Shown: positions 1 to 64,000 of the stretch, piece by piece | Numbering within the stretch: position 1 is the first letter of the stretch | How the letters are laid out: each line of letters begins with the position of its first letter | Source: Armatimonadota bacterium | Lineage (GTDB): Bacteria; Armatimonadota; UBA5829; DTLH01 | Length of the DNA: 64,000 nucleotides | Direction of reading: 5' to 3' | Assembly (NCBI GenBank): GCA_038207085.1 | Contig: JBBRAE010000010.1 | Location: 23,661-87,660, forward strand | Program-made: the position numbers and the translations under genes | Notes under the pieces: model-generated | What the model was told of the DNA's origin: nothing | The model's database searches: none | What the model saw: the letters and a program-made list of their open reading frames with translations, nothing else

Positions 1-309
1 CGTGTAGCCAAGCTGCCAAATCCCGCCAAGGGAGTTCGCATTTGCTGCGCCAACGAAGTTTGACCAGCTTGCGCCGGGAACGATTGAGAACACGCCAGGA
101 ACGGCAGTGATGACGTCGCGTTCGGTTCCGGCATAGCCGAGGAAGTTAGTGTCAACGCCGTTGCTGTTACCAGCATACGCCTGGTAAACAAGGAAGTCAG
201 TGCCCTCATGGACGATGGGAAGAACCTGGATTCTGGCAGCCATTGCCGGCAGGCATACGATGGCCAGAGCGATTGCGAAAGAAACTACGTACCTCTTTGT
301 TACTTGCAT
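1..309 (-). CDS. Secreted hypothetical protein (runs off the left edge), paralogous to the C-terminal domain of the 7409..11917 protein
   Basis: Not in the ORF track. ATG at 309 with a GAGGAG SD; open to position 1: MQVTKRYVVSFAIALAIVCLPAMAARIQVLPIVHEGTDFLVYQAYAGNSNGVDTNFLGYAGTERDVITAVPGVFSIVPGASWSNFVGAA...GYT. Sec signal peptide ending in AMA. Confidence 0.85.
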   Translation of the reverse strand, partial: MQVTKRYVVSFAIALAIVCLPAMAARIQVLPIVHEGTDFLVYQAYAGNSNGVDTNFLGYAGTERDVITAVPGVFSIVPGASWSNFVGAANANSLGGIWQLGYT

Positions 310-1068
310 TTGGATTGCTCCTCTCCTCATAAGCTTGAGCTTTGATGGAAACGATAATTGTGTGCTGATTGGTAGACTCGCTTTAGCTGTCTCTGTCCCA
401 GACCGGCCAGCACGCTTCGGAATGGTTCGTCTCTGTCCGGGTGCCTCAAACCAAGGGGCGCCTCCCCCTGGTCGTTGGACAAAACTTCCTGGACATAGGA
501 AACAGCCGTTCTTCTTTTGCTCTACGCTATAACATCACCCCCTGCGAGCCACAGATTTGACATCGGGTTGCCAGTTTGATAGCAATTGTATTCTCCCGGC
601 CAATGTGGACGATTTTATGTCAGCTCGCCAACCACCGATCGCATTATACTGTCACTATTACGCGTTGTCAACAGCCATTCTTTATAAATCAGGGTTATTC
701 AAGCAAAATCAGGTATTCTTACCAGTATTTGCAGCTTTTACCCTCTTGGAACTATGCCCAAAGTTGATTCAGACTCGGCCGAATCCAACGCTGTGCTGGT
801 ATTACCCAGCAACAATAGGAGGCAAACATAGTGCCGATAAAAAATGCTATTTGTGGGCGAATTCAGGTATTATTACCTGCTTTCTGAGGTGTAATTGGCA
901 TCTATTCGTTGTCACATGGTCCAATATACGACGATTTATGGCGTTTTTTGCTTAAGAGCTTGAATTACAGCCCTCGCCAGCCCCGGACGGGCAGATTCTC
1001 ATATCGACCTCCGTTCTACTCCTTTGTCACATGCAGGTCCGACCCGTCCCCCGACGCACGTGCCTGAT

Positions 1069-1084
1069 TGGCACGGTTTTTGCA
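1069..1084 (+). promoter_or_regulatory. sigma54 (-24/-12) promoter
   Basis: TGGCACG-GTTT-TTGCA matches the consensus TGGCACG-N4-TTGCW exactly, about 95 nt upstream of the ATG at 1180. Confidence 0.7.
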
Positions 1085-1179
1085 AGTGTGACTGGTGGAT
1101 GTACCAGCACTGGGCCAATCTGAATATATGGACATTGGAACCACTGGTGTTGGCATCCGGATTGAAGGGAGACGGACCG

Positions 1180-2427
1180 ATGCATACCCTTAATTTGCGC
1201 AACATTCCCATAGCCGTGGGCGTGGCTGCCGCACTGGTGACGTGTCTTGCCCCACCAGCGCTCGCGCAGCTCGACGGCGAACACCCCGCTTTCAGAGTGG
1301 ACGCCCGCCGCACTGGAAGATCTGTCTACGCAGGCGCTGATGACTCACTGATCCACTGGAGGACCGACCTCGGGGGAATCCTGTCCTCACCGGCGATCGA
1401 TTCTGACGGGACGATCTACGCCGGCTCGTTCAACTCAACGCTTTACGCGGTAAACCGTGACGGCTCGGTAAAGTGGGAGTATCCGACCGCGGGCTGGATA
1501 TCGTCGTCCCCGGCGATCGGCAAGGACGGCACAGTGTTTGTCGGCAGCCAGGACAACTACCTCCACGCGGTCAACCCCGATGGCACGAACAAATGGAAGT
1601 ATTGGACGGGACAGCCGCCCAGCCTTCCCGCGCCTGTCTACACTTCGCCCGTGATCAGCCGTAACAACGTATTGCTCTTCACCTCCGATCGCGGGATGGT
1701 GTATGCAAACGACGCGGACACCGGAGCATCGCTTTGGACAGCGAACATCGCGCCCTACAGCCTGTCATCGCCGTCCGTTGGGGATGACGGCACAGTCTAC
1801 GTCGGGGACGCAAACGGTGACCTCCACAGCATCAGAGCCGACGGCTCGACCGCCTGGAAGTTTCACACCGGCAACCGAATAGGAACCGCACCCGCGATAG
1901 GAGACGACGGAACGATCTATGTGACCTCGGCTGACGGCAATTGCTACGCGATAAACCCCAACGGCACACGGAAGTGGGCTTACGCCTCGATGGGAGCGAT
2001 CGGCTCCTCGCCGACCATCGGCTACGACGGCACGATCTATTTCGGCTCAAACGACGGCTACTTCCACGCTGTAAACGCCGCCACAGGGACTCGCAAGTGG
2101 ATGTTTATGGTCGGAATGCAAATATCGTCCTCGGCGACCGTCGACATTAACAACAACCTCTACTTCGGCGGCCAGGACGGCAAGGTCTACTCGGTCAACT
2201 CTTCTGGGCTCCTGAGGTGGAAGACGGATGTCGGCAGCAGAATTGACTCCTCGCCCTCCATAGACAGCCTGGGGACGGTTTACATCGGGACTCAGGGCGG
2301 CGAACTGATCGCGATAGGCGACGCCAACCAAGTCGTGGCGAACGCCCCGGAGCCCTCCTCGATCATCCTGGGACTCATCGCAGCCCCCGGAATCTTCGCA
2401 CTGGCAAGGCGCAGGCGAACAAGCTAA
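1180..2427 (+). CDS. PQQ-like beta-propeller repeat protein with a PEP-CTERM sorting signal
   Basis: Signal peptide; repeated SSPAIGxDGTIYxGSxDxxLYAVNPDGxxKW motifs; C-terminus APEPSS + TM helix + RRRR. Start set at ATG 1180 (GAAGGGA SD). Confidence 0.9.
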   Translation: MHTLNLRNIPIAVGVAAALVTCLAPPALAQLDGEHPAFRVDARRTGRSVYAGADDSLIHWRTDLGGILSSPAIDSDGTIYAGSFNSTLYAVNRDGSVKWEYPTAGWISSSPAIGKDGTVFVGSQDNYLHAVNPDGTNKWKYWTGQPPSLPAPVYTSPVISRNNVLLFTSDRGMVYANDADTGASLWTANIAPYSLSSPSVGDDGTVYVGDANGDLHSIRADGSTAWKFHTGNRIGTAPAIGDDGTIYVTSADGNCYAINPNGTRKWAYASMGAIGSSPTIGYDGTIYFGSNDGYFHAVNAATGTRKWMFMVGMQISSSATVDINNNLYFGGQDGKVYSVNSSGLLRWKTDVGSRIDSSPSIDSLGTVYIGTQGGELIAIGDANQVVANAPEPSSIILGLIAAPGIFALARRRRTS

Positions 2428-2456
2428 CGTAACCAATCAATCGGTCCGCAACAAAG

Positions 2457-2491
2457 AAGCGGCGTCCTTCCAATGGAGGGACGCCGCTTTT
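2457..2491. terminator. Intrinsic terminator between convergent genes
   Basis: AAGCGGCGTCCTTCC-AAT-GGAGGGACGCCGCTT followed by T residues. Confidence 0.85.
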
Positions 2492-2512
2492 GGCATTTGG
2501 ATTTGATCGTGA

Positions 2513-5500
2513 CTACATAAGATCCATATCCCAGATATCCCTGGGGCGCACCGTCCGATAGAACTGTCCACCGCTTGAGATAAGGGAACTGATCCCCGTC
2601 ACCGCAACAAACTGCCCCTCGTTCGGGGACAGGACGTTTTCGCAGTCGATTCGCACACCCTTGTAGGGGGAGTTATCCTGCGCGCCGGAGCCGTCGTCGA
2701 TGTAGAAATACAGAGCAGTGGCCTTGGTGACCAGTCCGACGACGCGCACGAGCATCCCGATGTTGTTCAGCCCAACGCCGCCCGGTATCCCCCGCTGTCC
2801 TGCCCCTGTAGCGGCGTCAAAGAGGCCTCCGCCGCCAAGTGTGCGCACGGTCATCCCAAGGGGCTTAGGCACGGTCCCAAGCGTGCTTGCTGCGGTCAGA
2901 GTGAACGGTGTGATCTGCCGCTCGCCGTTTGGCGCAGTGCCAATGGTGCCCTGCAGCGTGACCACTTTGCCACGGGTCATGTTCTCGGTGCTTACGACCC
3001 TGATCCCTGATGACCTGTCGGTTTCCTGGATGTAGAAGTGGTTGCCAAAGTCCTCAACCCCGCCGGAGACAACCTTGCCCGCGAGCGAGACCTCTTCGTT
3101 GTCGCCGAGCGTCTTCACGTAAGCCAAGCTTGGCATTGGACCCGGGCTTGGCATTACACCGAGCAATCCGGCGAAATTCACTCCCTGTGTGCCGATCCCT
3201 CGCACGACGTTGACGGTCTTGGAGAGCGGGTTGAACGTCCAGTAGGGTTTGGCGGCGGTGACCACGTGCTTGCCTTCATCCACTTCTGAGACCAGATAAG
3301 TGCCGTCGACACCCGTCCGCGCCGAGGCCGAAATCCCGCTGACCGCCACGTTGATACCGGCGACGGGGTGCTGCCCGGACAAATACTCAATCTTGTCGCA
3401 GACAAAACCGTAGTCGTTGTCCATTTCATCAGAGGCAAGCTGCACAGTAAGATGGTCCCCGGGAATCCATGAGCTCCACATATCGACTAGGTCACCAGTG
3501 ATCTCGTCGACCACGTTGTCGTTTCCATCAAGCACATAGACATAGTCAAACCCCGACTCGACTAGAAGCGAGGAGAAATGCACCCGCACACTTGGCGCGC
3601 CCACAGGGGCCTGAACGGCGTAGGGTATCGTCGCGTTGTTCGCATAGGGATGCGTGGACTGCACCAGGATCGACTGCTGAACACACGCGCTCGATGTAAC
3701 CGTTCCCGAAACCGACCCAGGCGGAGAAGCTAGAAAGTCCACCCCGCCCGTCGCGCCGCCGCTTGGCACGGAGACGGTCCTGATGTCCGGGTTAAATATC
3801 CAATGCGCAAGAGCCGGAGCAACGGTGTAAGTGACGGGCTCAAGGCCCGCAAACGAGTATGTCCCGTCGGCCTGCGTGACTGCGCTGTGCCCGCCGGGTT
3901 CCGCTGTCACGGTGACGCCTGCAAGCGGCCCGTTGGCGATCGTGTTGGTCTCGTAACCGCTGATGTAGAACCCCCAAAATCCGGGCCCGACATAGCTTGC
4001 GTCAGGCACCAGCACGACCTTCAGAGTGTTGCCGCTCACCCAGTTGCTCCAAACGTCTGAAGCGTCGCCGGTGTAGGTGTTGACGATCGTGCCGTCGGGA
4101 GTTTCTACATAGAGGTAGTCGATATGCCCAAGATCGGTGTTGTTCAGAAGCGCTATCTCCTCGAAGTGCACCCTGATCTGGCTCGCGCCCGGATGGCCGG
4201 TGATCGTATAGACGATCGGCGCGGCGTCGGAATATGGGTGTTCCGTCTCAAGGATATACCCCACGCGACCACCGACGGCCTGGGTAATCGTGCCCGAAAC
4301 GCTTCCCGGTTGCCCTGTCCCAACAAAGTCGACACCCGTCACGGGGTTCTCCGTAACAGTGATCTCCCTTGACGTAGGGTCAAACGTCCAACCCGTCTTT
4401 GATGGGGTGATGGTATATGTGCCGGGTGAAAGCGGCATGGTGTAGCTTCCACTTGCACCGGTGGAGATGGTCTGCGACCCCTCAGAGCCGGTTGCTGTGA
4501 TCGTTGCCCCCTGCACGGGAGCGCCGCTTGCGGTAGTCACCGTTCCAGCGCCGTAGCCCGACGGAAGCATCCCCGAGATAGCGAGCGCGAAAGGCTGAGG
4601 GCCGGATGGGACGTTGGTTCCCGAAACGGTGACGGTGTAGCTACCTGAGACGGGCGAGGCGATGTCGACGCTTTCGACGTTGTTGGTGTTGTCGCTTGTC
4701 CCGTTGCCCCGGTAGAGCGTGCCGGTCGGCCCGGTCACGGTGAGATCGAGGTTGTTGACGAGTTGTTTGCCCGAAAGGGTCGAAGGCGCTGGGTCGGTCC
4801 ACACAAGCGTCACGGCAAGCGGCTCTGCAGACCCTAGCACGTTGTAGACGTAGGTGCGGGATCCGCCCGTCGATATCCCCGCGACCTCATCGGCGCTTGC
4901 CAGCACGCGGGGAAGCGTCGGCACAGGGTTTGAGGCGAAGTTGAGAAGCCCCCACCCTTCGACGTTGTTTGGACGGCTGAACGGAATCTCTTTCTTGGTC
5001 CCGGAGCCGTACTGGCCGGGGAAGATGTCCTTTGCGCCGTTTAGCAGTGTCGCCTTGATCAGCGCCGCGCTCGGCTGGGAACCGCGGCTCTTCATGTAGT
5101 ACTCTCTCACAAGCGCGGCAGCTCCGGCGACCATCGGGGTGGACATACTGGTGCCGCCCCAATACATATAGTTGGAGTTGATCGCCCCCCACCCCGTCGT
5201 CAAAGCAATATGGCTGCGCGCGGAGGCGATGTTCGTGCCGGGCGCACAGATATCGGGTTTGATCCTCCCGTCCTGGCAGGGTCCGCGTCCACTCCAGGCG
5301 ACCATGCCCCGTCCGCGATCGGCGGAGCTTGGAGTATCGGAGATGTAGTCAGTCCTGATCGGGTCGGATGAAAAATCGTCCGGCCAGCCCGAGACGCCTC
5401 CGTAGGTGGCGATCTTGCCGCCGGTCTGGCGAACGCTTTCTGTCGCTCCGACTGTGATGCAGTTCTTGGCCGTCCCCGGAGAGTAGAGCGCACTGAGGTC

Positions 5501-6637
5501 GGTTATGCCGTCCTTGTTTGCGTCGCGGGCGTCATTTCCGGCGGCGAACAGGACGACAAAGTCCTTGTGGTTCCAGCAGAACTCATCCACCTGCTGGGAG
5601 TACATCGAGTATTGACCAGATCCCGGAGTGCCCCAACTGTTGCTGTGGATCCGTGCGCCGTCGTCATAGGCAGGAGAAAACAGGGTGGCGAGGTTGAGCG
5701 GCGGGTAGATAAAGCCGTTTGCGTCGCCGATCGACTGCATCACCAAGCCAGACTCCGGGGCGACGCCCGCGTAGGAGCCCGTGTAGGAATGGCTCGCGGG
5801 GTTGCTCCCCGAAAGCACGCCGGAGCCTGCGGCGATACCCGAGACATGTGTGCCATGTCCGTGGGGGTCGCCCCAGTCGGTCCGGCGCATCGCGTAGCCG
5901 TTCACCAGCCTGCCTGAGAAGTCGGCGGACAGGGTCCCGTCGCTTCCTGTGTCGAGCCCGGTGTCGGACACCGCGATGATCTGTCCCTCGCCATAGAACC
6001 CGGCACGGGTGCGAAACTCGGGAAGACCGACGAGTCCCTGGGCGACGTTGTTTGCGAGCTTGGGCTGTTTCCATTCTTCGATCCACTCCACGCTTTCGAT
6101 TGCGGAGAGGCTCGCAAGCAGGCTGGTCGGAACAATGGCGCGGATGTAGGAGTCTGTCAGTTCGGATTTTCTAAATATCACGCCTCCCCCTAAACGGATC
6201 ACCCGCTCAAGAGTGGCAGAAAGTTCGCCGTCAAAGAGTCTGATCACCACATCAGAGTAATCCCGCCGGGTCGCGCGCAGCCCCGAGTCTATACGCCTCT
6301 CAGGCGCGAGCTTATCGACAAAGCTCACAAAGTCGAGCTTGTGAACCCGTTTCGCCTGCGCGCGCGTCATCTTGACCACAAAGGCGTACTCCGGCACGTA
6401 CTCGCCGATCTCCGCACCTTCGCCTGTGACGGCGGACTTCCACTCGTCGCTGACCGGCCCGTTGAACTGGACGATATAGTAGCGCGGTTTGTCGACGCCA
6501 ACAGCAGTCGAGTCGGTCGAGAACTTCGCCTTGGGTGCGGGTTCGATCTCGCCGGTCCTCAGTCGAATCGGCGCTGCGAAGGCTGTGGCCGACGCGGCAA
6601 CAAGAACAAGCAGGGTGGCAAGAATTCTTCTTCTCAT
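2513..6637 (-). CDS. Secreted S8 subtilase with Ig/carboxypeptidase-regulatory-like and CUB-like modules and a distinctive C-terminal module
   Basis: Signal peptide and prodomain; catalytic triad SDTGLD / HGHGTHVSG / GTSMSTP; TLVWTD and NNVE motifs; two HPY...VHF CUB-like units. Confidence 0.92.
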   Translation of the reverse strand: MRRRILATLLVLVAASATAFAAPIRLRTGEIEPAPKAKFSTDSTAVGVDKPRYYIVQFNGPVSDEWKSAVTGEGAEIGEYVPEYAFVVKMTRAQAKRVHKLDFVSFVDKLAPERRIDSGLRATRRDYSDVVIRLFDGELSATLERVIRLGGGVIFRKSELTDSYIRAIVPTSLLASLSAIESVEWIEEWKQPKLANNVAQGLVGLPEFRTRAGFYGEGQIIAVSDTGLDTGSDGTLSADFSGRLVNGYAMRRTDWGDPHGHGTHVSGIAAGSGVLSGSNPASHSYTGSYAGVAPESGLVMQSIGDANGFIYPPLNLATLFSPAYDDGARIHSNSWGTPGSGQYSMYSQQVDEFCWNHKDFVVLFAAGNDARDANKDGITDLSALYSPGTAKNCITVGATESVRQTGGKIATYGGVSGWPDDFSSDPIRTDYISDTPSSADRGRGMVAWSGRGPCQDGRIKPDICAPGTNIASARSHIALTTGWGAINSNYMYWGGTSMSTPMVAGAAALVREYYMKSRGSQPSAALIKATLLNGAKDIFPGQYGSGTKKEIPFSRPNNVEGWGLLNFASNPVPTLPRVLASADEVAGISTGGSRTYVYNVLGSAEPLAVTLVWTDPAPSTLSGKQLVNNLDLTVTGPTGTLYRGNGTSDNTNNVESVDIASPVSGSYTVTVSGTNVPSGPQPFALAISGMLPSGYGAGTVTTASGAPVQGATITATGSEGSQTISTGASGSYTMPLSPGTYTITPSKTGWTFDPTSREITVTENPVTGVDFVGTGQPGSVSGTITQAVGGRVGYILETEHPYSDAAPIVYTITGHPGASQIRVHFEEIALLNNTDLGHIDYLYVETPDGTIVNTYTGDASDVWSNWVSGNTLKVVLVPDASYVGPGFWGFYISGYETNTIANGPLAGVTVTAEPGGHSAVTQADGTYSFAGLEPVTYTVAPALAHWIFNPDIRTVSVPSGGATGGVDFLASPPGSVSGTVTSSACVQQSILVQSTHPYANNATIPYAVQAPVGAPSVRVHFSSLLVESGFDYVYVLDGNDNVVDEITGDLVDMWSSWIPGDHLTVQLASDEMDNDYGFVCDKIEYLSGQHPVAGINVAVSGISASARTGVDGTYLVSEVDEGKHVVTAAKPYWTFNPLSKTVNVVRGIGTQGVNFAGLLGVMPSPGPMPSLAYVKTLGDNEEVSLAGKVVSGGVEDFGNHFYIQETDRSSGIRVVSTENMTRGKVVTLQGTIGTAPNGERQITPFTLTAASTLGTVPKPLGMTVRTLGGGGLFDAATGAGQRGIPGGVGLNNIGMLVRVVGLVTKATALYFYIDDGSGAQDNSPYKGVRIDCENVLSPNEGQFVAVTGISSLISSGGQFYRTVRPRDIWDMDLM

Positions 6638-6763
6638 TGTAGTTTCATCCTGTTCTCAAATATTGTGGTGCTGATCGATGGCGCTTGTTCCGCCTTCTTT
6701 GCGAGGCGTTCCTCGCCGTCCGAGCTTCTGGCTCAGCCATAAGGGGATTTTACCCCCTTTTGT

Positions 6764-6792
6764 AGTATGCCAAGCAAGCGAGCAAGAGTCAA
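6764..6792 (-). promoter_or_regulatory. sigma70-type promoter for the subtilase
   Basis: TTGACT-N17-CATACT on the minus strand. Confidence 0.5.
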
Positions 6793-6890
6793 CCGGCAAT
6801 TGTGCCGGTATGGGGCCTATAGCAGTGCCGGGTTAAGAACACAAATATTCATTACAGACATATTTCTTCTCTTTTTGCAGCAAGTAACAC

Positions 6891-6920
6891 TTGACAAACA
6901 CATGCAGTCAGGCATAGAAT
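6891..6920 (+). promoter_or_regulatory. sigma70-type promoter for the 1502-aa protein
   Basis: TTGACA-N18-TAGAAT, about 490 nt upstream of the ATG. Confidence 0.6.
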
Positions 6921-7408
6921 GCTGTAACTATTACCGGGTATTGGAGCACCCTACGACCTTGGCGCTAACTTCTCATCAAACGTGAATATTTAGTGACGTT
7001 TTAGCAAAATGAGAAAATGCAAACAGGGTCCAAATTAAGTTTAAGGTGAGCAGCAGGCGGGTAAGACCGTCCCGATGGCAGGATGCCAGCGGTATTAGTG
7101 GGCTGGAGACCTCCGCAGTATAAGCGGAGGCTTAAAAGGGTTTCGCATGTACGTGCACGTGCGCACCCGAATCAATCAGAGCGCAGGCCAGACAAACCGA
7201 GCGTTCCAGGGGCTACCGAGGATAAGCCGCGCGAACAATCCGCGCGCACACCTCTTTCACCTCTCGCACTAAGACAAGCCATGGATGGCGGCTGAGTCTC
7301 AATATTTTTGCCCTCGTTGCGGGCGGACACAAAGTTGAGACCAACGGCACGTCAGTACAAACAAACATTTCCACAATCTTCGAGATCCGGAGGAAAGGAA
7401 GGACTGGA

Positions 7409-10400
7409 ATGAAAGCGCTAGACTTTCGCATGGCGGTGGTGGCACTTGTCTTTGTGACAATACTCACTGCCGCCAGCGGCGCACTCGCCAACACTTTAAC
7501 TCTTACAGGGGACATCGACACCGATTTCCTCGGTAAACCGGGCGTGATCATCAAAGATGGCACGTTCTTCCAACCAAATTATACCAACGGAGGCGCTCCG
7601 TTGGCAGCCTTCAGGCCAAACGGAAGCCGCCTGATTGCAGAGGGGACACAAGTCCCATCAGGTTTTCACGTCAGTAGAGTCGCGGTAAACTACGACTGCA
7701 AGACCGACACCGTGTACGTTGGTTTTGATGTGTCAAACCCGACACTCGACGCTACTCCGTTGCCCACCGGGGAGATATCCCGGGCATGGGACGCGGACGG
7801 CGATGGTGACCCTTGCACTGTCACCAACAGCATGTTGAACGACACAGGCGAAATTGACACGGGTCTGCCGGGAAACGACGACATTCCGACAGCTGACCGA
7901 ATCGAACTGAGCGAGAAGTACATTCTATTCCTCAAGTTTGGAGGACTGAATGTTACACTCAGGACCTACGACGACGGCACATCAATCGCGGATGACGCAG
8001 TATCTCCCAACTTCCTTCACAAGCACTACGGCAACCCGTGTCCAGAGAGCCCAATCATCCACGCGACACTGAGCGCCGTCAATGGAGGCGTGATATCGCT
8101 TCCGGGCAAGGGCGTAGACTTTGACGTAGTCTACGTCAACTCTGGCAAAGCCAACTATGACACACATCGCGACATTGAGTTCGTGATCAAGGGGCTGAAA
8201 AACGTGGTACCTGCAGGCACCAACCTACAAACGCTCTGCAGTATGAACCTGTCGACCTTCACCGACAGCGACTACGACGCATCCAGTGAAGCGAGCCTCG
8301 ATTGGAAGACTTTCGACTTCGTGAGCACAGCAGCTCCAGTCGTGACCTGCGAGAAGAGTGTGGATACCCCACAGCTCAGCTCACTCCCGGCTACCGTCAC
8401 CTATACACTCAAGGCGACGAACGAGAGCCCCGACGGCACGAACGAGAACATCACCATCTTCGACCCCGACCTCGGCGTCGACCAGACATTCACAGGCGTC
8501 GCCAAGGGCCAGACCAAGACCGTCACGGTTCAGAAGACCTTTGGGGCCGAGTTCTGCGGCAGCGCACCTTTTGTCAACACGATGTACGTGAGCGCAGTCC
8601 CCGCCGACTGCTGCTCGACAGGAGCCGCAACATCATCGTGCTCTGCCACCGTCACACCTCCACCGCCCGCGAACGTAAGCGTGAGCTGCACCAAGGTGGC
8701 CGACAAGACTAAGCTCTGCCAACTGCCGGACACCGTTAAGTATACGATCACGGCGCGAAACACTAGCTCCACTGACACTACGGTCACGATGAGGGTAGTC
8801 GACGCGAAGCTTGGAGTCGACCAGACATTCACAGGAGTCAAGCCGGGAGATGTTAAGACCATTGAGGTCAATAAGACTTTCGGAACCGACTTCTGCGGAA
8901 GCGACCCATACGTAAACACTGTAACGGTCTCTGCCACAGCCGAAGGATGGGCCTGCGGAGTCACCTCTGCTACATCGGCATGCACCGCGACAGTCAACCC
9001 GCCCGACCTTGCAAAAGTGAAGGTGAGCTGCACCAAAGTCGCAGACGCGGCAAGGCTCTGCACGCTCCCAACTACGGTGACCTACACAATTACCGCCAAA
9101 AACGACAGCGAGACCGACACGCCCGTCAAACTCTGCATTATAGACCCGCAACTTGGGGTCAACCAGTGCTTTGACAACGTCGTTAAGGGCGAGACCAAAA
9201 CGCTTCAGGTGCAGAAGGTCTTTGGAACCGACTTCTGCGGAAGCGATCCGTTCGTCAACACTGTAACGGTGTCTGCAACTGCTCTGGGATGCGTCTGCGG
9301 AACCACATCGGCGACATCGTCCTGCACGACTACAATCAGCTCGCCTGAGATCGCAAAAGTCGTGGTGAGCTGCAGCAAGGTGGCCGACAAGACCACACTT
9401 TGCAGACTTCCTGATACGGTGACCTACACGCTCACCGCAACCAACAATTCCATCACCGAAACGCCGGTCACACTCTGTATCATCGACCCGGCGCTCGGCA
9501 TCAACCAGTGCTTCACCGCAGTAGCCAAGGGACAGAGCAGAAGCCTGCAGGTCCAAAAGACCTTCGGGACCGACTTCTGCGGAAGCGACCCGTTCGTCAA
9601 CACCATGACCGCATCCGGCGCCGCTGAGGGCTGCGGCTGCGGAACAGTGACGGCGATATCCACATGCTCGGCATCGGTCGCACCGCCGCCCACGGCAAAC
9701 GTCCAGATAACATGCCTCAAAACGGTCGACAAGCCGAAGCTCTGCAGGCTGCCGGAATCGGTGACCTACACTCTGTCGGCGACCAACGTCAGCCCGACCA
9801 ACACACCGGTCACACTCGTGATAAGCGATCCCATCCTCGGGGTCAACCAGACATTCACCGGCGTCGCCAAGGGACAGACCAAGACGGTCACAGTCCAAAA
9901 GACGTTCGGAGTCGACTTCTGCGGAAGCGCGCCGTTCCTGAACACCATGACCGCATCCGCTGGCGCTGAAGGCTGCGTCTGCGGAACACTGACCGCCGTA
10001 AGCACATGCACGACAAAGGTAGAAGCGCCTGACACAGTGATCCCCAAGGTCACCTGCCTTAAGACGGTCGACAAGGTCAAGCTGTGCACGCTGCCTGACA
10101 CCGTGACCTATACGCTGCAGGCAACAAACGACAGCGAGACGAACACGGCTCTTACGCTTCGCATCGTCGACACCAAGCTCGGCGTCGACCAGACCTTCAC
10201 CGGCGTCGCCAAGGGACAGACCAAGACGGTCACAGTCCAAAAGACGTTCGGAGCCGACTTCTGCGGAAGCGCACCGTTCCTGAACACCATGACCGTCAGC
10301 GGAACGGTTGAAGGCTGCGGCTGCGGAACGCTTACGGCCACATCATCGTGCTCGGCAAGCGTAGGTCCGCCCGACACCGTCAAAGTAGATGTCAGCTGCA

Positions 10401-11917
10401 GCAAACTCGTCGACAAACCGAGTATCTGCGAGCTTCCGGCGACTGTCGTTTACCAGCTCTCTGCTATGAACACCGGTGACACGACGGTCTCGATGCAGAT
10501 CTACGACGCGGCGCTTGGGATCAACCAGATCTTCACCGGAGTCAAACCCGGCGAAACCAAGTCCGTGACAGCCCAGAAGACCTTCGGAGTCGAGTTCTGC
10601 GGAAGCGACCCGATCATCAACACGATGCAGGTGTCGGCTGTGGCCGAAGGCGGATGCGTCTGCGGAACCACCTCAGCGACATCGGCCTGCACCGCGACGG
10701 TCACGCTCCCGAGAACGAGCCTACTGACCTGCTCGGGACTCATCAACGGACAGGAGGAGATACACCTCCTCAAGTCCGACCTGCCGACGACTCTGCACTA
10801 TCAGTTCCAGCTCTGTAACACAGGTCAGGTGAGTCTGGACTGCGAGCTTGAGCTGCCCAACGTTCCCTCGGGAACTATATTCGACACCCCGGGCGACGCT
10901 GACGGCAAATGGCGCTACACCCTGGCCGCGGGCGAATGCAAGACCATCCTCGGCGAGATATTCGTCACCCCCGATATGGTGCCCTGTCCGGGCCAGATCG
11001 AGTGGAACACGCCGATGATCATCACAGCTGAACCGTCACAGGGCGAGTGCGCTTGTCCGGTAGTGATGACGGATTCGTGCAGCCCGGTTGTTACCATCGG
11101 CTGTCCAGGGCTTTCTCAGGCATATCCTGCGACAAGCCTCGGTAAGGATGCCTCGTTTGTGGGTTACCAGGGCAGAGGCGGAGATGTCATCAACGCTATC
11201 GGTGGCATATTCAGCATCGTCCCGGGTAACAAGTGGAGCAACTTCATCAAGGCTGCGCGCGACGGTTGGGCCGGCGGCTACACTGTCAAGAACATAGTAT
11301 TGAGGAAAGAGACTCCTGAGTTCATCCAGTGCAACGAGGTCTACAAGCCTCGGAAGGTCGTCCAGCAGGGAACGGTAAACATCCGCACCTGGTGGCCGCT
11401 TATGTATGAGGCTCCGGGAACCCAGTGGACGTTGACCATCCTTTACGGAACCGGTCAAGTCCGGGTCGGACCGAACGTAAACGACGTAACCAACTACGAC
11501 TACGACGGCACAGGCCCACTGCCTGCGGCGACAGTTCACACCGACACCTGGGACTGGAAGGTCGACGCTGACCTCAGCACTCTGGGCAGGCTCCTTGACC
11601 TGTTCCACGAGATTCCGTTCGGGATGGACGAAGTCCCGCTGATCTCGGATGAGGTTCTCTACCCCGCACTGAAAGCTAAGCTTGCGGAGGTCGAGGCTTT
11701 CGTCAGGACCAACAACACCGCCGAAGCCGGGCTCGCCTTTGGTGAGTTCGAGCTTATGGTGGAGGATGCATGCATTTCCTCCTCGCCGGTGCTGCCGTAT
11801 CCCACCAACAACGGGACGGGAATCGCACAGTCAAGCGAGAACCCGGCCTGCTGCAAGATACTGATCGACGTGGAGTATATTGCAAAGAAGCTGGGATTGT
11901 TCGTAACAGGTAAGTAA
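7409..11917 (+). CDS. Large secreted Cys/Thr-rich repeat protein (seven ~114-aa Ig-like repeats) with an uncharacterised C-terminal domain
   Basis: Strong SD and signal peptide; repeat motif CxKxxDKxxLCxLPxTVTYT...LGVxQTFTGV...FCGSxPFVNTMT. Confidence 0.9.
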   Translation: MKALDFRMAVVALVFVTILTAASGALANTLTLTGDIDTDFLGKPGVIIKDGTFFQPNYTNGGAPLAAFRPNGSRLIAEGTQVPSGFHVSRVAVNYDCKTDTVYVGFDVSNPTLDATPLPTGEISRAWDADGDGDPCTVTNSMLNDTGEIDTGLPGNDDIPTADRIELSEKYILFLKFGGLNVTLRTYDDGTSIADDAVSPNFLHKHYGNPCPESPIIHATLSAVNGGVISLPGKGVDFDVVYVNSGKANYDTHRDIEFVIKGLKNVVPAGTNLQTLCSMNLSTFTDSDYDASSEASLDWKTFDFVSTAAPVVTCEKSVDTPQLSSLPATVTYTLKATNESPDGTNENITIFDPDLGVDQTFTGVAKGQTKTVTVQKTFGAEFCGSAPFVNTMYVSAVPADCCSTGAATSSCSATVTPPPPANVSVSCTKVADKTKLCQLPDTVKYTITARNTSSTDTTVTMRVVDAKLGVDQTFTGVKPGDVKTIEVNKTFGTDFCGSDPYVNTVTVSATAEGWACGVTSATSACTATVNPPDLAKVKVSCTKVADAARLCTLPTTVTYTITAKNDSETDTPVKLCIIDPQLGVNQCFDNVVKGETKTLQVQKVFGTDFCGSDPFVNTVTVSATALGCVCGTTSATSSCTTTISSPEIAKVVVSCSKVADKTTLCRLPDTVTYTLTATNNSITETPVTLCIIDPALGINQCFTAVAKGQSRSLQVQKTFGTDFCGSDPFVNTMTASGAAEGCGCGTVTAISTCSASVAPPPTANVQITCLKTVDKPKLCRLPESVTYTLSATNVSPTNTPVTLVISDPILGVNQTFTGVAKGQTKTVTVQKTFGVDFCGSAPFLNTMTASAGAEGCVCGTLTAVSTCTTKVEAPDTVIPKVTCLKTVDKVKLCTLPDTVTYTLQATNDSETNTALTLRIVDTKLGVDQTFTGVAKGQTKTVTVQKTFGADFCGSAPFLNTMTVSGTVEGCGCGTLTATSSCSASVGPPDTVKVDVSCSKLVDKPSICELPATVVYQLSAMNTGDTTVSMQIYDAALGINQIFTGVKPGETKSVTAQKTFGVEFCGSDPIINTMQVSAVAEGGCVCGTTSATSACTATVTLPRTSLLTCSGLINGQEEIHLLKSDLPTTLHYQFQLCNTGQVSLDCELELPNVPSGTIFDTPGDADGKWRYTLAAGECKTILGEIFVTPDMVPCPGQIEWNTPMIITAEPSQGECACPVVMTDSCSPVVTIGCPGLSQAYPATSLGKDASFVGYQGRGGDVINAIGGIFSIVPGNKWSNFIKAARDGWAGGYTVKNIVLRKETPEFIQCNEVYKPRKVVQQGTVNIRTWWPLMYEAPGTQWTLTILYGTGQVRVGPNVNDVTNYDYDGTGPLPAATVHTDTWDWKVDADLSTLGRLLDLFHEIPFGMDEVPLISDEVLYPALKAKLAEVEAFVRTNNTAEAGLAFGEFELMVEDACISSSPVLPYPTNNGTGIAQSSENPACCKILIDVEYIAKKLGLFVTGK
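8340..10710 (+). repeat. Intragenic tandem repeat, period about 342 bp, seven copies
   Basis: TTCTGCGGAAGCG-like anchor recurs near 8552, 8891, 9233, 9575, 9917, 10259 and 10595. Confidence 0.9.
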
Positions 11918-11963
11918 GCTACGGCGCGGCCCGGATCAACGATGCTCCCTGCCGCACACCACA

Positions 11964-11990
11964 GGGCCCCGAGAAATCGGGGCCCCTTTT
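11964..11990 (+). terminator. Intrinsic terminator
   Basis: GGGCCCCGA-GAAA-TCGGGGCCC followed by CTTTT. Confidence 0.85.
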
Positions 11991-12162
11991 AGTTTATAGA
12001 CCCCATAAAACCCCACCCATCGAGCAGTGAGGTATGGATTGCGGCGGGCGAGCGCCGCTTTCACGGATGATCCGACAGACGCAGACTGTATGCTGCGCGA
12101 ACACCTCATACCGCAGACTGACGGCCTGCGCTCACCCGAGTTCCCGCAGCCCACACATCTTC

Positions 12163-12270
12163 TCAGCTTGCGATAAGCGCCCCATCTGGGCCTTCGGTAG
12201 TAATGGACAACTGTCCCGTCAGGTCCTGTTTCTTCAAGGACGGCGGGAACTCCTCCTGTTATGTCAATAG
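12163..12270 (-). pseudogene. Possible degenerate RHS/YD-repeat gene fragment
   Basis: Reads IDITGGVPAVLEETGPDGTVVHYYR, then after a 1-nt shift GPDGALIAS*, which resembles an RHS repeat unit. Confidence 0.4.
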
Positions 12271-12280
12271 ACAAAGCAGA

Positions 12281-12307
12281 GGCCCCGGAAGTGTTCTTCC
12301 CGGGGCC
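12281..12307 (-). terminator. Terminator of the FN3/LVIVD gene
   Basis: GGCCCCGGAAG / CTTCCCGGGGCC inverted repeat downstream of the stop codon. Confidence 0.7.
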
Positions 12308-12334
12308 CAATTTGCATTCGGATGGATAGTTCGG

Positions 12335-15300
12335 CTACTTGGTGAACACCCCAATACCGGACTTGCTGTCGGCGGTCACTATCAGATCGCCGCCCACTGC
12401 GATGTCCTGGCAGGATCCGGGGCCGTTGTAGGTCCCGACTATCCTCGGCATCTCGATGTTCTCGATGTCGAGCACCTTCATCCCCATTCCCCCGCCCGCG
12501 ATGTAGAGGAAATCCCCCTGCAGCACGCACGACTGAGGAAGGGTGTTGATCAGGCCAGTCTGATACTGCGCGACGATCCTCATAGCCGAGGGGTTGGCAA
12601 TGTCTACCACAAACATCCCGCTTGCGTCAGCCGAGAGAAACGCGTAGCCACCGGAGATGGTCACGTCAAAGGCTCCGTTGCAGGGATAGATCACGCCAAG
12701 CACTCTTGGAGAAGAGGGCACCGATATGTCCACTGAGACCAGGCTCACTGGGTAGCTTGTCGTAACATAAGCCGTGTTCCCTGAGACTGCGGCCTTCCAG
12801 GCTGTCCCCACAAGCTGGGTGTTTCCCAAAAGGCGGGGCGCGTAGGGGTTGGAGATATCTACTACAGAGACCCCTTTGGTCGCATCGGCTATAACGGCTC
12901 TGTTGCCTGACACCGCCACTCCGTAGGCTGAGCCTGGAGTGATCACAGTGCTTGTGACGTATGCGCTGTAGGGGTTGGTGATATCCACCACCTTCAGGTC
13001 ACCACCTGAGGCAAGATAGGCGAAGTTGCCAGAGGTCGCTACGTCCGAAGAGCGTTCGGTGAAGGTCTTGGCGACCCTCGGATAGTCCGGCGTCGAAAGG
13101 TCGATGATCTCGGTCCCCCGAGTCGTCCCCGCGATTACCGCGGCGTTTGCGCTCGTAGAGTAGCCGATCTTGTAAGCGTTCGATGTCTGGACCGCACTAC
13201 CGACAGGTGACAGGCTCGCGATGTTGGACAGGTCTGAGATAAACAGCCCCATCCCAAAGCTCGCCGTGTACAGCTTGCCGTTCTTCACGTCGCACCCGTT
13301 CGGCAGGCAGCGCACCTGACTTGTGTCGTACTGCGCGACGATCCTCATAGCCGAGGGGTTGGCAATGTCTACCACAAACATCCCACTTGCGTCAGCTGAA
13401 AGAAACGCGTAGCCACCGGAGAGAGTCACGTCAAAGGCTCCGTTGCAGGGATAGATCACACCAAGCACTCTTGGAGAAGAGGGCACCGATATGTCCACTG
13501 AGACCAGGCTCACTGGGTAGCTTGTCGTGACATAAGCCGTATTCCCTGAAACTGCGGCCTTCCAGGCTGTACCTGTGAGCTGCACGTTTCCCAAGAGACA
13601 GGGCGCATAGGGGTTGGTGATATCTACTACAGAGACCCCTTTGGTAGCGTCAGCTATAACGGCTCTGTTGCCTGACACCGCCACTCCGTAGGCTGAGCCT
13701 GGAGTAATCACAGTGCTTGTGACGTACGCGCTGTAGGGGTTGGTGATATCAACCACCTTCAGGTCACCACCTGAGGCAAGATAGGCGAAGTTACCAGAGG
13801 TCGCTACATCAACCGCGTTGCCGCTGATTGAGGTAGCCACCCGCGGGTAAACGGGGTCGCGCACGTCGACGATATCGGTTCCCCGAGGAGTGCCGACCGC
13901 AACAGCGACTCCACCGGACACTGCGATCTGCGAGGCCGGTCCCGCCGGGTGCTGAGAGCCGATCACATAGGGCGCGGCGGGGTTGGTAACGTCCACAACG
14001 ACCACACCAAACGGGTCGGAGGCGACATATGCCATGGTTCCTGCAACCGTCACGTCGCCGATGGAACCAAGATCGCTTAAGAAACCGACAAGCTCAGGGT
14101 TTGGAAGCGGCTTGGAAAGCGTCTGCACCGGAAGGGTGTTCGAGTAGTCCGAAACCGAGCCGATCGCCTTCACCCTATACTCATAGTAACTGTCATGAAC
14201 GCATGTCTTGTCGGAGTAAGCCGTGGTGTTTGCAGGCAGAGTCACAAGGACCGACCAAACACCGGCCACGCTGCGTTCCAGTACAATGTTGGTCTCCATC
14301 ACCGAGTTATCGACCCACGCAAGGTCAATCTCAGTGTCGGAAATGTGCGTCGCGGTGAGGTTCGACGGCGCTTTCAGCTTGGTCGTGCCGAAAGTCTCGG
14401 ACGCAGATGAGCTGCCAAGCGAGTTGTAAGCCGAAACCCGGTAGTAGTAGGTCGTGTCCTCAAAAAGCCCCGCGTTTGAGTAGCTCGGAGAGGTCACAAG
14501 CGCGATCTGGGAATAAGGCCCCAAAGCGGCGCTTGCCCTCTCGATCTTGTAGCCGTCGATGCTCGCCTGCACCGGGTTCCAGACCAGGTTGAGCGAGTAT
14601 TCGGTGCGGCTTATGACCGTGAGCCCCGCAGGAGCCGGAATAGCGGTATTCGCTCCGACGACGTTGGAATACGCCGAGTCACCGGTCGAGTTGTGTGCTT
14701 TTACTCTGTAGAAATAGCTCGCGGGAGCGGCCCGGCCGGTGTCCGACCACGATACCGTTCCAGCGCCAAGAGTCGCGACCTCGACAAAAGGCCCACTCAC
14801 TGAAGATGAGCGTTCGACCCTGTAATCGGACTCGTTGGTCGCGTTGTCGGCCCAGGCGAGGTTGATCTGGCCTGCTGAGACGGCCACGGCAGAGAGCGCA
14901 GTTGGGCCAGCCGGAAGCGGGATCTTGGTCATCGCGCTCGCGGTGTTGGAGTAAGGCGAGTTGCCGCCGCTGTTGTAGGCGCAGACCCTGTAGTAGTAGG
15001 TCGTCCCAGCGACAAGACCTGAATTGGTCCACTCCGAAGTGTTCGCGCCGACGTTTGCGACCTCGACAAACGGGCCGGAGGCGCTGGCGCTTCGCTCGAT
15101 CTTCATCCCCATCTCTCCAACCGCCCCATCAAACCACGCAAGCTTGATCTCGCTTGTGGAAAGCGGGGTTGCGACAAGTGAGCTCGGCGTGATCGGCGCA
15201 GGAGTTATAGTCGAGACAGTCACAGTGTTTGAATAGTCGGAGTTGGCGACGGTGTTGTAGGCGCAAACCCTGTAGTAGTAGGTCTTTGAAGCGGTCACAT

Positions 15301-17875
15301 AAAGGTCTGCGTAGGTGGAAACCCCAGCGCCGACGCTTGCGAGATAGGTGAACGGGCCGTTCTCGGCCAGGGATTTTTCGATCCTAAAGCCGGTCTCGTT
15401 GCCCGAGTTGTCCTTCCATGACAGATCGACGCGCGTGGCGGAGGCGGGTGACCCGACCAAGTTGCTTGGAGCAGCCGGGCCGACGCCCGAGGTCATCGCC
15501 GAAGCGGTGTTGGAGTAACCCGAAACACCCGCCGCGCCGATGGCGCAGACCCGGTAGTAGTAGGTCGAAGCCGACACAAGGCCCGTGTCCGTGTAAGCGA
15601 CTACTCCTGCGCCAAGTGTCTTCACCTCGACAAAGGGCCCCGTGGAGCTGGTCGCGCGATCCACCCTGAACCCCGTTTCGCTTGATGAGTTGTCCCACCA
15701 GGAAAGGTTGACCGAGTTTGCAGAGACTCCCATCCCCGACAGATTGCTCGGCGCAGTTGGAACATTGGGAAGAGTCGTCGCGGAGGCGACGCCCAAATAT
15801 ACGGAGTCACCGCAAGCGTTGGTCGCTCGGACACGGTAGAAATAAGTAGTCTCAGAAGAGAGCGCTGAGTCAGTGAAGCTTGTTACGCCCGCGCCCACTG
15901 TGCTGATCTGGACAAACGGCCCGCCCGCGTTTGTGCCGCGTTCCACTTTGAACCCGGTCTCATTGGGCGAGTTGTCGCTCCAGCCAAGCAATATCTGAGT
16001 GGTCGAAACAGCGCTCGCCGACGGACCTGTCGGTGCATCAGGAACCGCGCACGGAGTCGTCGCGCTTGCCGTGTTGGAGTAGGTCGAGCGCCCGACGGAG
16101 TTCTCCGCTGCGACTCTGTAGAAATAGGTGATCCCAGCAGCGCACCCGGTGTCCGTGTAGCTCATGACCCCCGCGCCTACATCTGCGACAAACTCGAATG
16201 GTCCACCCGAAGCGGCCGCGCGCTCGATGCGAAAACGGGTTTCGTCTGACGAGTTGTCAAGCCACAAAAGGCCGATCTGGCCGGGCACGGAGGCGCTCGC
16301 AGAAAGTCCGCTTGGAGCCATCGGGGCCGTCTGGCCCGTCGAGGCGCTGGCGATGTTGGTGTAATCCGAACCGCCACCCGCGTTGACCGCGCGCACCCGG
16401 TACCGGTAGGGAGTAGACCCGGCAAGCCCGGTGTTGGAATAGCTCGATACTCCCGCGCTGACGCTTGCAACGAGCGCAAACTGTCCGGTTGTCCCGATCG
16501 CCCGCTCGATCTCAAACCCGGTTTCGTTGTTGGAGTTATCCGACCACACAAGGTTGATCTGGCTCGTCGAAACAGCCACCGCCTGGAGGCCGCTTGGATC
16601 AGCCGGAGGCAAAGCCTGGGTGGTCGCGTTGGCGACGTTGGAGTAGTACGAGCTGCCGCCCATGTTGTAGGCACAGACTCTGAAGTAGTATCTGGTCCCG
16701 GACCCGAGCCCGGTCACAGCCACGTTCTTCGACCCCACAGGCAGATCGGCGACCTGAGTCCACGGGCCGATCGCGACGGCGGACTGCTCCAGCTTGAACC
16801 CTGTCTCATTGTTTGAGGCATCGGTCCAAGTGAGGTTCACCTGACTTGCGGAGGCCGCAGCGGCGATCAGGCCAATCGGCGTCGCGGGCTTGGCAACATA
16901 GGTGATTACGGTCGCAACGTTGGAATAGCTTGAGTTACCCGCGGAGTTTACGGCGCGGACTCTGTAGTAAGCACTCGTCATAGAGCCGATTGATGCGTCA
17001 ATGTAGCCCTTAGAGTCAGCGGCAATGGTCGCAAGCTGTGCCCAGGGGCCAAGCGATGAACCCGCGCGCTCGACTTTGTAGCTTGCCTCATTGGTTGCGT
17101 TGTCTGCCCACGTGAGAGACACCTGACCGGCTGCGACAAGGCTCCCCGAAAGCCCGGTCGGGGTCGCGGGCGGGCCGGAAAGCGTCCCAATCGCGACTGT
17201 ATTGGAATAAGATGAAGAGCCGATGCCGTTGTAGGCTGCAACTCGATAGAAATACACCGTCGCCGATGAAAGAGCGGTGTCGGTGTAGCTTATGGAATTG
17301 GTCTTTGCGGCATATATCTGCGTCCAGGGGCCGTCAGCGCTCGGTGCGCGTTCGACTCGGAACCCCGTTTCAGTTGAAGCGTTGTCTGTCCAGGCGATCT
17401 TGATGCTGCTCGCCGAAAGCGCCGAGCCAACGAGCGAACTAGGGGCTGCGGGAGGGGTGGTTGGAGAAAACGCCAGAGTTGTCACCAATCGCGCAGTTGA
17501 GTCAACCTGCCCACCGGCGTAGATCGCCCTTACCTTTATATAGTAGGTGGTGCTGGAGGAGAGCCCGGGCACCGTAGCTTTGGAGTTGCTCGCAGGGCAA
17601 CTCACATAGTTGTACATAGAACTCGACGACCAGCCGTAATAGACACGATACTCGGTGACGCCGGAAAGGCCAAGTGAAGTCCACGACACCGAAACAGAGT
17701 TCGATGCGATGGAATCAACAGCAAGATAAATACCAGGCGCGGCCTGCGCCTGAAGTGAGGTAAAAAGCGATCCGACTACGAAAAGCGCCAGCAAAGCCGC
17801 CCGCGCAACCATTGACTGACAGGCGTGTCGAGTCAACAGAGCGCCGACGCAGGCTTCTCTTTTCCCATTCATCAT
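12335..17875 (-). CDS. Secreted protein with 13 fibronectin type III domains and C-terminal LVIVD repeats
   Basis: PxAPSxL...LxWxDNSxNETGFxIER...YYYRVxAxN repeats followed by LxVVDIxNP repeats. Start set at ATG 17875 (AGGAGG SD). Confidence 0.92.
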   Translation of the reverse strand: MMNGKREACVGALLTRHACQSMVARAALLALFVVGSLFTSLQAQAAPGIYLAVDSIASNSVSVSWTSLGLSGVTEYRVYYGWSSSSMYNYVSCPASNSKATVPGLSSSTTYYIKVRAIYAGGQVDSTARLVTTLAFSPTTPPAAPSSLVGSALSASSIKIAWTDNASTETGFRVERAPSADGPWTQIYAAKTNSISYTDTALSSATVYFYRVAAYNGIGSSSYSNTVAIGTLSGPPATPTGLSGSLVAAGQVSLTWADNATNEASYKVERAGSSLGPWAQLATIAADSKGYIDASIGSMTSAYYRVRAVNSAGNSSYSNVATVITYVAKPATPIGLIAAAASASQVNLTWTDASNNETGFKLEQSAVAIGPWTQVADLPVGSKNVAVTGLGSGTRYYFRVCAYNMGGSSYYSNVANATTQALPPADPSGLQAVAVSTSQINLVWSDNSNNETGFEIERAIGTTGQFALVASVSAGVSSYSNTGLAGSTPYRYRVRAVNAGGGSDYTNIASASTGQTAPMAPSGLSASASVPGQIGLLWLDNSSDETRFRIERAAASGGPFEFVADVGAGVMSYTDTGCAAGITYFYRVAAENSVGRSTYSNTASATTPCAVPDAPTGPSASAVSTTQILLGWSDNSPNETGFKVERGTNAGGPFVQISTVGAGVTSFTDSALSSETTYFYRVRATNACGDSVYLGVASATTLPNVPTAPSNLSGMGVSANSVNLSWWDNSSSETGFRVDRATSSTGPFVEVKTLGAGVVAYTDTGLVSASTYYYRVCAIGAAGVSGYSNTASAMTSGVGPAAPSNLVGSPASATRVDLSWKDNSGNETGFRIEKSLAENGPFTYLASVGAGVSTYADLYVTASKTYYYRVCAYNTVANSDYSNTVTVSTITPAPITPSSLVATPLSTSEIKLAWFDGAVGEMGMKIERSASASGPFVEVANVGANTSEWTNSGLVAGTTYYYRVCAYNSGGNSPYSNTASAMTKIPLPAGPTALSAVAVSAGQINLAWADNATNESDYRVERSSSVSGPFVEVATLGAGTVSWSDTGRAAPASYFYRVKAHNSTGDSAYSNVVGANTAIPAPAGLTVISRTEYSLNLVWNPVQASIDGYKIERASAALGPYSQIALVTSPSYSNAGLFEDTTYYYRVSAYNSLGSSSASETFGTTKLKAPSNLTATHISDTEIDLAWVDNSVMETNIVLERSVAGVWSVLVTLPANTTAYSDKTCVHDSYYEYRVKAIGSVSDYSNTLPVQTLSKPLPNPELVGFLSDLGSIGDVTVAGTMAYVASDPFGVVVVDVTNPAAPYVIGSQHPAGPASQIAVSGGVAVAVGTPRGTDIVDVRDPVYPRVATSISGNAVDVATSGNFAYLASGGDLKVVDITNPYSAYVTSTVITPGSAYGVAVSGNRAVIADATKGVSVVDITNPYAPCLLGNVQLTGTAWKAAVSGNTAYVTTSYPVSLVSVDISVPSSPRVLGVIYPCNGAFDVTLSGGYAFLSADASGMFVVDIANPSAMRIVAQYDTSQVRCLPNGCDVKNGKLYTASFGMGLFISDLSNIASLSPVGSAVQTSNAYKIGYSTSANAAVIAGTTRGTEIIDLSTPDYPRVAKTFTERSSDVATSGNFAYLASGGDLKVVDITNPYSAYVTSTVITPGSAYGVAVSGNRAVIADATKGVSVVDISNPYAPRLLGNTQLVGTAWKAAVSGNTAYVTTSYPVSLVSVDISVPSSPRVLGVIYPCNGAFDVTISGGYAFLSADASGMFVVDIANPSAMRIVAQYQTGLINTLPQSCVLQGDFLYIAGGGMGMKVLDIENIEMPRIVGTYNGPGSCQDIAVGGDLIVTADSKSGIGVFTK
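12564..13810 (-). repeat. Recent internal duplication (~480 bp, 765-bp offset) in the LVIVD region
   Basis: 12564-13045 is nearly identical to 13329-13810. Confidence 0.9.
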
Positions 17876-18075
17876 TTGTAAGTGCCTCCTTAAACTACCA
17901 TTGAGCCACTTAGCTTCACGAAGTCTGGCTTTGCCAAGTACGTAGTAACACCTACGGGGATCGTGTGCGCATCCTTGCGGCTTCTCAGTCGTCGCCAAAA
18001 ATCACATCCGGCCCCATTTCCAGCAAAGCGCTGGATGGAGCATCTTTGGATGTCCGGCATGCGACCATTTTGTGC

Positions 18076-18104
18076 ATTATAACATGGAGACTTGAACCCC
18101 GCAA
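18076..18104 (-). promoter_or_regulatory. sigma70-type promoter for the FN3 gene
   Basis: TTGCGG-N17-TATAAT with an extended TG. Confidence 0.55.
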
Positions 18105-18441
18105 ACTAGCTGTGCTGTATGCACCCATCCTGGATAAAACGACTTCTTCAGCTTCCATTTGTGGCTTTTCGCCCGGAAGATCCCAATCCCGTTGTGTTAG
18201 TTCGCGCTATAATGCGCCTATTGCATGGTCTTCCGGTTTCTTTGTTCCACGCACGTCGACGCGCGGTGTCAGTAATAAATACCGGTTTGGGGCAAACACG
18301 GTAGCTGTTGGCCGCAATTTTGCCCAATATGCGCTAATTAACATAACTATAAACTCTTCTGGTCCGTTATGTCAACATGTGGCATCCTCGTTTAAACCAG
18401 GCGACAAAGAAACCCCGGCGCCCTCTGCGACAGGCGTACGT

Positions 18442-18486
18442 AAAAACGGCGGGCAACCAGTGAATATTCACTGGTTGCCCGCCGTT
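18442..18486 (-). terminator. Terminator of rpsF-ssb-rpsR
   Basis: Perfect 42-bp palindrome at 18445-18486 running into a T tract on the minus strand. Confidence 0.85.
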
Positions 18487-18502
18487 CTGGTATTGTTACG
18501 GC

Positions 18503-18745
18503 TTACTCCGCGGTAAACGGCAGCAGGCAGATTTCCCTTGAGCGCTTGATTGCGCGGGTCATCGCCCTCTGGTGTGAAGCACAGTTTCCGGTCGTTCGGC
18601 GCGGGAGAATTTTCCCACGGTCCGAGACGTATCTTCTGAGCTTAGAGGCGTTCTTGTAATCGATGAACGTTACTTTATCGACGCAGAACGCGCACACCTT
18701 CCGCCTAGGCCTCCGGAACTTACCGGGTTTTCTTGGTGGCGGCAT
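18503..18745 (-). CDS. rpsR: 30S ribosomal protein S18 (zinc-binding type)
   Basis: CAFC...IDYKN...[17 protein letters not shown]...AIKRSR. Confidence 0.98.
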
Positions 18746-18763
18746 TTCGCGTATCCTCCGTTA

Positions 18764-19189
18764 TTATTCCTCGGCGAACGGGTCGTAGTCCGCCTCACTC
18801 TCGTCCGTCGCGGCAGGCACGGGTATGTCACCCACACCACCGGGATGCTCGGCTCCCATCTGGTCTTTCGGTCTGTCGAGACCGGTCACGCGTTCTGCGA
18901 CCACTTCGACAGTATTTCGCTTTGTCCCATCCTGTGCAACCCAGCTTCTGGCCTGCAATCTTCCTTCAACGGCAACCAGCCTACCCTTGCCGAGATAATT
19001 CGCGGCAAACTCGGCAGACTGCCTCCACGTAACGATATTGAACCAGTCCGTCTCCGACTCACCAGTCTGCTGAGACTTGAACGGCCTGTTCACGGCAATG
19101 CTAAACGTCGCCACTGCGACGCCACTCGGAGTATATCTAAGCTCCGGATCCCTGCCGACTCTTCCAATAAGTACCACTTGATTCAACAT
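18764..19189 (-). CDS. ssb: Single-stranded DNA-binding protein
   Basis: NQVVLIGRVGRDPELRYTPSG...VEGRLQ; acidic tail YDPFAEE. Confidence 0.98.
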   Translation of the reverse strand: MLNQVVLIGRVGRDPELRYTPSGVAVATFSIAVNRPFKSQQTGESETDWFNIVTWRQSAEFAANYLGKGRLVAVEGRLQARSWVAQDGTKRNTVEVVAERVTGLDRPKDQMGAEHPGGVGDIPVPAATDESEADYDPFAEE

Positions 19190-19257
19190 TATCTAATCCT
19201 CCGGATACCAAGTTTATCGCGCACACAAGTGGCAAACAAGTGCATGCACTCGTTTTC

Positions 19258-19433
19258 GAGCACCCCGGCGCATTCGCCGACATGCCCACTTGAACACTCA
19301 GGTTCATACTAAGAATGGGTAAAACACCGACCTGATGAGACTTCGAGCCTCAAGCTGGTTCGGGGTGGACTTTCTTATCAAAAATCGTCAACCCAGTCAA
19401 ACCGCGCGGACGGCAACTACGTGAAACCAGCGC
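19258..19433 (-). ncRNA. ssrS: Probable 6S RNA
   Basis: About 175-nt rod: CGUAGUUGCCG/CGGCGAAUGCG, UUUGA/UCAAG, GGGUU/AACCU, an AU-rich central bubble and apical stem UGAGGCU/AGUCUCA. The 3' arm UGAACCUGAGUGUUCAAG resembles the 6S motif. G-U wobbles favour the minus strand. Confidence 0.75.
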
Positions 19434-19982
19434 CTATTCTTCAGGGGCGGGTTCCTCGGTACTTTCGGCGGCCGGAGCTTCCTCTGCAGGAGCTTCAGCG
19501 ACCTCGGTTTCAGGGGCAGCGGCTTCCTCCGTAGCGGGAGCCTCAGGGGCTTCAGGAGCCTCTTCTTCTGCAGCCGGGGCCTCAGCCTCGACAACAGGAG
19601 CCACCTCAGCAGGCGCTGGCGCCGGCGCGGGTGCAGGTGCGGGCCTGTTCGCTCGCTCCCTGGCCGCCTCGGCCTGGTGGTTCTCCTCCAGGGTGATCAG
19701 ATGTCGGAAAACATCTTCTCCGATCTTCATCATCCTGTCGACTTCTGCTACAACACCCGCCTCACCGCTGAAGTACATCAAAATATAGACGCCTTCGCGC
19801 TGACCCTTGACCTCGTAGGCCAAACGTCGTCTGTCCCACCGCTCAGCGGAAATTACCTCACCACCAGTTGCAGTCACGACTCCACGGTACTTATCCATGG
19901 TAGCCTGAATCTGCTCATCAGTGAAGCTGGGGTCGACGATGTAGAGTGTCTCGTACGTTCTTACGATACCTATCTCGTTCAC
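19434..19982 (-). CDS. rpsF: 30S ribosomal protein S6 with a long acidic Ala/Pro/Glu tail (start uncertain)
   Basis: RTYETLYIVDP...RRLAYEVK...EGVYIL...FRHLI. Confidence 0.95.
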   Translation of the reverse strand: MNEIGIVRTYETLYIVDPSFTDEQIQATMDKYRGVVTATGGEVISAERWDRRRLAYEVKGQREGVYILMYFSGEAGVVAEVDRMMKIGEDVFRHLITLEENHQAEAARERANRPAPAPAPAPAPAEVAPVVEAEAPAAEEEAPEAPEAPATEEAAAPETEVAEAPAEEAPAAESTEEPAPEE

Positions 19983-20030
19983 CTCCCTTCGGGCTAAATG
20001 GCCCCGGTTATGCCGGGGCAGGGAGGGCAA
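19975..20030 (-). promoter_or_regulatory. S6:S18 ribosomal protein autoregulatory leader
   Basis: CCUCCC-GCCCCGG(loop)CCGGGGC-...CCCG-AAGGGAGG hairpin that sequesters the rpsF SD and has an unpaired CCG motif. Confidence 0.75.
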
Positions 20031-20215
20031 TCGCGCGGATAGCCCGCGCCATAACCCTAATTGTGCGTCATTTGTTGAAATGACAGAGTATTATACCACC
20101 TCCCCAACAAACGAGCAAGATGTTTTTCGGAGCGTTATTTCGACAAATGTCCCTTTACTGCAACGTGTTTGCATGGTACACTGTCTTTACCACGTAATTT
20201 TGCGAGGATACTCTT

Positions 20216-20998
20216 TTGACCTCAAACCGCCGACCAAAAACCAGAAATAAGGGAGCATCGAAGCTCACAACATTCATCGCTATTGTGACGGTGGTGGTCG
20301 GGTTCAGCTACTTCAGCAGGTCCGAAGGGAAGACCAGGCACACCGCGACCCAGTACCACACAGCAGGGACACGGCTCATCAAGGTGATAGAGGTCGACCC
20401 CGCACTTGTCGACATCCGTGTGGCGCTTGCCAAGAAGGACGGAGTCTACGGCGAGTCGTTTTCAGATATGATGGCAAGACTTCACCCCACAGCCGCGATC
20501 AACGGCACGCTCTACGGCAAAGACATGCAGCCGCTTGGCGATGTGCTTGTAGACGGCAAGATCGAGGTGCGCGGCGGGTACAAAAACGCCCTTGCGATAG
20601 GCCGTGACGGCAAACCGACTATTCTCAGGCGCACCCGACGCACCCGTTTCCCGTGGTCGAACTACAAATACGGAGTAGCGTCTGGCCCAAGGCTCGTTCA
20701 CGGGGGGAAGATCATGCTTGACCCGGTGGGTGAAGGTTTTTCCAAGAGGAGTCTATCTATTGAGGCCTGGCGCTGCGGAGTGGGGCTTACAAAGTCCGGG
20801 CACGTAGTCCTCGTCACCGCAACCCGTAGCCTTACCCTTGATCAGTTCGCCCACGTGATGAAGGACCTCGGAAGCGTCGAAGCGATGAACCTCGACGGCG
20901 GCGGCGCGTGCGCGCTCTACCACCGCGGCACAACGCTCGTATCCCCCAACCTGCCAATGACGAACGTTATCACAGTATTTGAGAAGAGATCAAAGTAG
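20216..20998 (+). CDS. Phosphodiester glycosidase (NAGPA/DUF2233) family protein
   Basis: N-terminal TM helix; AAING, GPRLV and AMNLDGGG motifs. Confidence 0.85.
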   Translation: MTSNRRPKTRNKGASKLTTFIAIVTVVVGFSYFSRSEGKTRHTATQYHTAGTRLIKVIEVDPALVDIRVALAKKDGVYGESFSDMMARLHPTAAINGTLYGKDMQPLGDVLVDGKIEVRGGYKNALAIGRDGKPTILRRTRRTRFPWSNYKYGVASGPRLVHGGKIMLDPVGEGFSKRSLSIEAWRCGVGLTKSGHVVLVTATRSLTLDQFAHVMKDLGSVEAMNLDGGGACALYHRGTTLVSPNLPMTNVITVFEKRSK

Positions 20999-21018
20999 AA
21001 GAAAGCCCATACGTGGGT

Positions 21019-21044
21019 AAGGGGCCGGATAAATCCGACCCCTT
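21019..21044. terminator. Hairpin terminator between convergent genes
   Basis: AAGGGGCCGGAT-AA-ATCCGACCCCTT. Confidence 0.6.
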
Positions 21045-21064
21045 GCATTCGTAGCCGCTATAAT

Positions 21065-21271
21065 CTACCAGCGGTTTCGTCCGCCGGAGTTTCTATCGAA
21101 ACCACCACCGCCGCCGCCCTGGTCGGACTTCTGCGACTTGCGCACGTCCCGGCACGACTTACAACGGATTGGTTCGCTGAATCCGCGCTCGACGAAAAAT
21201 GTCTGCTCACCTGCAGTGAACGTAAATTCTCCGCCGCAATCGCGGCATACCAGCGTCTTGTCCTCGGCCAC
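21065..21271 (-). CDS. Zinc-ribbon (zf-trcl-like) small protein
   Basis: DKTLVCRDCGGEFTFTAGEQ.FF.ERGF.EP.RCKSCR; GTG start. Confidence 0.9.
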   Translation of the reverse strand: MAEDKTLVCRDCGGEFTFTAGEQTFFVERGFSEPIRCKSCRDVRKSQKSDQGGGGGGFDRNSGGRNRW

Positions 21272-21551
21272 TTGCTCACCCCCTGAACTGATTGTGAATA
21301 CCTAACACACCGGACAAAATCGGGCAAGTTCAGAGTGGGGGGTTGGCTCGTGTACCCTTGGGGACTTGTTACCTTCCGTTTCTCCATTTAAGCCCGAGCT
21401 AAAGGGATCTTAATCGACCATCGCCCTTCAGCACATCCGGCGGTCAAATCTATTATACCGCGTAATCAAGCAAATAAACATGCTTATTTTGCAGAAAAAG
21501 GAAAAAATAAAAAATAGGGAGCAAGCGAGAGGTTTGACTAGCTTCTGGAGT

Positions 21552-21706
21552 CTGTAGTACGTCCTAAGATTTGTGCAGCTCACCCTTCGAGAGCCTCAGG
21601 GGGATTGGTATTGGCTTGGGTGGATGTATGTGTGCGACCACCAATCTCTCAACTACAGACAAATCCAAAACCCATCACGTTGAGGCTCTCGAAACGTGCG
21701 CTCCAC
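21552..21706. repeat. REPIN-like dispersed element, copy 1
   Basis: CCCTTCGAGAGCCTCAGGG ... TGAGGCTCTCGAAACG inverted pair; its reverse complement matches 35586-35740. Confidence 0.8.
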
Positions 21707-21760
21707 CCAAACCCTCGACACAGGCCAATCTCCCCGTAGCTAATCCCAAGTCCCCAACAA

Positions 21761-22867
21761 TCAACCCCTGAGCCTATAAGGCTTATACGCACAGTAAGGC
21801 TCTTCGGTCAGGAAATTCCCCGTCTCCGCGAAAGCTCGAGCCCTGCAGCCGCCGCAGACACCCTTGAACTCGCACGGGCCGCACTTGCCTTCAAGCTTGT
21901 TCTCGTCGCGCAGCACCCTGAAGAGCTCCGAACCGTTCCATATCTGAGGAAACGGGGTCTGACGGACGTTGCCCGCGCTCACGGGAAGGTAGCCGCAGGG
22001 ATAGACGTCCCCCTTCTGGGAGACGAAGCACACCCCGGTGCCCGCAAGGCAGCCCTTGGTCATCGCCTCGAACCCGTGGGTCTCGGGGGTGATCTTGACC
22101 CCTTCCTGGGCCGCGCGCTGTCTCATAATCCTGAAGTAGTGCGGCGCGCAGGTGGCTTTGAGGCTGAGCGTCGTGGTCTTGGACTGATCGTAGAACCAGT
22201 TCAGAATCTCTTCGTACTGGGCCGGGGTGATCATCTCCTCTTCGGCTATCTCCTTGCCGCAGCCGGTCGGGACGAGCAGGAAAATGTGAAGGGCGACCGC
22301 GCCGATCCACTCGGCCAGCGCCTTGATCGATTCGATCTCGCTGAGATTGCGCTTGGTGATCGAGGTATTGATCTGAAACGGGATCCCCTCGGCCTTAACG
22401 TACTCTATGCCCTGGAGCGCCGCTTCAAACGCGCCCACCTGACCACGAAAGATGTCATGGGTGGCAGCCGACGCGCCGTCCAGGCTCACGCTGATGCGCT
22501 GGATGCCGGTTTTCTTCATACTGCGGGCAATCTCAGGGGTGAGGAGCGTGCCGTTTGTCGCGAGCACCATCTTGAGCCCAAGGTCCGTGCCGTGCTGTGC
22601 GATCTCGAAAATATCGGGCCGCACGAGAGGTTCGCCGCCAGAGATCACGATCACGGGCTTGGCAAAGCTTGCGATCGAGTCGAGCAGGTGCAGCGACTCA
22701 GGCGTCGTTAGGTCGTCGGGCGAGCGGAAACCGACCGCGGATGCCCTGCAGTGGATGCACTTCAGGTTGCACGCAGCCGTTGTCTCCCAAAATATCAAAC
22801 GGGGGATGAACTTGTCAGGCATCCCACCGGGCTTTGAGGCATGTTCGTGTGAAAGCTTATGTTCCAT
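21761..22867 (-). CDS. ahbD: Radical SAM/SPASM heme b synthase (AhbD/NirJ family)
   Basis: WETTAACNLKCIHCRASA; KATCAPHYFR; GCLAG...PCGY; SPASM CxxC-x5-C-x2-C. Confidence 0.8.
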   Translation of the reverse strand: MEHKLSHEHASKPGGMPDKFIPRLIFWETTAACNLKCIHCRASAVGFRSPDDLTTPESLHLLDSIASFAKPVIVISGGEPLVRPDIFEIAQHGTDLGLKMVLATNGTLLTPEIARSMKKTGIQRISVSLDGASAATHDIFRGQVGAFEAALQGIEYVKAEGIPFQINTSITKRNLSEIESIKALAEWIGAVALHIFLLVPTGCGKEIAEEEMITPAQYEEILNWFYDQSKTTTLSLKATCAPHYFRIMRQRAAQEGVKITPETHGFEAMTKGCLAGTGVCFVSQKGDVYPCGYLPVSAGNVRQTPFPQIWNGSELFRVLRDENKLEGKCGPCEFKGVCGGCRARAFAETGNFLTEEPYCAYKPYRLRG

Positions 22868-22969
22868 ACAAATAGAATACCTGTTTTCTTCAGATTGCTC
22901 AACCGGCCGACACCGGCAGAGCCTGTGCAGCGGCATATAACTAAATTACCCCGTAAAGAAGAGCCTGAA

Positions 22970-23971
22970 TCAAGTCATCAGCCGAGTAAGCCCGATAGTA
23001 ACAATCGCAAGAAAAACAGCGGCGACGCCGATCGCGATATACTCGTCGCGAGAGAGCCGAAAGTGCCTGTAGTTGGCGATGATGACGACCGGCCCCATCA
23101 GCACAAGCGCGGGCAATCCCATAGGGGGAAAGCCGGTGATGACCGAGAGCATCCCCAGTGTAAGCGCGGGGACTATCAGCCAAAACGTCCGCGCTGGGTT
23201 CATCTTCAGCCGGTAAACCGCGCCGAAGAACATCCCGAGGAATATAAAGTCCGCCGGGCCGATAGTCGCGATCGACCCAAAACCCGTAAGCGACGACGCC
23301 GTATCAGGCAGCGACACCGAAACCGCGCTCACTACGTGGGGGATCTTCTCAAGCGCCCTGGAGGTCGGGCCGACGAGCACCGTCCAAACGTCGATATAGG
23401 CCGCAAGCGCCCCAACTGGCAGCACGATGTTGGGATGGCGCAGGATCAGCGAGACAATGTAGCCAAACGCCGAGGCCGCGAATATCATAAAGAGGTTGGT
23501 CGCCGTGCGGACGCGACCGGCGGTTTGGTCAAAGACAAGCATCTTGAACCCTATGCTCGAAGGTCGAAGCTCGCCGGTCAGTTTAACCTTTTGGACCTTT
23601 GTCACGTGGCCTTTTTTGTCCCGGATGCTCTTGTGAAACGTGAGATCGGTCTTCTCTGGCCGCGGGCCGGGTTTCACCTTGACCGGGACAGGACCGTACC
23701 CCTTCACATCGTAGCGGGCATATCCAGATGTCGAAAACCCGATCACAGCCGCCCACCCCACAAGAGAGACAAGCATAACAGCGACCGCGACAGCGGGCCT
23801 TGGTGTGAGGCTCGCAAACCAGCGACTGATCCCGATCTGGACGACCATAAACGCGCCGATAAGCCCCGCAAGAGCCAAATACCCCGGCACCCGCAGATAC
23901 GGCGCGGCAAACATCAGGCCAAGATAGGTTGTGCAACTTAGAACCAGGTAGACGATTCGCCGGTCTTTCAT
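22970..23971 (-). CDS. Polytopic membrane protein with presenilin/signal-peptide-peptidase-like motifs
   Basis: About 9 TM segments; motifs YID, GPAD and PAL in that order. Start set at ATG 23971 (GGAGGGG SD). Confidence 0.7.
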   Translation of the reverse strand: MKDRRIVYLVLSCTTYLGLMFAAPYLRVPGYLALAGLIGAFMVVQIGISRWFASLTPRPAVAVAVMLVSLVGWAAVIGFSTSGYARYDVKGYGPVPVKVKPGPRPEKTDLTFHKSIRDKKGHVTKVQKVKLTGELRPSSIGFKMLVFDQTAGRVRTATNLFMIFAASAFGYIVSLILRHPNIVLPVGALAAYIDVWTVLVGPTSRALEKIPHVVSAVSVSLPDTASSLTGFGSIATIGPADFIFLGMFFGAVYRLKMNPARTFWLIVPALTLGMLSVITGFPPMGLPALVLMGPVVIIANYRHFRLSRDEYIAIGVAAVFLAIVTIGLTRLMT

Positions 23972-24098
23972 ATCCCCTCCGAGTGCTCGGGACTTTGACA
24001 ATATTATAGCACTATAATAGAATAGACGCGGATAGCGCTCGGCAGATAACGTCGAGACGGTGGCGCAGCTTTTTCTCGTTTGGCGGAGGTTTACATAA

Positions 24099-24674
24099 AT
24101 GTCGCAGTTGAAGATTGTCATCGCGGATGACGAGTCGATTATTCGGCTTGATCTAAAGAAGATGCTTGAGGATATGGGGCATATGGTTATCGGAGAGGCC
24201 TCCGATGGGCAGAAGGCGCTCGAAATCACTCGTGCGACCAAACCCGATGTGGCCCTGCTCGACATCAAAATGCCTGTGATGGACGGCCTCGACGCGGCAA
24301 AGATCATGAACGAGGAGAAGATCGCTCCGGTCGTTCTGCTCACCGCCTACAGCCAGCAGGACCTGATCGACCGCGCCAAAGAAGCCGGCGTCTACGCTTA
24401 CCTCGTCAAACCGTTCAAAGAAAGCGACCTGCTTCCGGCAATCGAGATCGCGATTTCGCGCTATCTTGAGGCCCAAGACCTCGAAGCCCAGCTCGGCGAC
24501 CTCACAACCAAGCTTGACACCCGAAAGATCGTCGACCGCGCCAAGGGGATACTGATGGACAAATACAACCTCCGCGAGACTGAAGCGTTCAGGCGCATTC
24601 AGCAGCAGAGCATGAACACCCGAAAGAGCATGCGCGAGATCGCAGAAGCTATAATTATAGCCCACGAAGTGTGA
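24099..24674 (+). CDS. ANTAR-domain response regulator (PdtaR/EutV type)
   Basis: Receiver domain (ADDE, DIKMP, KP) plus ANTAR (RKIVDRAKGILM...EAFRRIQQQSMNTRKSMREIAEAII). Confidence 0.95.
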   Translation: MSQLKIVIADDESIIRLDLKKMLEDMGHMVIGEASDGQKALEITRATKPDVALLDIKMPVMDGLDAAKIMNEEKIAPVVLLTAYSQQDLIDRAKEAGVYAYLVKPFKESDLLPAIEIAISRYLEAQDLEAQLGDLTTKLDTRKIVDRAKGILMDKYNLRETEAFRRIQQQSMNTRKSMREIAEAIIIAHEV

Positions 24675-24678
24675 AACT

Positions 24679-26358
24679 ATGGACAAATCCGCAACCAACA
24701 CACCAGACATCAACGAACTGCAGGCGAAGATAAAAGAGCTTGAGTCGAGGATCAAAGAAAAGGAACTCGAAACCTCAGCGCTGCGACAGATCGGGCAGGC
24801 AATGGGCTCGATGCTAAACGTCGAGGAGATGCTTCGGCAGGTCGCAGATATCGTCGTGCAGGTCACCGGGACCGACCTCTGCCTGATCTACCTGCTGAAC
24901 ACCGCGAAAGACGAGCTCATCCTGATGGCTGCGAGCAGACCATCAACCGGGGTCATCGGCAAGATTCGCTTGAAGGTCGGCGAAGGCATCACGGGCTGGG
25001 TAGCAAAAGAGCGTAAACACGTCGCCGTAGGGCGCGAGGCCTGGACCGATGCGCGCTTTAAGAGCGTCCCGGGGTTCCGCGAGGACGCCTATCACTCGAT
25101 GCTTTCCGTGCCTCTTCAGGGAAAAGACAGCCTGGTCGGCGTCATCAACGTGCGCACCAACCCGCCTCACGAGTACACCGAAACCCAGATCAACCTGCTC
25201 TACAGCATCGGCGACCAGATCGGCGGGGCGATCGGAAATTTCCAACAGTATCAGCGCATGGAGAAGCGCGCCAACCAGCTAACGACGCTCTCCGAGATCA
25301 GCAAGACGATCACAAGCGAGCTTTACTTAGAAGAGGTGCTGCAGCTCATCGTCGGTATGACGGCCGACAGCATGAACTTCAAGATTTGCTCGGTGATGCT
25401 CCTTGACGAGGAGAAAAACGAGCTAATTATCAAAGCCACGCAGAGCAAGAGCCGGGCTTATATAAAGAAACCGAACCTGAAGGTCGGCGAAAGCGTCGCG
25501 GGACGGGCGATATCCGAGGACACCCCTGTAACCGTCATGGATGTGCGCAAGACCCCCGAGTATCGTTTTCCCGATATCGCTCGGCGTGAGGGCCTGTGTT
25601 CCTTGATCGCGCTTCCGCTCAAGGTAAAGGGCAAGAGCATCGGCGTCCTCAACTGCTACACGGACAAACCCCACACCTTCACCGAAGAAGAAACGGCGCT
25701 TCTTTTGGCGCTTGCGAGCCATGCTGCAATCGCGATCGAGAACGCCAAGCTTATGGTGCGCTCGGCGATCATCCAGGAGATGCACCACCGGGTAAAAAAC
25801 AGCCTGCAAACAATCGCGAGCCTGCTTCGGCTTCAGATCCGCTACGGCAAGTTTGACTCGGTCGAGCAGGTGCTAAACGAGAGCATCAACCGAATCCTGG
25901 CGATCGCAGCCGTCCATGAGATGCTCTCAGGCGAGAACCTCGACAACGTGAGCATCAAGCACGTCGCCGACCGCATCATCGCCGCGACCGGCCAAAGCCT
26001 GGTTCCACCCGACAAGAAGATCGACATGGTAGTCTCAGGCGACGACATAATGCTTTCTTCCCGCAAGGCGACAAGCGTCGCATTGATCCTGAACGAGCTC
26101 GTGCAGAACGCGGTCGAGCACGGTTTCAAGACCGTAAACGAGGGCAAGATCGACATCACGATCAAGGGTGACGATGCAGAGGTGCGCCTGTCGGTAGTCA
26201 ACAACGGCGAGGCGCTTCCCCGTCACTTCGACCTCCGTCACCAGCGAAACCTCGGCCTGCAGATCGTCGAAAACCTAGTTCACGACGACCTGAACGGCTC
26301 GTTCGCGCTCCTCAGTGACCGAGGGCTGATCCGTGCGCAGGTGTCATTCCCGAAGTAG
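24679..26358 (+). CDS. Soluble GAF-GAF sensor histidine kinase, HisKA_2 type (PdtaS/EutW-like)
   Basis: EMHHRVKNSLQ H-box; LNELVQNAVEHG; two GAF domains. Confidence 0.93.
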   Translation: MDKSATNTPDINELQAKIKELESRIKEKELETSALRQIGQAMGSMLNVEEMLRQVADIVVQVTGTDLCLIYLLNTAKDELILMAASRPSTGVIGKIRLKVGEGITGWVAKERKHVAVGREAWTDARFKSVPGFREDAYHSMLSVPLQGKDSLVGVINVRTNPPHEYTETQINLLYSIGDQIGGAIGNFQQYQRMEKRANQLTTLSEISKTITSELYLEEVLQLIVGMTADSMNFKICSVMLLDEEKNELIIKATQSKSRAYIKKPNLKVGESVAGRAISEDTPVTVMDVRKTPEYRFPDIARREGLCSLIALPLKVKGKSIGVLNCYTDKPHTFTEEETALLLALASHAAIAIENAKLMVRSAIIQEMHHRVKNSLQTIASLLRLQIRYGKFDSVEQVLNESINRILAIAAVHEMLSGENLDNVSIKHVADRIIAATGQSLVPPDKKIDMVVSGDDIMLSSRKATSVALILNELVQNAVEHGFKTVNEGKIDITIKGDDAEVRLSVVNNGEALPRHFDLRHQRNLGLQIVENLVHDDLNGSFALLSDRGLIRAQVSFPK

Positions 26359-26366
26359 GTAGCAGA

Positions 26367-27089
26367 TTGAAAACCAAAATACCAAACACATCCACTTGCA
26401 CCGTATGCGCGAAACAGATGAGCGCCACCGAACTCTTCCCAGGAGCTCTGGTCAGGGATACGATCGCCAATGAGATACGCACAGACCACCCGGACTGGTC
26501 CGACACCAGTCTGATATGCCGCGACGATTTGGAGCACTACCGGGCTCTTTTCGTGCAGCACACCCTGGAACAGGAGAAAGGCGAACTCTCAGATTTGGAA
26601 ATTGAGGTCGTCCGCTCCATGCAAGAGCAGGAACTGCTGACAAAGAACCTCAACGAGCAGTTTGACAGCAACCTCACGTTCGGCCAACGCATAGCGGACA
26701 AGGTAGCTACATTCGGCGGAAGCTGGAACTTCATCATTTCATTCGGCATCGTGCTGGCGTTCTGGATAACGATGAACTCCATCGCTATGGTCCGCCATTT
26801 CGACCCGTTTCCCTTTATCCTGCTGAACCTGGTGCTCTCCTGCATCGCTGCAATGCAGGCTCCTGTGATTATGATGAGCCAGAACCGGCAAGAAACAAAA
26901 GACCGTCTACGCTCCGAGCACGACTACCAGGTGAACCTGAAAGCCGAGCTTGAGATACAGGGCCTGAGCGAAAAGATCGACCACCTTCTTCAGAAGCAGT
27001 GGCAAAGGCTGATGGATATACAGCAAATCCAGACCGACCTTATGCAAGACATAATGAATGATAACCACAATCACACAGGCGAGAAGTGA
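26367..27089 (+). CDS. DUF1003-domain membrane protein
   Basis: GQRIADKVATFGGSW...FDPFPFILLNLVLSCIAAMQAPVIMMSQNRQ. Confidence 0.92.
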   Translation: MKTKIPNTSTCTVCAKQMSATELFPGALVRDTIANEIRTDHPDWSDTSLICRDDLEHYRALFVQHTLEQEKGELSDLEIEVVRSMQEQELLTKNLNEQFDSNLTFGQRIADKVATFGGSWNFIISFGIVLAFWITMNSIAMVRHFDPFPFILLNLVLSCIAAMQAPVIMMSQNRQETKDRLRSEHDYQVNLKAELEIQGLSEKIDHLLQKQWQRLMDIQQIQTDLMQDIMNDNHNHTGEK

Positions 27090-27286
27090 TGAGCACACCA
27101 CTGGTCACCGAAAAAGACCGAGAAATGGCCCAGAAGTGCGTCGAGTGTCCGGTATGCTCCCACGCCAGACGCAAACAGGGGGGCATAATCTACTGGTTCG
27201 TCAAGCGAGTCGAGGGTGGAGTCTGCCCTTACTGCAAGGCCTACGAAAGAGTCTATGGGCGGAAGGCGCACGAGCCGGAGGGGTAG
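27089..27286 (+). CDS. Small protein with CxxCxxC and CxxC motifs
   Basis: CVECPVC...CPYCKAYERVYG; overlaps the upstream stop codon. Confidence 0.75.
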   Translation: MSTPLVTEKDREMAQKCVECPVCSHARRKQGGIIYWFVKRVEGGVCPYCKAYERVYGRKAHEPEG

Positions 27287-27287
27287 A

Positions 27288-27779
27288 ATGATCCACAATC
27301 AGCAGGGCGACCTCAAGAAGTCGTTCCCACGTTGGACGCGCGAAAGTCGAATACAGGGTACAGTGTTCTTTGGCGTGATGTTAGAGGTAATGTGTGTAAG
27401 CGCCTGGCTGCTGCCATTCCTTCTTCGGGGCCGGAACATACCGGTTGAACGAGCGGTAATTACCAGCGCTGGTGCTCCCATCGCGGCGCTCTTTTTGCAC
27501 TGGATTTCTGGACTGCAAAAGATCACCGTCTCAGACAAAGGCATCAAGATCGGAGACAGCGGACTTGTTCGTTGGCAGAGCATCGAAAGTATCGAAGAGG
27601 GATTGTCTCGACGGAAGCCCCCACGCAAGATGTTCACGATCAACTTCCGCAGGCGAAACATCCCGTGCAAACACGAGATCATCACCTATCCGGAAGTGAT
27701 GGACGAGATAATGGCCCTGATGGAGCACTTCATCCCGGAAAAGGTTCGACGTTCATCACCTGCTGCATCCGGAGAGTAG
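27288..27779 (+). CDS. Hypothetical membrane protein (two TM helices plus a soluble domain)
   Basis: ATG 1 nt after the upstream stop; two hydrophobic segments. Confidence 0.65.
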   Translation: MIHNQQGDLKKSFPRWTRESRIQGTVFFGVMLEVMCVSAWLLPFLLRGRNIPVERAVITSAGAPIAALFLHWISGLQKITVSDKGIKIGDSGLVRWQSIESIEEGLSRRKPPRKMFTINFRRRNIPCKHEIITYPEVMDEIMALMEHFIPEKVRRSSPAASGE

Positions 27780-27889
27780 ATTTCTCAGGCGAAACCTGTC
27801 GCGCGCGTCGTGCGATGTCGCGTTTGTCGCGATTCAGCAAGTGCGCATCGGGACGAGCCACCCCGCCCCGACGCGCTAACCGGCCTGAC

Positions 27890-29374
27890 TTACGCCAGAA
27901 ATTTCCCCTTCAAATACTCCACAAACGGCCCCGCCTGAAGCTCTTTGCCTGTAATTTTCTTGATCAGCTCCGGCCCCTTGTAGCGCATGCCGTGGACGTG
28001 GACGTTTTCTCTCAGCCACGATAGAAGCGGGTCGAAGTCGCCGCGCTCGATCTGGCTGGAGAGGTTGGGGATCGCCCCCTGGATCGTCTCCATCATCATG
28101 GAGTTGTAGAGGTTCCCGAGCGCGTAGGTCGGGAAATAGCCGATCGCGCCGTCATACCAGTGCATATCCTGCATCACGCCGTCTTTGTAGTCGGTCGAGG
28201 ATACCCCGAGATATTTCTCATACATCGCGTTCCAAGCCTCGGGCAGATCCGCGACCTTTAGCTCGCCTGCAAGAAGCCGCTCTTCAAGAAGCATCCTGAT
28301 CACGACGTGCTGAGAGTAGGTAACCTCGTCGGCCTCTACTCGAACCAGGCTAGGCGTGACACGGTTAACCTTCAGCCAGAGGGCGTCGGGGTCGGCAAGC
28401 TCGCTTCCGGGGAAGAACTCAGCGATCACGGGCGCGAGGTACTCGCAGAACTCGCGACTTCGCCCGACCAGGTTTTCCCAAAGCCGGGACTGTGACTCAT
28501 GAATGCCGAGCGACACCGCGCTTCCCATCGGAGTCCCTGCCCACTTCACCGGCAGCCCGAGTTCATAGAGCGCGTGCCCGGTCTCATGGATCACTCCGTA
28601 GAGCGACGGCAGCGGATTGTTCGCCTCATATCGCGTGGTAATCCTGAAGTCGCGCGGCCCAAGCGAGGTCATAAACGGGTGCGGCGCGGTGTCGAGCCTG
28701 CCCGAATCAAAGCTGAAGCCCAAATCAAAAGAGACTTTTTGATCAAGCTCATACTGTGCTTTGGGGGCATACTCACCGTTTGGCTCTTCGACTCCGGCGA
28801 ACCTGTCGGTGATCGCGGGGATAATCTCCCGCAGCCGCTCCCCGAGGTCCAAGAGCAGCGGCTTGACGGTCGAAGTCTTCGCGCCGGGCTCGTAGATATC
28901 GAGCAGCGCGTCGTAGGGGTTCTCTTCGTAGCCGACATACTCCGCGCGCCGCCTGGAGAGCTCGACCAGCTTCTCAAGATACGGTTTCACCGCCGCCCAG
29001 TCGTTTTCGGGACGAGCCTTGGCCCACACGCTAAACGATAGCGCGCTTGTCTCGGCCAACTCTGCCACGAACTCAGCGGGGAGTTTGCGCTCGCGGTCGA
29101 GTTCGCGCTTCATCTCTCGGACGTTTACGAGGTCGTCCGGTGAGAGGCTTTCGAGGTTGGCTGCGAGTTCGTCGACTGCTTTTAGAAACGCAGTGTCGGT
29201 CGCTCGTGCGTGTGAGGTGGTCGCAATATACTCAAGCTGGGTTGCGCGAGCCTGAGCTGCCTGGGTGGGCATATAAGTCTGCTGGTCCCAACCCAAGAGC
29301 GCCCCGATGCAGCCGAGGCGGTAAAGTTCGGAAAGCCTATCATAAAACAACTTCAGGTCGTTCTGATTGTCCAT
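27890..29374 (-). CDS. Carboxypeptidase M32 (Taq type)
   Basis: HPF, HETGH, HESQS, VRVEADE and GYFPTY motifs. Confidence 0.96.
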   Translation of the reverse strand: MDNQNDLKLFYDRLSELYRLGCIGALLGWDQQTYMPTQAAQARATQLEYIATTSHARATDTAFLKAVDELAANLESLSPDDLVNVREMKRELDRERKLPAEFVAELAETSALSFSVWAKARPENDWAAVKPYLEKLVELSRRRAEYVGYEENPYDALLDIYEPGAKTSTVKPLLLDLGERLREIIPAITDRFAGVEEPNGEYAPKAQYELDQKVSFDLGFSFDSGRLDTAPHPFMTSLGPRDFRITTRYEANNPLPSLYGVIHETGHALYELGLPVKWAGTPMGSAVSLGIHESQSRLWENLVGRSREFCEYLAPVIAEFFPGSELADPDALWLKVNRVTPSLVRVEADEVTYSQHVVIRMLLEERLLAGELKVADLPEAWNAMYEKYLGVSSTDYKDGVMQDMHWYDGAIGYFPTYALGNLYNSMMMETIQGAIPNLSSQIERGDFDPLLSWLRENVHVHGMRYKGPELIKKITGKELQAGPFVEYLKGKFLA

Positions 29375-29450
29375 TTGCTCCTCCGGAAATATCTCTGTAA
29401 GGAAGCCTGCAAGCGGCCCCGTGCATTGTATTCCCTGAAGAGGACCGGAG

Positions 29451-29651
29451 TCAACCAGAAAATCCGCAGAGTTCGTTCTTCTCGACAGATTCGTCGGTTA
29501 TTCCCTCAAAATGAAGCTGATAAGCGTTCGTCGCGTCGGCGATGGCCTCTTCGTAAGTCTCCCCCTGCCCGACAACCATCGCGTCCCGCCCTTCAGCAAC
29601 CGCAACGCAGCCAGATTCGTCACACTCGATAGTGATCTTGAGTTGAGTCAT
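29451..29651 (-). CDS. Orphan HicB-like antitoxin-fold protein
   Basis: VGQGETYEEAIADATNA motif; ATG at 29651 with a GAGGGG SD. Confidence 0.7.
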   Translation of the reverse strand: MTQLKITIECDESGCVAVAEGRDAMVVGQGETYEEAIADATNAYQLHFEGITDESVEKNELCGFSG

Positions 29652-29858
29652 AGTGTTGTGTTCCCCTCTAGCCAAACAATACTGGTAATAATCACAGCCC
29701 CGAGAATCTTACTCCCCGGGGCTGCGTTTCGTCAAGTCGAACCAAACAGATGCTTTAGTCTAGCCATCTATCTTTGTCACAGATTCACTGCAATCACAAT
29801 CACGACAGGATGCAGGAAAATAATGTGTTAGTTGCGTGCAATAATGGGGAATTACTGA

Positions 29859-29887
29859 TTGACGAATGATATCGCCTGTGATATCAT
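29859..29887 (+). promoter_or_regulatory. sigma70 promoter with an overlapping palindromic operator; leaderless start
   Basis: TTGACG-N17-TATCAT; ATGATATC-N6-GATATCAT inverted repeat; ATG 6 nt after the -10. Confidence 0.75.
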
Positions 29888-29893
29888 CCATAC

Positions 29894-30208
29894 ATGGCTA
29901 AGGCTGAGGAAGTACTTCGAAAATGGAAGAGCTATTGTCCTCCAGAAGTTGACCTTGATGACTTCGAAAAGGTCATACGAGCTTACCTGGGCAATTGGCT
30001 CAGGGAGAAGACAGGCACTTCACATGTGTTCATTGTTGAGCACCCTGCCTTAGCATATGTTCCTGCATTCGGTGGCAACTGCACCTTGGCAGTGTCTTTG
30101 TAGTCCGGTCGAAGAGTCAAGGGCGTATACGTTGATCACATGCTAAAGGCTATTGAATGTATTGAACTATATGAAGACGTAATGAACAACAAAGGAGACC
30201 AGTCATGA
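29894..30208 (+). pseudogene. hicA: HicA-like toxin interrupted by an in-frame TAG (30101-30103)
   Basis: GTSH motif; the frame continues *SGRRVKGVYVDHMLKAIE... to a TGA overlapping the hicB ATG (ATGA). Confidence 0.8.
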
Positions 30209-30756
30209 AGCCCGGTACACTAGATTACTACATGACTCTGGATTACCCTGTAGAGATTCGTGCAATCCCTGATGAGCTAGGTGGCGGATACTCAGCGTCC
30301 ATTCCCTATTTGGGCAGATGGGCATTTTTCGCTGAAGGAGATACAGCGCAGGAAGCACTTGAGGCTCTGCAAGAGCTTAAGGTTACACTCTTTGAAGACA
30401 TGATCAGTAGAGGTAAGACCATTCCTCTGCCGCCACCTATTCCGGAGCAAGAGCTGGAGGAATATAGTGGCCGCATCCTCTTGAGGATACGCAAGGAATT
30501 GCACAAGGATGTTGCCCGCATGGCTGAGAAAGATGGTTGCAGCGTCAACCACTACATATCTGATATTCTCACCCAGCACGTAGGTGGCGCACAAGTAGCG
30601 GAGTTGTTCGCAAATAGAATCGCATCGACCTTTGCCGCCTCGTCGTTGGAGCAAGAACGCTTGAAGGGCAGTTATGAGCTAGACACGCAGGCCAAGCCGT
30701 CACTACAATTACTGTCGCGTCAGTATGATATGCGGACTTTTGATGCAGCTTCTTAG
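30205..30756 (+). CDS. hicB: HicB antitoxin (partial RNase H fold + RHH) with a C-terminal extension
   Basis: GGYSASIPYLG...AEGDTAQEALE; YSGRILLRIRKELH...SVNHYI; about 50 extra residues. Confidence 0.9.
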   Translation: MKPGTLDYYMTLDYPVEIRAIPDELGGGYSASIPYLGRWAFFAEGDTAQEALEALQELKVTLFEDMISRGKTIPLPPPIPEQELEEYSGRILLRIRKELHKDVARMAEKDGCSVNHYISDILTQHVGGAQVAELFANRIASTFAASSLEQERLKGSYELDTQAKPSLQLLSRQYDMRTFDAAS

Positions 30757-30770
30757 CGCGACTTAAGGAT

Positions 30771-31232
30771 TTGATGATGAACCAAACAGAATTCGATGCA
30801 AAACCAGCGATATCACCAGAAGAATACGGCAAGGTAATTCGAGGATTGGAGCTCCGAAGTATCTCCCTTCTGGAATGCGATGTCAAATCGGACCCCGAGA
30901 CTTCGAAGATTGCTTTTGCTGAACTTGGAAAAATACCCGTAGACACTAGTGAAAACGCTAGCTTCGCTGTCATTGACGGGACAGTAAATGTCACACACAG
31001 TTATTTGCTGCAATCCCGGTACAAACGAAAGAATATTCTCGCAGTTAAAGCAAATTACTTGCTGACTTTTGCCAGTAGTGAGGAGTTCAGCCCAGAGTTC
31101 TTTGAGGTTTTTCAGCAAATAGCCCTACCAATGTTTACTTGGCCATATTTTCGAGAGTTCGTAGCATCTATGACAGGGCGTATGGACCTACCAGAACTGC
31201 AATTAGGGCTAAAACACCAGCCTCATTTCTGA
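30771..31232 (+). CDS. SecB-like chaperone
   Basis: 153 aa; C-terminal motif PMFTWPYFREFVASMTGRMDLPELQL. Confidence 0.8.
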   Translation: MMMNQTEFDAKPAISPEEYGKVIRGLELRSISLLECDVKSDPETSKIAFAELGKIPVDTSENASFAVIDGTVNVTHSYLLQSRYKRKNILAVKANYLLTFASSEEFSPEFFEVFQQIALPMFTWPYFREFVASMTGRMDLPELQLGLKHQPHF

Positions 31233-31252
31233 CGACTTTCAAGTATATATCT

Positions 31253-31289
31253 AGCAAGAAGCCCCAGATTACCTCTGGGGCTTCTTGCT
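31253..31289. terminator. Bidirectional terminator
   Basis: AGCAAGAAGCCCCAGA-TTACC-TCTGGGGCTTCTTGCT. Confidence 0.85.
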
Positions 31290-31297
31290 TCTGTGGG

Positions 31298-32725
31298 CTA
31301 GTTCTCTACCGGCAGTCCATTCTTCTCCCGAATATACCTGTCGATACCCTGTGCGGCGACCTTGCCTGCGCCCATCGCGGTGATGACGGTCGCGGCTCCG
31401 GTGACGGCGTCGCCTCCGGCGAAGAGGCCAGGTATGGAAGTCATTCCGGTCTCATCGTTGATGATAATCCCGCCCCACTTCTGCACCTGCAGCCCGTCGG
31501 TGGTGGAGCGAATGAGCGGGTTTGGGCTCTGGCCGATTGCGATGATCGCTGTGTCGAGCTCCATCACAAACTCGCTTCCAGGAACCGGGACCGGGCGGCG
31601 GCGACCCGAGTCGTCGGGCTCACCGAGCTCCATCCTCAGGCACTCCATGCCGATCAATTGGCCCTTTTCGTCGCCGATAAAGCGCGTGGGGTTGGTGAGG
31701 AGCTTAAACTCGACTCCCTCGTGCTCGGCGTTTTCGATCTCCTCTGCGCGAGCGGGCATCTCCGCGCGGCTGCGGCGGTAGACGATCGTCACGTTCTCAG
31801 CTCCCACTCGAAGCGCGGTGCGGGTGCAGTCCATAGCGGTGTTCCCAGCGCCGATGACTGCGACCTTCCTGGGCTTACGAAGCGGAGTCACATACTCGGG
31901 GAACCGATTCGCGCGCATCAGATTAATTCGGGTCAGCCATTCGTTCCCCGAAAGCACGCCGTTCAGGTTCTCACCGGCAAGCTTCATCATCTGAGGAGCG
32001 CCAGCGCCTGAGCCGACGAACACTGCGTCAAACCCCTGCGCAAGCATCTCCTGGATCGTCACGGTCTTGCCGATGACGACGTTTTTCACAATCTTCGCGC
32101 CAAGGCTCTTTACGTAGTCGATCTCCCTGTCCAGGATATCGCGCGGCAGGCGGAACTCGGGGATGCCGTAGCGCAGCACGCCGCCGGTGTGGTGCAGCGC
32201 CTCGAAAATCGTGACCGAGTAGCCCATCTTGGCGAGGTCACCGGCAACCGTAAGCCCGGCTGGGCCGGAACCTACTACCGCTACCGCGTATTTGTTAAGC
32301 GACGGGTCGGCAGGGCCTTCGACAGCGTCGAGTTTGCCCGCTGAGTTCAGCGCCTCGTAATCGGCGACGAACCGCTCGATGCGGCCGATCGCGACCGGCT
32401 CACCGGCTTTGCCAAGCACGCAGAGCTTCTCGCACTGCTCTTCCTGAGGGCAAACGCGCCCGCAGACCGCGGGAAGGCTGTTTGTCTTCTTCAGAGCCGA
32501 CGCGGCCTCCATGAACCTGCCCTCTGCGGCAAGCGTGACGAACTCGGGGATGTCCACCATCACAGGGCAGCCGAGCATGCAGGGCTTTTTCTTGCAGCCG
32601 AGGCAGCGCTTGGCTTCGTTTAGCGCCTGCTCTTCGGTGTATCCGAGCGCCACTTCGTAGAAATTCTTCACGCGCTCAGCGGCAGGCTGCTGAGGCATAT
32701 CTTCGCGCGGTTTTATGTTTGCCAT
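31298..32725 (-). CDS. nfnB: NfnB/SudA-type large subunit (often annotated glutamate synthase gltA)
   Basis: EAKRCLGC...CGRVCPQEEQCE; GSGPAG; GAGNTAMD; GGDAVTGAATV. Confidence 0.9.
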   Translation of the reverse strand: MANIKPREDMPQQPAAERVKNFYEVALGYTEEQALNEAKRCLGCKKKPCMLGCPVMVDIPEFVTLAAEGRFMEAASALKKTNSLPAVCGRVCPQEEQCEKLCVLGKAGEPVAIGRIERFVADYEALNSAGKLDAVEGPADPSLNKYAVAVVGSGPAGLTVAGDLAKMGYSVTIFEALHHTGGVLRYGIPEFRLPRDILDREIDYVKSLGAKIVKNVVIGKTVTIQEMLAQGFDAVFVGSGAGAPQMMKLAGENLNGVLSGNEWLTRINLMRANRFPEYVTPLRKPRKVAVIGAGNTAMDCTRTALRVGAENVTIVYRRSRAEMPARAEEIENAEHEGVEFKLLTNPTRFIGDEKGQLIGMECLRMELGEPDDSGRRRPVPVPGSEFVMELDTAIIAIGQSPNPLIRSTTDGLQVQKWGGIIINDETGMTSIPGLFAGGDAVTGAATVITAMGAGKVAAQGIDRYIREKNGLPVEN

Positions 32726-32727
32726 TG

Positions 32728-33618
32728 TTACTTAGCCTCCTTCGCCAGCTGCGATTTTGACGTCGACTCCTCGGGCTGGTAGTAGACCTTGCGGAGCTTC
32801 AACTCTTCCCAGTCTACGAGGTGCGCGTCAAAGTCCGGGCCGTCTACACATGTGAACTTGGTCTGTCCGCCGACCGTCACACGGCAGCCGCCGCACATCC
32901 CCGTACCGTCGATCATGACCGGGTCAAGCGAGACGACAGTCTTTGTGCCGAAGGGCTTGGTGACCTCGGAGCAGACGCGCATCATCGGCATCGGGCCGAT
33001 CGCGTAGACGATATCGACCTTGCGGCTCTCCAGAAGTTCCTTCAAGACGTCGGAGACGAACCCCTTGCGCCCGTGGGTGCCGTCGTCCGTCGTGACAAAT
33101 AGCTCGTCGGAGATATCTTTCATCTCGTCTTCAAGTATCAGGAGGTCCTTTGTGCGCGTGCCGAGGATGGTGATGACTTCGTTCCCCGCGTCCTTCAGCG
33201 CTTTTGTGATCGGGCGCAAAAACGCGATCCCTACCCCGCCGCCAACTGCGACAGCCGTTCCGAAGTTCTCGATCTCAGTCGGCAGCCCAAGCGGGCCGCA
33301 GACGTCCGGGACGCACTCGCCCTCATTGATCCGCGCAAGCTCCATCGTGCTTCGTCCGACGACCTGGACGATAATCGTGATCGTGCCACGCTCCTTGTCC
33401 GAGTCCGAAATAGTAAGCGGGATGCGCTCGCCACAGTCGCTTGGCCGCACCACAACAAACTGCCCGGCCTTTGCGCCGCGCGCGATCAAGGGGTTGTCGA
33501 GCTCAAAGAGAACGATGCTCTCGTTTAGCTGCACCTTACGGATCACACGGTTCGTCGCGCCGGCCTCGAGTATCTCCCGCAGGCTGCGCTCTTGTTTATC
33601 AAGCCTACAATCGTGCAC
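32728..33618 (-). CDS. nfnA: NfnA/SudB-type small subunit (FAD/NAD-binding, 2Fe-2S)
   Basis: ERIPLTI; GGGVG; MIDGTGMCGGCR...CVDGPDF; GTG start after GGAGG. Confidence 0.9.
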   Translation of the reverse strand: MHDCRLDKQERSLREILEAGATNRVIRKVQLNESIVLFELDNPLIARGAKAGQFVVVRPSDCGERIPLTISDSDKERGTITIIVQVVGRSTMELARINEGECVPDVCGPLGLPTEIENFGTAVAVGGGVGIAFLRPITKALKDAGNEVITILGTRTKDLLILEDEMKDISDELFVTTDDGTHGRKGFVSDVLKELLESRKVDIVYAIGPMPMMRVCSEVTKPFGTKTVVSLDPVMIDGTGMCGGCRVTVGGQTKFTCVDGPDFDAHLVDWEELKLRKVYYQPEESTSKSQLAKEAK

Positions 33619-33667
33619 AATTACCTCCCAAATTGGGGTTAGGGGCCGGGGGTTGGGGGGTTGGTAG

Positions 33668-33696
33668 ACGTTGGGCCGGATTTGCAATCCGGGCCC
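33668..33696 (+). repeat. REP-like palindrome flanked by heptamer repeats
   Basis: ACGTTGGGCCGGATTTGCAATCCGGGCCC, nearly identical to 50042-50070. Confidence 0.7.
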
Positions 33697-33725
33697 TTCC
33701 AGCCTCTAACCTCTATCCCCTGCCG

Positions 33726-34157
33726 TTAGATTTTCATCATTTTGCCGGTGGCGGAGGCTGCGACCTCGCCCGCCGGATCAGTCAGTTCGGCTGAGCAGGA
33801 GATTATCCTGCGCTCTTCAGAAAGAATACGTCCGGTGATGGTGAGTTCCACGCCTGTTTTCGCCGGTTTCTTGTATCTCACGGACATCTCTACGGTCATT
33901 GCCCGGTGGCCTTCGGCCCATACAAACCGCGCCATCGCCTCATCGAGGAGCGTTGCGACGATCCCACCGTGGGTTATCCCGAAGTAGCCCTGGTGCTCGC
34001 GCTTCGGAGTAAATTTTGCAAGATGCACGCCATCGACTGTTTCCCATTTCAGTTTCAAGCCGATCGGGTTATCGACCCCGCATGCAAAGCACCATTCGTC
34101 GGAAACAAGCTCAAGCTCGGGCAAAATAGTCACAGACCTCCACAAAACCGGTTGCAA
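33726..34157 (-). CDS. PaaI-family thioesterase (start may be about 30 nt downstream)
   Basis: CFACGVDNPIGLKL; HGGIVATLLDEAM. Confidence 0.9.
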   Translation of the reverse strand: MQPVLWRSVTILPELELVSDEWCFACGVDNPIGLKLKWETVDGVHLAKFTPKREHQGYFGITHGGIVATLLDEAMARFVWAEGHRAMTVEMSVRYKKPAKTGVELTITGRILSEERRIISCSAELTDPAGEVAASATGKMMKI

Positions 34158-34307
34158 ACATAGTTACGTTATCCTTGTTCTATTATATCAGGGAAACAAC
34201 TGGCCCGACAATGCTGCTGAAACGTTTGCATCAGGCCATTTCCAGAAACGCGGCCGCCCGTAGTGTGGTATTATATCTGGCGAAACACATTATATGGAGA
34301 GTCACTG

Positions 34308-35636
34308 TTGAAACAGCTTATTATAATCGGCGGAGGTCTCGCAGGCTGCGAGGCCGCGTGGCATGCGGCGGAACTCGGGATCGACGTCACCCTCTACGAA
34401 ATGCGACCCGAAAAGATGACCCCCGCGCACGAGTCCGGCAGGCTTGCGGAGCTTGTCTGCAGCAACTCGCTCAAGAGCGAAGGGACGACCGGGCACGGCC
34501 TGTTGAAAGAAGAGATGCGGCGGCTGGGCTCGCTCATAATCGAGTGCGCGGAGGCGACTCGCGTTCCGGCGGGTCAGGCGCTTGCGGTCGACCGAACGCG
34601 CTTCGGCGACCTCGTCACCGAGCGCATCGAGCATCACCCCAGGATCACGCTCCGGCGGGAAGAGCTAACTGCGATCCCGACCGGTCGCCCAGTAATCGTC
34701 GCAAGCGGCCCGCTTACATCAGACGCGCTTGCCCTGGACATCGCCCGGGTCACCGGAGCTGAGCACCTGCACTTCTTTGACGCGATCGCCCCCTCGGTCG
34801 AGACAAGCTCTATCGACCGCACCAAGTGCTTCGACGCCAGCCGCTACGACAAGGGCGAAGGCTACATCAACTGCCCATTTGACCTGAAAGAAGACTATTT
34901 CGCCTTCAGAGAAGCGCTCGCAAACGCCGAAAAGGCCCCCGTGGCCGAGTTCGAAAAGGGCTCCAAGTTCTTTGAAGGGTGCCTGCCCGTTGAAGAACTA
35001 GCCGTGCGCGGGCCAAAGACGCTCGCATTCGGCCCGATGAAGCCAGTAGGCCTGGTCGACCCCGCCACCGGCCGCCGTCCCTACGCAAACGTGCAGCTCC
35101 GACAGGAAAACGACGAGGCGACGGTCTACGGCCTCGTGGGCTTCCAGACGCGCCTGAAGTGGCCCGAGCAAAAGCGAGTATTTTCGATGATCCCCGGCCT
35201 TGAGAACGCCAAGTTCGTGCGCTACGGCCAGATGCACCGCAACACGTTCATCGACTCCCCGCGCCTGCTCGACGCGACGCTCCAGCTTCGCACAGACCCC
35301 GAACTCTTCTTCGCCGGACAGATAGTCGGCGTCGAGGGCTATATGGAAAGCGCCGCGTCAGGCATAATCGCCGGAATCAACGCCGCGCGGCTGATCCGGG
35401 GCGAGACCCCAATCACGATGCCCCGCGAGACAATGACAGGGTCGCTCCTAAACTACATTGCCACCTGCGAGCTCAAGCGCTTCCAGCCAATGAACTCCAA
35501 CTACGGCATCCTCCCGCCGCTTGATGAGAAAATCAGGGATGACAAGGCGCGCAAAGAGAAGATGTATCAGAGGGCGATAGAGGCAGTGGAGCGCACGTTT
35601 CGAGAGCCTCAGCAGGGCTCAGGGTGGCGGTTTTAG
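34308..35636 (+). CDS. trmFO: Folate/FAD-dependent tRNA (uracil-5)-methyltransferase
   Basis: GGGLAGCEAAW; AELVCSNS; FGPMKPVGL; GQIVGVEGYMES; FQPMN; TTG start. Confidence 0.97.
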   Translation: MKQLIIIGGGLAGCEAAWHAAELGIDVTLYEMRPEKMTPAHESGRLAELVCSNSLKSEGTTGHGLLKEEMRRLGSLIIECAEATRVPAGQALAVDRTRFGDLVTERIEHHPRITLRREELTAIPTGRPVIVASGPLTSDALALDIARVTGAEHLHFFDAIAPSVETSSIDRTKCFDASRYDKGEGYINCPFDLKEDYFAFREALANAEKAPVAEFEKGSKFFEGCLPVEELAVRGPKTLAFGPMKPVGLVDPATGRRPYANVQLRQENDEATVYGLVGFQTRLKWPEQKRVFSMIPGLENAKFVRYGQMHRNTFIDSPRLLDATLQLRTDPELFFAGQIVGVEGYMESAASGIIAGINAARLIRGETPITMPRETMTGSLLNYIATCELKRFQPMNSNYGILPPLDEKIRDDKARKEKMYQRAIEAVERTFREPQQGSGWRF

Positions 35637-35740
35637 CATGTCAGGGGGATGCACAATCTTCTCACACATCCACCCAAGCCCAACCCCTCACCCTGAGGCT
35701 CTCGAAGGGTGCGCTCCTCCAACTTCAGGGCGTACTACAG
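35586..35740. repeat. REPIN-like dispersed element, copy 2 (overlaps the trmFO 3' end)
   Basis: Shares an exact 26-bp block and other blocks with the reverse complement of 21552-21706. Confidence 0.8.
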
Positions 35741-35794
35741 CAAATGGGAGCTATGAGCAGGAACACCTACTCATAGCTCATCAACTTCCGACTC

Positions 35795-37339
35795 TTAGGC
35801 TTCCTCAGCCGGAGCATCCCCAAATGCCCGCTCGATGATCTCTTTTGAGGGCGGGGTAGTGAAGAGGCTCACTACAGGAACGACGATCACCGGCACTATC
35901 ATCGCAACAGCGCCAGCGATTGGAATTGCCGGGTTGCCGGGGGCTTTGAATATCTCGCAGATCGCGATCATCGTTGCAAGCCCAGAGAACATTCCCGCAA
36001 TCGCTCCGGCTTTGGTCGTTCTCTTCCAGAATAGGCCGAAGCAGTAAGGCGCAAGGAACGCGCCTGCAAGAGCGCCCCAGGAGAGCGCCATCAGGTTTAC
36101 GATAAAGTCGATTTGCCTGAGCGCGATGAAGAGTGAAATCCCCACAAACACCGCGCAGAGCACCCGCATCAGGGTCATCACCGAGCTCTTGCTAGCGTTC
36201 TTCTTGAACCCACCGTAGAGGTCTACCGCGATAGATGAACTCGACACCAGAACAAGGGACGACAGGCTCGACATCGAAGCCGAGAACACGAGCAGCATAA
36301 TCACCATCGCAACCCAGGAAGGGATGAGACTCGGGTCGGTCAGAAAGTCAGGCATTAACCAGTCGAGCGCCTGGTGCGGGGTCTTCACACCTTGAGCAGC
36401 ATATTTGTGCATAAGCATCACAGGAGCGTTTGCGGGATAGAACAGGTGAGTGATCGCCCCGGTGAAGTAGGCTCCAAAAGAAATAAACACGGCAAAAACC
36501 GATGCGACGACCATCGCCCGCTTGATATCAGCCTCACTCTTGATCGAGTAGAACTTCTGCACCATCTGAGGAAGCCCCCACGGGCCAAAGCTCGTCAGGA
36601 CCACAAGCGAGGCAAGCGTGAGCCACCCCGGAAACATCGGAGCCGGAGCGCCGGGTTTGGGATGAAGCGCAGGAGACGCAGAGGGCAAAGCAAGCGCCTG
36701 AGTGACCGAGTGGAACCCGCCCGCGATTTTCACGAGGAAAACCACCATTACGATAACGCCGATAAGCTCGATGATACCACGCACAAAGTCGGTCACAGCG
36801 AGCGCTCGGTAGCCTCCGGCGACGAGATACACGCCGGTAAACAGCGCCATACACGCAACAGCCAAGCCATAGGACTCGATACCCAGCGTCGACTTAAACA
36901 GCAGCGCAAGCCCCTGATAGACCGATGCGCTGTAGGGCACTAGAAAGACAAAGATAATCAGCGCGGAGGCGATCTTGAGGAATTTGCAGTCAAAGCGTGC
37001 GGACAAAAACTCCGGCATCGTAAGCGCGTTTAGTTTCGCAGTCATAACGCGCGTGCGTCCGGCAAAAATGTACCACGCGAGGAAGCTTCCGAAGATCACG
37101 TTTCCGGCAGCGATCAGAAGCGACCACGGGCCAAACCCCCACCCCAGTCGTCCCGCGTAGCCGACGAAGATGACCGCCGAGAAATAGGTCGTCCCGTATG
37201 CAAACGCCGACATCCACGGGCCAAGGCTCCTGCCCGCAAGGAAGAAATCGCTTATGGTCTTGTTGCGCCGCATACAGGCGAAACCGATCCCAAGCATCAC
37301 TAACACATAGGTGATGACTATGGCAAACTTGATATGCAT
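35795..37339 (-). CDS. Sodium:solute symporter family protein
   Basis: FFLAGRSLGPWMSAFAYGTTYFSA; about 13 TM segments. Confidence 0.93.
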   Translation of the reverse strand: MHIKFAIVITYVLVMLGIGFACMRRNKTISDFFLAGRSLGPWMSAFAYGTTYFSAVIFVGYAGRLGWGFGPWSLLIAAGNVIFGSFLAWYIFAGRTRVMTAKLNALTMPEFLSARFDCKFLKIASALIIFVFLVPYSASVYQGLALLFKSTLGIESYGLAVACMALFTGVYLVAGGYRALAVTDFVRGIIELIGVIVMVVFLVKIAGGFHSVTQALALPSASPALHPKPGAPAPMFPGWLTLASLVVLTSFGPWGLPQMVQKFYSIKSEADIKRAMVVASVFAVFISFGAYFTGAITHLFYPANAPVMLMHKYAAQGVKTPHQALDWLMPDFLTDPSLIPSWVAMVIMLLVFSASMSSLSSLVLVSSSSIAVDLYGGFKKNASKSSVMTLMRVLCAVFVGISLFIALRQIDFIVNLMALSWGALAGAFLAPYCFGLFWKRTTKAGAIAGMFSGLATMIAICEIFKAPGNPAIPIAGAVAMIVPVIVVPVVSLFTTPPSKEIIERAFGDAPAEEA

Positions 37340-37470
37340 GATTGTGCTCTGCCCCTTTTTATGGTTCCCCCCCGGGCAGACGAGCACAGTCGCCCCGTCG
37401 CCGTCGGCGGGTGTACGGCATTATTATGCACCCAACAGGCCCATCAGTCAAGCAGTAACACCCAGCTTTC

Positions 37471-37687
37471 TAACCCGCATTATTCACGAGTAGCGTGAAT
37501 AATGCTCTGTTAGCGAAAGCTTTATTCGCTTCACGAATAAAGCGGGCTAAGCTATTGACATAGCAACCTCACGCAGGTATAGTAACCCCATAATCAACAT
37601 GCTCTCACCCTAACCCGCATTATTCACGAGTAGTGTGAATAATGCTCTGTTAGCGAAAGCTTTATTCGCTTCACGAATAAAGCGGGC
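37471..37687. repeat. Two direct copies of a 77-bp double-hairpin unit
   Basis: 37471-37547 and 37611-37687 differ at a single base. Confidence 0.95.
37555..37583 (+). promoter_or_regulatory. sigma70 promoter for the glycoside hydrolase operon
   Basis: TTGACA-N17-TATAGT between the two repeat copies. Confidence 0.75.
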
Positions 37688-37707
37688 AAAAGGATGACTC
37701 GACAGCC

Positions 37708-40365
37708 ATGCAAGTAGATAAGCTCACGTGCGAGTATTTGGCAGACCCAACCGGCGTCGAAAACCTTGCTCCCAAACTCAGCTGGACGCTTCTTTCAGAA
37801 AAACGCGGAGATATGCAGACCGCCTGGCAGGTCCAGGCAGCGAGCAGCCCGAATTCACTCGATTCAGGCGAGCCCGACCTCTGGGACAGCGGCCAAATCG
37901 ATAGCGAAAAGTCGCTCGACAGAGCGTATCAGGGCATAGAGCTTGGCTCCGGGAAAAGAGTCTTCTGGCGGGTGCGAGTCTGGGACAAAGACGGCGAGAA
38001 AAGCGCATGGAGCAAACCCGCACATTTTACAATGGGCCTCCTAGACCCTTCGGACTGGAGCGGTGAGTGGGTCGGAGCCGAGATTGGCGAGTCCTCGGAA
38101 GACGCAGCCCCGGCCGTCACGCTTCGCCGTGAGTTCGACGCGCCAAAACAGGTAAAGCGCGCACAGGCCTTTATCTGTGGGCTCGGGTACTATGAGCTCT
38201 ATATCAACGGCCAAAAAGTCGGCGACCACGTGCTAGACCCGGGCTTCACAAACTACGACAAGCGAGCGCTCTACGTCGCTTACGACGTTACCGAGCACAT
38301 CAACGACGGTCAAAACGTCATCGGCGTGACCCTCGGGCGGGGATGGTTTGATATGGCGGTCCCGGACGTCTGGGGTTACGAGGCCGCCCCCTGGCGTTCC
38401 CAGCCGAAGATGATTCTGCAGCTCAACCTCGAATATACCGACGACACGCGCCAGTCCATTGCAAGTGATAAGCTCTGGCGCACCTCAACCGAAGGGCCGA
38501 TACGCTACAACACCCTCCGAGGCGGCGAAACCTACGACGCGCGTATGGAAACCCCGGACTGGAACGTCCCCGGATTTAACGACTCGGGCTGGAGCCGGGC
38601 AATCACTCTCCCCGCACCAAAGGGTAGGCTCGTCTCTCAGAAGTGCCCGCCGATCAAGGTCACCGAGACGATCACCCCAACAAGCGTCACCGAACCCAAA
38701 CCCGGAGTCTATGTGGTTGACCTGGGGCGAAACATTGCCGGCTGGACGCAAATCAGGATCAGGGGCAAGGCCGGAGAGCGCATAAAGCTCGTCTACGGCG
38801 AGCGACTATCCCCCGACGGCACAGTCAATCAAGACGATATCAAATCTCTAACCCGCGGGCGCTTCGCAACCGACGAATACGTTCTACGAGGCGACGGCGA
38901 AGAGACTTGGGAGCCAAGGTTCGCCTACTACGGGTTCCAGTATATCGAGGTTACAGGGCTTTCCTACAAACCCGGCACTGAGGACATCCTCGGGCGGGTA
39001 GTGCACTCAAGCGTCGCCGACACGGGCGAGTTCTCCTGTTCAAACGAGCTCGTGAACCGGCTGCAGCAGGTGTCGAAGTGGACGCAGCTAAATAACCTCC
39101 ACAGCATCCCCCAGGACTGTCCGCACAGGGAGAAAAACGGCTGGATGGCCGACGGTCTCGTCTCAAGCCATGAGGCGATGATGAACTTCGATATGGCCGC
39201 CTTCTACTCCAAGTGGGTCGACGATATGGCCGACACGCTGCTTCCTACCGGTGCGATGGGATCTATCGTCCCAAGCCCCGGCTGGGGAATCGACGGGATG
39301 CCCGGCGAGGACTACACCTGTCCCTGCTGGGGAAGCGCCTGCGTCATTCTGCCCTGGTATCACTACGTCCAGTACGGCGACAGGGAGATACTCGAGCGCA
39401 ACTTCCACATGATGAAGGCCTACACCGACTACCTCGGCACCCGTGCAGAGGGCCACATCGTGGAGTTTGGCCTCGGGGACTGGCTGGAGGAAGGAACATC
39501 AAGCACACCGAAGCGCACCCCCATCCCCTTGACCGGCACGGCGTTTTACTTCTACGACGCGACGGTGCTAAGCCGCACGGCAGAGATTCTCGGGCACGAC
39601 GAGGACGCGGAGCGCTACGCAAGGCTTGCCGCTGACATCAAGCGAGCCTTCAACGCCCGGTTCTTTGACCCAAGCGATGGCAGCTACGGAGCCGACTCCC
39701 AAACCGCAAACGCACTGCCCATCGCCTTTGGAATGGTTCCCGAGGAGCTTGAAGACGTTGTGCTGATGGCGCTTATGAGATCGGTCCGAGAGGAGCGCGA
39801 CGACCACGTAAGCTCGGGAATCGTCGGGACCAAGTTCCTCCTCGACACCCTCGCAGACCACGGGTTAGCCGAGCTCGCTTATGTGATGATAACCCGCGAA
39901 GGGTATCCAGGCTGGGTCCATATGCTCGAAGATGGTGCGACTACGTTTTGGGAAGCCTGGGACAAGGGAGGCTCGCTCGATCACCCCGCGTTTGCCTGCG
40001 TGAGCGGCTGGTTCTACCAAGCGCTCGCCGGCATTCGCCCCGACGAAAACCATCCCGGCTTCAAGAAAACGATCATCAAGCCCCACATAGTCGGCGACCT
40101 CGACTCGGTCAAGGCAAGCTACGATTCCCGCTACGGCAGGATCGCCTGCCAGTGGAAGCTCGACTTTGAAGAGCTGACGGTCGACATTGAAGTGCCCGCC
40201 AGCACCTCGGCGACCCTTTACCTGCCTGCCGGGCTCGGTGCGCAGATCACCGAGTGCGACCGGGCTGTGCTTGAGAGTCCCGGCGTCGTCCACGTGGGCC
40301 GCGACGGCGCTTACCAGGTGTTTTCAGTCGGCTCGGGCGAGTATAGCTTCCGGGTCGGAATATAA
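37708..40365 (+). CDS. Alpha-L-rhamnosidase (GH78)
   Basis: GLGYYEL; GETYDAR; DCPHREKNGW; GATTFWEAW. Confidence 0.93.
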   Translation: MQVDKLTCEYLADPTGVENLAPKLSWTLLSEKRGDMQTAWQVQAASSPNSLDSGEPDLWDSGQIDSEKSLDRAYQGIELGSGKRVFWRVRVWDKDGEKSAWSKPAHFTMGLLDPSDWSGEWVGAEIGESSEDAAPAVTLRREFDAPKQVKRAQAFICGLGYYELYINGQKVGDHVLDPGFTNYDKRALYVAYDVTEHINDGQNVIGVTLGRGWFDMAVPDVWGYEAAPWRSQPKMILQLNLEYTDDTRQSIASDKLWRTSTEGPIRYNTLRGGETYDARMETPDWNVPGFNDSGWSRAITLPAPKGRLVSQKCPPIKVTETITPTSVTEPKPGVYVVDLGRNIAGWTQIRIRGKAGERIKLVYGERLSPDGTVNQDDIKSLTRGRFATDEYVLRGDGEETWEPRFAYYGFQYIEVTGLSYKPGTEDILGRVVHSSVADTGEFSCSNELVNRLQQVSKWTQLNNLHSIPQDCPHREKNGWMADGLVSSHEAMMNFDMAAFYSKWVDDMADTLLPTGAMGSIVPSPGWGIDGMPGEDYTCPCWGSACVILPWYHYVQYGDREILERNFHMMKAYTDYLGTRAEGHIVEFGLGDWLEEGTSSTPKRTPIPLTGTAFYFYDATVLSRTAEILGHDEDAERYARLAADIKRAFNARFFDPSDGSYGADSQTANALPIAFGMVPEELEDVVLMALMRSVREERDDHVSSGIVGTKFLLDTLADHGLAELAYVMITREGYPGWVHMLEDGATTFWEAWDKGGSLDHPAFACVSGWFYQALAGIRPDENHPGFKKTIIKPHIVGDLDSVKASYDSRYGRIACQWKLDFEELTVDIEVPASTSATLYLPAGLGAQITECDRAVLESPGVVHVGRDGAYQVFSVGSGEYSFRVGI

Positions 40366-40392
40366 GTTCCCATAACAGGAGACTACCAGACG

Positions 40393-42360
40393 ATGTTTGA
40401 TCACAGCACGTATCCTAAGCGCAAAAAGCGCGCAGAGAGCTTTCTTGGCATTCATTTCGACTTTCATGCAGGGCACGACTGCACCGAGGTCGGCAAGAGC
40501 GTGACCCGAGAGATGATCGAGGGGATCATCGACAAAGTGCGCCCCGACTACCTGCAGTGTGACTGCAAGGGCCACCCCGGCATTTCGAGCTATCCGACCA
40601 AAGTGGGCAACCCTGCGCCTGGGTTCGTGAAGGACCAGCTTCGGATTTGGCGGGAAGTGACGGCCGAGCGAGGGGTCGGGCTCTTTATGCACTACTCAGG
40701 CGTGTATGACATCGAAGCGGTCACCAAGCACCCGTCCTGGGCGCGAATCGATGAGAAGGGCAAGCGCGACAAACAGAAGACAAGCGTCTTCGGTCCCTAC
40801 GTCGATAAGCTTATGATACCTCAGTTGAAGGAGCTCTGCGACGAGTACGGCGTCGACGGCGTCTGGGTCGACGGAGAAAGCTGGGCAACCGAGCCCGATT
40901 ACGGCAAACGCGCCCGGGAGGCATGGAAAGCGCTGACCGGCAGCGATGAGCTTCCGAAAAGCCCCGAGGACCCACAATACTGGGAGTTTCGTGAGTTCTG
41001 CCGCGAGGGTTTTCGCCGTTACGTACGTCACTACGTCGACGAGATGCACCGGCACAACCCCGGTTTCCAGATCGCGAGCAACTGGGCGTTCACCTCGGAC
41101 ATGCCGGAGCCGGTGAGCGCGGACATCGACTTTATCTCCGGGGACTACCCGCTGCAGGACAGCGTGAACGTCGCGCGTATGGTCGCGCGCTGCATCGCCA
41201 GACAGGGCAAACCCTGGGACCTGATGGCCTGGGCGTTTTCCGGACGATTCCAGTCTGAGAACATTTGGTCCACAAAGACGCCTGTGCAGCTTTGCCAGGA
41301 GGCCTCCGTCGTCCTTGCAATGGGCGGCGGGTTTCAGGCATACTTCACCCAGAAGCACGACGGGGCGATCAGTGAGTGGCAGATGGACCTGATGGCCGAG
41401 ACGGCGAAGTTCTGCCGGGCACGCGAGGAGCTTTGCCACAGGGCAGAAGTTGTCCCGCAGATCGGGCTCGTGCTCTCCACCGCCGGGTACTATCACCACA
41501 AGGCAGGTTCGCTTTTTGCACCGTGGGGCGGTGAGCTTGTTCCAATCTCAGGCGTGCTGAACGCGCTCCTTGACGCTCAGCAGTCCGTTGAGATACTTAT
41601 GGAGCACCAGCTCCAGGGGAGGCTCGCGGAGTATCCGCTGATAGTCATCCCGGAGTGGGATTACCTGGCCCCTGAGTTCGTTCAAGAGCTGAAAGACTAC
41701 GTTTGCGACGGTGGAAACCTGCTGCTCGTCGGCCCCGGGCCTGTCAAGCTATTTGCCGACGAGCTCGATATCACCCTGCAGGGTGAGCCCACGGAGAAGA
41801 AAGCCTGGGTCGAACAAGACGGCTGGCTTGCGGGGATTCTTGCGAACTACCAGGCCACAGAGCTTGGCCCAAAGGCGCAACAGTTCGGCAAGCTCCACGC
41901 CATCAACGACCGCGCGAGCGCATCCGAGCCCGCCGCCGTGATGACCCCCTACGGCAAAGGCAAAGTGGCCGGCGTCTTGGTTGATCTTGGCCGCCGCTAT
42001 CGCACCAGCCGCACTTCGGTCGTTCGGAACTTCCTCTCGGCCATCGCGCGTGAGCTCTGTCCCGAGCCATTGGTCGAAGTCACCGGCTCGCACTTCGTAG
42101 ATGTTGTCCCGACGCGACAAGACGGCAAACTGATGGTGAACTTGATCAACACCGCCGGCCCTCACCACGACCCAAGCGTCTACACCTACGATGAGATTCC
42201 GCCGCTCGGGCCGCTCTCTGTCACAATACGCACCGCAAAGCAACCAAAGAGCGTTACCATTCAGCCTGCGGATGAGAAGCTGGCGTTTAGTTTCCAAGAC
42301 GGCAAGATCAAGCTTACTGTCCAAAGAATCGCTATCCATGAGGTGATTGTCGTTGAGTAG
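40393..42360 (+). CDS. Putative glycoside hydrolase (alpha-L-fucosidase/GH151-like barrel plus a trimerisation-like domain)
   Basis: HFDFH...CKGHPG...GVWVDGE; lies in an operon with GH78. Confidence 0.65.
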   Translation: MFDHSTYPKRKKRAESFLGIHFDFHAGHDCTEVGKSVTREMIEGIIDKVRPDYLQCDCKGHPGISSYPTKVGNPAPGFVKDQLRIWREVTAERGVGLFMHYSGVYDIEAVTKHPSWARIDEKGKRDKQKTSVFGPYVDKLMIPQLKELCDEYGVDGVWVDGESWATEPDYGKRAREAWKALTGSDELPKSPEDPQYWEFREFCREGFRRYVRHYVDEMHRHNPGFQIASNWAFTSDMPEPVSADIDFISGDYPLQDSVNVARMVARCIARQGKPWDLMAWAFSGRFQSENIWSTKTPVQLCQEASVVLAMGGGFQAYFTQKHDGAISEWQMDLMAETAKFCRAREELCHRAEVVPQIGLVLSTAGYYHHKAGSLFAPWGGELVPISGVLNALLDAQQSVEILMEHQLQGRLAEYPLIVIPEWDYLAPEFVQELKDYVCDGGNLLLVGPGPVKLFADELDITLQGEPTEKKAWVEQDGWLAGILANYQATELGPKAQQFGKLHAINDRASASEPAAVMTPYGKGKVAGVLVDLGRRYRTSRTSVVRNFLSAIARELCPEPLVEVTGSHFVDVVPTRQDGKLMVNLINTAGPHHDPSVYTYDEIPPLGPLSVTIRTAKQPKSVTIQPADEKLAFSFQDGKIKLTVQRIAIHEVIVVE

Positions 42361-42379
42361 TAGCAGCGGAGGAATCGTT

Positions 42380-43741
42380 ATGAGCAATAAACGCATCGTT
42401 CAGGTCGGGCTGGGTGGCAGGTCGTCGCTGTATTTCCAGGCGCTTGCACAGGAGTATTCGGCGAATTGCCAGCTCGTCGGCATCTGCGATAAGAACCAGG
42501 GCAGGATCGATCTGGCCGACCAGTGGCTTCGCGAGCACGGGGTGGAGGCAGCCAAATACCTGCACACCGACTTCGAGACGATGATCACCGAGCAGAAGCC
42601 CGACACGGTCATCGTCACCACGATGGACTCAACCCACGACCAGTACATCTGCCGGGCGATGGAGATGGGATGCGACGTCATCACCGAAAAACCCATGACG
42701 ATCGACGCCGAGCGCTGCCAAAGAATAGTCGACACCCAGAAGAAAACGGGCAAGAAGCTCACCGTCACCTTCAACTACAGATATTCTCCCCCAAGAGCCC
42801 AGGTAAAAGATCTCCTGATGTCGGGGGTAATCGGCGACATACTATCGGTCGACTTCCACTGGATGCTAGACACGACCCACGGGGCCGACTACTTCAGGCG
42901 CTGGCACCGGGACAAGGCCAACTCCGGCGGCCTGTTGGTCCACAAGTCGACGCACCACTTTGACCTCATCAACTGGTGGCTTTCGACTGTTCCCGTCCAA
43001 GTCTACGCCCAGGGCAAGCGAAGCTTCTACACGCCTGCGACCGCCGACCGCTACGGCCTCACCCAACGCACCGAGCGCTGCCACACCTGCCCGCACAAGC
43101 CCGACTGCGCCTACGCCCTTGACATGGCAGGAAACGAGGGCCACCGCACGCTTTACCTCGACTGCGAGAAATACGACGGCTACCTGCGCGACAAGTGCGT
43201 ATTCTCACCCGATATGAACATCGAGGACACAATGAACGTCGTAGTTGAGTACGCCTCTGGCGCGACGCTTTCTTACTCCCTTAACGCCTTCATGCCCTGG
43301 GAAGGCTATCACGTAGTATTTAACGGCGCCAAGGGAAGGCTCGAGCACAAGTGCGAGGAGACTGTCTACGTAAACGGCGACGGCACAGTCCCCGGAGCAC
43401 TGAATAAGGAAGGCACGTGGACCCGCATCTACCCCTACTTTGAGCCCGCATACGAGGTCGACATCTGGGAGGCCGAAGGCGGTCACGGTGGAGGCGATGA
43501 GCTGCTTCTGGCCGACGTCTTCCGCCCCGGAAGCGAGCCCGACCCCTATCTGCGCGCAGCCAATCACCGCGCAGGGGCCTACTCGATCATGACCGGGGTC
43601 GCCGCAAACAGATCGATCCAAACCGGCGCACCGGTGCGCGTAGACTCACTAGTCCTGGGCCTTGAGATGCCCGACTACGCTCCGATGCCTTCTCCAAGCG
43701 AGCCGCTTGAGATGCCGATCCGTCCCGAAAAACGCGGATAG
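42380..43741 (+). CDS. Gfo/Idh/MocA oxidoreductase
   Basis: GLGGR; EKPM; HGADYFRRWHR; HKSTHHFD. Confidence 0.92.
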   Translation: MSNKRIVQVGLGGRSSLYFQALAQEYSANCQLVGICDKNQGRIDLADQWLREHGVEAAKYLHTDFETMITEQKPDTVIVTTMDSTHDQYICRAMEMGCDVITEKPMTIDAERCQRIVDTQKKTGKKLTVTFNYRYSPPRAQVKDLLMSGVIGDILSVDFHWMLDTTHGADYFRRWHRDKANSGGLLVHKSTHHFDLINWWLSTVPVQVYAQGKRSFYTPATADRYGLTQRTERCHTCPHKPDCAYALDMAGNEGHRTLYLDCEKYDGYLRDKCVFSPDMNIEDTMNVVVEYASGATLSYSLNAFMPWEGYHVVFNGAKGRLEHKCEETVYVNGDGTVPGALNKEGTWTRIYPYFEPAYEVDIWEAEGGHGGGDELLLADVFRPGSEPDPYLRAANHRAGAYSIMTGVAANRSIQTGAPVRVDSLVLGLEMPDYAPMPSPSEPLEMPIRPEKRG

Positions 43742-43760
43742 CAAGTAGAAGTCGTCACGG

Positions 43761-44522
43761 TCAAGAGTAAGCAGCTAAGAGTCCGGCCTGCCGCGCAAGC
43801 TCCATCCCAGTCTGCAGCCCGAAGCCGAGGTGCTCGGGCTTGTGGGAGTCCGAGCCGATAGCAACACGTCTGCCACCAAGCTCTTTGTAAAGAAGAAGCG
43901 TGTCAAGCGCGGGGTAGGTCTCTGATGGGGCCTGCCGAAGTCCCGAGGTGTTGATCTCAATCAGCATTCCACGGGAGATCACGGACTTTAGAACGGCGGT
44001 CATCTCGCCCGGAAAATCGTCGAGCACAAACGGCCCGAAGTAGCGCGAACCGTGGCGTTTGCAGAGGTCTATGTGGCCAATAGTGTGGAAAAGCCCCGTC
44101 TCTGCGGTAACCTGCATGGCCTCGAAATACGGCAGATAGGCCTCGCGCACGCTCTTGCCGGGGAAGTAGCGCTCGTGGTCCTCCATTATCACGCCATCGA
44201 TATAGTGGGCGCTTCCGAGCACGTAGTCAAACTTATGTGAGGCGAGGTAGTCTTCGATCTCACTGTGATAGCGGGCCTGGTAGTCGACCTCAACCCCGGT
44301 GCGAATAGCAAGTCTCCCGGCGAACTCATCTCGGGCGGCAGCGATCTCTTCGATCCAGCGCTCATAGACAAACGCACCGTAGGACATATCCGTCGGGGTG
44401 AAATCGAGGTGCTCGGTAAAGGTGATATCGCTGATCCCGACTTCCACCGCGCGGGCGCACATCTCCCTGAGTTCGGCGGGAGAGTCGCCAGAGTGTACGG
44501 TGTGGACGTGGCGGTCGATCAC
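43761..44522 (-). CDS. PHP-family histidinol phosphatase (HisJ-like)
   Basis: DRHVHT, TEH, GSAH, EINTSG and GSDSH motifs. Confidence 0.88.
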   Translation of the reverse strand: MIDRHVHTVHSGDSPAELREMCARAVEVGISDITFTEHLDFTPTDMSYGAFVYERWIEEIAAARDEFAGRLAIRTGVEVDYQARYHSEIEDYLASHKFDYVLGSAHYIDGVIMEDHERYFPGKSVREAYLPYFEAMQVTAETGLFHTIGHIDLCKRHGSRYFGPFVLDDFPGEMTAVLKSVISRGMLIEINTSGLRQAPSETYPALDTLLLYKELGGRRVAIGSDSHKPEHLGFGLQTGMELARQAGLLAAYS

Positions 44523-45490
44523 TTCTTTTCAGCGGGCTCGGAATAGACGACCGAGGCGATCACATCCCCAACGATCTTGAGCGACTTCGCACTGCACTTA
44601 TCAGCCGTGTCATCGAGGGTATGCCACGGAGCATAATCGAAGTCGATCACGTCGATGCACTTGATCCCGGCCGCCAGCAGCGGCCAGTGGTCGTCCTGAA
44701 TCGAATAGTCCGCGCGGTCGACAAACACCTTGTCGTGCCCGAGCTTCTTTGCTGCCGACCAGACCTTTGCGACGACCTCTGGAGCGGCAGCGACGGAACG
44801 GCGCTCCTTGGGAATGACCAGATCGCTGTCGCCGACCATATCCAGGAGAATCCCGTAGTCGTAGCTGATCTCGCGTCCCGCCGGGCGGACGGCTGTCTTG
44901 TGGTTTTCGGCAAAGAACTTCGAGCCAAAGAACATGCGGGTGTCGTCGGGGCCGTAGTCTTCGCCGTCAAAGAAAGCCATCACGACGCCGACCTTCGGTT
45001 TCTCCGCCTTGAACGCGCGGGCAAGCTCTAAGAGAACTGCGACGCCTGAGGCTCCGTCGTTTGCGCCGACTATCGGCTTTGCGGCCTTGACTTTGTCGAT
45101 CTCCTGGTCCGCCATCGGGCGGCTGTCCCAGTGGGCTGAGAGCAGAATAAAGTGCTCAGCCTTGGGGTTAAAAACCGCGTAGACGTTGGTGAATCCGAGC
45201 ATTTTGCCGTCGAGCTTCACCCGAAACGGCTGTACGACCACCTCGTCCGCACTACTTTTCAGCTCGGAGCTCATCATCTCGACCATCGCCTTCTGCCCCG
45301 GAGTCCCGGAGTAGCGCGGGCCGATGTCGCACTGCTTCTTGAGTGAGGAGTATGCGCGGTCGCCATCAAACGATGAAGCGCTGCCGAGCTTCTCTCCGCA
45401 CCCCACGGACACAAAAACAACCAGACCCAGCGCAAGAGCGCGACTGAGTCTGGTTCCAAAACTACGCAATTCGAGTCGAGATTTCCGCAA
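44519..45490 (-). CDS. M28 peptidase / glutaminyl cyclase-like lipoprotein
   Basis: Lipobox SVGC; AHWDSR, GANDGASG, DGED, DMVGD, DDH and WHT motifs. Confidence 0.9.
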   Translation of the reverse strand: MRKSRLELRSFGTRLSRALALGLVVFVSVGCGEKLGSASSFDGDRAYSSLKKQCDIGPRYSGTPGQKAMVEMMSSELKSSADEVVVQPFRVKLDGKMLGFTNVYAVFNPKAEHFILLSAHWDSRPMADQEIDKVKAAKPIVGANDGASGVAVLLELARAFKAEKPKVGVVMAFFDGEDYGPDDTRMFFGSKFFAENHKTAVRPAGREISYDYGILLDMVGDSDLVIPKERRSVAAAPEVVAKVWSAAKKLGHDKVFVDRADYSIQDDHWPLLAAGIKCIDVIDFDYAPWHTLDDTADKCSAKSLKIVGDVIASVVYSEPAEKK

Positions 45491-45494
45491 TTAT

Positions 45495-46160
45495 CTACCC
45501 ACCAATTGTAATCCTGCTCTGCGTCGTATAGTCCACCCTGTCGCGCCCGGTGAAGAACGACTCGACGGCCTCCGGAATCGTAATCTGCTGCGCGGGCTCT
45601 TTGATGTCGCCCTTGCTCCAAATCTTCCAGTAGCCGAGAGCTCCGTTTGCGAGGCTCGAAGTCATCGCGACCGAGTAGGTATCGCCGTCCGAGAGGCTTG
45701 CACCGGACTCCGTGCGAACCGATGTCACGCGGCTTTCCTGGGGCTTGCCCGAGTCAAAAGCGAACCGAATCCCCGACACCTGCAGGAACCCGAGGTTCTT
45801 CTGCGGGTAGATCAGCACACCGCGCTCAAGCGCCAGCCTGATCTGCTTGCCGGTCAGGTTCACCCGAACCACAGGGTCGTCCGAGTAAGCGACGTAGGCC
45901 GCAACGTCTGCAGCGGTCACTTTGCCTTTGGCGACTGTGCTGTCGCGATCCTTCAGCTCGCTTGCGCTCACAAACGCGAGGTCCGTGCCAAGCGCCGAGC
46001 GAATGGCGTCAGCCACGAGGTCGCCGAGTGAGACTTCCTGCTTGCCGACCCCAGCCGTCCCGAGCGGGCCTTCGGATGTCACCGATGCGGGAGCCGCAAG
46101 CGCCGCGCACGCCGAAATCGATATTATCAGAGCTATTCCAAGTATAAATGCTTTTTTCAT
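45495..46160 (-). CDS. Secreted protein consisting only of the 5'-nucleotidase C-terminal domain
   Basis: LGDLVADAIR...LTGKQIRLALE...FLQVSGIRF; no metallophosphatase domain. Confidence 0.8.
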   Translation of the reverse strand: MKKAFILGIALIISISACAALAAPASVTSEGPLGTAGVGKQEVSLGDLVADAIRSALGTDLAFVSASELKDRDSTVAKGKVTAADVAAYVAYSDDPVVRVNLTGKQIRLALERGVLIYPQKNLGFLQVSGIRFAFDSGKPQESRVTSVRTESGASLSDGDTYSVAMTSSLANGALGYWKIWSKGDIKEPAQQITIPEAVESFFTGRDRVDYTTQSRITIGG

Positions 46161-46219
46161 TTGTCCCACCACCCTTGGAGACTCGTCCAGAAAGCGTCTC
46201 CAAGGGTATAAGACGCACT

Positions 46220-47333
46220 TTATCTGCCGTTGTCGCCGTCTTTATCCGAAGTTAAATAAGCTCGAATAAAATCGTCGATGTCGCCGTCCATCACTCTATT
46301 TACGTCGCCGGCTTCGTGGCCCGTTCGGTGGTCTTTGACCATCGTGTAGGGCTGGAACACGTAGGAGCGTATCTGACTCCCCCACTCTATCGCGCGAAGG
46401 TCGCCCCGGATCTCAGCCATCCGGGCTTCGTCGTCGGCGCGCTGGAGCTCCATCAGTCGAGACTGAAGCACCTTCATCGCCATATCTCTGTTCCTGAGCT
46501 GTGAGCGCTCATTCTGGCACGTTACGACGATCCCCGTCGGGATGTGCGTGATGCGAATCGCTGTCTCGTTCTTTTGAACGTTCTGACCACCCGCGCCCGC
46601 CGAGCGATACGTGTCGATCTTCAGGTCGTCGGAGTTGATCATCACCTCGTCCACATTCTCGACCTCCGGGATCACATCAAGCGCGGCAAAACTGGTATGC
46701 CTGCGCTTGTTTGCGTCGAACGGCGAGATGCGAACGAGCCTGTGAACCCCCCGTTCGGCCCTCAGATACCCGTAGGCGTTGGCCCCTTGGACAAGCACCG
46801 TCGCCTTTTTGCTCCCGGCCATATCGCCCGGAACGTTGTCGATGATCTCCGTTTGGAAACCCCGGCGCTCGGCCCATCTCAGATACATACGAAGGAGCAT
46901 CTCTGCCCAGTCGCAGGCCTCTGTTCCTCCTGCACCCGCATTGATTTCGAGAATAGCGCTAGCGCTGTCGTGCTCGCCCGAGAGCATCCTGGAGAGCTGG
47001 AAATCCTCGAACACCCGTCTGATATCGGCAAGTTCGGTGTCGATTTCGCGCTCGTCTTCGGCGCTGCCCTCTTCTTCAGTAAGCTCGGCGAGGACTCCGA
47101 GGTCGTCGAGTCGCCTTTTCAGTTCATAATACGGCTCGACTCCGCCTTTCATCTGGTTCAGCTCCTGCAACATGCTCTGCGCCTGCGCGGGATCGTCCCA
47201 GAAGTCGGATGCAGCGGTTCGTGCTTCTAGTTCGTCTATCTTAACCTGGCGCTCGGCCAAGTCAAAGATATCCACCCAGTTCTATCAGTTTGGCCGTAAG
47301 CTGCTCAATTTCTCTTCTTGCATCAGCGATCAA
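46220..47333 (-). CDS. prfB: Peptide chain release factor 2 with a programmed +1 frameshift
   Basis: GGQ and SPF motifs; upstream frame TTG-IADARREIEQLTAKLIELGGYL ends at CTT TGA C (47261-47267) with an internal SD-like GGGTGG. Confidence 0.96.
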
Positions 47334-47579
47334 ACCGTTGATCACCACCTTTTGATTGTAGTCTTACTATTATATACGGAAAGCCGTCACCTGTCAGCTA
47401 CCGATCGCGCCGTGTCTCCAGACGCGGCACGATCAAGATCAAGCCTGGCTCTCACCGGCGAACGCAGCCTTCAGGTTGTCCTCTGTCATCGAATGCATGT
47501 CACTAGATCTTTTCTTAACTGACCATTTACTGCCGAGCTTCTACCCACAAGCTCAACCATTAAACCCCGCCTGCAGAAG

Positions 47580-49061
47580 CTATTGCTCTAAATACTCGAA
47601 CCAGTCAAAATCAGCGCGTGCCGACTCGCCGGTTGCGTAGACGCCGAACATCGCGCCTGTGTAGGTGTGGGCGACCTCCACTGCCAGATAGTTCGTGCTC
47701 CCCTCCGCGATTTCTTTGATCTCGCCCCCGCCCACGGCGTAGCCGAAGTGATATTTCAGCTTTTCTGCACGAATCTGGAGTGTGATCGGCCCCTCCGGCA
47801 CCGACTCCTCTGCGACGACAGCGACGAGGTCGCCGACCCTGCGCCGCACGATCACCACGCGATACCCTCTGCGCGTGACAGCGATCTCGTAGTGATGCCC
47901 CGCGTTTGCAAGCACCGTCAGCCCCGCTTCTTCGCCCTCACCCGTGTCAAAGTCGAGCAGAGCAGTCGCTGTGCAACAAAAATGCTGCTGGCGTTTAAAC
48001 ACAGCCGTCGGGGAGGCCTCGTCGTCGAGCGTGACCTTCGAGCCCCTCAGCCGCAGCCACCCCGGGCGCTCAGAAAGCGAGTAGTTCGACGCCACCGGGT
48101 TTCTGACGTAGCTCCAGGCGAGGTCGAGATGATCTGAACTGAAGTCGTCGCGCGCGGGTTCGGCAGGCCAGGGGTGCAATGGAAGCGTCTCAGCGTCCAT
48201 CTCAAGCGTGACCGGCCTGCCGCCGTAGACCAGCGGCCAGCCGTCGACCCAGGTAACCGGCGCAAGGTAAGTCTCGCGCCCGAGGTGCTGTGTCAGCCGA
48301 TACGTAGTTCTAAAGGCAAGAAACACCATCCTCCAGCTTCCGTCGTGCGCCTCTACGAGGTCACCGTGGCCCGCGCCGTGAACCTCGCTCATCGGCTGGG
48401 TGCGAAGCGTGAGAATGGGGTTGTGCGGGCACTCTTCCCAAGGGCCGGATGGCGAGTCGCCGCGCGCAATCGTTTCCATGTGGCCATAGTAGGTGCCACC
48501 CTCGGCGATCATGAGATAATACCGGCCCTCGATCTTGTAGATATGTGGCGCCTCGGGCCAGGGGCCGCCCGATCCGCTCCAAATCATCCGCGCATCAGCG
48601 AGCTTCGAGCCGGTTTCGATGTCGATCTCGCTCTGATAGATGCCACCGGAGCCGTTGCTTGTGAAGTAGACCCGCCCGTCGTCATCGAAGAACAGATCGG
48701 GGTCGATCCCGCACTGCTCGACGTAGATAGGTTCCGACCACTCGCCTTCGATATCGTCGGTCCAGACATAGTAATGCCGCTCAACCGGAGGCTGGCGCAC
48801 GACCATATAGAACCTGCCGTCGTGGTAGCGAAGTGTCGGAGCCCAGACTCCCATCAGGTTCGGACAGCTTGAGAGATCAAGCTGGCTCGGGCGCGTCAGG
48901 CAGTGGCCAATCTGTCGCCAGTTGACGAGGTCGCGGCTGTGATATATCGGCACTCCCGGAAAATATTCAAAGCTGCTCGTGACGAGATAATAGTCCTCGC
49001 CGACTCGGCAGATACTCGGGTCCGGGTTGAAGCCGGGAATGATCGGGTTTCGGTAGCTCAT
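47580..49061 (-). CDS. GH43 beta-xylosidase/arabinofuranosidase
   Basis: NPIIPGFNPDPSICR; WAP; IDP; EAPH; HGDLV; GRET. Confidence 0.94.
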   Translation of the reverse strand: MSYRNPIIPGFNPDPSICRVGEDYYLVTSSFEYFPGVPIYHSRDLVNWRQIGHCLTRPSQLDLSSCPNLMGVWAPTLRYHDGRFYMVVRQPPVERHYYVWTDDIEGEWSEPIYVEQCGIDPDLFFDDDGRVYFTSNGSGGIYQSEIDIETGSKLADARMIWSGSGGPWPEAPHIYKIEGRYYLMIAEGGTYYGHMETIARGDSPSGPWEECPHNPILTLRTQPMSEVHGAGHGDLVEAHDGSWRMVFLAFRTTYRLTQHLGRETYLAPVTWVDGWPLVYGGRPVTLEMDAETLPLHPWPAEPARDDFSSDHLDLAWSYVRNPVASNYSLSERPGWLRLRGSKVTLDDEASPTAVFKRQQHFCCTATALLDFDTGEGEEAGLTVLANAGHHYEIAVTRRGYRVVIVRRRVGDLVAVVAEESVPEGPITLQIRAEKLKYHFGYAVGGGEIKEIAEGSTNYLAVEVAHTYTGAMFGVYATGESARADFDWFEYLEQ

Positions 49062-49207
49062 GGGGAGATTATAGCAGATGGACGCTCTCTTCGTTAAATA
49101 ATGTCACAACTTTGCTCCGATACCCTAAAGATTACCAGGTAGACAGCCTATAGACAGTATGGAACCACGTCAACACCGCACGCGCGGTGATTCCTGAGGT
49201 ATTCGCA

Positions 49208-49666
49208 ATGATTGTCGAAACAGCCAGATTCGGTTTTGTGAACGTTGACCCGGCATCGGTGATATCGATGCCGAGGGGGATGTTCGGCTTTGAAGAGGAG
49301 ATGGAGTTTTGCATATTCCGTCACCGGCACGATTCTTCGTTTCGATGGTTCCAGAGCACGACCAGGCCCGAGCTTGCATTTGTTGTAGTGGACCCGAGCC
49401 TGTTCTTTGAAGACTATTCATTTGTGCTATCCAGCGTTGAGTCGGAGTATCTGGAGCTTGAGTCCCCCGGCGACGCTATGGTGCTTGTTACGGTGAGGAT
49501 GATCGGTGGCGACTTTGAGCCATCGGCAAACCTCGCCGGTCCCGTTGTGATAAACAGTAAGTCGCTTCTCGGATTGCAGGTCGCACTCGACGACGAGCGC
49601 TGGGGCACCAGCCACCCGCTCAAAAAGTCGAACGACGCACACGAGAAACTGCCTAAGGCGGCTTGA
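49208..49666 (+). CDS. fliW: Flagellar assembly factor / CsrA antagonist FliW
   Basis: ETARFG...GMFGFE...WFQS...LAFVVVDP...ANLAGPVVIN. Confidence 0.92.
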   Translation: MIVETARFGFVNVDPASVISMPRGMFGFEEEMEFCIFRHRHDSSFRWFQSTTRPELAFVVVDPSLFFEDYSFVLSSVESEYLELESPGDAMVLVTVRMIGGDFEPSANLAGPVVINSKSLLGLQVALDDERWGTSHPLKKSNDAHEKLPKAA

Positions 49667-49679
49667 AAGGAAGCTTGCA

Positions 49680-49904
49680 ATGTTGGTCCTAGCCAGGAAG
49701 GTCGGCCAATGTATCGTCATAGGCGATAACATCACGCTCACGGTCATCGAGGTCCGCGGCGAACAGGTGAGAATCGGGATCGAAGCCCCGAAGTCCATCT
49801 CAGTCCACCGCAAGGAGCTCCTTGAGCAGATCAAGGCCGAAAATATTCGAGCGGCTACCCAGAACATCACCGAGGATCAGGTCCCGGATGTTTTGAAGAA
49901 ATAG
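49680..49904 (+). CDS. csrA: Carbon storage regulator CsrA
   Basis: MLVLARKVGQCIVIGDNI...VRIGIEAPKSISVHRKE with the C-terminal ENIRAA extension. Confidence 0.97.
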   Translation: MLVLARKVGQCIVIGDNITLTVIEVRGEQVRIGIEAPKSISVHRKELLEQIKAENIRAATQNITEDQVPDVLKK

Positions 49905-50041
49905 TAGACTTTTCCTCGTGTTGGGCGATGTCACCAAGTCACCGCCCAACGCGATACTACCACGTGCCGGACTCCCCCGTCCCAGGCGCGTTTTTGCTGT
50001 ACCCCATAATCACACTTCCGGAATTGACTCAGGCGACCACT

Positions 50042-50180
50042 ACGTTGGCCCGGATTTGCAATCCGGGGCCTGTTGGCAAGAGAGGGATCTGTGATCCCGT
50101 TCTGTCGACTTTGCCCGGTCAACCGGCATCACAGATGCCTATTCGGCCCAGACGTCCCGGATCACAGATCCGGACGAACG
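50042..50180. repeat. REPIN-like cluster of inverted REP palindromes
   Basis: CGTTGGCCCGGATTTGCAATCCGGGGC and its inverted partner CGTTCGTCCGGATCTGTGATCCGGGAC; an internal GGGATCTGTGATCCC. Confidence 0.7.
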
Positions 50181-50250
50181 ATGGGCAAATTTGGACGAAC
50201 AATGGAGCAGACGTGCAAAGGGGCGGACCAAAAGCCCGCCCCAAAGAAAA

Positions 50251-51489
50251 CTACGCTCCGAACTTGTCCTGAACCCCCATAAGCTGGGTCAGAATGTTCA
50301 TAACGTCGATACCGCGGATGCGCAGCACGCCGCCCTTGGCGCACGAGCGCTCGTCGTATTTGATGACTTCGTCCGTGCGGACTCCCGGGCCCCAGAAGGC
50401 GATCGCCACGGGGTCGCCGGAGTGATCCTTGAGCGCGACCGGAGTCGAGTGGTCGGCTGTAACGGCGATGTAGGTCTCGTCGCTCGTGTTCTCCATCAGG
50501 TAGGCGATCATCTCATCGAGCTTTTCGATCAGTTCGACCTTCACCTGCGCGCTTGCGTCATGTCCACCCACATCGGCGGCCTTGACGTTGCAGAGCACGA
50601 AGCTGTGCTTGTCGAGCGCTTTGACGATAGCTTTCGCCATCGCGATCAGGTCCGAGTCGAGCCCACCGGTCGCCTCGGGAACGTCGATAATCTCCATACC
50701 CACGTACTGGGCGACGCCCTTGATCAGCCCCGTCTCAGCGACGCAGGCGCTTGAGATGTTGAATCGGTCGTTGATCGGTGTAAGGTGCGGCGCAAGCCCT
50801 CCGCCTCTGGGCAGCACGACGTTTGCCGGATGCTTGCCTACAGCCGCGCGGGCCTGGTTCACGGGGTGGTTCTTCAGGATCTCATAGGACCTTTTGACAA
50901 ACTCGTTGACGATACGCGCAGTCTTGGCGCTTGCTGCGTCACCGGGATCGATCGCATGCGACTCATGCACCTTGGCGTTCTCAACATGCGGGTCGGTATC
51001 GGTGATGTCCGCGCCGAGCCCTGGCCCGCGAAGCACCATCGCGCAGCGGTGGGCGACCGACTCTTTGAAGAAGACGGTCACGTCCTCGATCATCATCCCG
51101 TCGATCGCGACTGCGAGGTCATGGGTGCCCTCGTTGATGCGCCCAGCGCGCCGATCGGTGACTACGAAGTCGTCGCCCATCGTGGTAAAGTTGCATCTAA
51201 AGGCGATATCACCCTGCTTGACTTCCATCCCGATTCCGGAGGCCTCGAAGGGCCCACGACCGGTGTAGTATTTGTAAGGGTCATACCCCAGGAGCGCGAG
51301 GTGCGAGGTGTCGCTTCCCGCGCGAACGCCGGGGGCAATCGGGTCCATAATCCCGCACTCGCCCTCTGCGGCAAGCTTGTCCAGGTTCGGTTTATTGGCC
51401 GCTTCAAGGGGGGTCTTTGATCCAAGTTCGGCAACCGGGCGGTCCCCCAGCCCATCGCCGATCAAAAGTATCGCTTTAGGTCCTTCCAT
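50251..51489 (-). CDS. apgM: 2,3-bisphosphoglycerate-independent phosphoglycerate mutase (archaeal type)
   Basis: DGLGD...TPLEAA; GSDTSHLALLGYDP; GRGPFEA; TADHSTP; HSGDPV. Confidence 0.95.
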   Translation of the reverse strand: MEGPKAILLIGDGLGDRPVAELGSKTPLEAANKPNLDKLAAEGECGIMDPIAPGVRAGSDTSHLALLGYDPYKYYTGRGPFEASGIGMEVKQGDIAFRCNFTTMGDDFVVTDRRAGRINEGTHDLAVAIDGMMIEDVTVFFKESVAHRCAMVLRGPGLGADITDTDPHVENAKVHESHAIDPGDAASAKTARIVNEFVKRSYEILKNHPVNQARAAVGKHPANVVLPRGGGLAPHLTPINDRFNISSACVAETGLIKGVAQYVGMEIIDVPEATGGLDSDLIAMAKAIVKALDKHSFVLCNVKAADVGGHDASAQVKVELIEKLDEMIAYLMENTSDETYIAVTADHSTPVALKDHSGDPVAIAFWGPGVRTDEVIKYDERSCAKGGVLRIRGIDVMNILTQLMGVQDKFGA

Positions 51490-51547
51490 CTGTTTCCTCC
51501 GAGTTGTTTCTATTGAGTTTCAGGTATTAAGATCAACAAACTGATTC

Positions 51548-52261
51548 TTAAAGTATAATACCAGCCGGAATCGTGACCATCTCGCCCTTGAGCGTCTCGA
51601 TCACAAGCCCGCCAGTTTCGTCTATCTCCACTGCCCGCCCGACGGCGACTCCGCCGGACCAGCGCACGGTAACGTCTGTTCCTGTTGTCTCCTCAAGAGC
51701 CCGCCACGCGTCAAGCGTCGCGGCAAAGCCGTCGGATTTGTAAATCTTGTAAGCGCTCTCAAGCTCGCCCGAAACTGACGCGACCGCCTCATCTATGTCG
51801 GTCAACCTGCCAAGCTCGATGCGCACGCTCGTTGCGCTCTCGGCTATTTCCTCGGGAAGCTCCATCAAGTTCAGATTCAGCCCGATCCCGACAACCGCCG
51901 CTCCGCGGGAGACTTCAACCAAAATTCCCGCGATCTTTCTGCCTCCGACTCGCACGTCGTTCGGCCACTTGATCCTCGCGTCCAGGCCGTAGCTTGAACG
52001 AACAGCACGCGCGACGGCAATCGCCGCGACAAACGCAAGCTCGCCGACACGCTCCGCGCCCACCTGTGGGCGAAGAATGACCGAAGCATAGAGGTTATCC
52101 CCGGGCGCACCAAGCCATACACGCCCACGGGTTCCCCGTCCCATCGTTTGTTCGGCGGCGACAACCGTAGTTCCTTCCCCCGCGCCGTCACGCGCAAGCT
52201 CTTTGGCGGTGTCGCTCGTCGAGGGGAGAGTGTCAAAACGCAGGACCGGCCCAAAGGTCAC
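51548..52261 (-). CDS. birA: Biotin--protein ligase (no HTH domain)
   Basis: QTMGRGTRGRVW; IKWPNDV; KIAGILVE. Confidence 0.93.
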   Translation of the reverse strand: MTFGPVLRFDTLPSTSDTAKELARDGAGEGTTVVAAEQTMGRGTRGRVWLGAPGDNLYASVILRPQVGAERVGELAFVAAIAVARAVRSSYGLDARIKWPNDVRVGGRKIAGILVEVSRGAAVVGIGLNLNLMELPEEIAESATSVRIELGRLTDIDEAVASVSGELESAYKIYKSDGFAATLDAWRALEETTGTDVTVRWSGGVAVGRAVEIDETGGLVIETLKGEMVTIPAGIIL

Positions 52262-53091
52262 TCGAAGTCCATCCCAATATCAAGCGCCATCACGGAGTGA
52301 GTAAGCGCGCCGATGCTGATCAGGTCAACCCCGGTTTCGGCGATCGCCCGCACGCTCGACTCGTTCACCCCGCCCGAAGCCTCAAGCACTGCGCGGCCAG
52401 CGGTGATCTCGACCGCCCGACGCATCGTGTCGCAGTCCATGTTGTCAAGCAAAATGATATCGGCCCCAGCCTCGATCGCCTCACCGAGTTGACCCAGCGA
52501 CTTCACCTCAACCTCGACCTTGAGCGTATGAGGCGCACCGGCCTTGGCCGCACGGACAGCCAGTCCGACCCCACCCGCCGCGGCGATGTGGTTGTCTTTG
52601 ATCAAAATCCCGTCGTAAAGCGCAAACCTGTGGTTGGTCGCGCCCCCGACCTTCACGGCGTATTTCTCGAACGCCCTAAGCCCCGGAGTGGTCTTTCGGG
52701 TGTCGACGATCCGCGCGTGGGTGCCTTCAACGATGCTCACGTAGCGCGCGGCGGCTGACGCAATCCCCGATAGCCGCTGCATAAAGTTCAATGCCACCCG
52801 TTCGCTTGAAAGCAGCGACCTGCTCGCCCCCTCGGCCACAGCCATCACCTGACCCGGCACCAGCGCATCACCGTCGATCACCTTGCGCTCAAACTTGACC
52901 AAGGGGTCGACGAGCGCGAAGGTCATCTCCGCAACATCAAGCCCTGCGGCAACACCGGCCTGCTTGGCCTTGATGATCGCACGGGAAGTGGCGTCGGCGG
53001 GGACTGTGAGAAGCGAGGTAACGTCACCCGAGCCGATGTCCTCAGCCAGAGCCGCTTCAACTGTTTTCTTCAGAATAATTCTATCTATCAT
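52258..53091 (-). CDS. nadC: Quinolinate phosphoribosyltransferase
   Basis: DTRKTTPGLR; LIKDNH; EVEV; LLDNM; EASGG. Confidence 0.97.
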   Translation of the reverse strand: MIDRIILKKTVEAALAEDIGSGDVTSLLTVPADATSRAIIKAKQAGVAAGLDVAEMTFALVDPLVKFERKVIDGDALVPGQVMAVAEGASRSLLSSERVALNFMQRLSGIASAAARYVSIVEGTHARIVDTRKTTPGLRAFEKYAVKVGGATNHRFALYDGILIKDNHIAAAGGVGLAVRAAKAGAPHTLKVEVEVKSLGQLGEAIEAGADIILLDNMDCDTMRRAVEITAGRAVLEASGGVNESSVRAIAETGVDLISIGALTHSVMALDIGMDFE

Positions 53092-53121
53092 AACTTGACC
53101 CTACAGGGCAGATAACAGAAA

Positions 53122-53153
53122 GGCGGCGAGCTACACCTGTGTAGCTCGCCGCC
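53122..53153 (-). terminator. Intrinsic terminator
   Basis: GGCGGCGAGCTACAC / GTGTAGCTCGCCGCC stem followed by TTTC on the minus strand. Confidence 0.8.
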
Positions 53154-53172
53154 GTGACTAACGCACTACTTA

Positions 53173-54141
53173 TTACTTCTGGGGAGCAGGCGCCTGCTGC
53201 ATCATCGGCATGCCGAACTGCGGCTTGGGCGGGTTCTTGAAGTCCTTCCCGACCTGCTCAAGCGCCTTCAAGGAAACTGTGACCTTGGCCTCCTTGCGCG
53301 CGTCGTTCATGGTCTTCTCGAAGTCCTTGTCGCCTGCTGACTTCTCAAGATAGAGCAGCCCACGGATGATCGGCTCGGCTTCCTTCTCACTGATCTTGAC
53401 GGCGGGAAGCTCGGCGGTCGGCTTCATGATAATGAAGCGGTCCTCACCAACATTGATCTTGAGCGGCTTGCTGATTTTGCCGATCTCGTTCGCAAAGACG
53501 GCCTTGGCAAAATCGGCAGGAATGCCGGGTCCACTCTTCGGGATCGCCTGGGTCATCATCGCGCTGTGTTCAGCAGACTGGGTCTCGCCGATCTTCTCAA
53601 GTGTCGCGCCAGCCTCAATCTCCTTTGAAGCCTTGTCCGAGGATGCCTTGTCGTTGAAAACGATCAGGTCAACGCGGCGTCGCTCAGGAAGCTCGAACTG
53701 CAGAGCCTTGCGCTGGTCGTAGTAGGCCTTGATTTCCTTGTCGGATACCTTGGTCTTGGACACCTTTTCGATCAGGTTGGTGCGAGCCTGCTGGAGCTTG
53801 AGCTGGGCCTTGACATCATCAATGGACAGCCCGGCCTGCTTCAGCTGGGAATCGAGGTCAGCGGTCTTCTTCAGGAACTCGACACGCTGAGTCACCTGTT
53901 CATCACTCGGTGCGACGCCGTTCTTCTCTGCAAGAGCAAGCAGCATTCGCTCCTCAAGCATCTGGGAAAGAACCTGCTGTGCCATAGGGGTCTGGGCCAT
54001 CTGCTTGGCAAAATCCTCGTAGGACACTGCCTGCCCGTTGACCTCGGCGACGCCCGTGCTGGCGCCCTTCTTGCCGCAGCCCGCGATAAAAATCACGGGG
54101 ACCATCACCGCTACTGCGGCTACAAGTGCGTATTTCTTCAT
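53173..54141 (-). CDS. PrsA-like foldase lipoprotein (SurA-N plus degenerate parvulin)
   Basis: Lipobox IAGC; VAEVNGQAV; EIKAYY. Confidence 0.85.
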   Translation of the reverse strand: MKKYALVAAVAVMVPVIFIAGCGKKGASTGVAEVNGQAVSYEDFAKQMAQTPMAQQVLSQMLEERMLLALAEKNGVAPSDEQVTQRVEFLKKTADLDSQLKQAGLSIDDVKAQLKLQQARTNLIEKVSKTKVSDKEIKAYYDQRKALQFELPERRRVDLIVFNDKASSDKASKEIEAGATLEKIGETQSAEHSAMMTQAIPKSGPGIPADFAKAVFANEIGKISKPLKINVGEDRFIIMKPTAELPAVKISEKEAEPIIRGLLYLEKSAGDKDFEKTMNDARKEAKVTVSLKALEQVGKDFKNPPKPQFGMPMMQQAPAPQK

Positions 54142-54206
54142 TATTGACTCCTCTCGTTAGGTTGATTCGGCCGATCTAGCGACCAAGTCACCTGGTTTGG
54201 CGAAGG

Positions 54207-55181
54207 CTATTTGGCCTCCTCCAAATTCTGTTTGATAACGTTTGCAAGGTCCTTGCCGTACCTCTTGACGCAAATCTCAATTGTCGAAACCTGCCGAAAC
54301 TCGCTGATCTTCGCCATAAGCTCGGGCTTTCTCGTTGCCCGGCCCACTGCGATGATCTCGCGAATACTCTCCTGCACTTCAGCAAGCGGCTTGGGCGACG
54401 GCGCTTTTCGCTCAAGCGCCTTCAGGATCACCCACTGCCCCTGCACAAGTATCGGTCCGCTCATGGCGCCTGTAGAAAGCCCCATAGCTGTGTTCACGAT
54501 AGCTCCGGGAACGCCTTCCTGATTGGGCCACACCCATCCAAGCGCGCCACCCTCGATCTTGGTTATGGGGTCGTCTGAGAGATCTTTCACGACCGCCCCA
54601 AAGTCCGCGCCCTGCTTCAGCCTCGTGTCGGCGATCTCGATTTTGCTTTTGGTCTGTGTGACGATCGCCCCGACCCTCACCCGAATCGGCAGGTTAAACT
54701 TGGCCTTGTTCTTGTAATAATAATCAGCAATCTCGCTTTCGGTAACCCCCGCGTATTTGGTCGCAAGGTTCACGTAAGCGATCTGTCCACGAAGCTCCCG
54801 GCGCAGGTCCTGAGGCGTCATACTCCTGCCCTGAAGCAATATCTGCAGGTTGTTCTGCGATTTCATCTCCGCGACGCGCTTTTCGACCATCTGGTCCGTG
54901 ACCGCAACTCCCTCTTTTGAGGCAAGCTGCACGAGCAATCTCGACCCTACCAAAAGTTCAAGCGCCTTAGCTCCCGCAGTCCTCGTTTCGCCTGGCTTAG
55001 CGACGTTAGCAAACTGCAGAGTCTCCAGCACCGCTATATAGTCGTCGTACGAGACGCTCTCACCGTTAACGACCGCAGCAGGCGTCGGCGTGGCCGTAGG
55101 AACAGTAGATGGAGCGGCCGAAACCCCTACGGTAACGGCGATTCCGAACGTAACAACCCACAACACTGCTATCCGACGCAT
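54207..55181 (-). CDS. PrsA-like peptidyl-prolyl isomerase (parvulin type)
   Basis: Signal peptide; AVVNGE; F...LSDD...GGALGW...SGPI. Confidence 0.88.
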   Translation of the reverse strand: MRRIAVLWVVTFGIAVTVGVSAAPSTVPTATPTPAAVVNGESVSYDDYIAVLETLQFANVAKPGETRTAGAKALELLVGSRLLVQLASKEGVAVTDQMVEKRVAEMKSQNNLQILLQGRSMTPQDLRRELRGQIAYVNLATKYAGVTESEIADYYYKNKAKFNLPIRVRVGAIVTQTKSKIEIADTRLKQGADFGAVVKDLSDDPITKIEGGALGWVWPNQEGVPGAIVNTAMGLSTGAMSGPILVQGQWVILKALERKAPSPKPLAEVQESIREIIAVGRATRKPELMAKISEFRQVSTIEICVKRYGKDLANVIKQNLEEAK

Positions 55182-55420
55182 ACGAGAGCCTCCTGCTCCA
55201 GCCCGTGTTACCATAGTTCACTACGGCAGAGCCAAACAAAAAGTTGCCAAGTCTTCAAAAGAGTCTTTGAACATTATAAGGCTTGTTAGCTACGGACGCA
55301 ACTACCGGACGCCTGAATAATCGGGAACATTACGGAGACTTTTGAAGTCATTTATATAGGTTTGCTTTATCTGTGAAGCGATTTATTCTCTTGCTTGGAT
55401 ATCGAGGCGAAAAAATACCG

Positions 55421-55450
55421 TTGACACTGTGCCAATTACGGTGATAGTAT
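55421..55450 (+). promoter_or_regulatory. sigma70 promoter about 450 nt upstream of the prepilin-type gene
   Basis: TTGACA-N18-TAGTAT. Confidence 0.6.
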
Positions 55451-55898
55451 AGCATTCGGGCACTTCAGACGGAGCGTCCCGTATGCCTGGAGGTGATGTA
55501 AGCGACAGCGCGAGATAAAGTTATTATTTATACATCTTACGTAACCGACCCGTTCTTGCGCGACCCCAAAAACATCAGGCACGACTTCTCAGCACTAGTG
55601 TTGGATTAGGCTGAACCTGGCAGATTCCACACTTTGTCTACGAGGCCTCGCACGCGGGAACACCTGCTGCGGTATACGCGCAGGATTAAGTTAAGCGTGC
55701 ACTAGTGCTAGACACCACTCGGCAGCGGGTTCTCCGTTGAGAATACCTACCGTGGAGGCCCCTGGCTGTCTTTCTATCGAAAGAGAAGTATCCCTCGCTA
55801 GGACTTCAGAACAAGCGCCCGTTTACGGTTGCCCAAGACAAAACAAGTATGTTCGCACAGAAGTGCAAGAAAAAGAATACCACAGGAGGTAAAGTTCA

Positions 55899-56612
55899 AT
55901 GTTTGCAATCAACAAAAAGAGAAGCGGTTTTACGCTGATCGAGCTGCTGGTCGTCATTGCGATTATTGCTATTCTAGCAGCTATTCTGTTCCCGGTCTTC
56001 GCAAAGGCTAGAGAGGCAGCTAGGAAAACTACCTGCGTCAGCAACCTGAAGTCGCTCACAACATCGATGAACCTGTATCAGACCGACTACGACTCCACCT
56101 ACCCAGAGGGGGCAAATACCAGTGGGGCCGACAAGATTCCGCCTCCCGCGAACGCTGTCATCGACACCTGGACAGAGATGCTTTACGATCACATGAAGAG
56201 CAAAGATATCGTCTGGTGCCCTTCTGATCCGATGTCCGCTACCAACCCCGCTAGCGGCGCATCTTCCTATCACTTGAAGTCGGTGTTCCCAAACTCATCG
56301 GGTAATCCCAATACCAACCCTCCCAAGAAGGAGAGTGATTTCGAGTATCCCTCAGACCAGATCCTTATGTTCGAGTGGAGAGGTTGGCACTGGGGAGACT
56401 TGTCCAAAGAGATCGACAACACCGTCACTCTGAACATGTCCTTTATGGACGGCCACGTTCAGGCTAGAAGACTCAGGGACGTGCAGTCCAAGAACTCCAC
56501 CACCGGTGAGCCTTTCTTCTATAACTATGATGCTGGGGCTGATAAAATATCTGCTACTGCAGCGACTGCAAGCCATAGCAATCCGGCCCTCTACTACGAC
56601 AAGCTGGACTAA
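55899..56612 (+). CDS. Prepilin-type N-terminal cleavage / DUF1559 protein with an H-X9-DG-like C-terminus
   Basis: [46 protein letters not shown]. Confidence 0.93.
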
Positions 56613-56641
56613 TCCAGGTATCAGCTAAAAAGAAGTTACAG

Positions 56642-56676
56642 GCGGCCCCGGGAGATATCTCCCGGGGCCGCTTTTT
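56642..56676 (+). terminator. Intrinsic terminator
   Basis: 30-bp perfect palindrome followed by TTTTT. Confidence 0.9.
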
Positions 56677-56696
56677 CTGTTATACTTGTAGTCGTT

Positions 56697-58049
56697 ATGG
56701 CTACAAACACACGTGATGATTTTGACGTATTGGTCGCCGGCGGCGGGATTGCCGGAGTCGCGGCGGCGGTTGCGGCGGCGAGGCTCGACGCACGCGCACT
56801 GCTCGTGGAGCGCTACGGGTTTCTCGGAGGGCTTGCCACCGCGGGGCTCGTCAACCCGTTTATGTCCCACTATACCTCCGACCGCACCCCACTGATCGCT
56901 GGGTTCTTCGATGAGCTGCGGGATCGGCTCACAAGCCTTGGCGGGCTGATGCAAGGCTCGTTTGACCCCGAAGCGATGAAGTTTGCACTGCAGGAGCTCG
57001 CCATCGAGTCCGGTGTGACGCTTCTTCTGCACAGTCTGGTCACGGGGGTCGAACTCCGGGACGGCGGCGTCTCTGGGGCAAAGATCACAAACAAGTCAGG
57101 CGAGAGGCTCTACTGCGCCAAAAGGTTCATCGACGCAACCGGCGACGGCGACCTGGCTGCAGCTGCCGGGGCGGCGTTTGAGACCGGAGGCAAGGACGGG
57201 CTCCCACAGGCGATGACCCTTATGCTCGACGTAGCAGGCGTCGACCTCACCCGCGCGATGACCTACGTCCGCGAAAACCCCGACCAGATGCGCTTCCCCA
57301 AGCTCCCTCCTGAAACCGATATCGAACAAACCCTCCAAAGCACGATCGCGGTCGCGGGCTACTACGACCTCGTCACCCGCGCAAGAGAAAATGGCGACTA
57401 CCCGCTTCCGGGGGACCTGATATTCTACATAAGCCGCCCCACTCCAGGCGAGGTGGTGTTCAACACTACCCATGTAGGAGAGGTCGACGGCACCAGCGCA
57501 GAGGACCTCACCCATGCGGAGATCGAGGGCAGACGTCAGGCGATGGCGCTCGTCGGCTTCGTCAAGAAATACGTGCCGGGCTTTGAAAACGCCTCACTTG
57601 CCCGGACGGCGACGCAAATCGGCGTGCGTGAGACCAGGCGCGTGACCGGCGAATACGTCTTCAGCGCACGCGATGTGATCGACGCCCGCAAGTTCCCCGA
57701 CGCCATAGCGCGCCTTGCGTACCCCGTCGACGTGCACGCAGGCAAGGGCGACGGCTACACCCGCGAAGAGGAACACTCAGGCCCAGTGGTCCCGCCACCT
57801 GGTGACTGGTATGAGGTCCCCTACAGATGCCTCGTCCCGCTTATGGTCGAAAACCTGCTAACAGCGGGCAGGTGTGTGTCAAGCACTCAGGAAGGTCATG
57901 GGGCGATTAGAATCATGCCCTGCTGCGCCGCGATGGGTCAGGCCGCAGGCGCTGCGGCGGCGCTTTCGATCAAAGCGGGAGTCACCCCGCGCCGTCTCGA
58001 AATAGACACGCTCGCGCGGTCGCTTCGAGATCAGGGAGCGCTCGTATAG
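56697..58049 (+). CDS. FAD-dependent oxidoreductase
   Basis: GGGIAG; IDATGDGD; GVRETRR; VPYRCLVP; AGRCVS; MGQAAG. Confidence 0.92.
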   Translation: MATNTRDDFDVLVAGGGIAGVAAAVAAARLDARALLVERYGFLGGLATAGLVNPFMSHYTSDRTPLIAGFFDELRDRLTSLGGLMQGSFDPEAMKFALQELAIESGVTLLLHSLVTGVELRDGGVSGAKITNKSGERLYCAKRFIDATGDGDLAAAAGAAFETGGKDGLPQAMTLMLDVAGVDLTRAMTYVRENPDQMRFPKLPPETDIEQTLQSTIAVAGYYDLVTRARENGDYPLPGDLIFYISRPTPGEVVFNTTHVGEVDGTSAEDLTHAEIEGRRQAMALVGFVKKYVPGFENASLARTATQIGVRETRRVTGEYVFSARDVIDARKFPDAIARLAYPVDVHAGKGDGYTREEEHSGPVVPPPGDWYEVPYRCLVPLMVENLLTAGRCVSSTQEGHGAIRIMPCCAAMGQAAGAAAALSIKAGVTPRRLEIDTLARSLRDQGALV

Positions 58050-58182
58050 CTCCGTTATGTCACAAGAGGGCCCAGGTAAGCGCCGTGGATGTGCGCATCG
58101 CGTTTCGCATCGAAGAAAGACTGCGCGAGGAGCACCACGACCACGAGCACACCCAAAAGGCGGCGATGGAGCCCACAGCGCG

Positions 58183-59175
58183 CTACACGAGCCCCATTTT
58201 CAGCTTCACCTCGGCCATCGTCTTTTGGGCGATGGCCTTTGCCTTTTCCGCCCCGTCTCGCAGGATGTTGTGGACGCGCTGGGGGCTTGCGGCAAGCTCA
58301 GAGGCGCGGGCGCGGATCGGGGCCAGGGCTGCGATGATATCTTCGACAAGCGTGTTTTTCAGGTCTGAGTAACGAAGCGTGCGACTCGCATACGCGTCTT
58401 CATACTCCCTCACCGTGTCGGGCGCGGAAAACTCCCGGAGCATGGTGAAGAGATTCGCGACGCCCGGAGTCATATCCGTCTCGGGACTTGGGCCGGTGTC
58501 GGTCACCGCGCGCATGACAAGCTCGCGGATGCGCTCCGGCGGGTCGGTAAGCGCGATATAGCTTCCGGGGAGGCTCTTGCTCATCTTTTTGGTCGGATCA
58601 CCGAGCGCCATTATCCGCGCCGCTTTCGAGAGCTGCGCGCGTGGGCTTGGGAAGGTGTCGCCGAAGGTGACGTTGAACTTGCGGGCGATGTCACGCGTGA
58701 GCTCGATGTGCTGCACCTGGTCCTGACCCACAGGTACCAGGTCGGCTTTGTAAAGCAAAATATCGGCCGCCTGTAGAACGGGGTAATCGAACAGTCCCAC
58801 GTTCACCTCACCCGAGATCTGGCGGGACTTTTCCTTGAACTGCGTCATGTGCGAGAGCCTGCCCATCGGGGTAATCGTGTTGAGAATCCACGCGAGTTCG
58901 GTGTGCTCGGGGACGTGAGACTGGACGAAAATCGTCGCGACCTCGGGGTCGAGCCCCGCGGCGATGTTGGCGACCGCCGCATCAAAGATATTCTGCTGCA
59001 TCAGGCCGGGTTCAAAGGGCACGGTGATCGCGTGGTAGTCGACGATGCAAAACAGCGACTCGAACCTGTGCTGAAGATTCGCCCAGGCCTTGATAGCTCC
59101 GAGGTAGTTGCCGATATGAACCAGACCAGTGGGCTGGATTCCGCTAAATACTCGGTTGGGCACGCTTTGCTCCAT
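58183..59175 (-). CDS. trpS: Tryptophan--tRNA ligase
   Basis: SGIQPTG..HIGNYLGA; YPVLQAADIL; KMSKS. Confidence 0.97.
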   Translation of the reverse strand: MEQSVPNRVFSGIQPTGLVHIGNYLGAIKAWANLQHRFESLFCIVDYHAITVPFEPGLMQQNIFDAAVANIAAGLDPEVATIFVQSHVPEHTELAWILNTITPMGRLSHMTQFKEKSRQISGEVNVGLFDYPVLQAADILLYKADLVPVGQDQVQHIELTRDIARKFNVTFGDTFPSPRAQLSKAARIMALGDPTKKMSKSLPGSYIALTDPPERIRELVMRAVTDTGPSPETDMTPGVANLFTMLREFSAPDTVREYEDAYASRTLRYSDLKNTLVEDIIAALAPIRARASELAASPQRVHNILRDGAEKAKAIAQKTMAEVKLKMGLV

Positions 59176-59218
59176 AGTTCGCTTTATACCCAGTTGGACA
59201 CAGGGAGGGTCCACAGGC

Positions 59219-59989
59219 ATGGATAATTCGTATGATAACGCAGCCCGCGCGCTTGCAGGGGCCTGCCGGGTGTTTGTGTTTACAGGCGCGGGGGTCAGCA
59301 AAGAGTCGGGGCTTCCGACCTTCAGAGAGATCGACGGCGAATGGAAGCACTATGACCCAATGACCTTTGCCACGATGGAAGGCTTCAACCGCGACCCCGT
59401 GCTCGTCTGGAACATGTACAGGCTCCGTCAGAAGCAGATCGTCGAGGCGAAACCCAACCCCGCGCACCTCACTCTTGCCGCTATAGAGAGCCATTACCCA
59501 AGTTTTCTTCTCGCGACCCAAAACGTCGACAACCTCCACGAACGCGCCGGGAGCACAAAAATCGCGAAACTCCACGGTGACGCGGGTGAGCTGCGCTGCC
59601 TGGACTGCGAGGCGGTTCTTGACGCTTCCCTGTTCGATCTACCCGATGAGTTCTCCACCGAAACCCTCCCGAAATGCACCAAGTGCGGGAGCCTATGTCG
59701 CCCGAACATCGTGTGGTTTGGGGAGATGGTCCCAATGGAGCCGATGAGCGCCGCCGCGACAGCCGCATCACTCTGTGACCTGATGATAATCGTCGGGACA
59801 TCGGGCGAAGTGTCCGGCGGTTATGGTTTTGCCGAATATGCGCGGGCAAACCGGGCGACAATCATCGAGGTGAACCCCCATAGGGGACACCTGACTCGAT
59901 TTGCCGACTATTGGATTTCCCAGCCCGCCGGCGAAGCCCTGCCGAAGCTTTGGCACGATTCGGCGCAGTTCTTTGACCAAGAACGATAA
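59219..59989 (+). CDS. cobB: Sirtuin NAD-dependent deacylase
   Basis: TGAGVSKESGLPTFR; TQNVDNLH; CxxC...CxxC; RPNIVWFGE; GTS. Confidence 0.93.
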   Translation: MDNSYDNAARALAGACRVFVFTGAGVSKESGLPTFREIDGEWKHYDPMTFATMEGFNRDPVLVWNMYRLRQKQIVEAKPNPAHLTLAAIESHYPSFLLATQNVDNLHERAGSTKIAKLHGDAGELRCLDCEAVLDASLFDLPDEFSTETLPKCTKCGSLCRPNIVWFGEMVPMEPMSAAATAASLCDLMIIVGTSGEVSGGYGFAEYARANRATIIEVNPHRGHLTRFADYWISQPAGEALPKLWHDSAQFFDQER

Positions 59990-60046
59990 ATCAGCTAAAA
60001 TGTAATGGCTGGGGCGTTTGCAGGAAATGCGGCCCAGCACACAACA

Positions 60047-62155
60047 ATGAGAAATTACACGAGCAAACAGACGCCGAATCAGCGAAACATACTGGGCTAC
60101 GCTGCCGCCGCGATCGCGTGCGCGCTTGCGCTGTTGGCCGTCTACGCAGTCGACAACGGCCACACCCCCTATCTTGTTCGAGACATCTTCCCGGGCGGGG
60201 GCGGGCGCCACCACATCCCGACCAAAGTCTACCTCCCTGTCCACTCCGTCTTCGAGTTTGCAAGTATCGTCGTAAGCTTTGCGGTTTTCACGATCGGTTA
60301 TTACGGCTACAGGCAGACCAGAAACCGCCAGGACCTCTTTATAGCGGTCACATTTATGGTGGTCGGAGCCCTCGATTTTGTCCACACGCTTTCGTTCAAA
60401 GGGATGCCGAACTTCCTCGGCACAAACAGCGTGGGCGGCGCGGCGGCTTACTGGGTGACTGCTCGGCTCATCGGCGCATGCGCATTGCTTGCCGCAGCGT
60501 TCATCCCGCAGAACTGCAAGAACAGGCTGCTTACCCCAAAAGCGCTCCTTCCAGCGGCCACCGGGCTTGTTATCGGGATTATCACCCTGTTCACAGTTTA
60601 CGGAAAAGTGGTTCCAGGGCTGATGTATGTCGTGACGGATCACGGCGGACACCTCACACCGCTCAAGGTTGCGCTTGAGTATGCCGTGGTGGCGCTCCTT
60701 GCGACTGCGTTCTGGGCGTTTAGAAGGACCGGCAGATGGCACTCGGGCTCCGCGCGCCTTATCAGGATATCGATCATCATAGCAATCGGCGCGGAGGTCT
60801 GTTTCACTCTTTACAGAAGCGCGTTTGACGGCTACAACCTGGTAGGACATATCCTCAAGGTCGCGAGTTACTACTTCATCCTGCAGGCGCTTTTCGTGTC
60901 GTCGCTTCGCAGACCGTATATGGAGCTTTCCCTGACCAAGGAGCAGCTTCGGCAGTCGTTTACACGAATCGGGGATGCGCTTGCGTCGGGGCTTCGCAAG
61001 GACACGACTCTCAAGCTGATCTCCTCGCTTGCGATGGAAATGCTCGGGGCCGATTTCGCCGCGATCGGGGAGATCAAAAGGCGCGACCTGATCCGGGTCG
61101 ACTCATTTTCAGGGCTCTGCCCCGAGCCCTTTGAGCTGCCGGTCAAGCATAGTCTAACGGGTAAGGCTATCGAAGCTGGCCGACCGTTGATTGTGCCGGA
61201 CCTCAACAAAAATCCACTAGCCCGCCCGGAGATCCTCGCGCTTGGAATCAGAAGCTTTCTGTCGGCCCCTATCCAGCACGGCAGCGGGGCCAGCGGCGCG
61301 ATCTACGTCGGATCGTTTGAGTCTGGGAGGTTCACCGAGGACGACGCCGAGGTGTTGACGGCCTTTGCCCGCCAGGCGGCGCTAGCCCTGCAGGACGCCG
61401 AGCACTACGAAAGAGAGCACCGCATCGCCGACGAGCTCCAGCATGTCCTCTTCCCGCCAAACAGCATAGAACGCGACGGCTACACGATCACGGGGCGCTA
61501 CCAGCCCGCATGGGAAGAGGCGCGGGTAGGCGGTGACTTCTACGACTACTTCGATCTCGGCGACGGCAAGCTTGGAATTGTGATCGGTGACGTTTCAGGC
61601 AAGGGACTGCACGCGGCGGTCCATACGGCGATTGTGAAATACTCCTGCCAGGCGTATCTTCGCGAAGGTTACGGGCCGGCTAACGCGCTGAAGCGGATCG
61701 ATCAGACCTTCAAGGACCGCTCCAGGCAGGAGATGTACCCGGACACCGTGTTTGTGACTATGTTCTGCGCAGTGCTTGATACAGCGACCGGCCACCTCAC
61801 ATACGCAAACGCCGGGCACGAACCTGCGATCAATATCTCAAAGACCGGCGAGAGTCGTGATCTGGACTCGACAGGCCCGATTCTTGGCCTCGGCATCGGC
61901 ATTGAGGTCGAACAAAGCGAGGACACAATCGAGCGTGGCGGCACGCTGGTTATGTATACGGACGGCATCACCGAGTCGCGCGTCGGCGCAAACATCTTCG
62001 GGTTCGATCGCTTGAAGCAAACAGTGGAGGGCTGCGTGCGGTGGTCTACTGAAGACATGGCCGACGCGATCTGCCAAAAAGCGCTAGAATACTCTTACAA
62101 CCACAGCTTCGGTGACGACGTGGCGCTGGTGCTCGTGCGTAGAAAAGACGAATAA
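60047..62155 (+). CDS. MASE3-GAF-SpoIIE (PP2C/RsbU-like) membrane phosphatase
   Basis: HSVFEFASI...DFVHTLSF.GMP...GHILK; GAF domain; VGGDFYD, GDVSGKG, YTDGITE, DD. Confidence 0.92.
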   Translation: MRNYTSKQTPNQRNILGYAAAAIACALALLAVYAVDNGHTPYLVRDIFPGGGGRHHIPTKVYLPVHSVFEFASIVVSFAVFTIGYYGYRQTRNRQDLFIAVTFMVVGALDFVHTLSFKGMPNFLGTNSVGGAAAYWVTARLIGACALLAAAFIPQNCKNRLLTPKALLPAATGLVIGIITLFTVYGKVVPGLMYVVTDHGGHLTPLKVALEYAVVALLATAFWAFRRTGRWHSGSARLIRISIIIAIGAEVCFTLYRSAFDGYNLVGHILKVASYYFILQALFVSSLRRPYMELSLTKEQLRQSFTRIGDALASGLRKDTTLKLISSLAMEMLGADFAAIGEIKRRDLIRVDSFSGLCPEPFELPVKHSLTGKAIEAGRPLIVPDLNKNPLARPEILALGIRSFLSAPIQHGSGASGAIYVGSFESGRFTEDDAEVLTAFARQAALALQDAEHYEREHRIADELQHVLFPPNSIERDGYTITGRYQPAWEEARVGGDFYDYFDLGDGKLGIVIGDVSGKGLHAAVHTAIVKYSCQAYLREGYGPANALKRIDQTFKDRSRQEMYPDTVFVTMFCAVLDTATGHLTYANAGHEPAINISKTGESRDLDSTGPILGLGIGIEVEQSEDTIERGGTLVMYTDGITESRVGANIFGFDRLKQTVEGCVRWSTEDMADAICQKALEYSYNHSFGDDVALVLVRRKDE

Positions 62156-62313
62156 TTGCACACAGAGAAGAAGTATTGACTCTCCAGTGAGCCCGTCGGA
62201 ATGCGTAATCCGCCGGGCTCCACACTTTTGTAGGAATTGTCGGAGCACCGGCGAAGTATACCATGGGCAAGGCGACGCTCTATGTGCCCAATATTAGGAA
62301 AGCGACAGCTATT

Positions 62314-63024
62314 ATGACAAAGTATCAAGAGTATCAGGACAAGGTTTTCGGGGTTTTGCGACAGATCCAGGAGACGCAGAACGAGCCGATTGAGGCAGCG
62401 GCAAAGATCGTCGCCGAGCACATCGCAAGCAACGGCGTTCTTTTCATCCTGGGAAGCGGACACTCGCTGATTTCCGCACTTGAGGCGTCGGGGAGAGCCG
62501 GGGGGATGGTCGCAATCGACATCATCTTCGACAAGACCTACGGCAAGATCGAGCGGCTTCCGGGCTACGCAGAGTTTCTACTAAGAGACTACGATGTCGA
62601 CAACGGCGTAGTGATCGTCGTATCGAACTCGGGCCGAAACTCCCTTCCGATCGAAGTTGCTATAGAAAGCAAAAAACGTGGAGCCAAGGTGATCGCGCTT
62701 ACGTCGCTTGCACACTCCAGAGCGACCACATCCCGCCACCCGAGCGGCAAGCGTCTCTTTGAGATCGCCGATATCGTAATCGACAACTGCTGTGAGGCTG
62801 GTGACGCGGCTGTCGAGATCGAGGGCTCACCCGCCAAGACGGGCGCGACGAGCTCGGTATCCTGCACGTTTATTATGAACTCGATTCTGGTGCAGGCGGT
62901 CGAAGACATTGCAAAGATGGGTATCACCCCGCCCGTATTCAAGAGCGCGAACCTCGACGGGAGCGACGAGTACAACCAGGAACTCCGCAACAGATACAAG
63001 GGACGTCTGAAAGGGCTCGTGTAA
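62314..63024 (+). CDS. SIS-domain sugar isomerase family protein
   Basis: GSGHS; SNSGRN; SRHPSGKRL; PPVFKSANLDG. Confidence 0.9.
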   Translation: MTKYQEYQDKVFGVLRQIQETQNEPIEAAAKIVAEHIASNGVLFILGSGHSLISALEASGRAGGMVAIDIIFDKTYGKIERLPGYAEFLLRDYDVDNGVVIVVSNSGRNSLPIEVAIESKKRGAKVIALTSLAHSRATTSRHPSGKRLFEIADIVIDNCCEAGDAAVEIEGSPAKTGATSSVSCTFIMNSILVQAVEDIAKMGITPPVFKSANLDGSDEYNQELRNRYKGRLKGLV

Positions 63025-63029
63025 GCGTT

Positions 63030-63995
63030 ATGTGCGAAGACTTCTGCACCGTCGGCATCGACGGCGGCGGATCAAAAACCGAGTGCGCCATTGTTAACAG
63101 CCTGGGCGAAGTGCTTGGGATCGGTATCGGCGGCTCCTGCAACACCAACTATGTCTCCGCTGAGGAGATGCGAGAGTCGATAGAAACCGCGTGCACCCAG
63201 GCGAGTGAGGCCGTGGGGCCCAACAGGCCAAAGGTCGTAAAAGTCGGCGGCGGCGTGTTCCGCGCGCGACATATTATCCGCAAGTCCCTCCCCTCTCCAA
63301 GCTGGGTGCTTGAGATCGAGGAGTTCGTCAGGGGCATGTTTGAGAGTGATCTCGAAAGCCTGTCCGAAGGGGAAGTGGCTCTCGGGTGCATCGAGGAGTA
63401 CGGCCGCATAGGAATCGCGTGCGTTGCGGGCACAGGCTCAAGCTGCTTTGGGTTCACCAAGGAGCATGACATGATCGTGCGCGGCGGCTGGGGGGCTCCC
63501 CTTGGCGACGAGGGTTCAGCCTTTGACATCGCGCTACACGGGCTGCGGGCTGCGGGCAAAGCATATGAAAAGCGCGGGCCTGACACGTCGCTAGTTGAGC
63601 TTGCCTCTGCGTTTTTTGAGCAGGAACTCAATGGCCGGTTTTTGCGGGGAATCGGCCCCCGTGTGCAGACCAGACGCCGAGAGGTCGCAGCATTTGCAAA
63701 GGTCATCTCTCAGGCTGCGGAGGACGGCGACCGAGTCGCCGGTCAGATTCTTGGTTCTGCCGCAGAAGAGCTTGGTGAGCTTATCAAGTGCATATCAAGA
63801 GCCATTTTCACGCCTGAAGAAGCCTTTCCAGTCGCTCTTCACGGTGGAGTGTTCAACAACAATCGCGTTGCAGAGCGCACAAGGGAGACCGTCCTTGGGG
63901 AGTTCCCAAACGCCCGCATCACCCCACCGCTTCACAGCCCTGGGGTCGGGGCGGCGCTTCTGGTCGCACACGACTACAGAAATGGGGTTTGCTAG
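63030..63995 (+). CDS. BadF/BadG/BcrA/BcrD family sugar kinase (GlcNAc kinase-like)
   Basis: GIDGGGSKT; AGTGS; GGWG..LGDEGSA; GGVF. Confidence 0.9.
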   Translation: MCEDFCTVGIDGGGSKTECAIVNSLGEVLGIGIGGSCNTNYVSAEEMRESIETACTQASEAVGPNRPKVVKVGGGVFRARHIIRKSLPSPSWVLEIEEFVRGMFESDLESLSEGEVALGCIEEYGRIGIACVAGTGSSCFGFTKEHDMIVRGGWGAPLGDEGSAFDIALHGLRAAGKAYEKRGPDTSLVELASAFFEQELNGRFLRGIGPRVQTRRREVAAFAKVISQAAEDGDRVAGQILGSAAEELGELIKCISRAIFTPEEAFPVALHGGVFNNNRVAERTRETVLGEFPNARITPPLHSPGVGAALLVAHDYRNGVC

Positions 63996-64000
63996 CCTGC

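Follow-up and report, generated by a model that had tools for sequence, protein, structure and literature searches.

The window analysed here, a stretch of 64,000 nucleotides of DNA from an Armatimonadota bacterium, carries a locus that is very likely a horizontally acquired chromosomal HicAB-type toxin-antitoxin-chaperone (TAC) system, the toxin of which has been knocked out in this copy by a nonsense mutation. Three co-directional open reading frames, namely a toxin-like frame, hicB and a SecB-like gene, lie between a Peptidase_M32 carboxypeptidase gene (E 5e-159) and a GltD/NfnB-like gene with Fer4_20 and Pyr_redox_2 domains, which is followed by an NfnA-like gene. The GC content is 0.44-0.53 over about positions 29650-31300, compared with 0.55-0.64 in the flanks. 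The TGA of the toxin frame overlaps the ATG of hicB as ATGA at 30205, while 14-20 nt separate hicB from the chaperone gene. An earlier note on this DNA had described an AT-richer operon of three genes between M32 and nfnB in the gene order of a TAC, and both descriptions agree with the reading frames, the GC profile and the domain matches of the flanking genes.

Several properties of a TAC are found here: the order toxin, antitoxin, SecB-like chaperone, the tight spacing of the genes, a single promoter-like site with a single hairpin, and an extension at the antitoxin's C-terminus that is absent from two-component homologues. An intact active toxin, which also belongs to a TAC, is lacking in the window copy, where a TAG stands at codon 70 of about 104; intact toxins are present in the family as a whole. 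The features of the locus are collected in Table 1.

Table 1. Genes and signals of the TAC locus, numbered from the first nucleotide of the window.
Feature	Position	Strand	Remarks
Predicted sigma-70-like promoter	29859..29887	+	TTGACG, 17-nt spacer, TATCAT with TG extension; 10/12 matches; putative function
Perfect 8-nt palindrome ATGATATC-N6-GATATCAT	29866..29887	.	Overlaps spacer and -10
HicA-like toxin gene, probable pseudogene	29894..30208	+	By homology; in-frame TAG at 30101-30103 (codon 70)
hicB antitoxin gene, 183 aa	30205..30756	+	N-terminal HicB toxin-binding domain and RHH (residues about 86-122)
HicB C-terminal tail, putative ChAD, residues about 123-183	30571..30753	+	5 aromatics; role by comparison with published TACs
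SecB-like TA chaperone gene, 151-153 aa	30771..31232	+	Ribosome-binding site AAGGA (30762-30766)
Perfect 16-nt inverted repeat with 5-nt loop	31253..31289	.	Lies between the stop codons of the chaperone gene and the convergent nfnB-like gene

Genomic context, regulatory signals and distribution

Comparison with 11 relatives shows nothing in common between the window and the 1.5 kb that lie downstream of their nfnB orthologue, and the M32 gene is not adjacent to that orthologue, so that the boundaries of the insertion cannot be drawn. The -10 element of the predicted promoter ends 6 nt upstream of the toxin ATG, and the mRNA would therefore be leaderless or nearly so. The conserved palindrome overlapping this promoter is a candidate operator for the RHH domain of HicB. 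The whole 64 kb contain a single instance of the pattern TGATA-N6-12-TATCA, at the palindrome, against 0.09 occurrences expected; in 10 of 18 related loci, the sequences of which were read by eye, it precedes the start of the toxin gene by at most 70 nt. The inverted repeat at the other end of the operon is likely a terminator hairpin shared with the convergent gene, and the consensus terminator scan makes no call there because a T-run is absent.

The chaperone was detected in 27 of 401 genomes of the phylum, with one match each, and in 4 of 61 nearer relatives. The HicB family lies directly upstream of it in 21 of the 27 loci, and the toxin family is found upstream in 18 (first profile) or 20 (wider profile) of them; the remaining six chaperone loci have other partners. 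Pfam identifies the antitoxin paired with the chaperone at locus L022 as an HTH protein, and the partners at L027 and L028 look, by eye only, like HigB/RelE plus HTH. The antitoxins of all three loci also have C-terminal extensions. A narrower chaperone alignment retrieved four loci from genome contigs and one weak match of 19 residues (L018) from metagenome contigs. Close two-gene versions of the HicA-like/HicB family of the window were found in sister genomes.

The toxin and its stop codon

The toxin is a member of a family without annotation, the resemblance of which to HicA is only distant. Searches by sequence in Pfam, NCBIfam and the PDB give no HicA match for the toxin of the window or for its read-through form, and a PDB profile search with the toxin family returned no HicA. 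Two of the 19 family members match Pfam HicA_toxin (PF07927) at 0.1 or better (best 6e-4), and one of them scores 17 bits, under the cut-off of 27 bits; this cut-off is passed by 13 canonical HicAs from other parts of the genome. His44 is invariant in all 19 aligned toxin sequences and is presumably the catalytic His of HicA. When the toxin family was compared by hhalign with seven canonical HicAs of the same genome, a probability of 85.9% and an E value of 5.3e-6 were obtained, with the GSH motif aligned.

HicA toxins have a dsRBD-like alpha-beta-beta-beta-alpha fold. The structural model of the toxin (pLDDT 85.9) contains a helix at residues 21-35, strands at 36-38, 44-49, 64-68 and 74-76, and a second helix at 77-103. 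Foldseek returned nothing for it at 1e-3 or below. In a VIA-wide structure search the best Z was 4.1, and the HicA chains 1whz, 5yrz_D and 6g26_E appeared at Z 3.0-3.2 over 57-62 residues, no better than unrelated entries and within the noise. The ESM Atlas provided leads only, including one cluster (score 0.87) with HicA_toxin on 15% of its members. The HicA-like toxin proposed in the earlier note is consequently supported in part: the hhalign probability of 86%, the invariant His and the HicB partner speak for it, while membership in the Pfam family and a clear fold match do not. The start of the gene had to be moved, as the TTG at the previously proposed position 29859 stands in a different frame and coincides with the -35-like TTGACG, and homology points to the ATG at 29894.

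The toxin frame consists of 69 codons, the TAG and 34 further codons. Intact homologues of 92-105 aa have K, E and K at the position of the TAG, which makes it most likely, as far as sequence can tell, that the toxin of the window copy is dead; what is left of the locus is probably an antitoxin-chaperone pair that is inert or in decay. It is unlikely that the TAC still works, either because a leaky or artefactual TAG allows full-length toxin to be made, or because the 69-aa fragment, which includes His44, is still toxic. This alternative draws on the 34 codons past the TAG, which are open, conserved relative to the homologues and still coupled to hicB through ATGA, as well as on the full length of HicB and of the chaperone. 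However, a contig of 3555 nt that was assembled separately, at a depth of about 14, likewise contains the TAG, so that two assemblies agree on it, with the proviso that the check was made on contigs, which probably come from the source sample of the genome and mask minority alleles. No tRNA with a CUA anticodon, and hence no suppressor, is among the 43 tRNAs found, and hicB itself terminates with TAG; for these two reasons a reading of TAG as a sense codon was set aside. Truncation at the TAG moreover costs the modelled protein its last strand and its long C-terminal helix. Finally, the toxin is broken in 3 of 17 other related loci, by TAA, TAG and a frameshift, which looks like ordinary decay.

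The HicB antitoxin and its tail

The hicB gene is preceded by a ribosome-binding site, AAGGAG, located 7 nt 5′ of its ATG. Residues 86-122 of the product match Pfam PF05534 at E 2.8e-10, over the cut-off, while PF15919 is matched at 8e-4, under the cut-off; the PDB HicB entries 6u0i and 6hpb are matched at E 0.004-0.007. A HicB antitoxin with an RHH domain, as read earlier from the DNA, is thereby confirmed, and the extra residues after the RHH, given then as about 50, number about 60 and end in ...RTFDAAS.

Tail length differs between HicBs with and without a chaperone. Tails of 48-89 aa are seen in 19 of 20 chaperone-linked HicBs (median length 55 aa, median number of aromatics 5.5) and tails of 6-39 aa in 14 of 15 close chaperone-less homologues (median length 19 aa, median number of aromatics 0), the aromatic fractions being 8.3% and 2.3%, respectively; these counts come from related genomes, several of a single genus, and therefore overstate independence. 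Two aliphatic residues (AA or VA) end 11 of the 20 linked tails and 1 of the 15 unlinked ones, and such ends resemble the ClpX degron of M. tuberculosis HigA1 as its published description presents it. A long aromatic tail thus accompanies the chaperone among relatives, which supports a putative ChAD role. As for the earlier proposal that the extension is a ChAD, the comparative data on tail length and aromatics favour it, whereas the window's own tail contains no Trp and ends in AAS instead of two aliphatic residues.

A different function of the tail is improbable. Under such a scheme, the tail would not be a chaperone-addiction element, and the SecB-like protein would serve the toxin, by folding or delivery, or an unrelated client. 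The poor sequence conservation of HicB tails would be compatible with this, and so would the CmdTAC antitoxin, which also helps its toxin to fold according to the published account. On the other hand, the long aromatic tail co-varies with the chaperone in a toxin family that occurs with both forms, and the chaperone family also pairs with unrelated toxins whose antitoxins bear C-terminal extensions, as at L022, L027 and L028. In addition, the published TACs of three antitoxin families, as their reports present them, all act through the antitoxin tail.

Proposed operation and possible role in phage defence

By analogy with characterised TACs, HicB would repress the operon through binding of its RHH domain to the palindrome, and its N-terminal domain would neutralise the HicA-like RNase. 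The aromatic-containing tail of about 60 aa would leave HicB liable to aggregation and proteolysis unless the protein is held by the SecB-like tetramer. Should unfolded clients or a phage structural protein titrate the chaperone, HicB would be degraded, and the toxin, once free, would cleave RNA and stop growth. In the present genome, the toxin would enter this scheme without its last strand and C-terminal helix.

The earlier note read the locus as a candidate anti-phage sensor; the analysis found no sign of phage sensing, and the locus does not belong to a defence island. Abortive infection by the window copy is unlikely, given that the toxin is interrupted. Within about 10 kb of the locus there are no defence or mobile-element genes, the neighbours being metabolic or housekeeping genes. 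Among known defence models, the single match is a weak one between the chaperone and PADLOC PD-T4-9_C, which corresponds to the CmdC chaperone (E 0.0011).

It is very improbable that the TAG acts as a conditional switch, with full-length toxin produced only on read-through, for example by a suppressor tRNA from a stop-codon-recoded phage. If this were the case, the module would be a trap for stop-codon-recoded phages. The idea gains from the open, conserved and hicB-coupled state of the 34 codons past the TAG in a host without tRNA-CUA. Yet the related loci are broken by TAA and a frameshift besides TAG, so that plain pseudogenisation fits and speaks against a switch. A TAC whose toxin was lost through a nonsense mutation remains the preferred reading.

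The SecB-like chaperone

The third open reading frame encodes 153 aa when read from the TTG at 30771, and the database copy P0001 starts at 30777; an ATG, at 30774 or 30777, is the more likely start than the TTG. SecB is the sole or top match of the window protein in Pfam and NCBIfam, at E 0.052 and below the cut-off. The wider family is better connected, with 901 representatives gathered at E<=1e-3 by an exhaustive HMMER search and 79 of 147 aligned members matching Pfam SecB at 0.01 or better. When run against the PDB, the family profile matches Rv1957 (5mtw) at 5.7e-8, and the SecB proteins of E. coli and H. influenzae follow with values of about 8e-4 to 1e-3. Foldseek with the AF2 model (pLDDT 93.2) places 5mtw_C first (E 1.2e-8, TM 0.69/0.75) and SecB 1qyn next. 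Judged by the predicted structure and the profile matches, the third protein has a SecB fold, in agreement with the SecB-like assignment of the earlier note.

That this gene encodes the general export chaperone SecB and merely stands beside a HicAB pair is scarcely credible: it is indeed the sole SecB-like sequence found in the genome, where no canonical SecB lies above the cut-off, but its distribution, with just 27 of 401 phylum genomes and 4 of 61 nearer relatives carrying it, is so patchy that a housekeeping role was set aside, a TA antitoxin gene stands immediately upstream of it in almost every case, it lies here in a low-GC islet, and its profile is closer to Rv1957 (5.7e-8) than to E. 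coli SecB (7.6e-4).

Significance and comparison with known systems

Standard models leave the three genes 'hypothetical'; neither Pfam nor NCBIfam matches the toxin family, and the window chaperone falls under the SecB cut-off. The present analysis provides the three with names and extends HicAB-type TACs to Armatimonadota. Related HicA-like/HicB pairs with and without chaperone and tail, occurring even inside one bacterial family, form a natural comparison set that can be used for studying the gain or loss of chaperone addiction. As the system type is already described and the window copy is probably non-functional, the locus is a useful annotation and opens no new mechanism.

The novelty attached to a HicAB-type TAC by the earlier note was overrated. 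According to the published accounts, systems of this type were catalogued in 2013 (Sala et al. 2013, PMC3581621) and one was experimentally validated in 2016 (Bordes et al. 2016, PMC5105189). This system, Mmet-TAC, comprises HicAB and SecB-TA from Methylomonas methanica MC09, and its chaperone dependence was shown in E. coli (PMC3581621, PMC5105189). As described there, it resembles the window locus in its toxin-HicB-chaperone order and in a HicB with RHH and C-terminal extension, the two being likened by description. Mmet-TAC comes from Pseudomonadota and the window locus from Armatimonadota. The window toxin further differs in that it is unmatched by Pfam HicA_toxin, has an N-terminal helix and an insert, and is interrupted by a stop.

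By structure and by profile, the window chaperone finds its best match in the HigB1-HigA1-SecB-TA system of M. tuberculosis (Rv1955-1957; 5mtw), with 16-18% identity to Rv1957 in the structural alignment. According to Guillet et al. 2019 (PMC6377645), the site that binds the chaperone and a ClpX degron at the C-terminus both lie in the tail of HigA1; in the family studied here, the tails that are rich in aromatics and end in AA or VA are parallel to it. The M. tuberculosis pair is HigBA, with a RelE-fold toxin and an HTH antitoxin, whereas the window locus is HicAB.

The E. coli systems CmdTAC (= PD-T4-9), HigBAC and MqsRAC have, like the window locus, a SecB-like third gene. In the reports on these anti-phage TACs, the antitoxin tail is recognised via aromatic residues and capsid or tail proteins of the phage enter into competition for the chaperone (Vassallo 2022, PMC9519451; Mets 2024 preprint; Vassallo 2024, PMC11618068). 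Their toxins differ from that of the window, and it is for the E. coli systems that these reports show phage defence. With canonical HicAB (E. coli 6hpb; B. pseudomallei 6g26), the window locus shares the N-terminal domain of HicB, which matches 6hpb and 6u0i, and the GSH-type invariant His kept in its toxin. It differs from canonical HicAB in the added chaperone gene, the HicB tail of about 60 aa and a longer (about 100 aa), divergent toxin.

Organization of the locus

The window carries a three-gene toxin-antitoxin-chaperone (TAC) operon whose toxin is most likely dead. The earlier note described an AT-richer islet of three co-oriented open reading frames, and this description holds: all three lie on the + strand, and GC content is 0.44-0.53 across 29.65-31.3 kb versus 0.55-0.64 in both flanks. 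The left edge proposed then, 29859, has to be moved, as it is an out-of-frame TTG coinciding with a -35-like box, and the toxin frame begins at 29894. The chaperone is likelier to start at ATG 30774 or 30777, with AAGGA upstream, than at TTG. Inspection of the neighbour genes revealed no mobile-element or defence genes within ~10 kb of the locus.

Features of the TAC locus and its surroundings
Feature	Position	Strand	Details
Promoter-like site			TTGACG and TATCAT with 17 nt between; ends 6 nt ahead of toxin ATG
Perfect palindrome			ATGATATC-N6-GATATCAT; overlaps promoter-like site
Toxin frame	29894..30208	+	broken by TAG at 30101-30103; TGA overlaps hicB ATG (ATGA)
hicB	30205..30756	+	183 aa; AAGGAG ahead of start; own stop is TAG
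Chaperone gene	30771..31232	+	153 aa counted from TTG
Perfect 16-nt hairpin	31253-31289		between operon and convergent nfnB-like gene
Peptidase_M32 gene		-	E 5e-159; opposite to operon
GltD/NfnB-like gene, then NfnA-like gene		-	opposite to operon
74-aa ORF	29451-29675	-	between M32 gene and operon
Promoter-like site of 74-aa ORF	29735-29706		upstream of the ORF
Imperfect 13-nt inverted repeat	29690-29729		85% complementary, 14-nt loop; just upstream of 74-aa ORF

The motif TGATA-N6-12-TATCA has a single copy in the 64-kb window, at the palindrome site, versus 0.09 copies expected; when upstream regions are read by eye, 10 of 18 related loci have it at most 70 nt from the start of the toxin. 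A different palindrome, CCAC...GTGG, is common to four other related loci. We infer from these motifs that the palindrome is a candidate operator for the ribbon-helix-helix (RHH) domain of HicB, and that the operon transcript would be leaderless or nearly so.

The 74-aa ORF resembles a lone small antitoxin of the HicB/UPF0150 type: it matches Pfam HicB_lk_antitox at E 0.027, and ESM Atlas clusters that bear the name HicB-like score 0.90. No partner toxin is seen adjoining it.

The chaperone and the antitoxin

The suggestion that the third ORF is SecB-like is borne out by its fold, so the refuting condition named in the earlier note, an absent SecB fold, does not apply. The sequence alone matches SecB in Pfam and NCBIfam only at E 0.052, below cut-offs; among PDB entries it matches the M. 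tuberculosis chaperone Rv1957 (E 0.14), and in PADLOC the model PD-T4-9_C (E 0.0011); PD-T4-9 is CmdTAC, the third gene of which is described as a SecB-like chaperone (Vassallo et al. 2022, PMC9519451). An exhaustive HMMER search returns 901 representatives at E<=1e-3 (248 at <=1e-10). A family alignment of 147 sequences was built from 141 of the 150 representatives listed (nine short ones omitted), the window protein, P0002 and three locus copies; 79 of the 147 match Pfam SecB at <=0.01. The family profile retrieves Rv1957 (5mtw) at 5.7e-8 and the E. coli and H. influenzae SecBs at ~8e-4 to 1e-3. With the AlphaFold2 model (mean pLDDT 93.2), Foldseek ranks 5mtw_C best (E 1.2e-8, TM 0.69/0.75); the SecBs of E. 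coli (1qyn) and H. influenzae come next. A search of the window's own genome finds no second SecB-like sequence.

The antitoxin, too, is as first described, a HicB extended past its RHH. Residues 86-122 match Pfam HicB (RHH type) at 2.8e-10, the N-terminal domain matches two HicB structures from E. coli (6u0i and 6hpb, E 0.004-0.007), and ~60 residues follow the RHH. In a microbial-mat metagenome from another study, a 246-nt contig aligns with 30269-30514 of hicB and differs at a single base, 30453 (G>A), so a near-identical hicB is present elsewhere.

The HicB alignment, searched over 401 phylum genomes, finds matches in 96; the best 30 loci, 14 of them duplicates of loci already in the set, were examined together with the chaperone loci. 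The same toxin family lies upstream in 11 of the 15 chaperone-less loci, which makes the two- and three-gene loci variants of a single toxin-antitoxin pair.

HicB tails (residues past the RHH end) among the best 30 HicB loci and the chaperone loci; truncated HicBs (L041, L072) are excluded, and counts are drawn from kin genomes, e.g. five linked loci from one genus
Property	Chaperone-linked	Chaperone-less
Number of HicBs	20	15
Tail length range	28-89 aa	6-86 aa
Tail length, median	55 aa	19 aa
Bulk of tails	19/20 at least 48 aa	14/15 at most 39 aa
Exceptions	L043, chaperone a 37-residue remnant	L050, 86 aa
Aromatic residues, median	5.5	0
Aromatic fraction	8.3%	2.3%
Two terminal aliphatic residues (AA, VA, AV, LV)	11/20	1/15

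In their aromatic residues and aliphatic C-terminal ends, the linked tails are like published chaperone-addiction (ChAD) regions. Those are recognized via aromatics, Y114 for HigA1 of M. tuberculosis and W128, F158, F188 and Y214 for HigA of E. coli, and the ChAD of HigA1 contains a C-terminal Val-Ala ClpX degron. A ChAD role for the HicB tail, as the earlier note proposed, is supported by comparison, since long aromatic tails track the presence of the chaperone; the window tail itself fits less closely, with five Phe/Tyr but zero Trp, and ends in AAS.

A divergent and interrupted toxin

Neither the two toxin fragments nor a read-through form (X at the stop) match a Pfam, NCBIfam or PDB family. 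Pfam HicA_toxin appears at <=0.1 in 2 of 19 toxin family members (best 6e-4), the match with a score shown reaching 17 bits, under the 27-bit cut-off. Profile-profile comparison with seven canonical HicAs of the same genome gives a probability of 85.9% (E 5.3e-6) and sets the toxin TSH against their GSH; His44 and Gly72 are invariant among the 19 aligned sequences. In the AlphaFold2 model (pLDDT 85.9), an N-terminal helix precedes the order helix-strand-strand-(short helix)-strand-strand-long helix. Foldseek finds no PDB match to it, and a VIA search, which is Foldseek-independent, returns three HicA chains (Z 3.0-3.2, 57-62 residues each) among unrelated rows that score as well. With no family match, a remote profile likeness and VIA scores at background, the toxin is therefore called HicA-like and not filed as a Pfam HicA member: the earlier label stands as a distant likeness to a divergent, unannotated family.

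The same genome holds 14 canonical HicA_toxin matches (L006-L013 and other places), 13 of them over the cut-off, and two have an in-frame stop (TGA in C9, TAG in C2); it thus contains many HicAB loci, some decaying.

At the position of the TAG, three intact toxin homologues (92-105 aa, 56-59% identical) have K, E and K; mutation of a single base in AAG or GAG accounts for the stop. The TAG is also present in a 3555-nt contig of a separate assembly (depth 14.3), probably from the sample of the genome's origin and identical over 29700-31300, with the limit that contigs lose minority alleles. ARAGORN finds no tRNA with a CUA anticodon among the genome's 43 tRNAs. Truncation costs the model's last strand and long C-terminal helix, and the window toxin is most likely dead. 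The toxin is broken in 4 of 18 three-gene loci, the others being L026 (TAA at 942-944, Q in relatives), L037 (TAG at 768-770) and L023 (frameshift in a G-run at about 750-765, possibly an assembly error); the HicB and chaperone frames are open in all four.

ARAGORN also reports a tRNA-Sec (UCA) at 19633-19729 of contig C11, which suggests selenoprotein use in this genome.

Distribution and relation to known systems

Of 61 nearer genomes, 4 carry the chaperone family, as do 27 of 401 across the phylum, each of the 27 with a single match; one carrier, G005, is from the family to which the window's genome belongs. Sorted by script with HicB and toxin profiles, the 27 loci, one of which begins at a contig end, have this HicB family directly 5' of the chaperone in 21 cases, and the toxin family also upstream in 18 by the first profile or in 20 by a wider one, built with one of the two sequences that it added. 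Other partners precede the chaperone in six (L022, L027, L028, L032, L042, L045). Three of these look like HigBA-type TACs within the same phylum, their antitoxin being a helix-turn-helix (HTH) protein bearing a C-terminal extension: L022 (genome G006) has an 86-aa ORF, RelE/HigB-like by eye and without Pfam match, and a 133-aa antitoxin whose HTH matches are all under Pfam cut-offs, and the HigB/RelE and HTH partners of L027 (G147) and L028 (G249) are judged by eye alone. At L045 (G009), the chaperone homologue is distant (E 3e-6) and lies behind a 244-aa ORF without family assignment, not a small antitoxin. Outside the phylum, HicB and chaperone occur at L016 (uncultured bacterium) and L017 (Coatesbacteria MAG), preceded by a ~130-aa ORF that has no match to the toxin profile and may be another toxin type.

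The reading of the locus as a HicAB-type TAC is right in outline (gene order, HicB, SecB fold), but its novelty was overrated, as this architecture is already known. HigA, MqsA and HicB are given as the canonical antitoxin families tied to SecB-like chaperones, the associated HicBs all having an RHH (Sala et al. 2013, PMC3581621), and a HicAB-type TAC of Methylomonas methanica has been shown to work chaperone-dependently in E. coli, ChADs being transferable onto other antitoxins by grafting (Bordes et al. 2016, PMC5105189). The E. coli CmdTAC, HigBAC and MqsRAC systems have demonstrated anti-phage roles, phage capsid or tail proteins competing with the ChAD for the chaperone; such a role is unlikely for the window copy because its toxin is interrupted. 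In each tested feature save this broken toxin, the locus matches the published TAC scheme.
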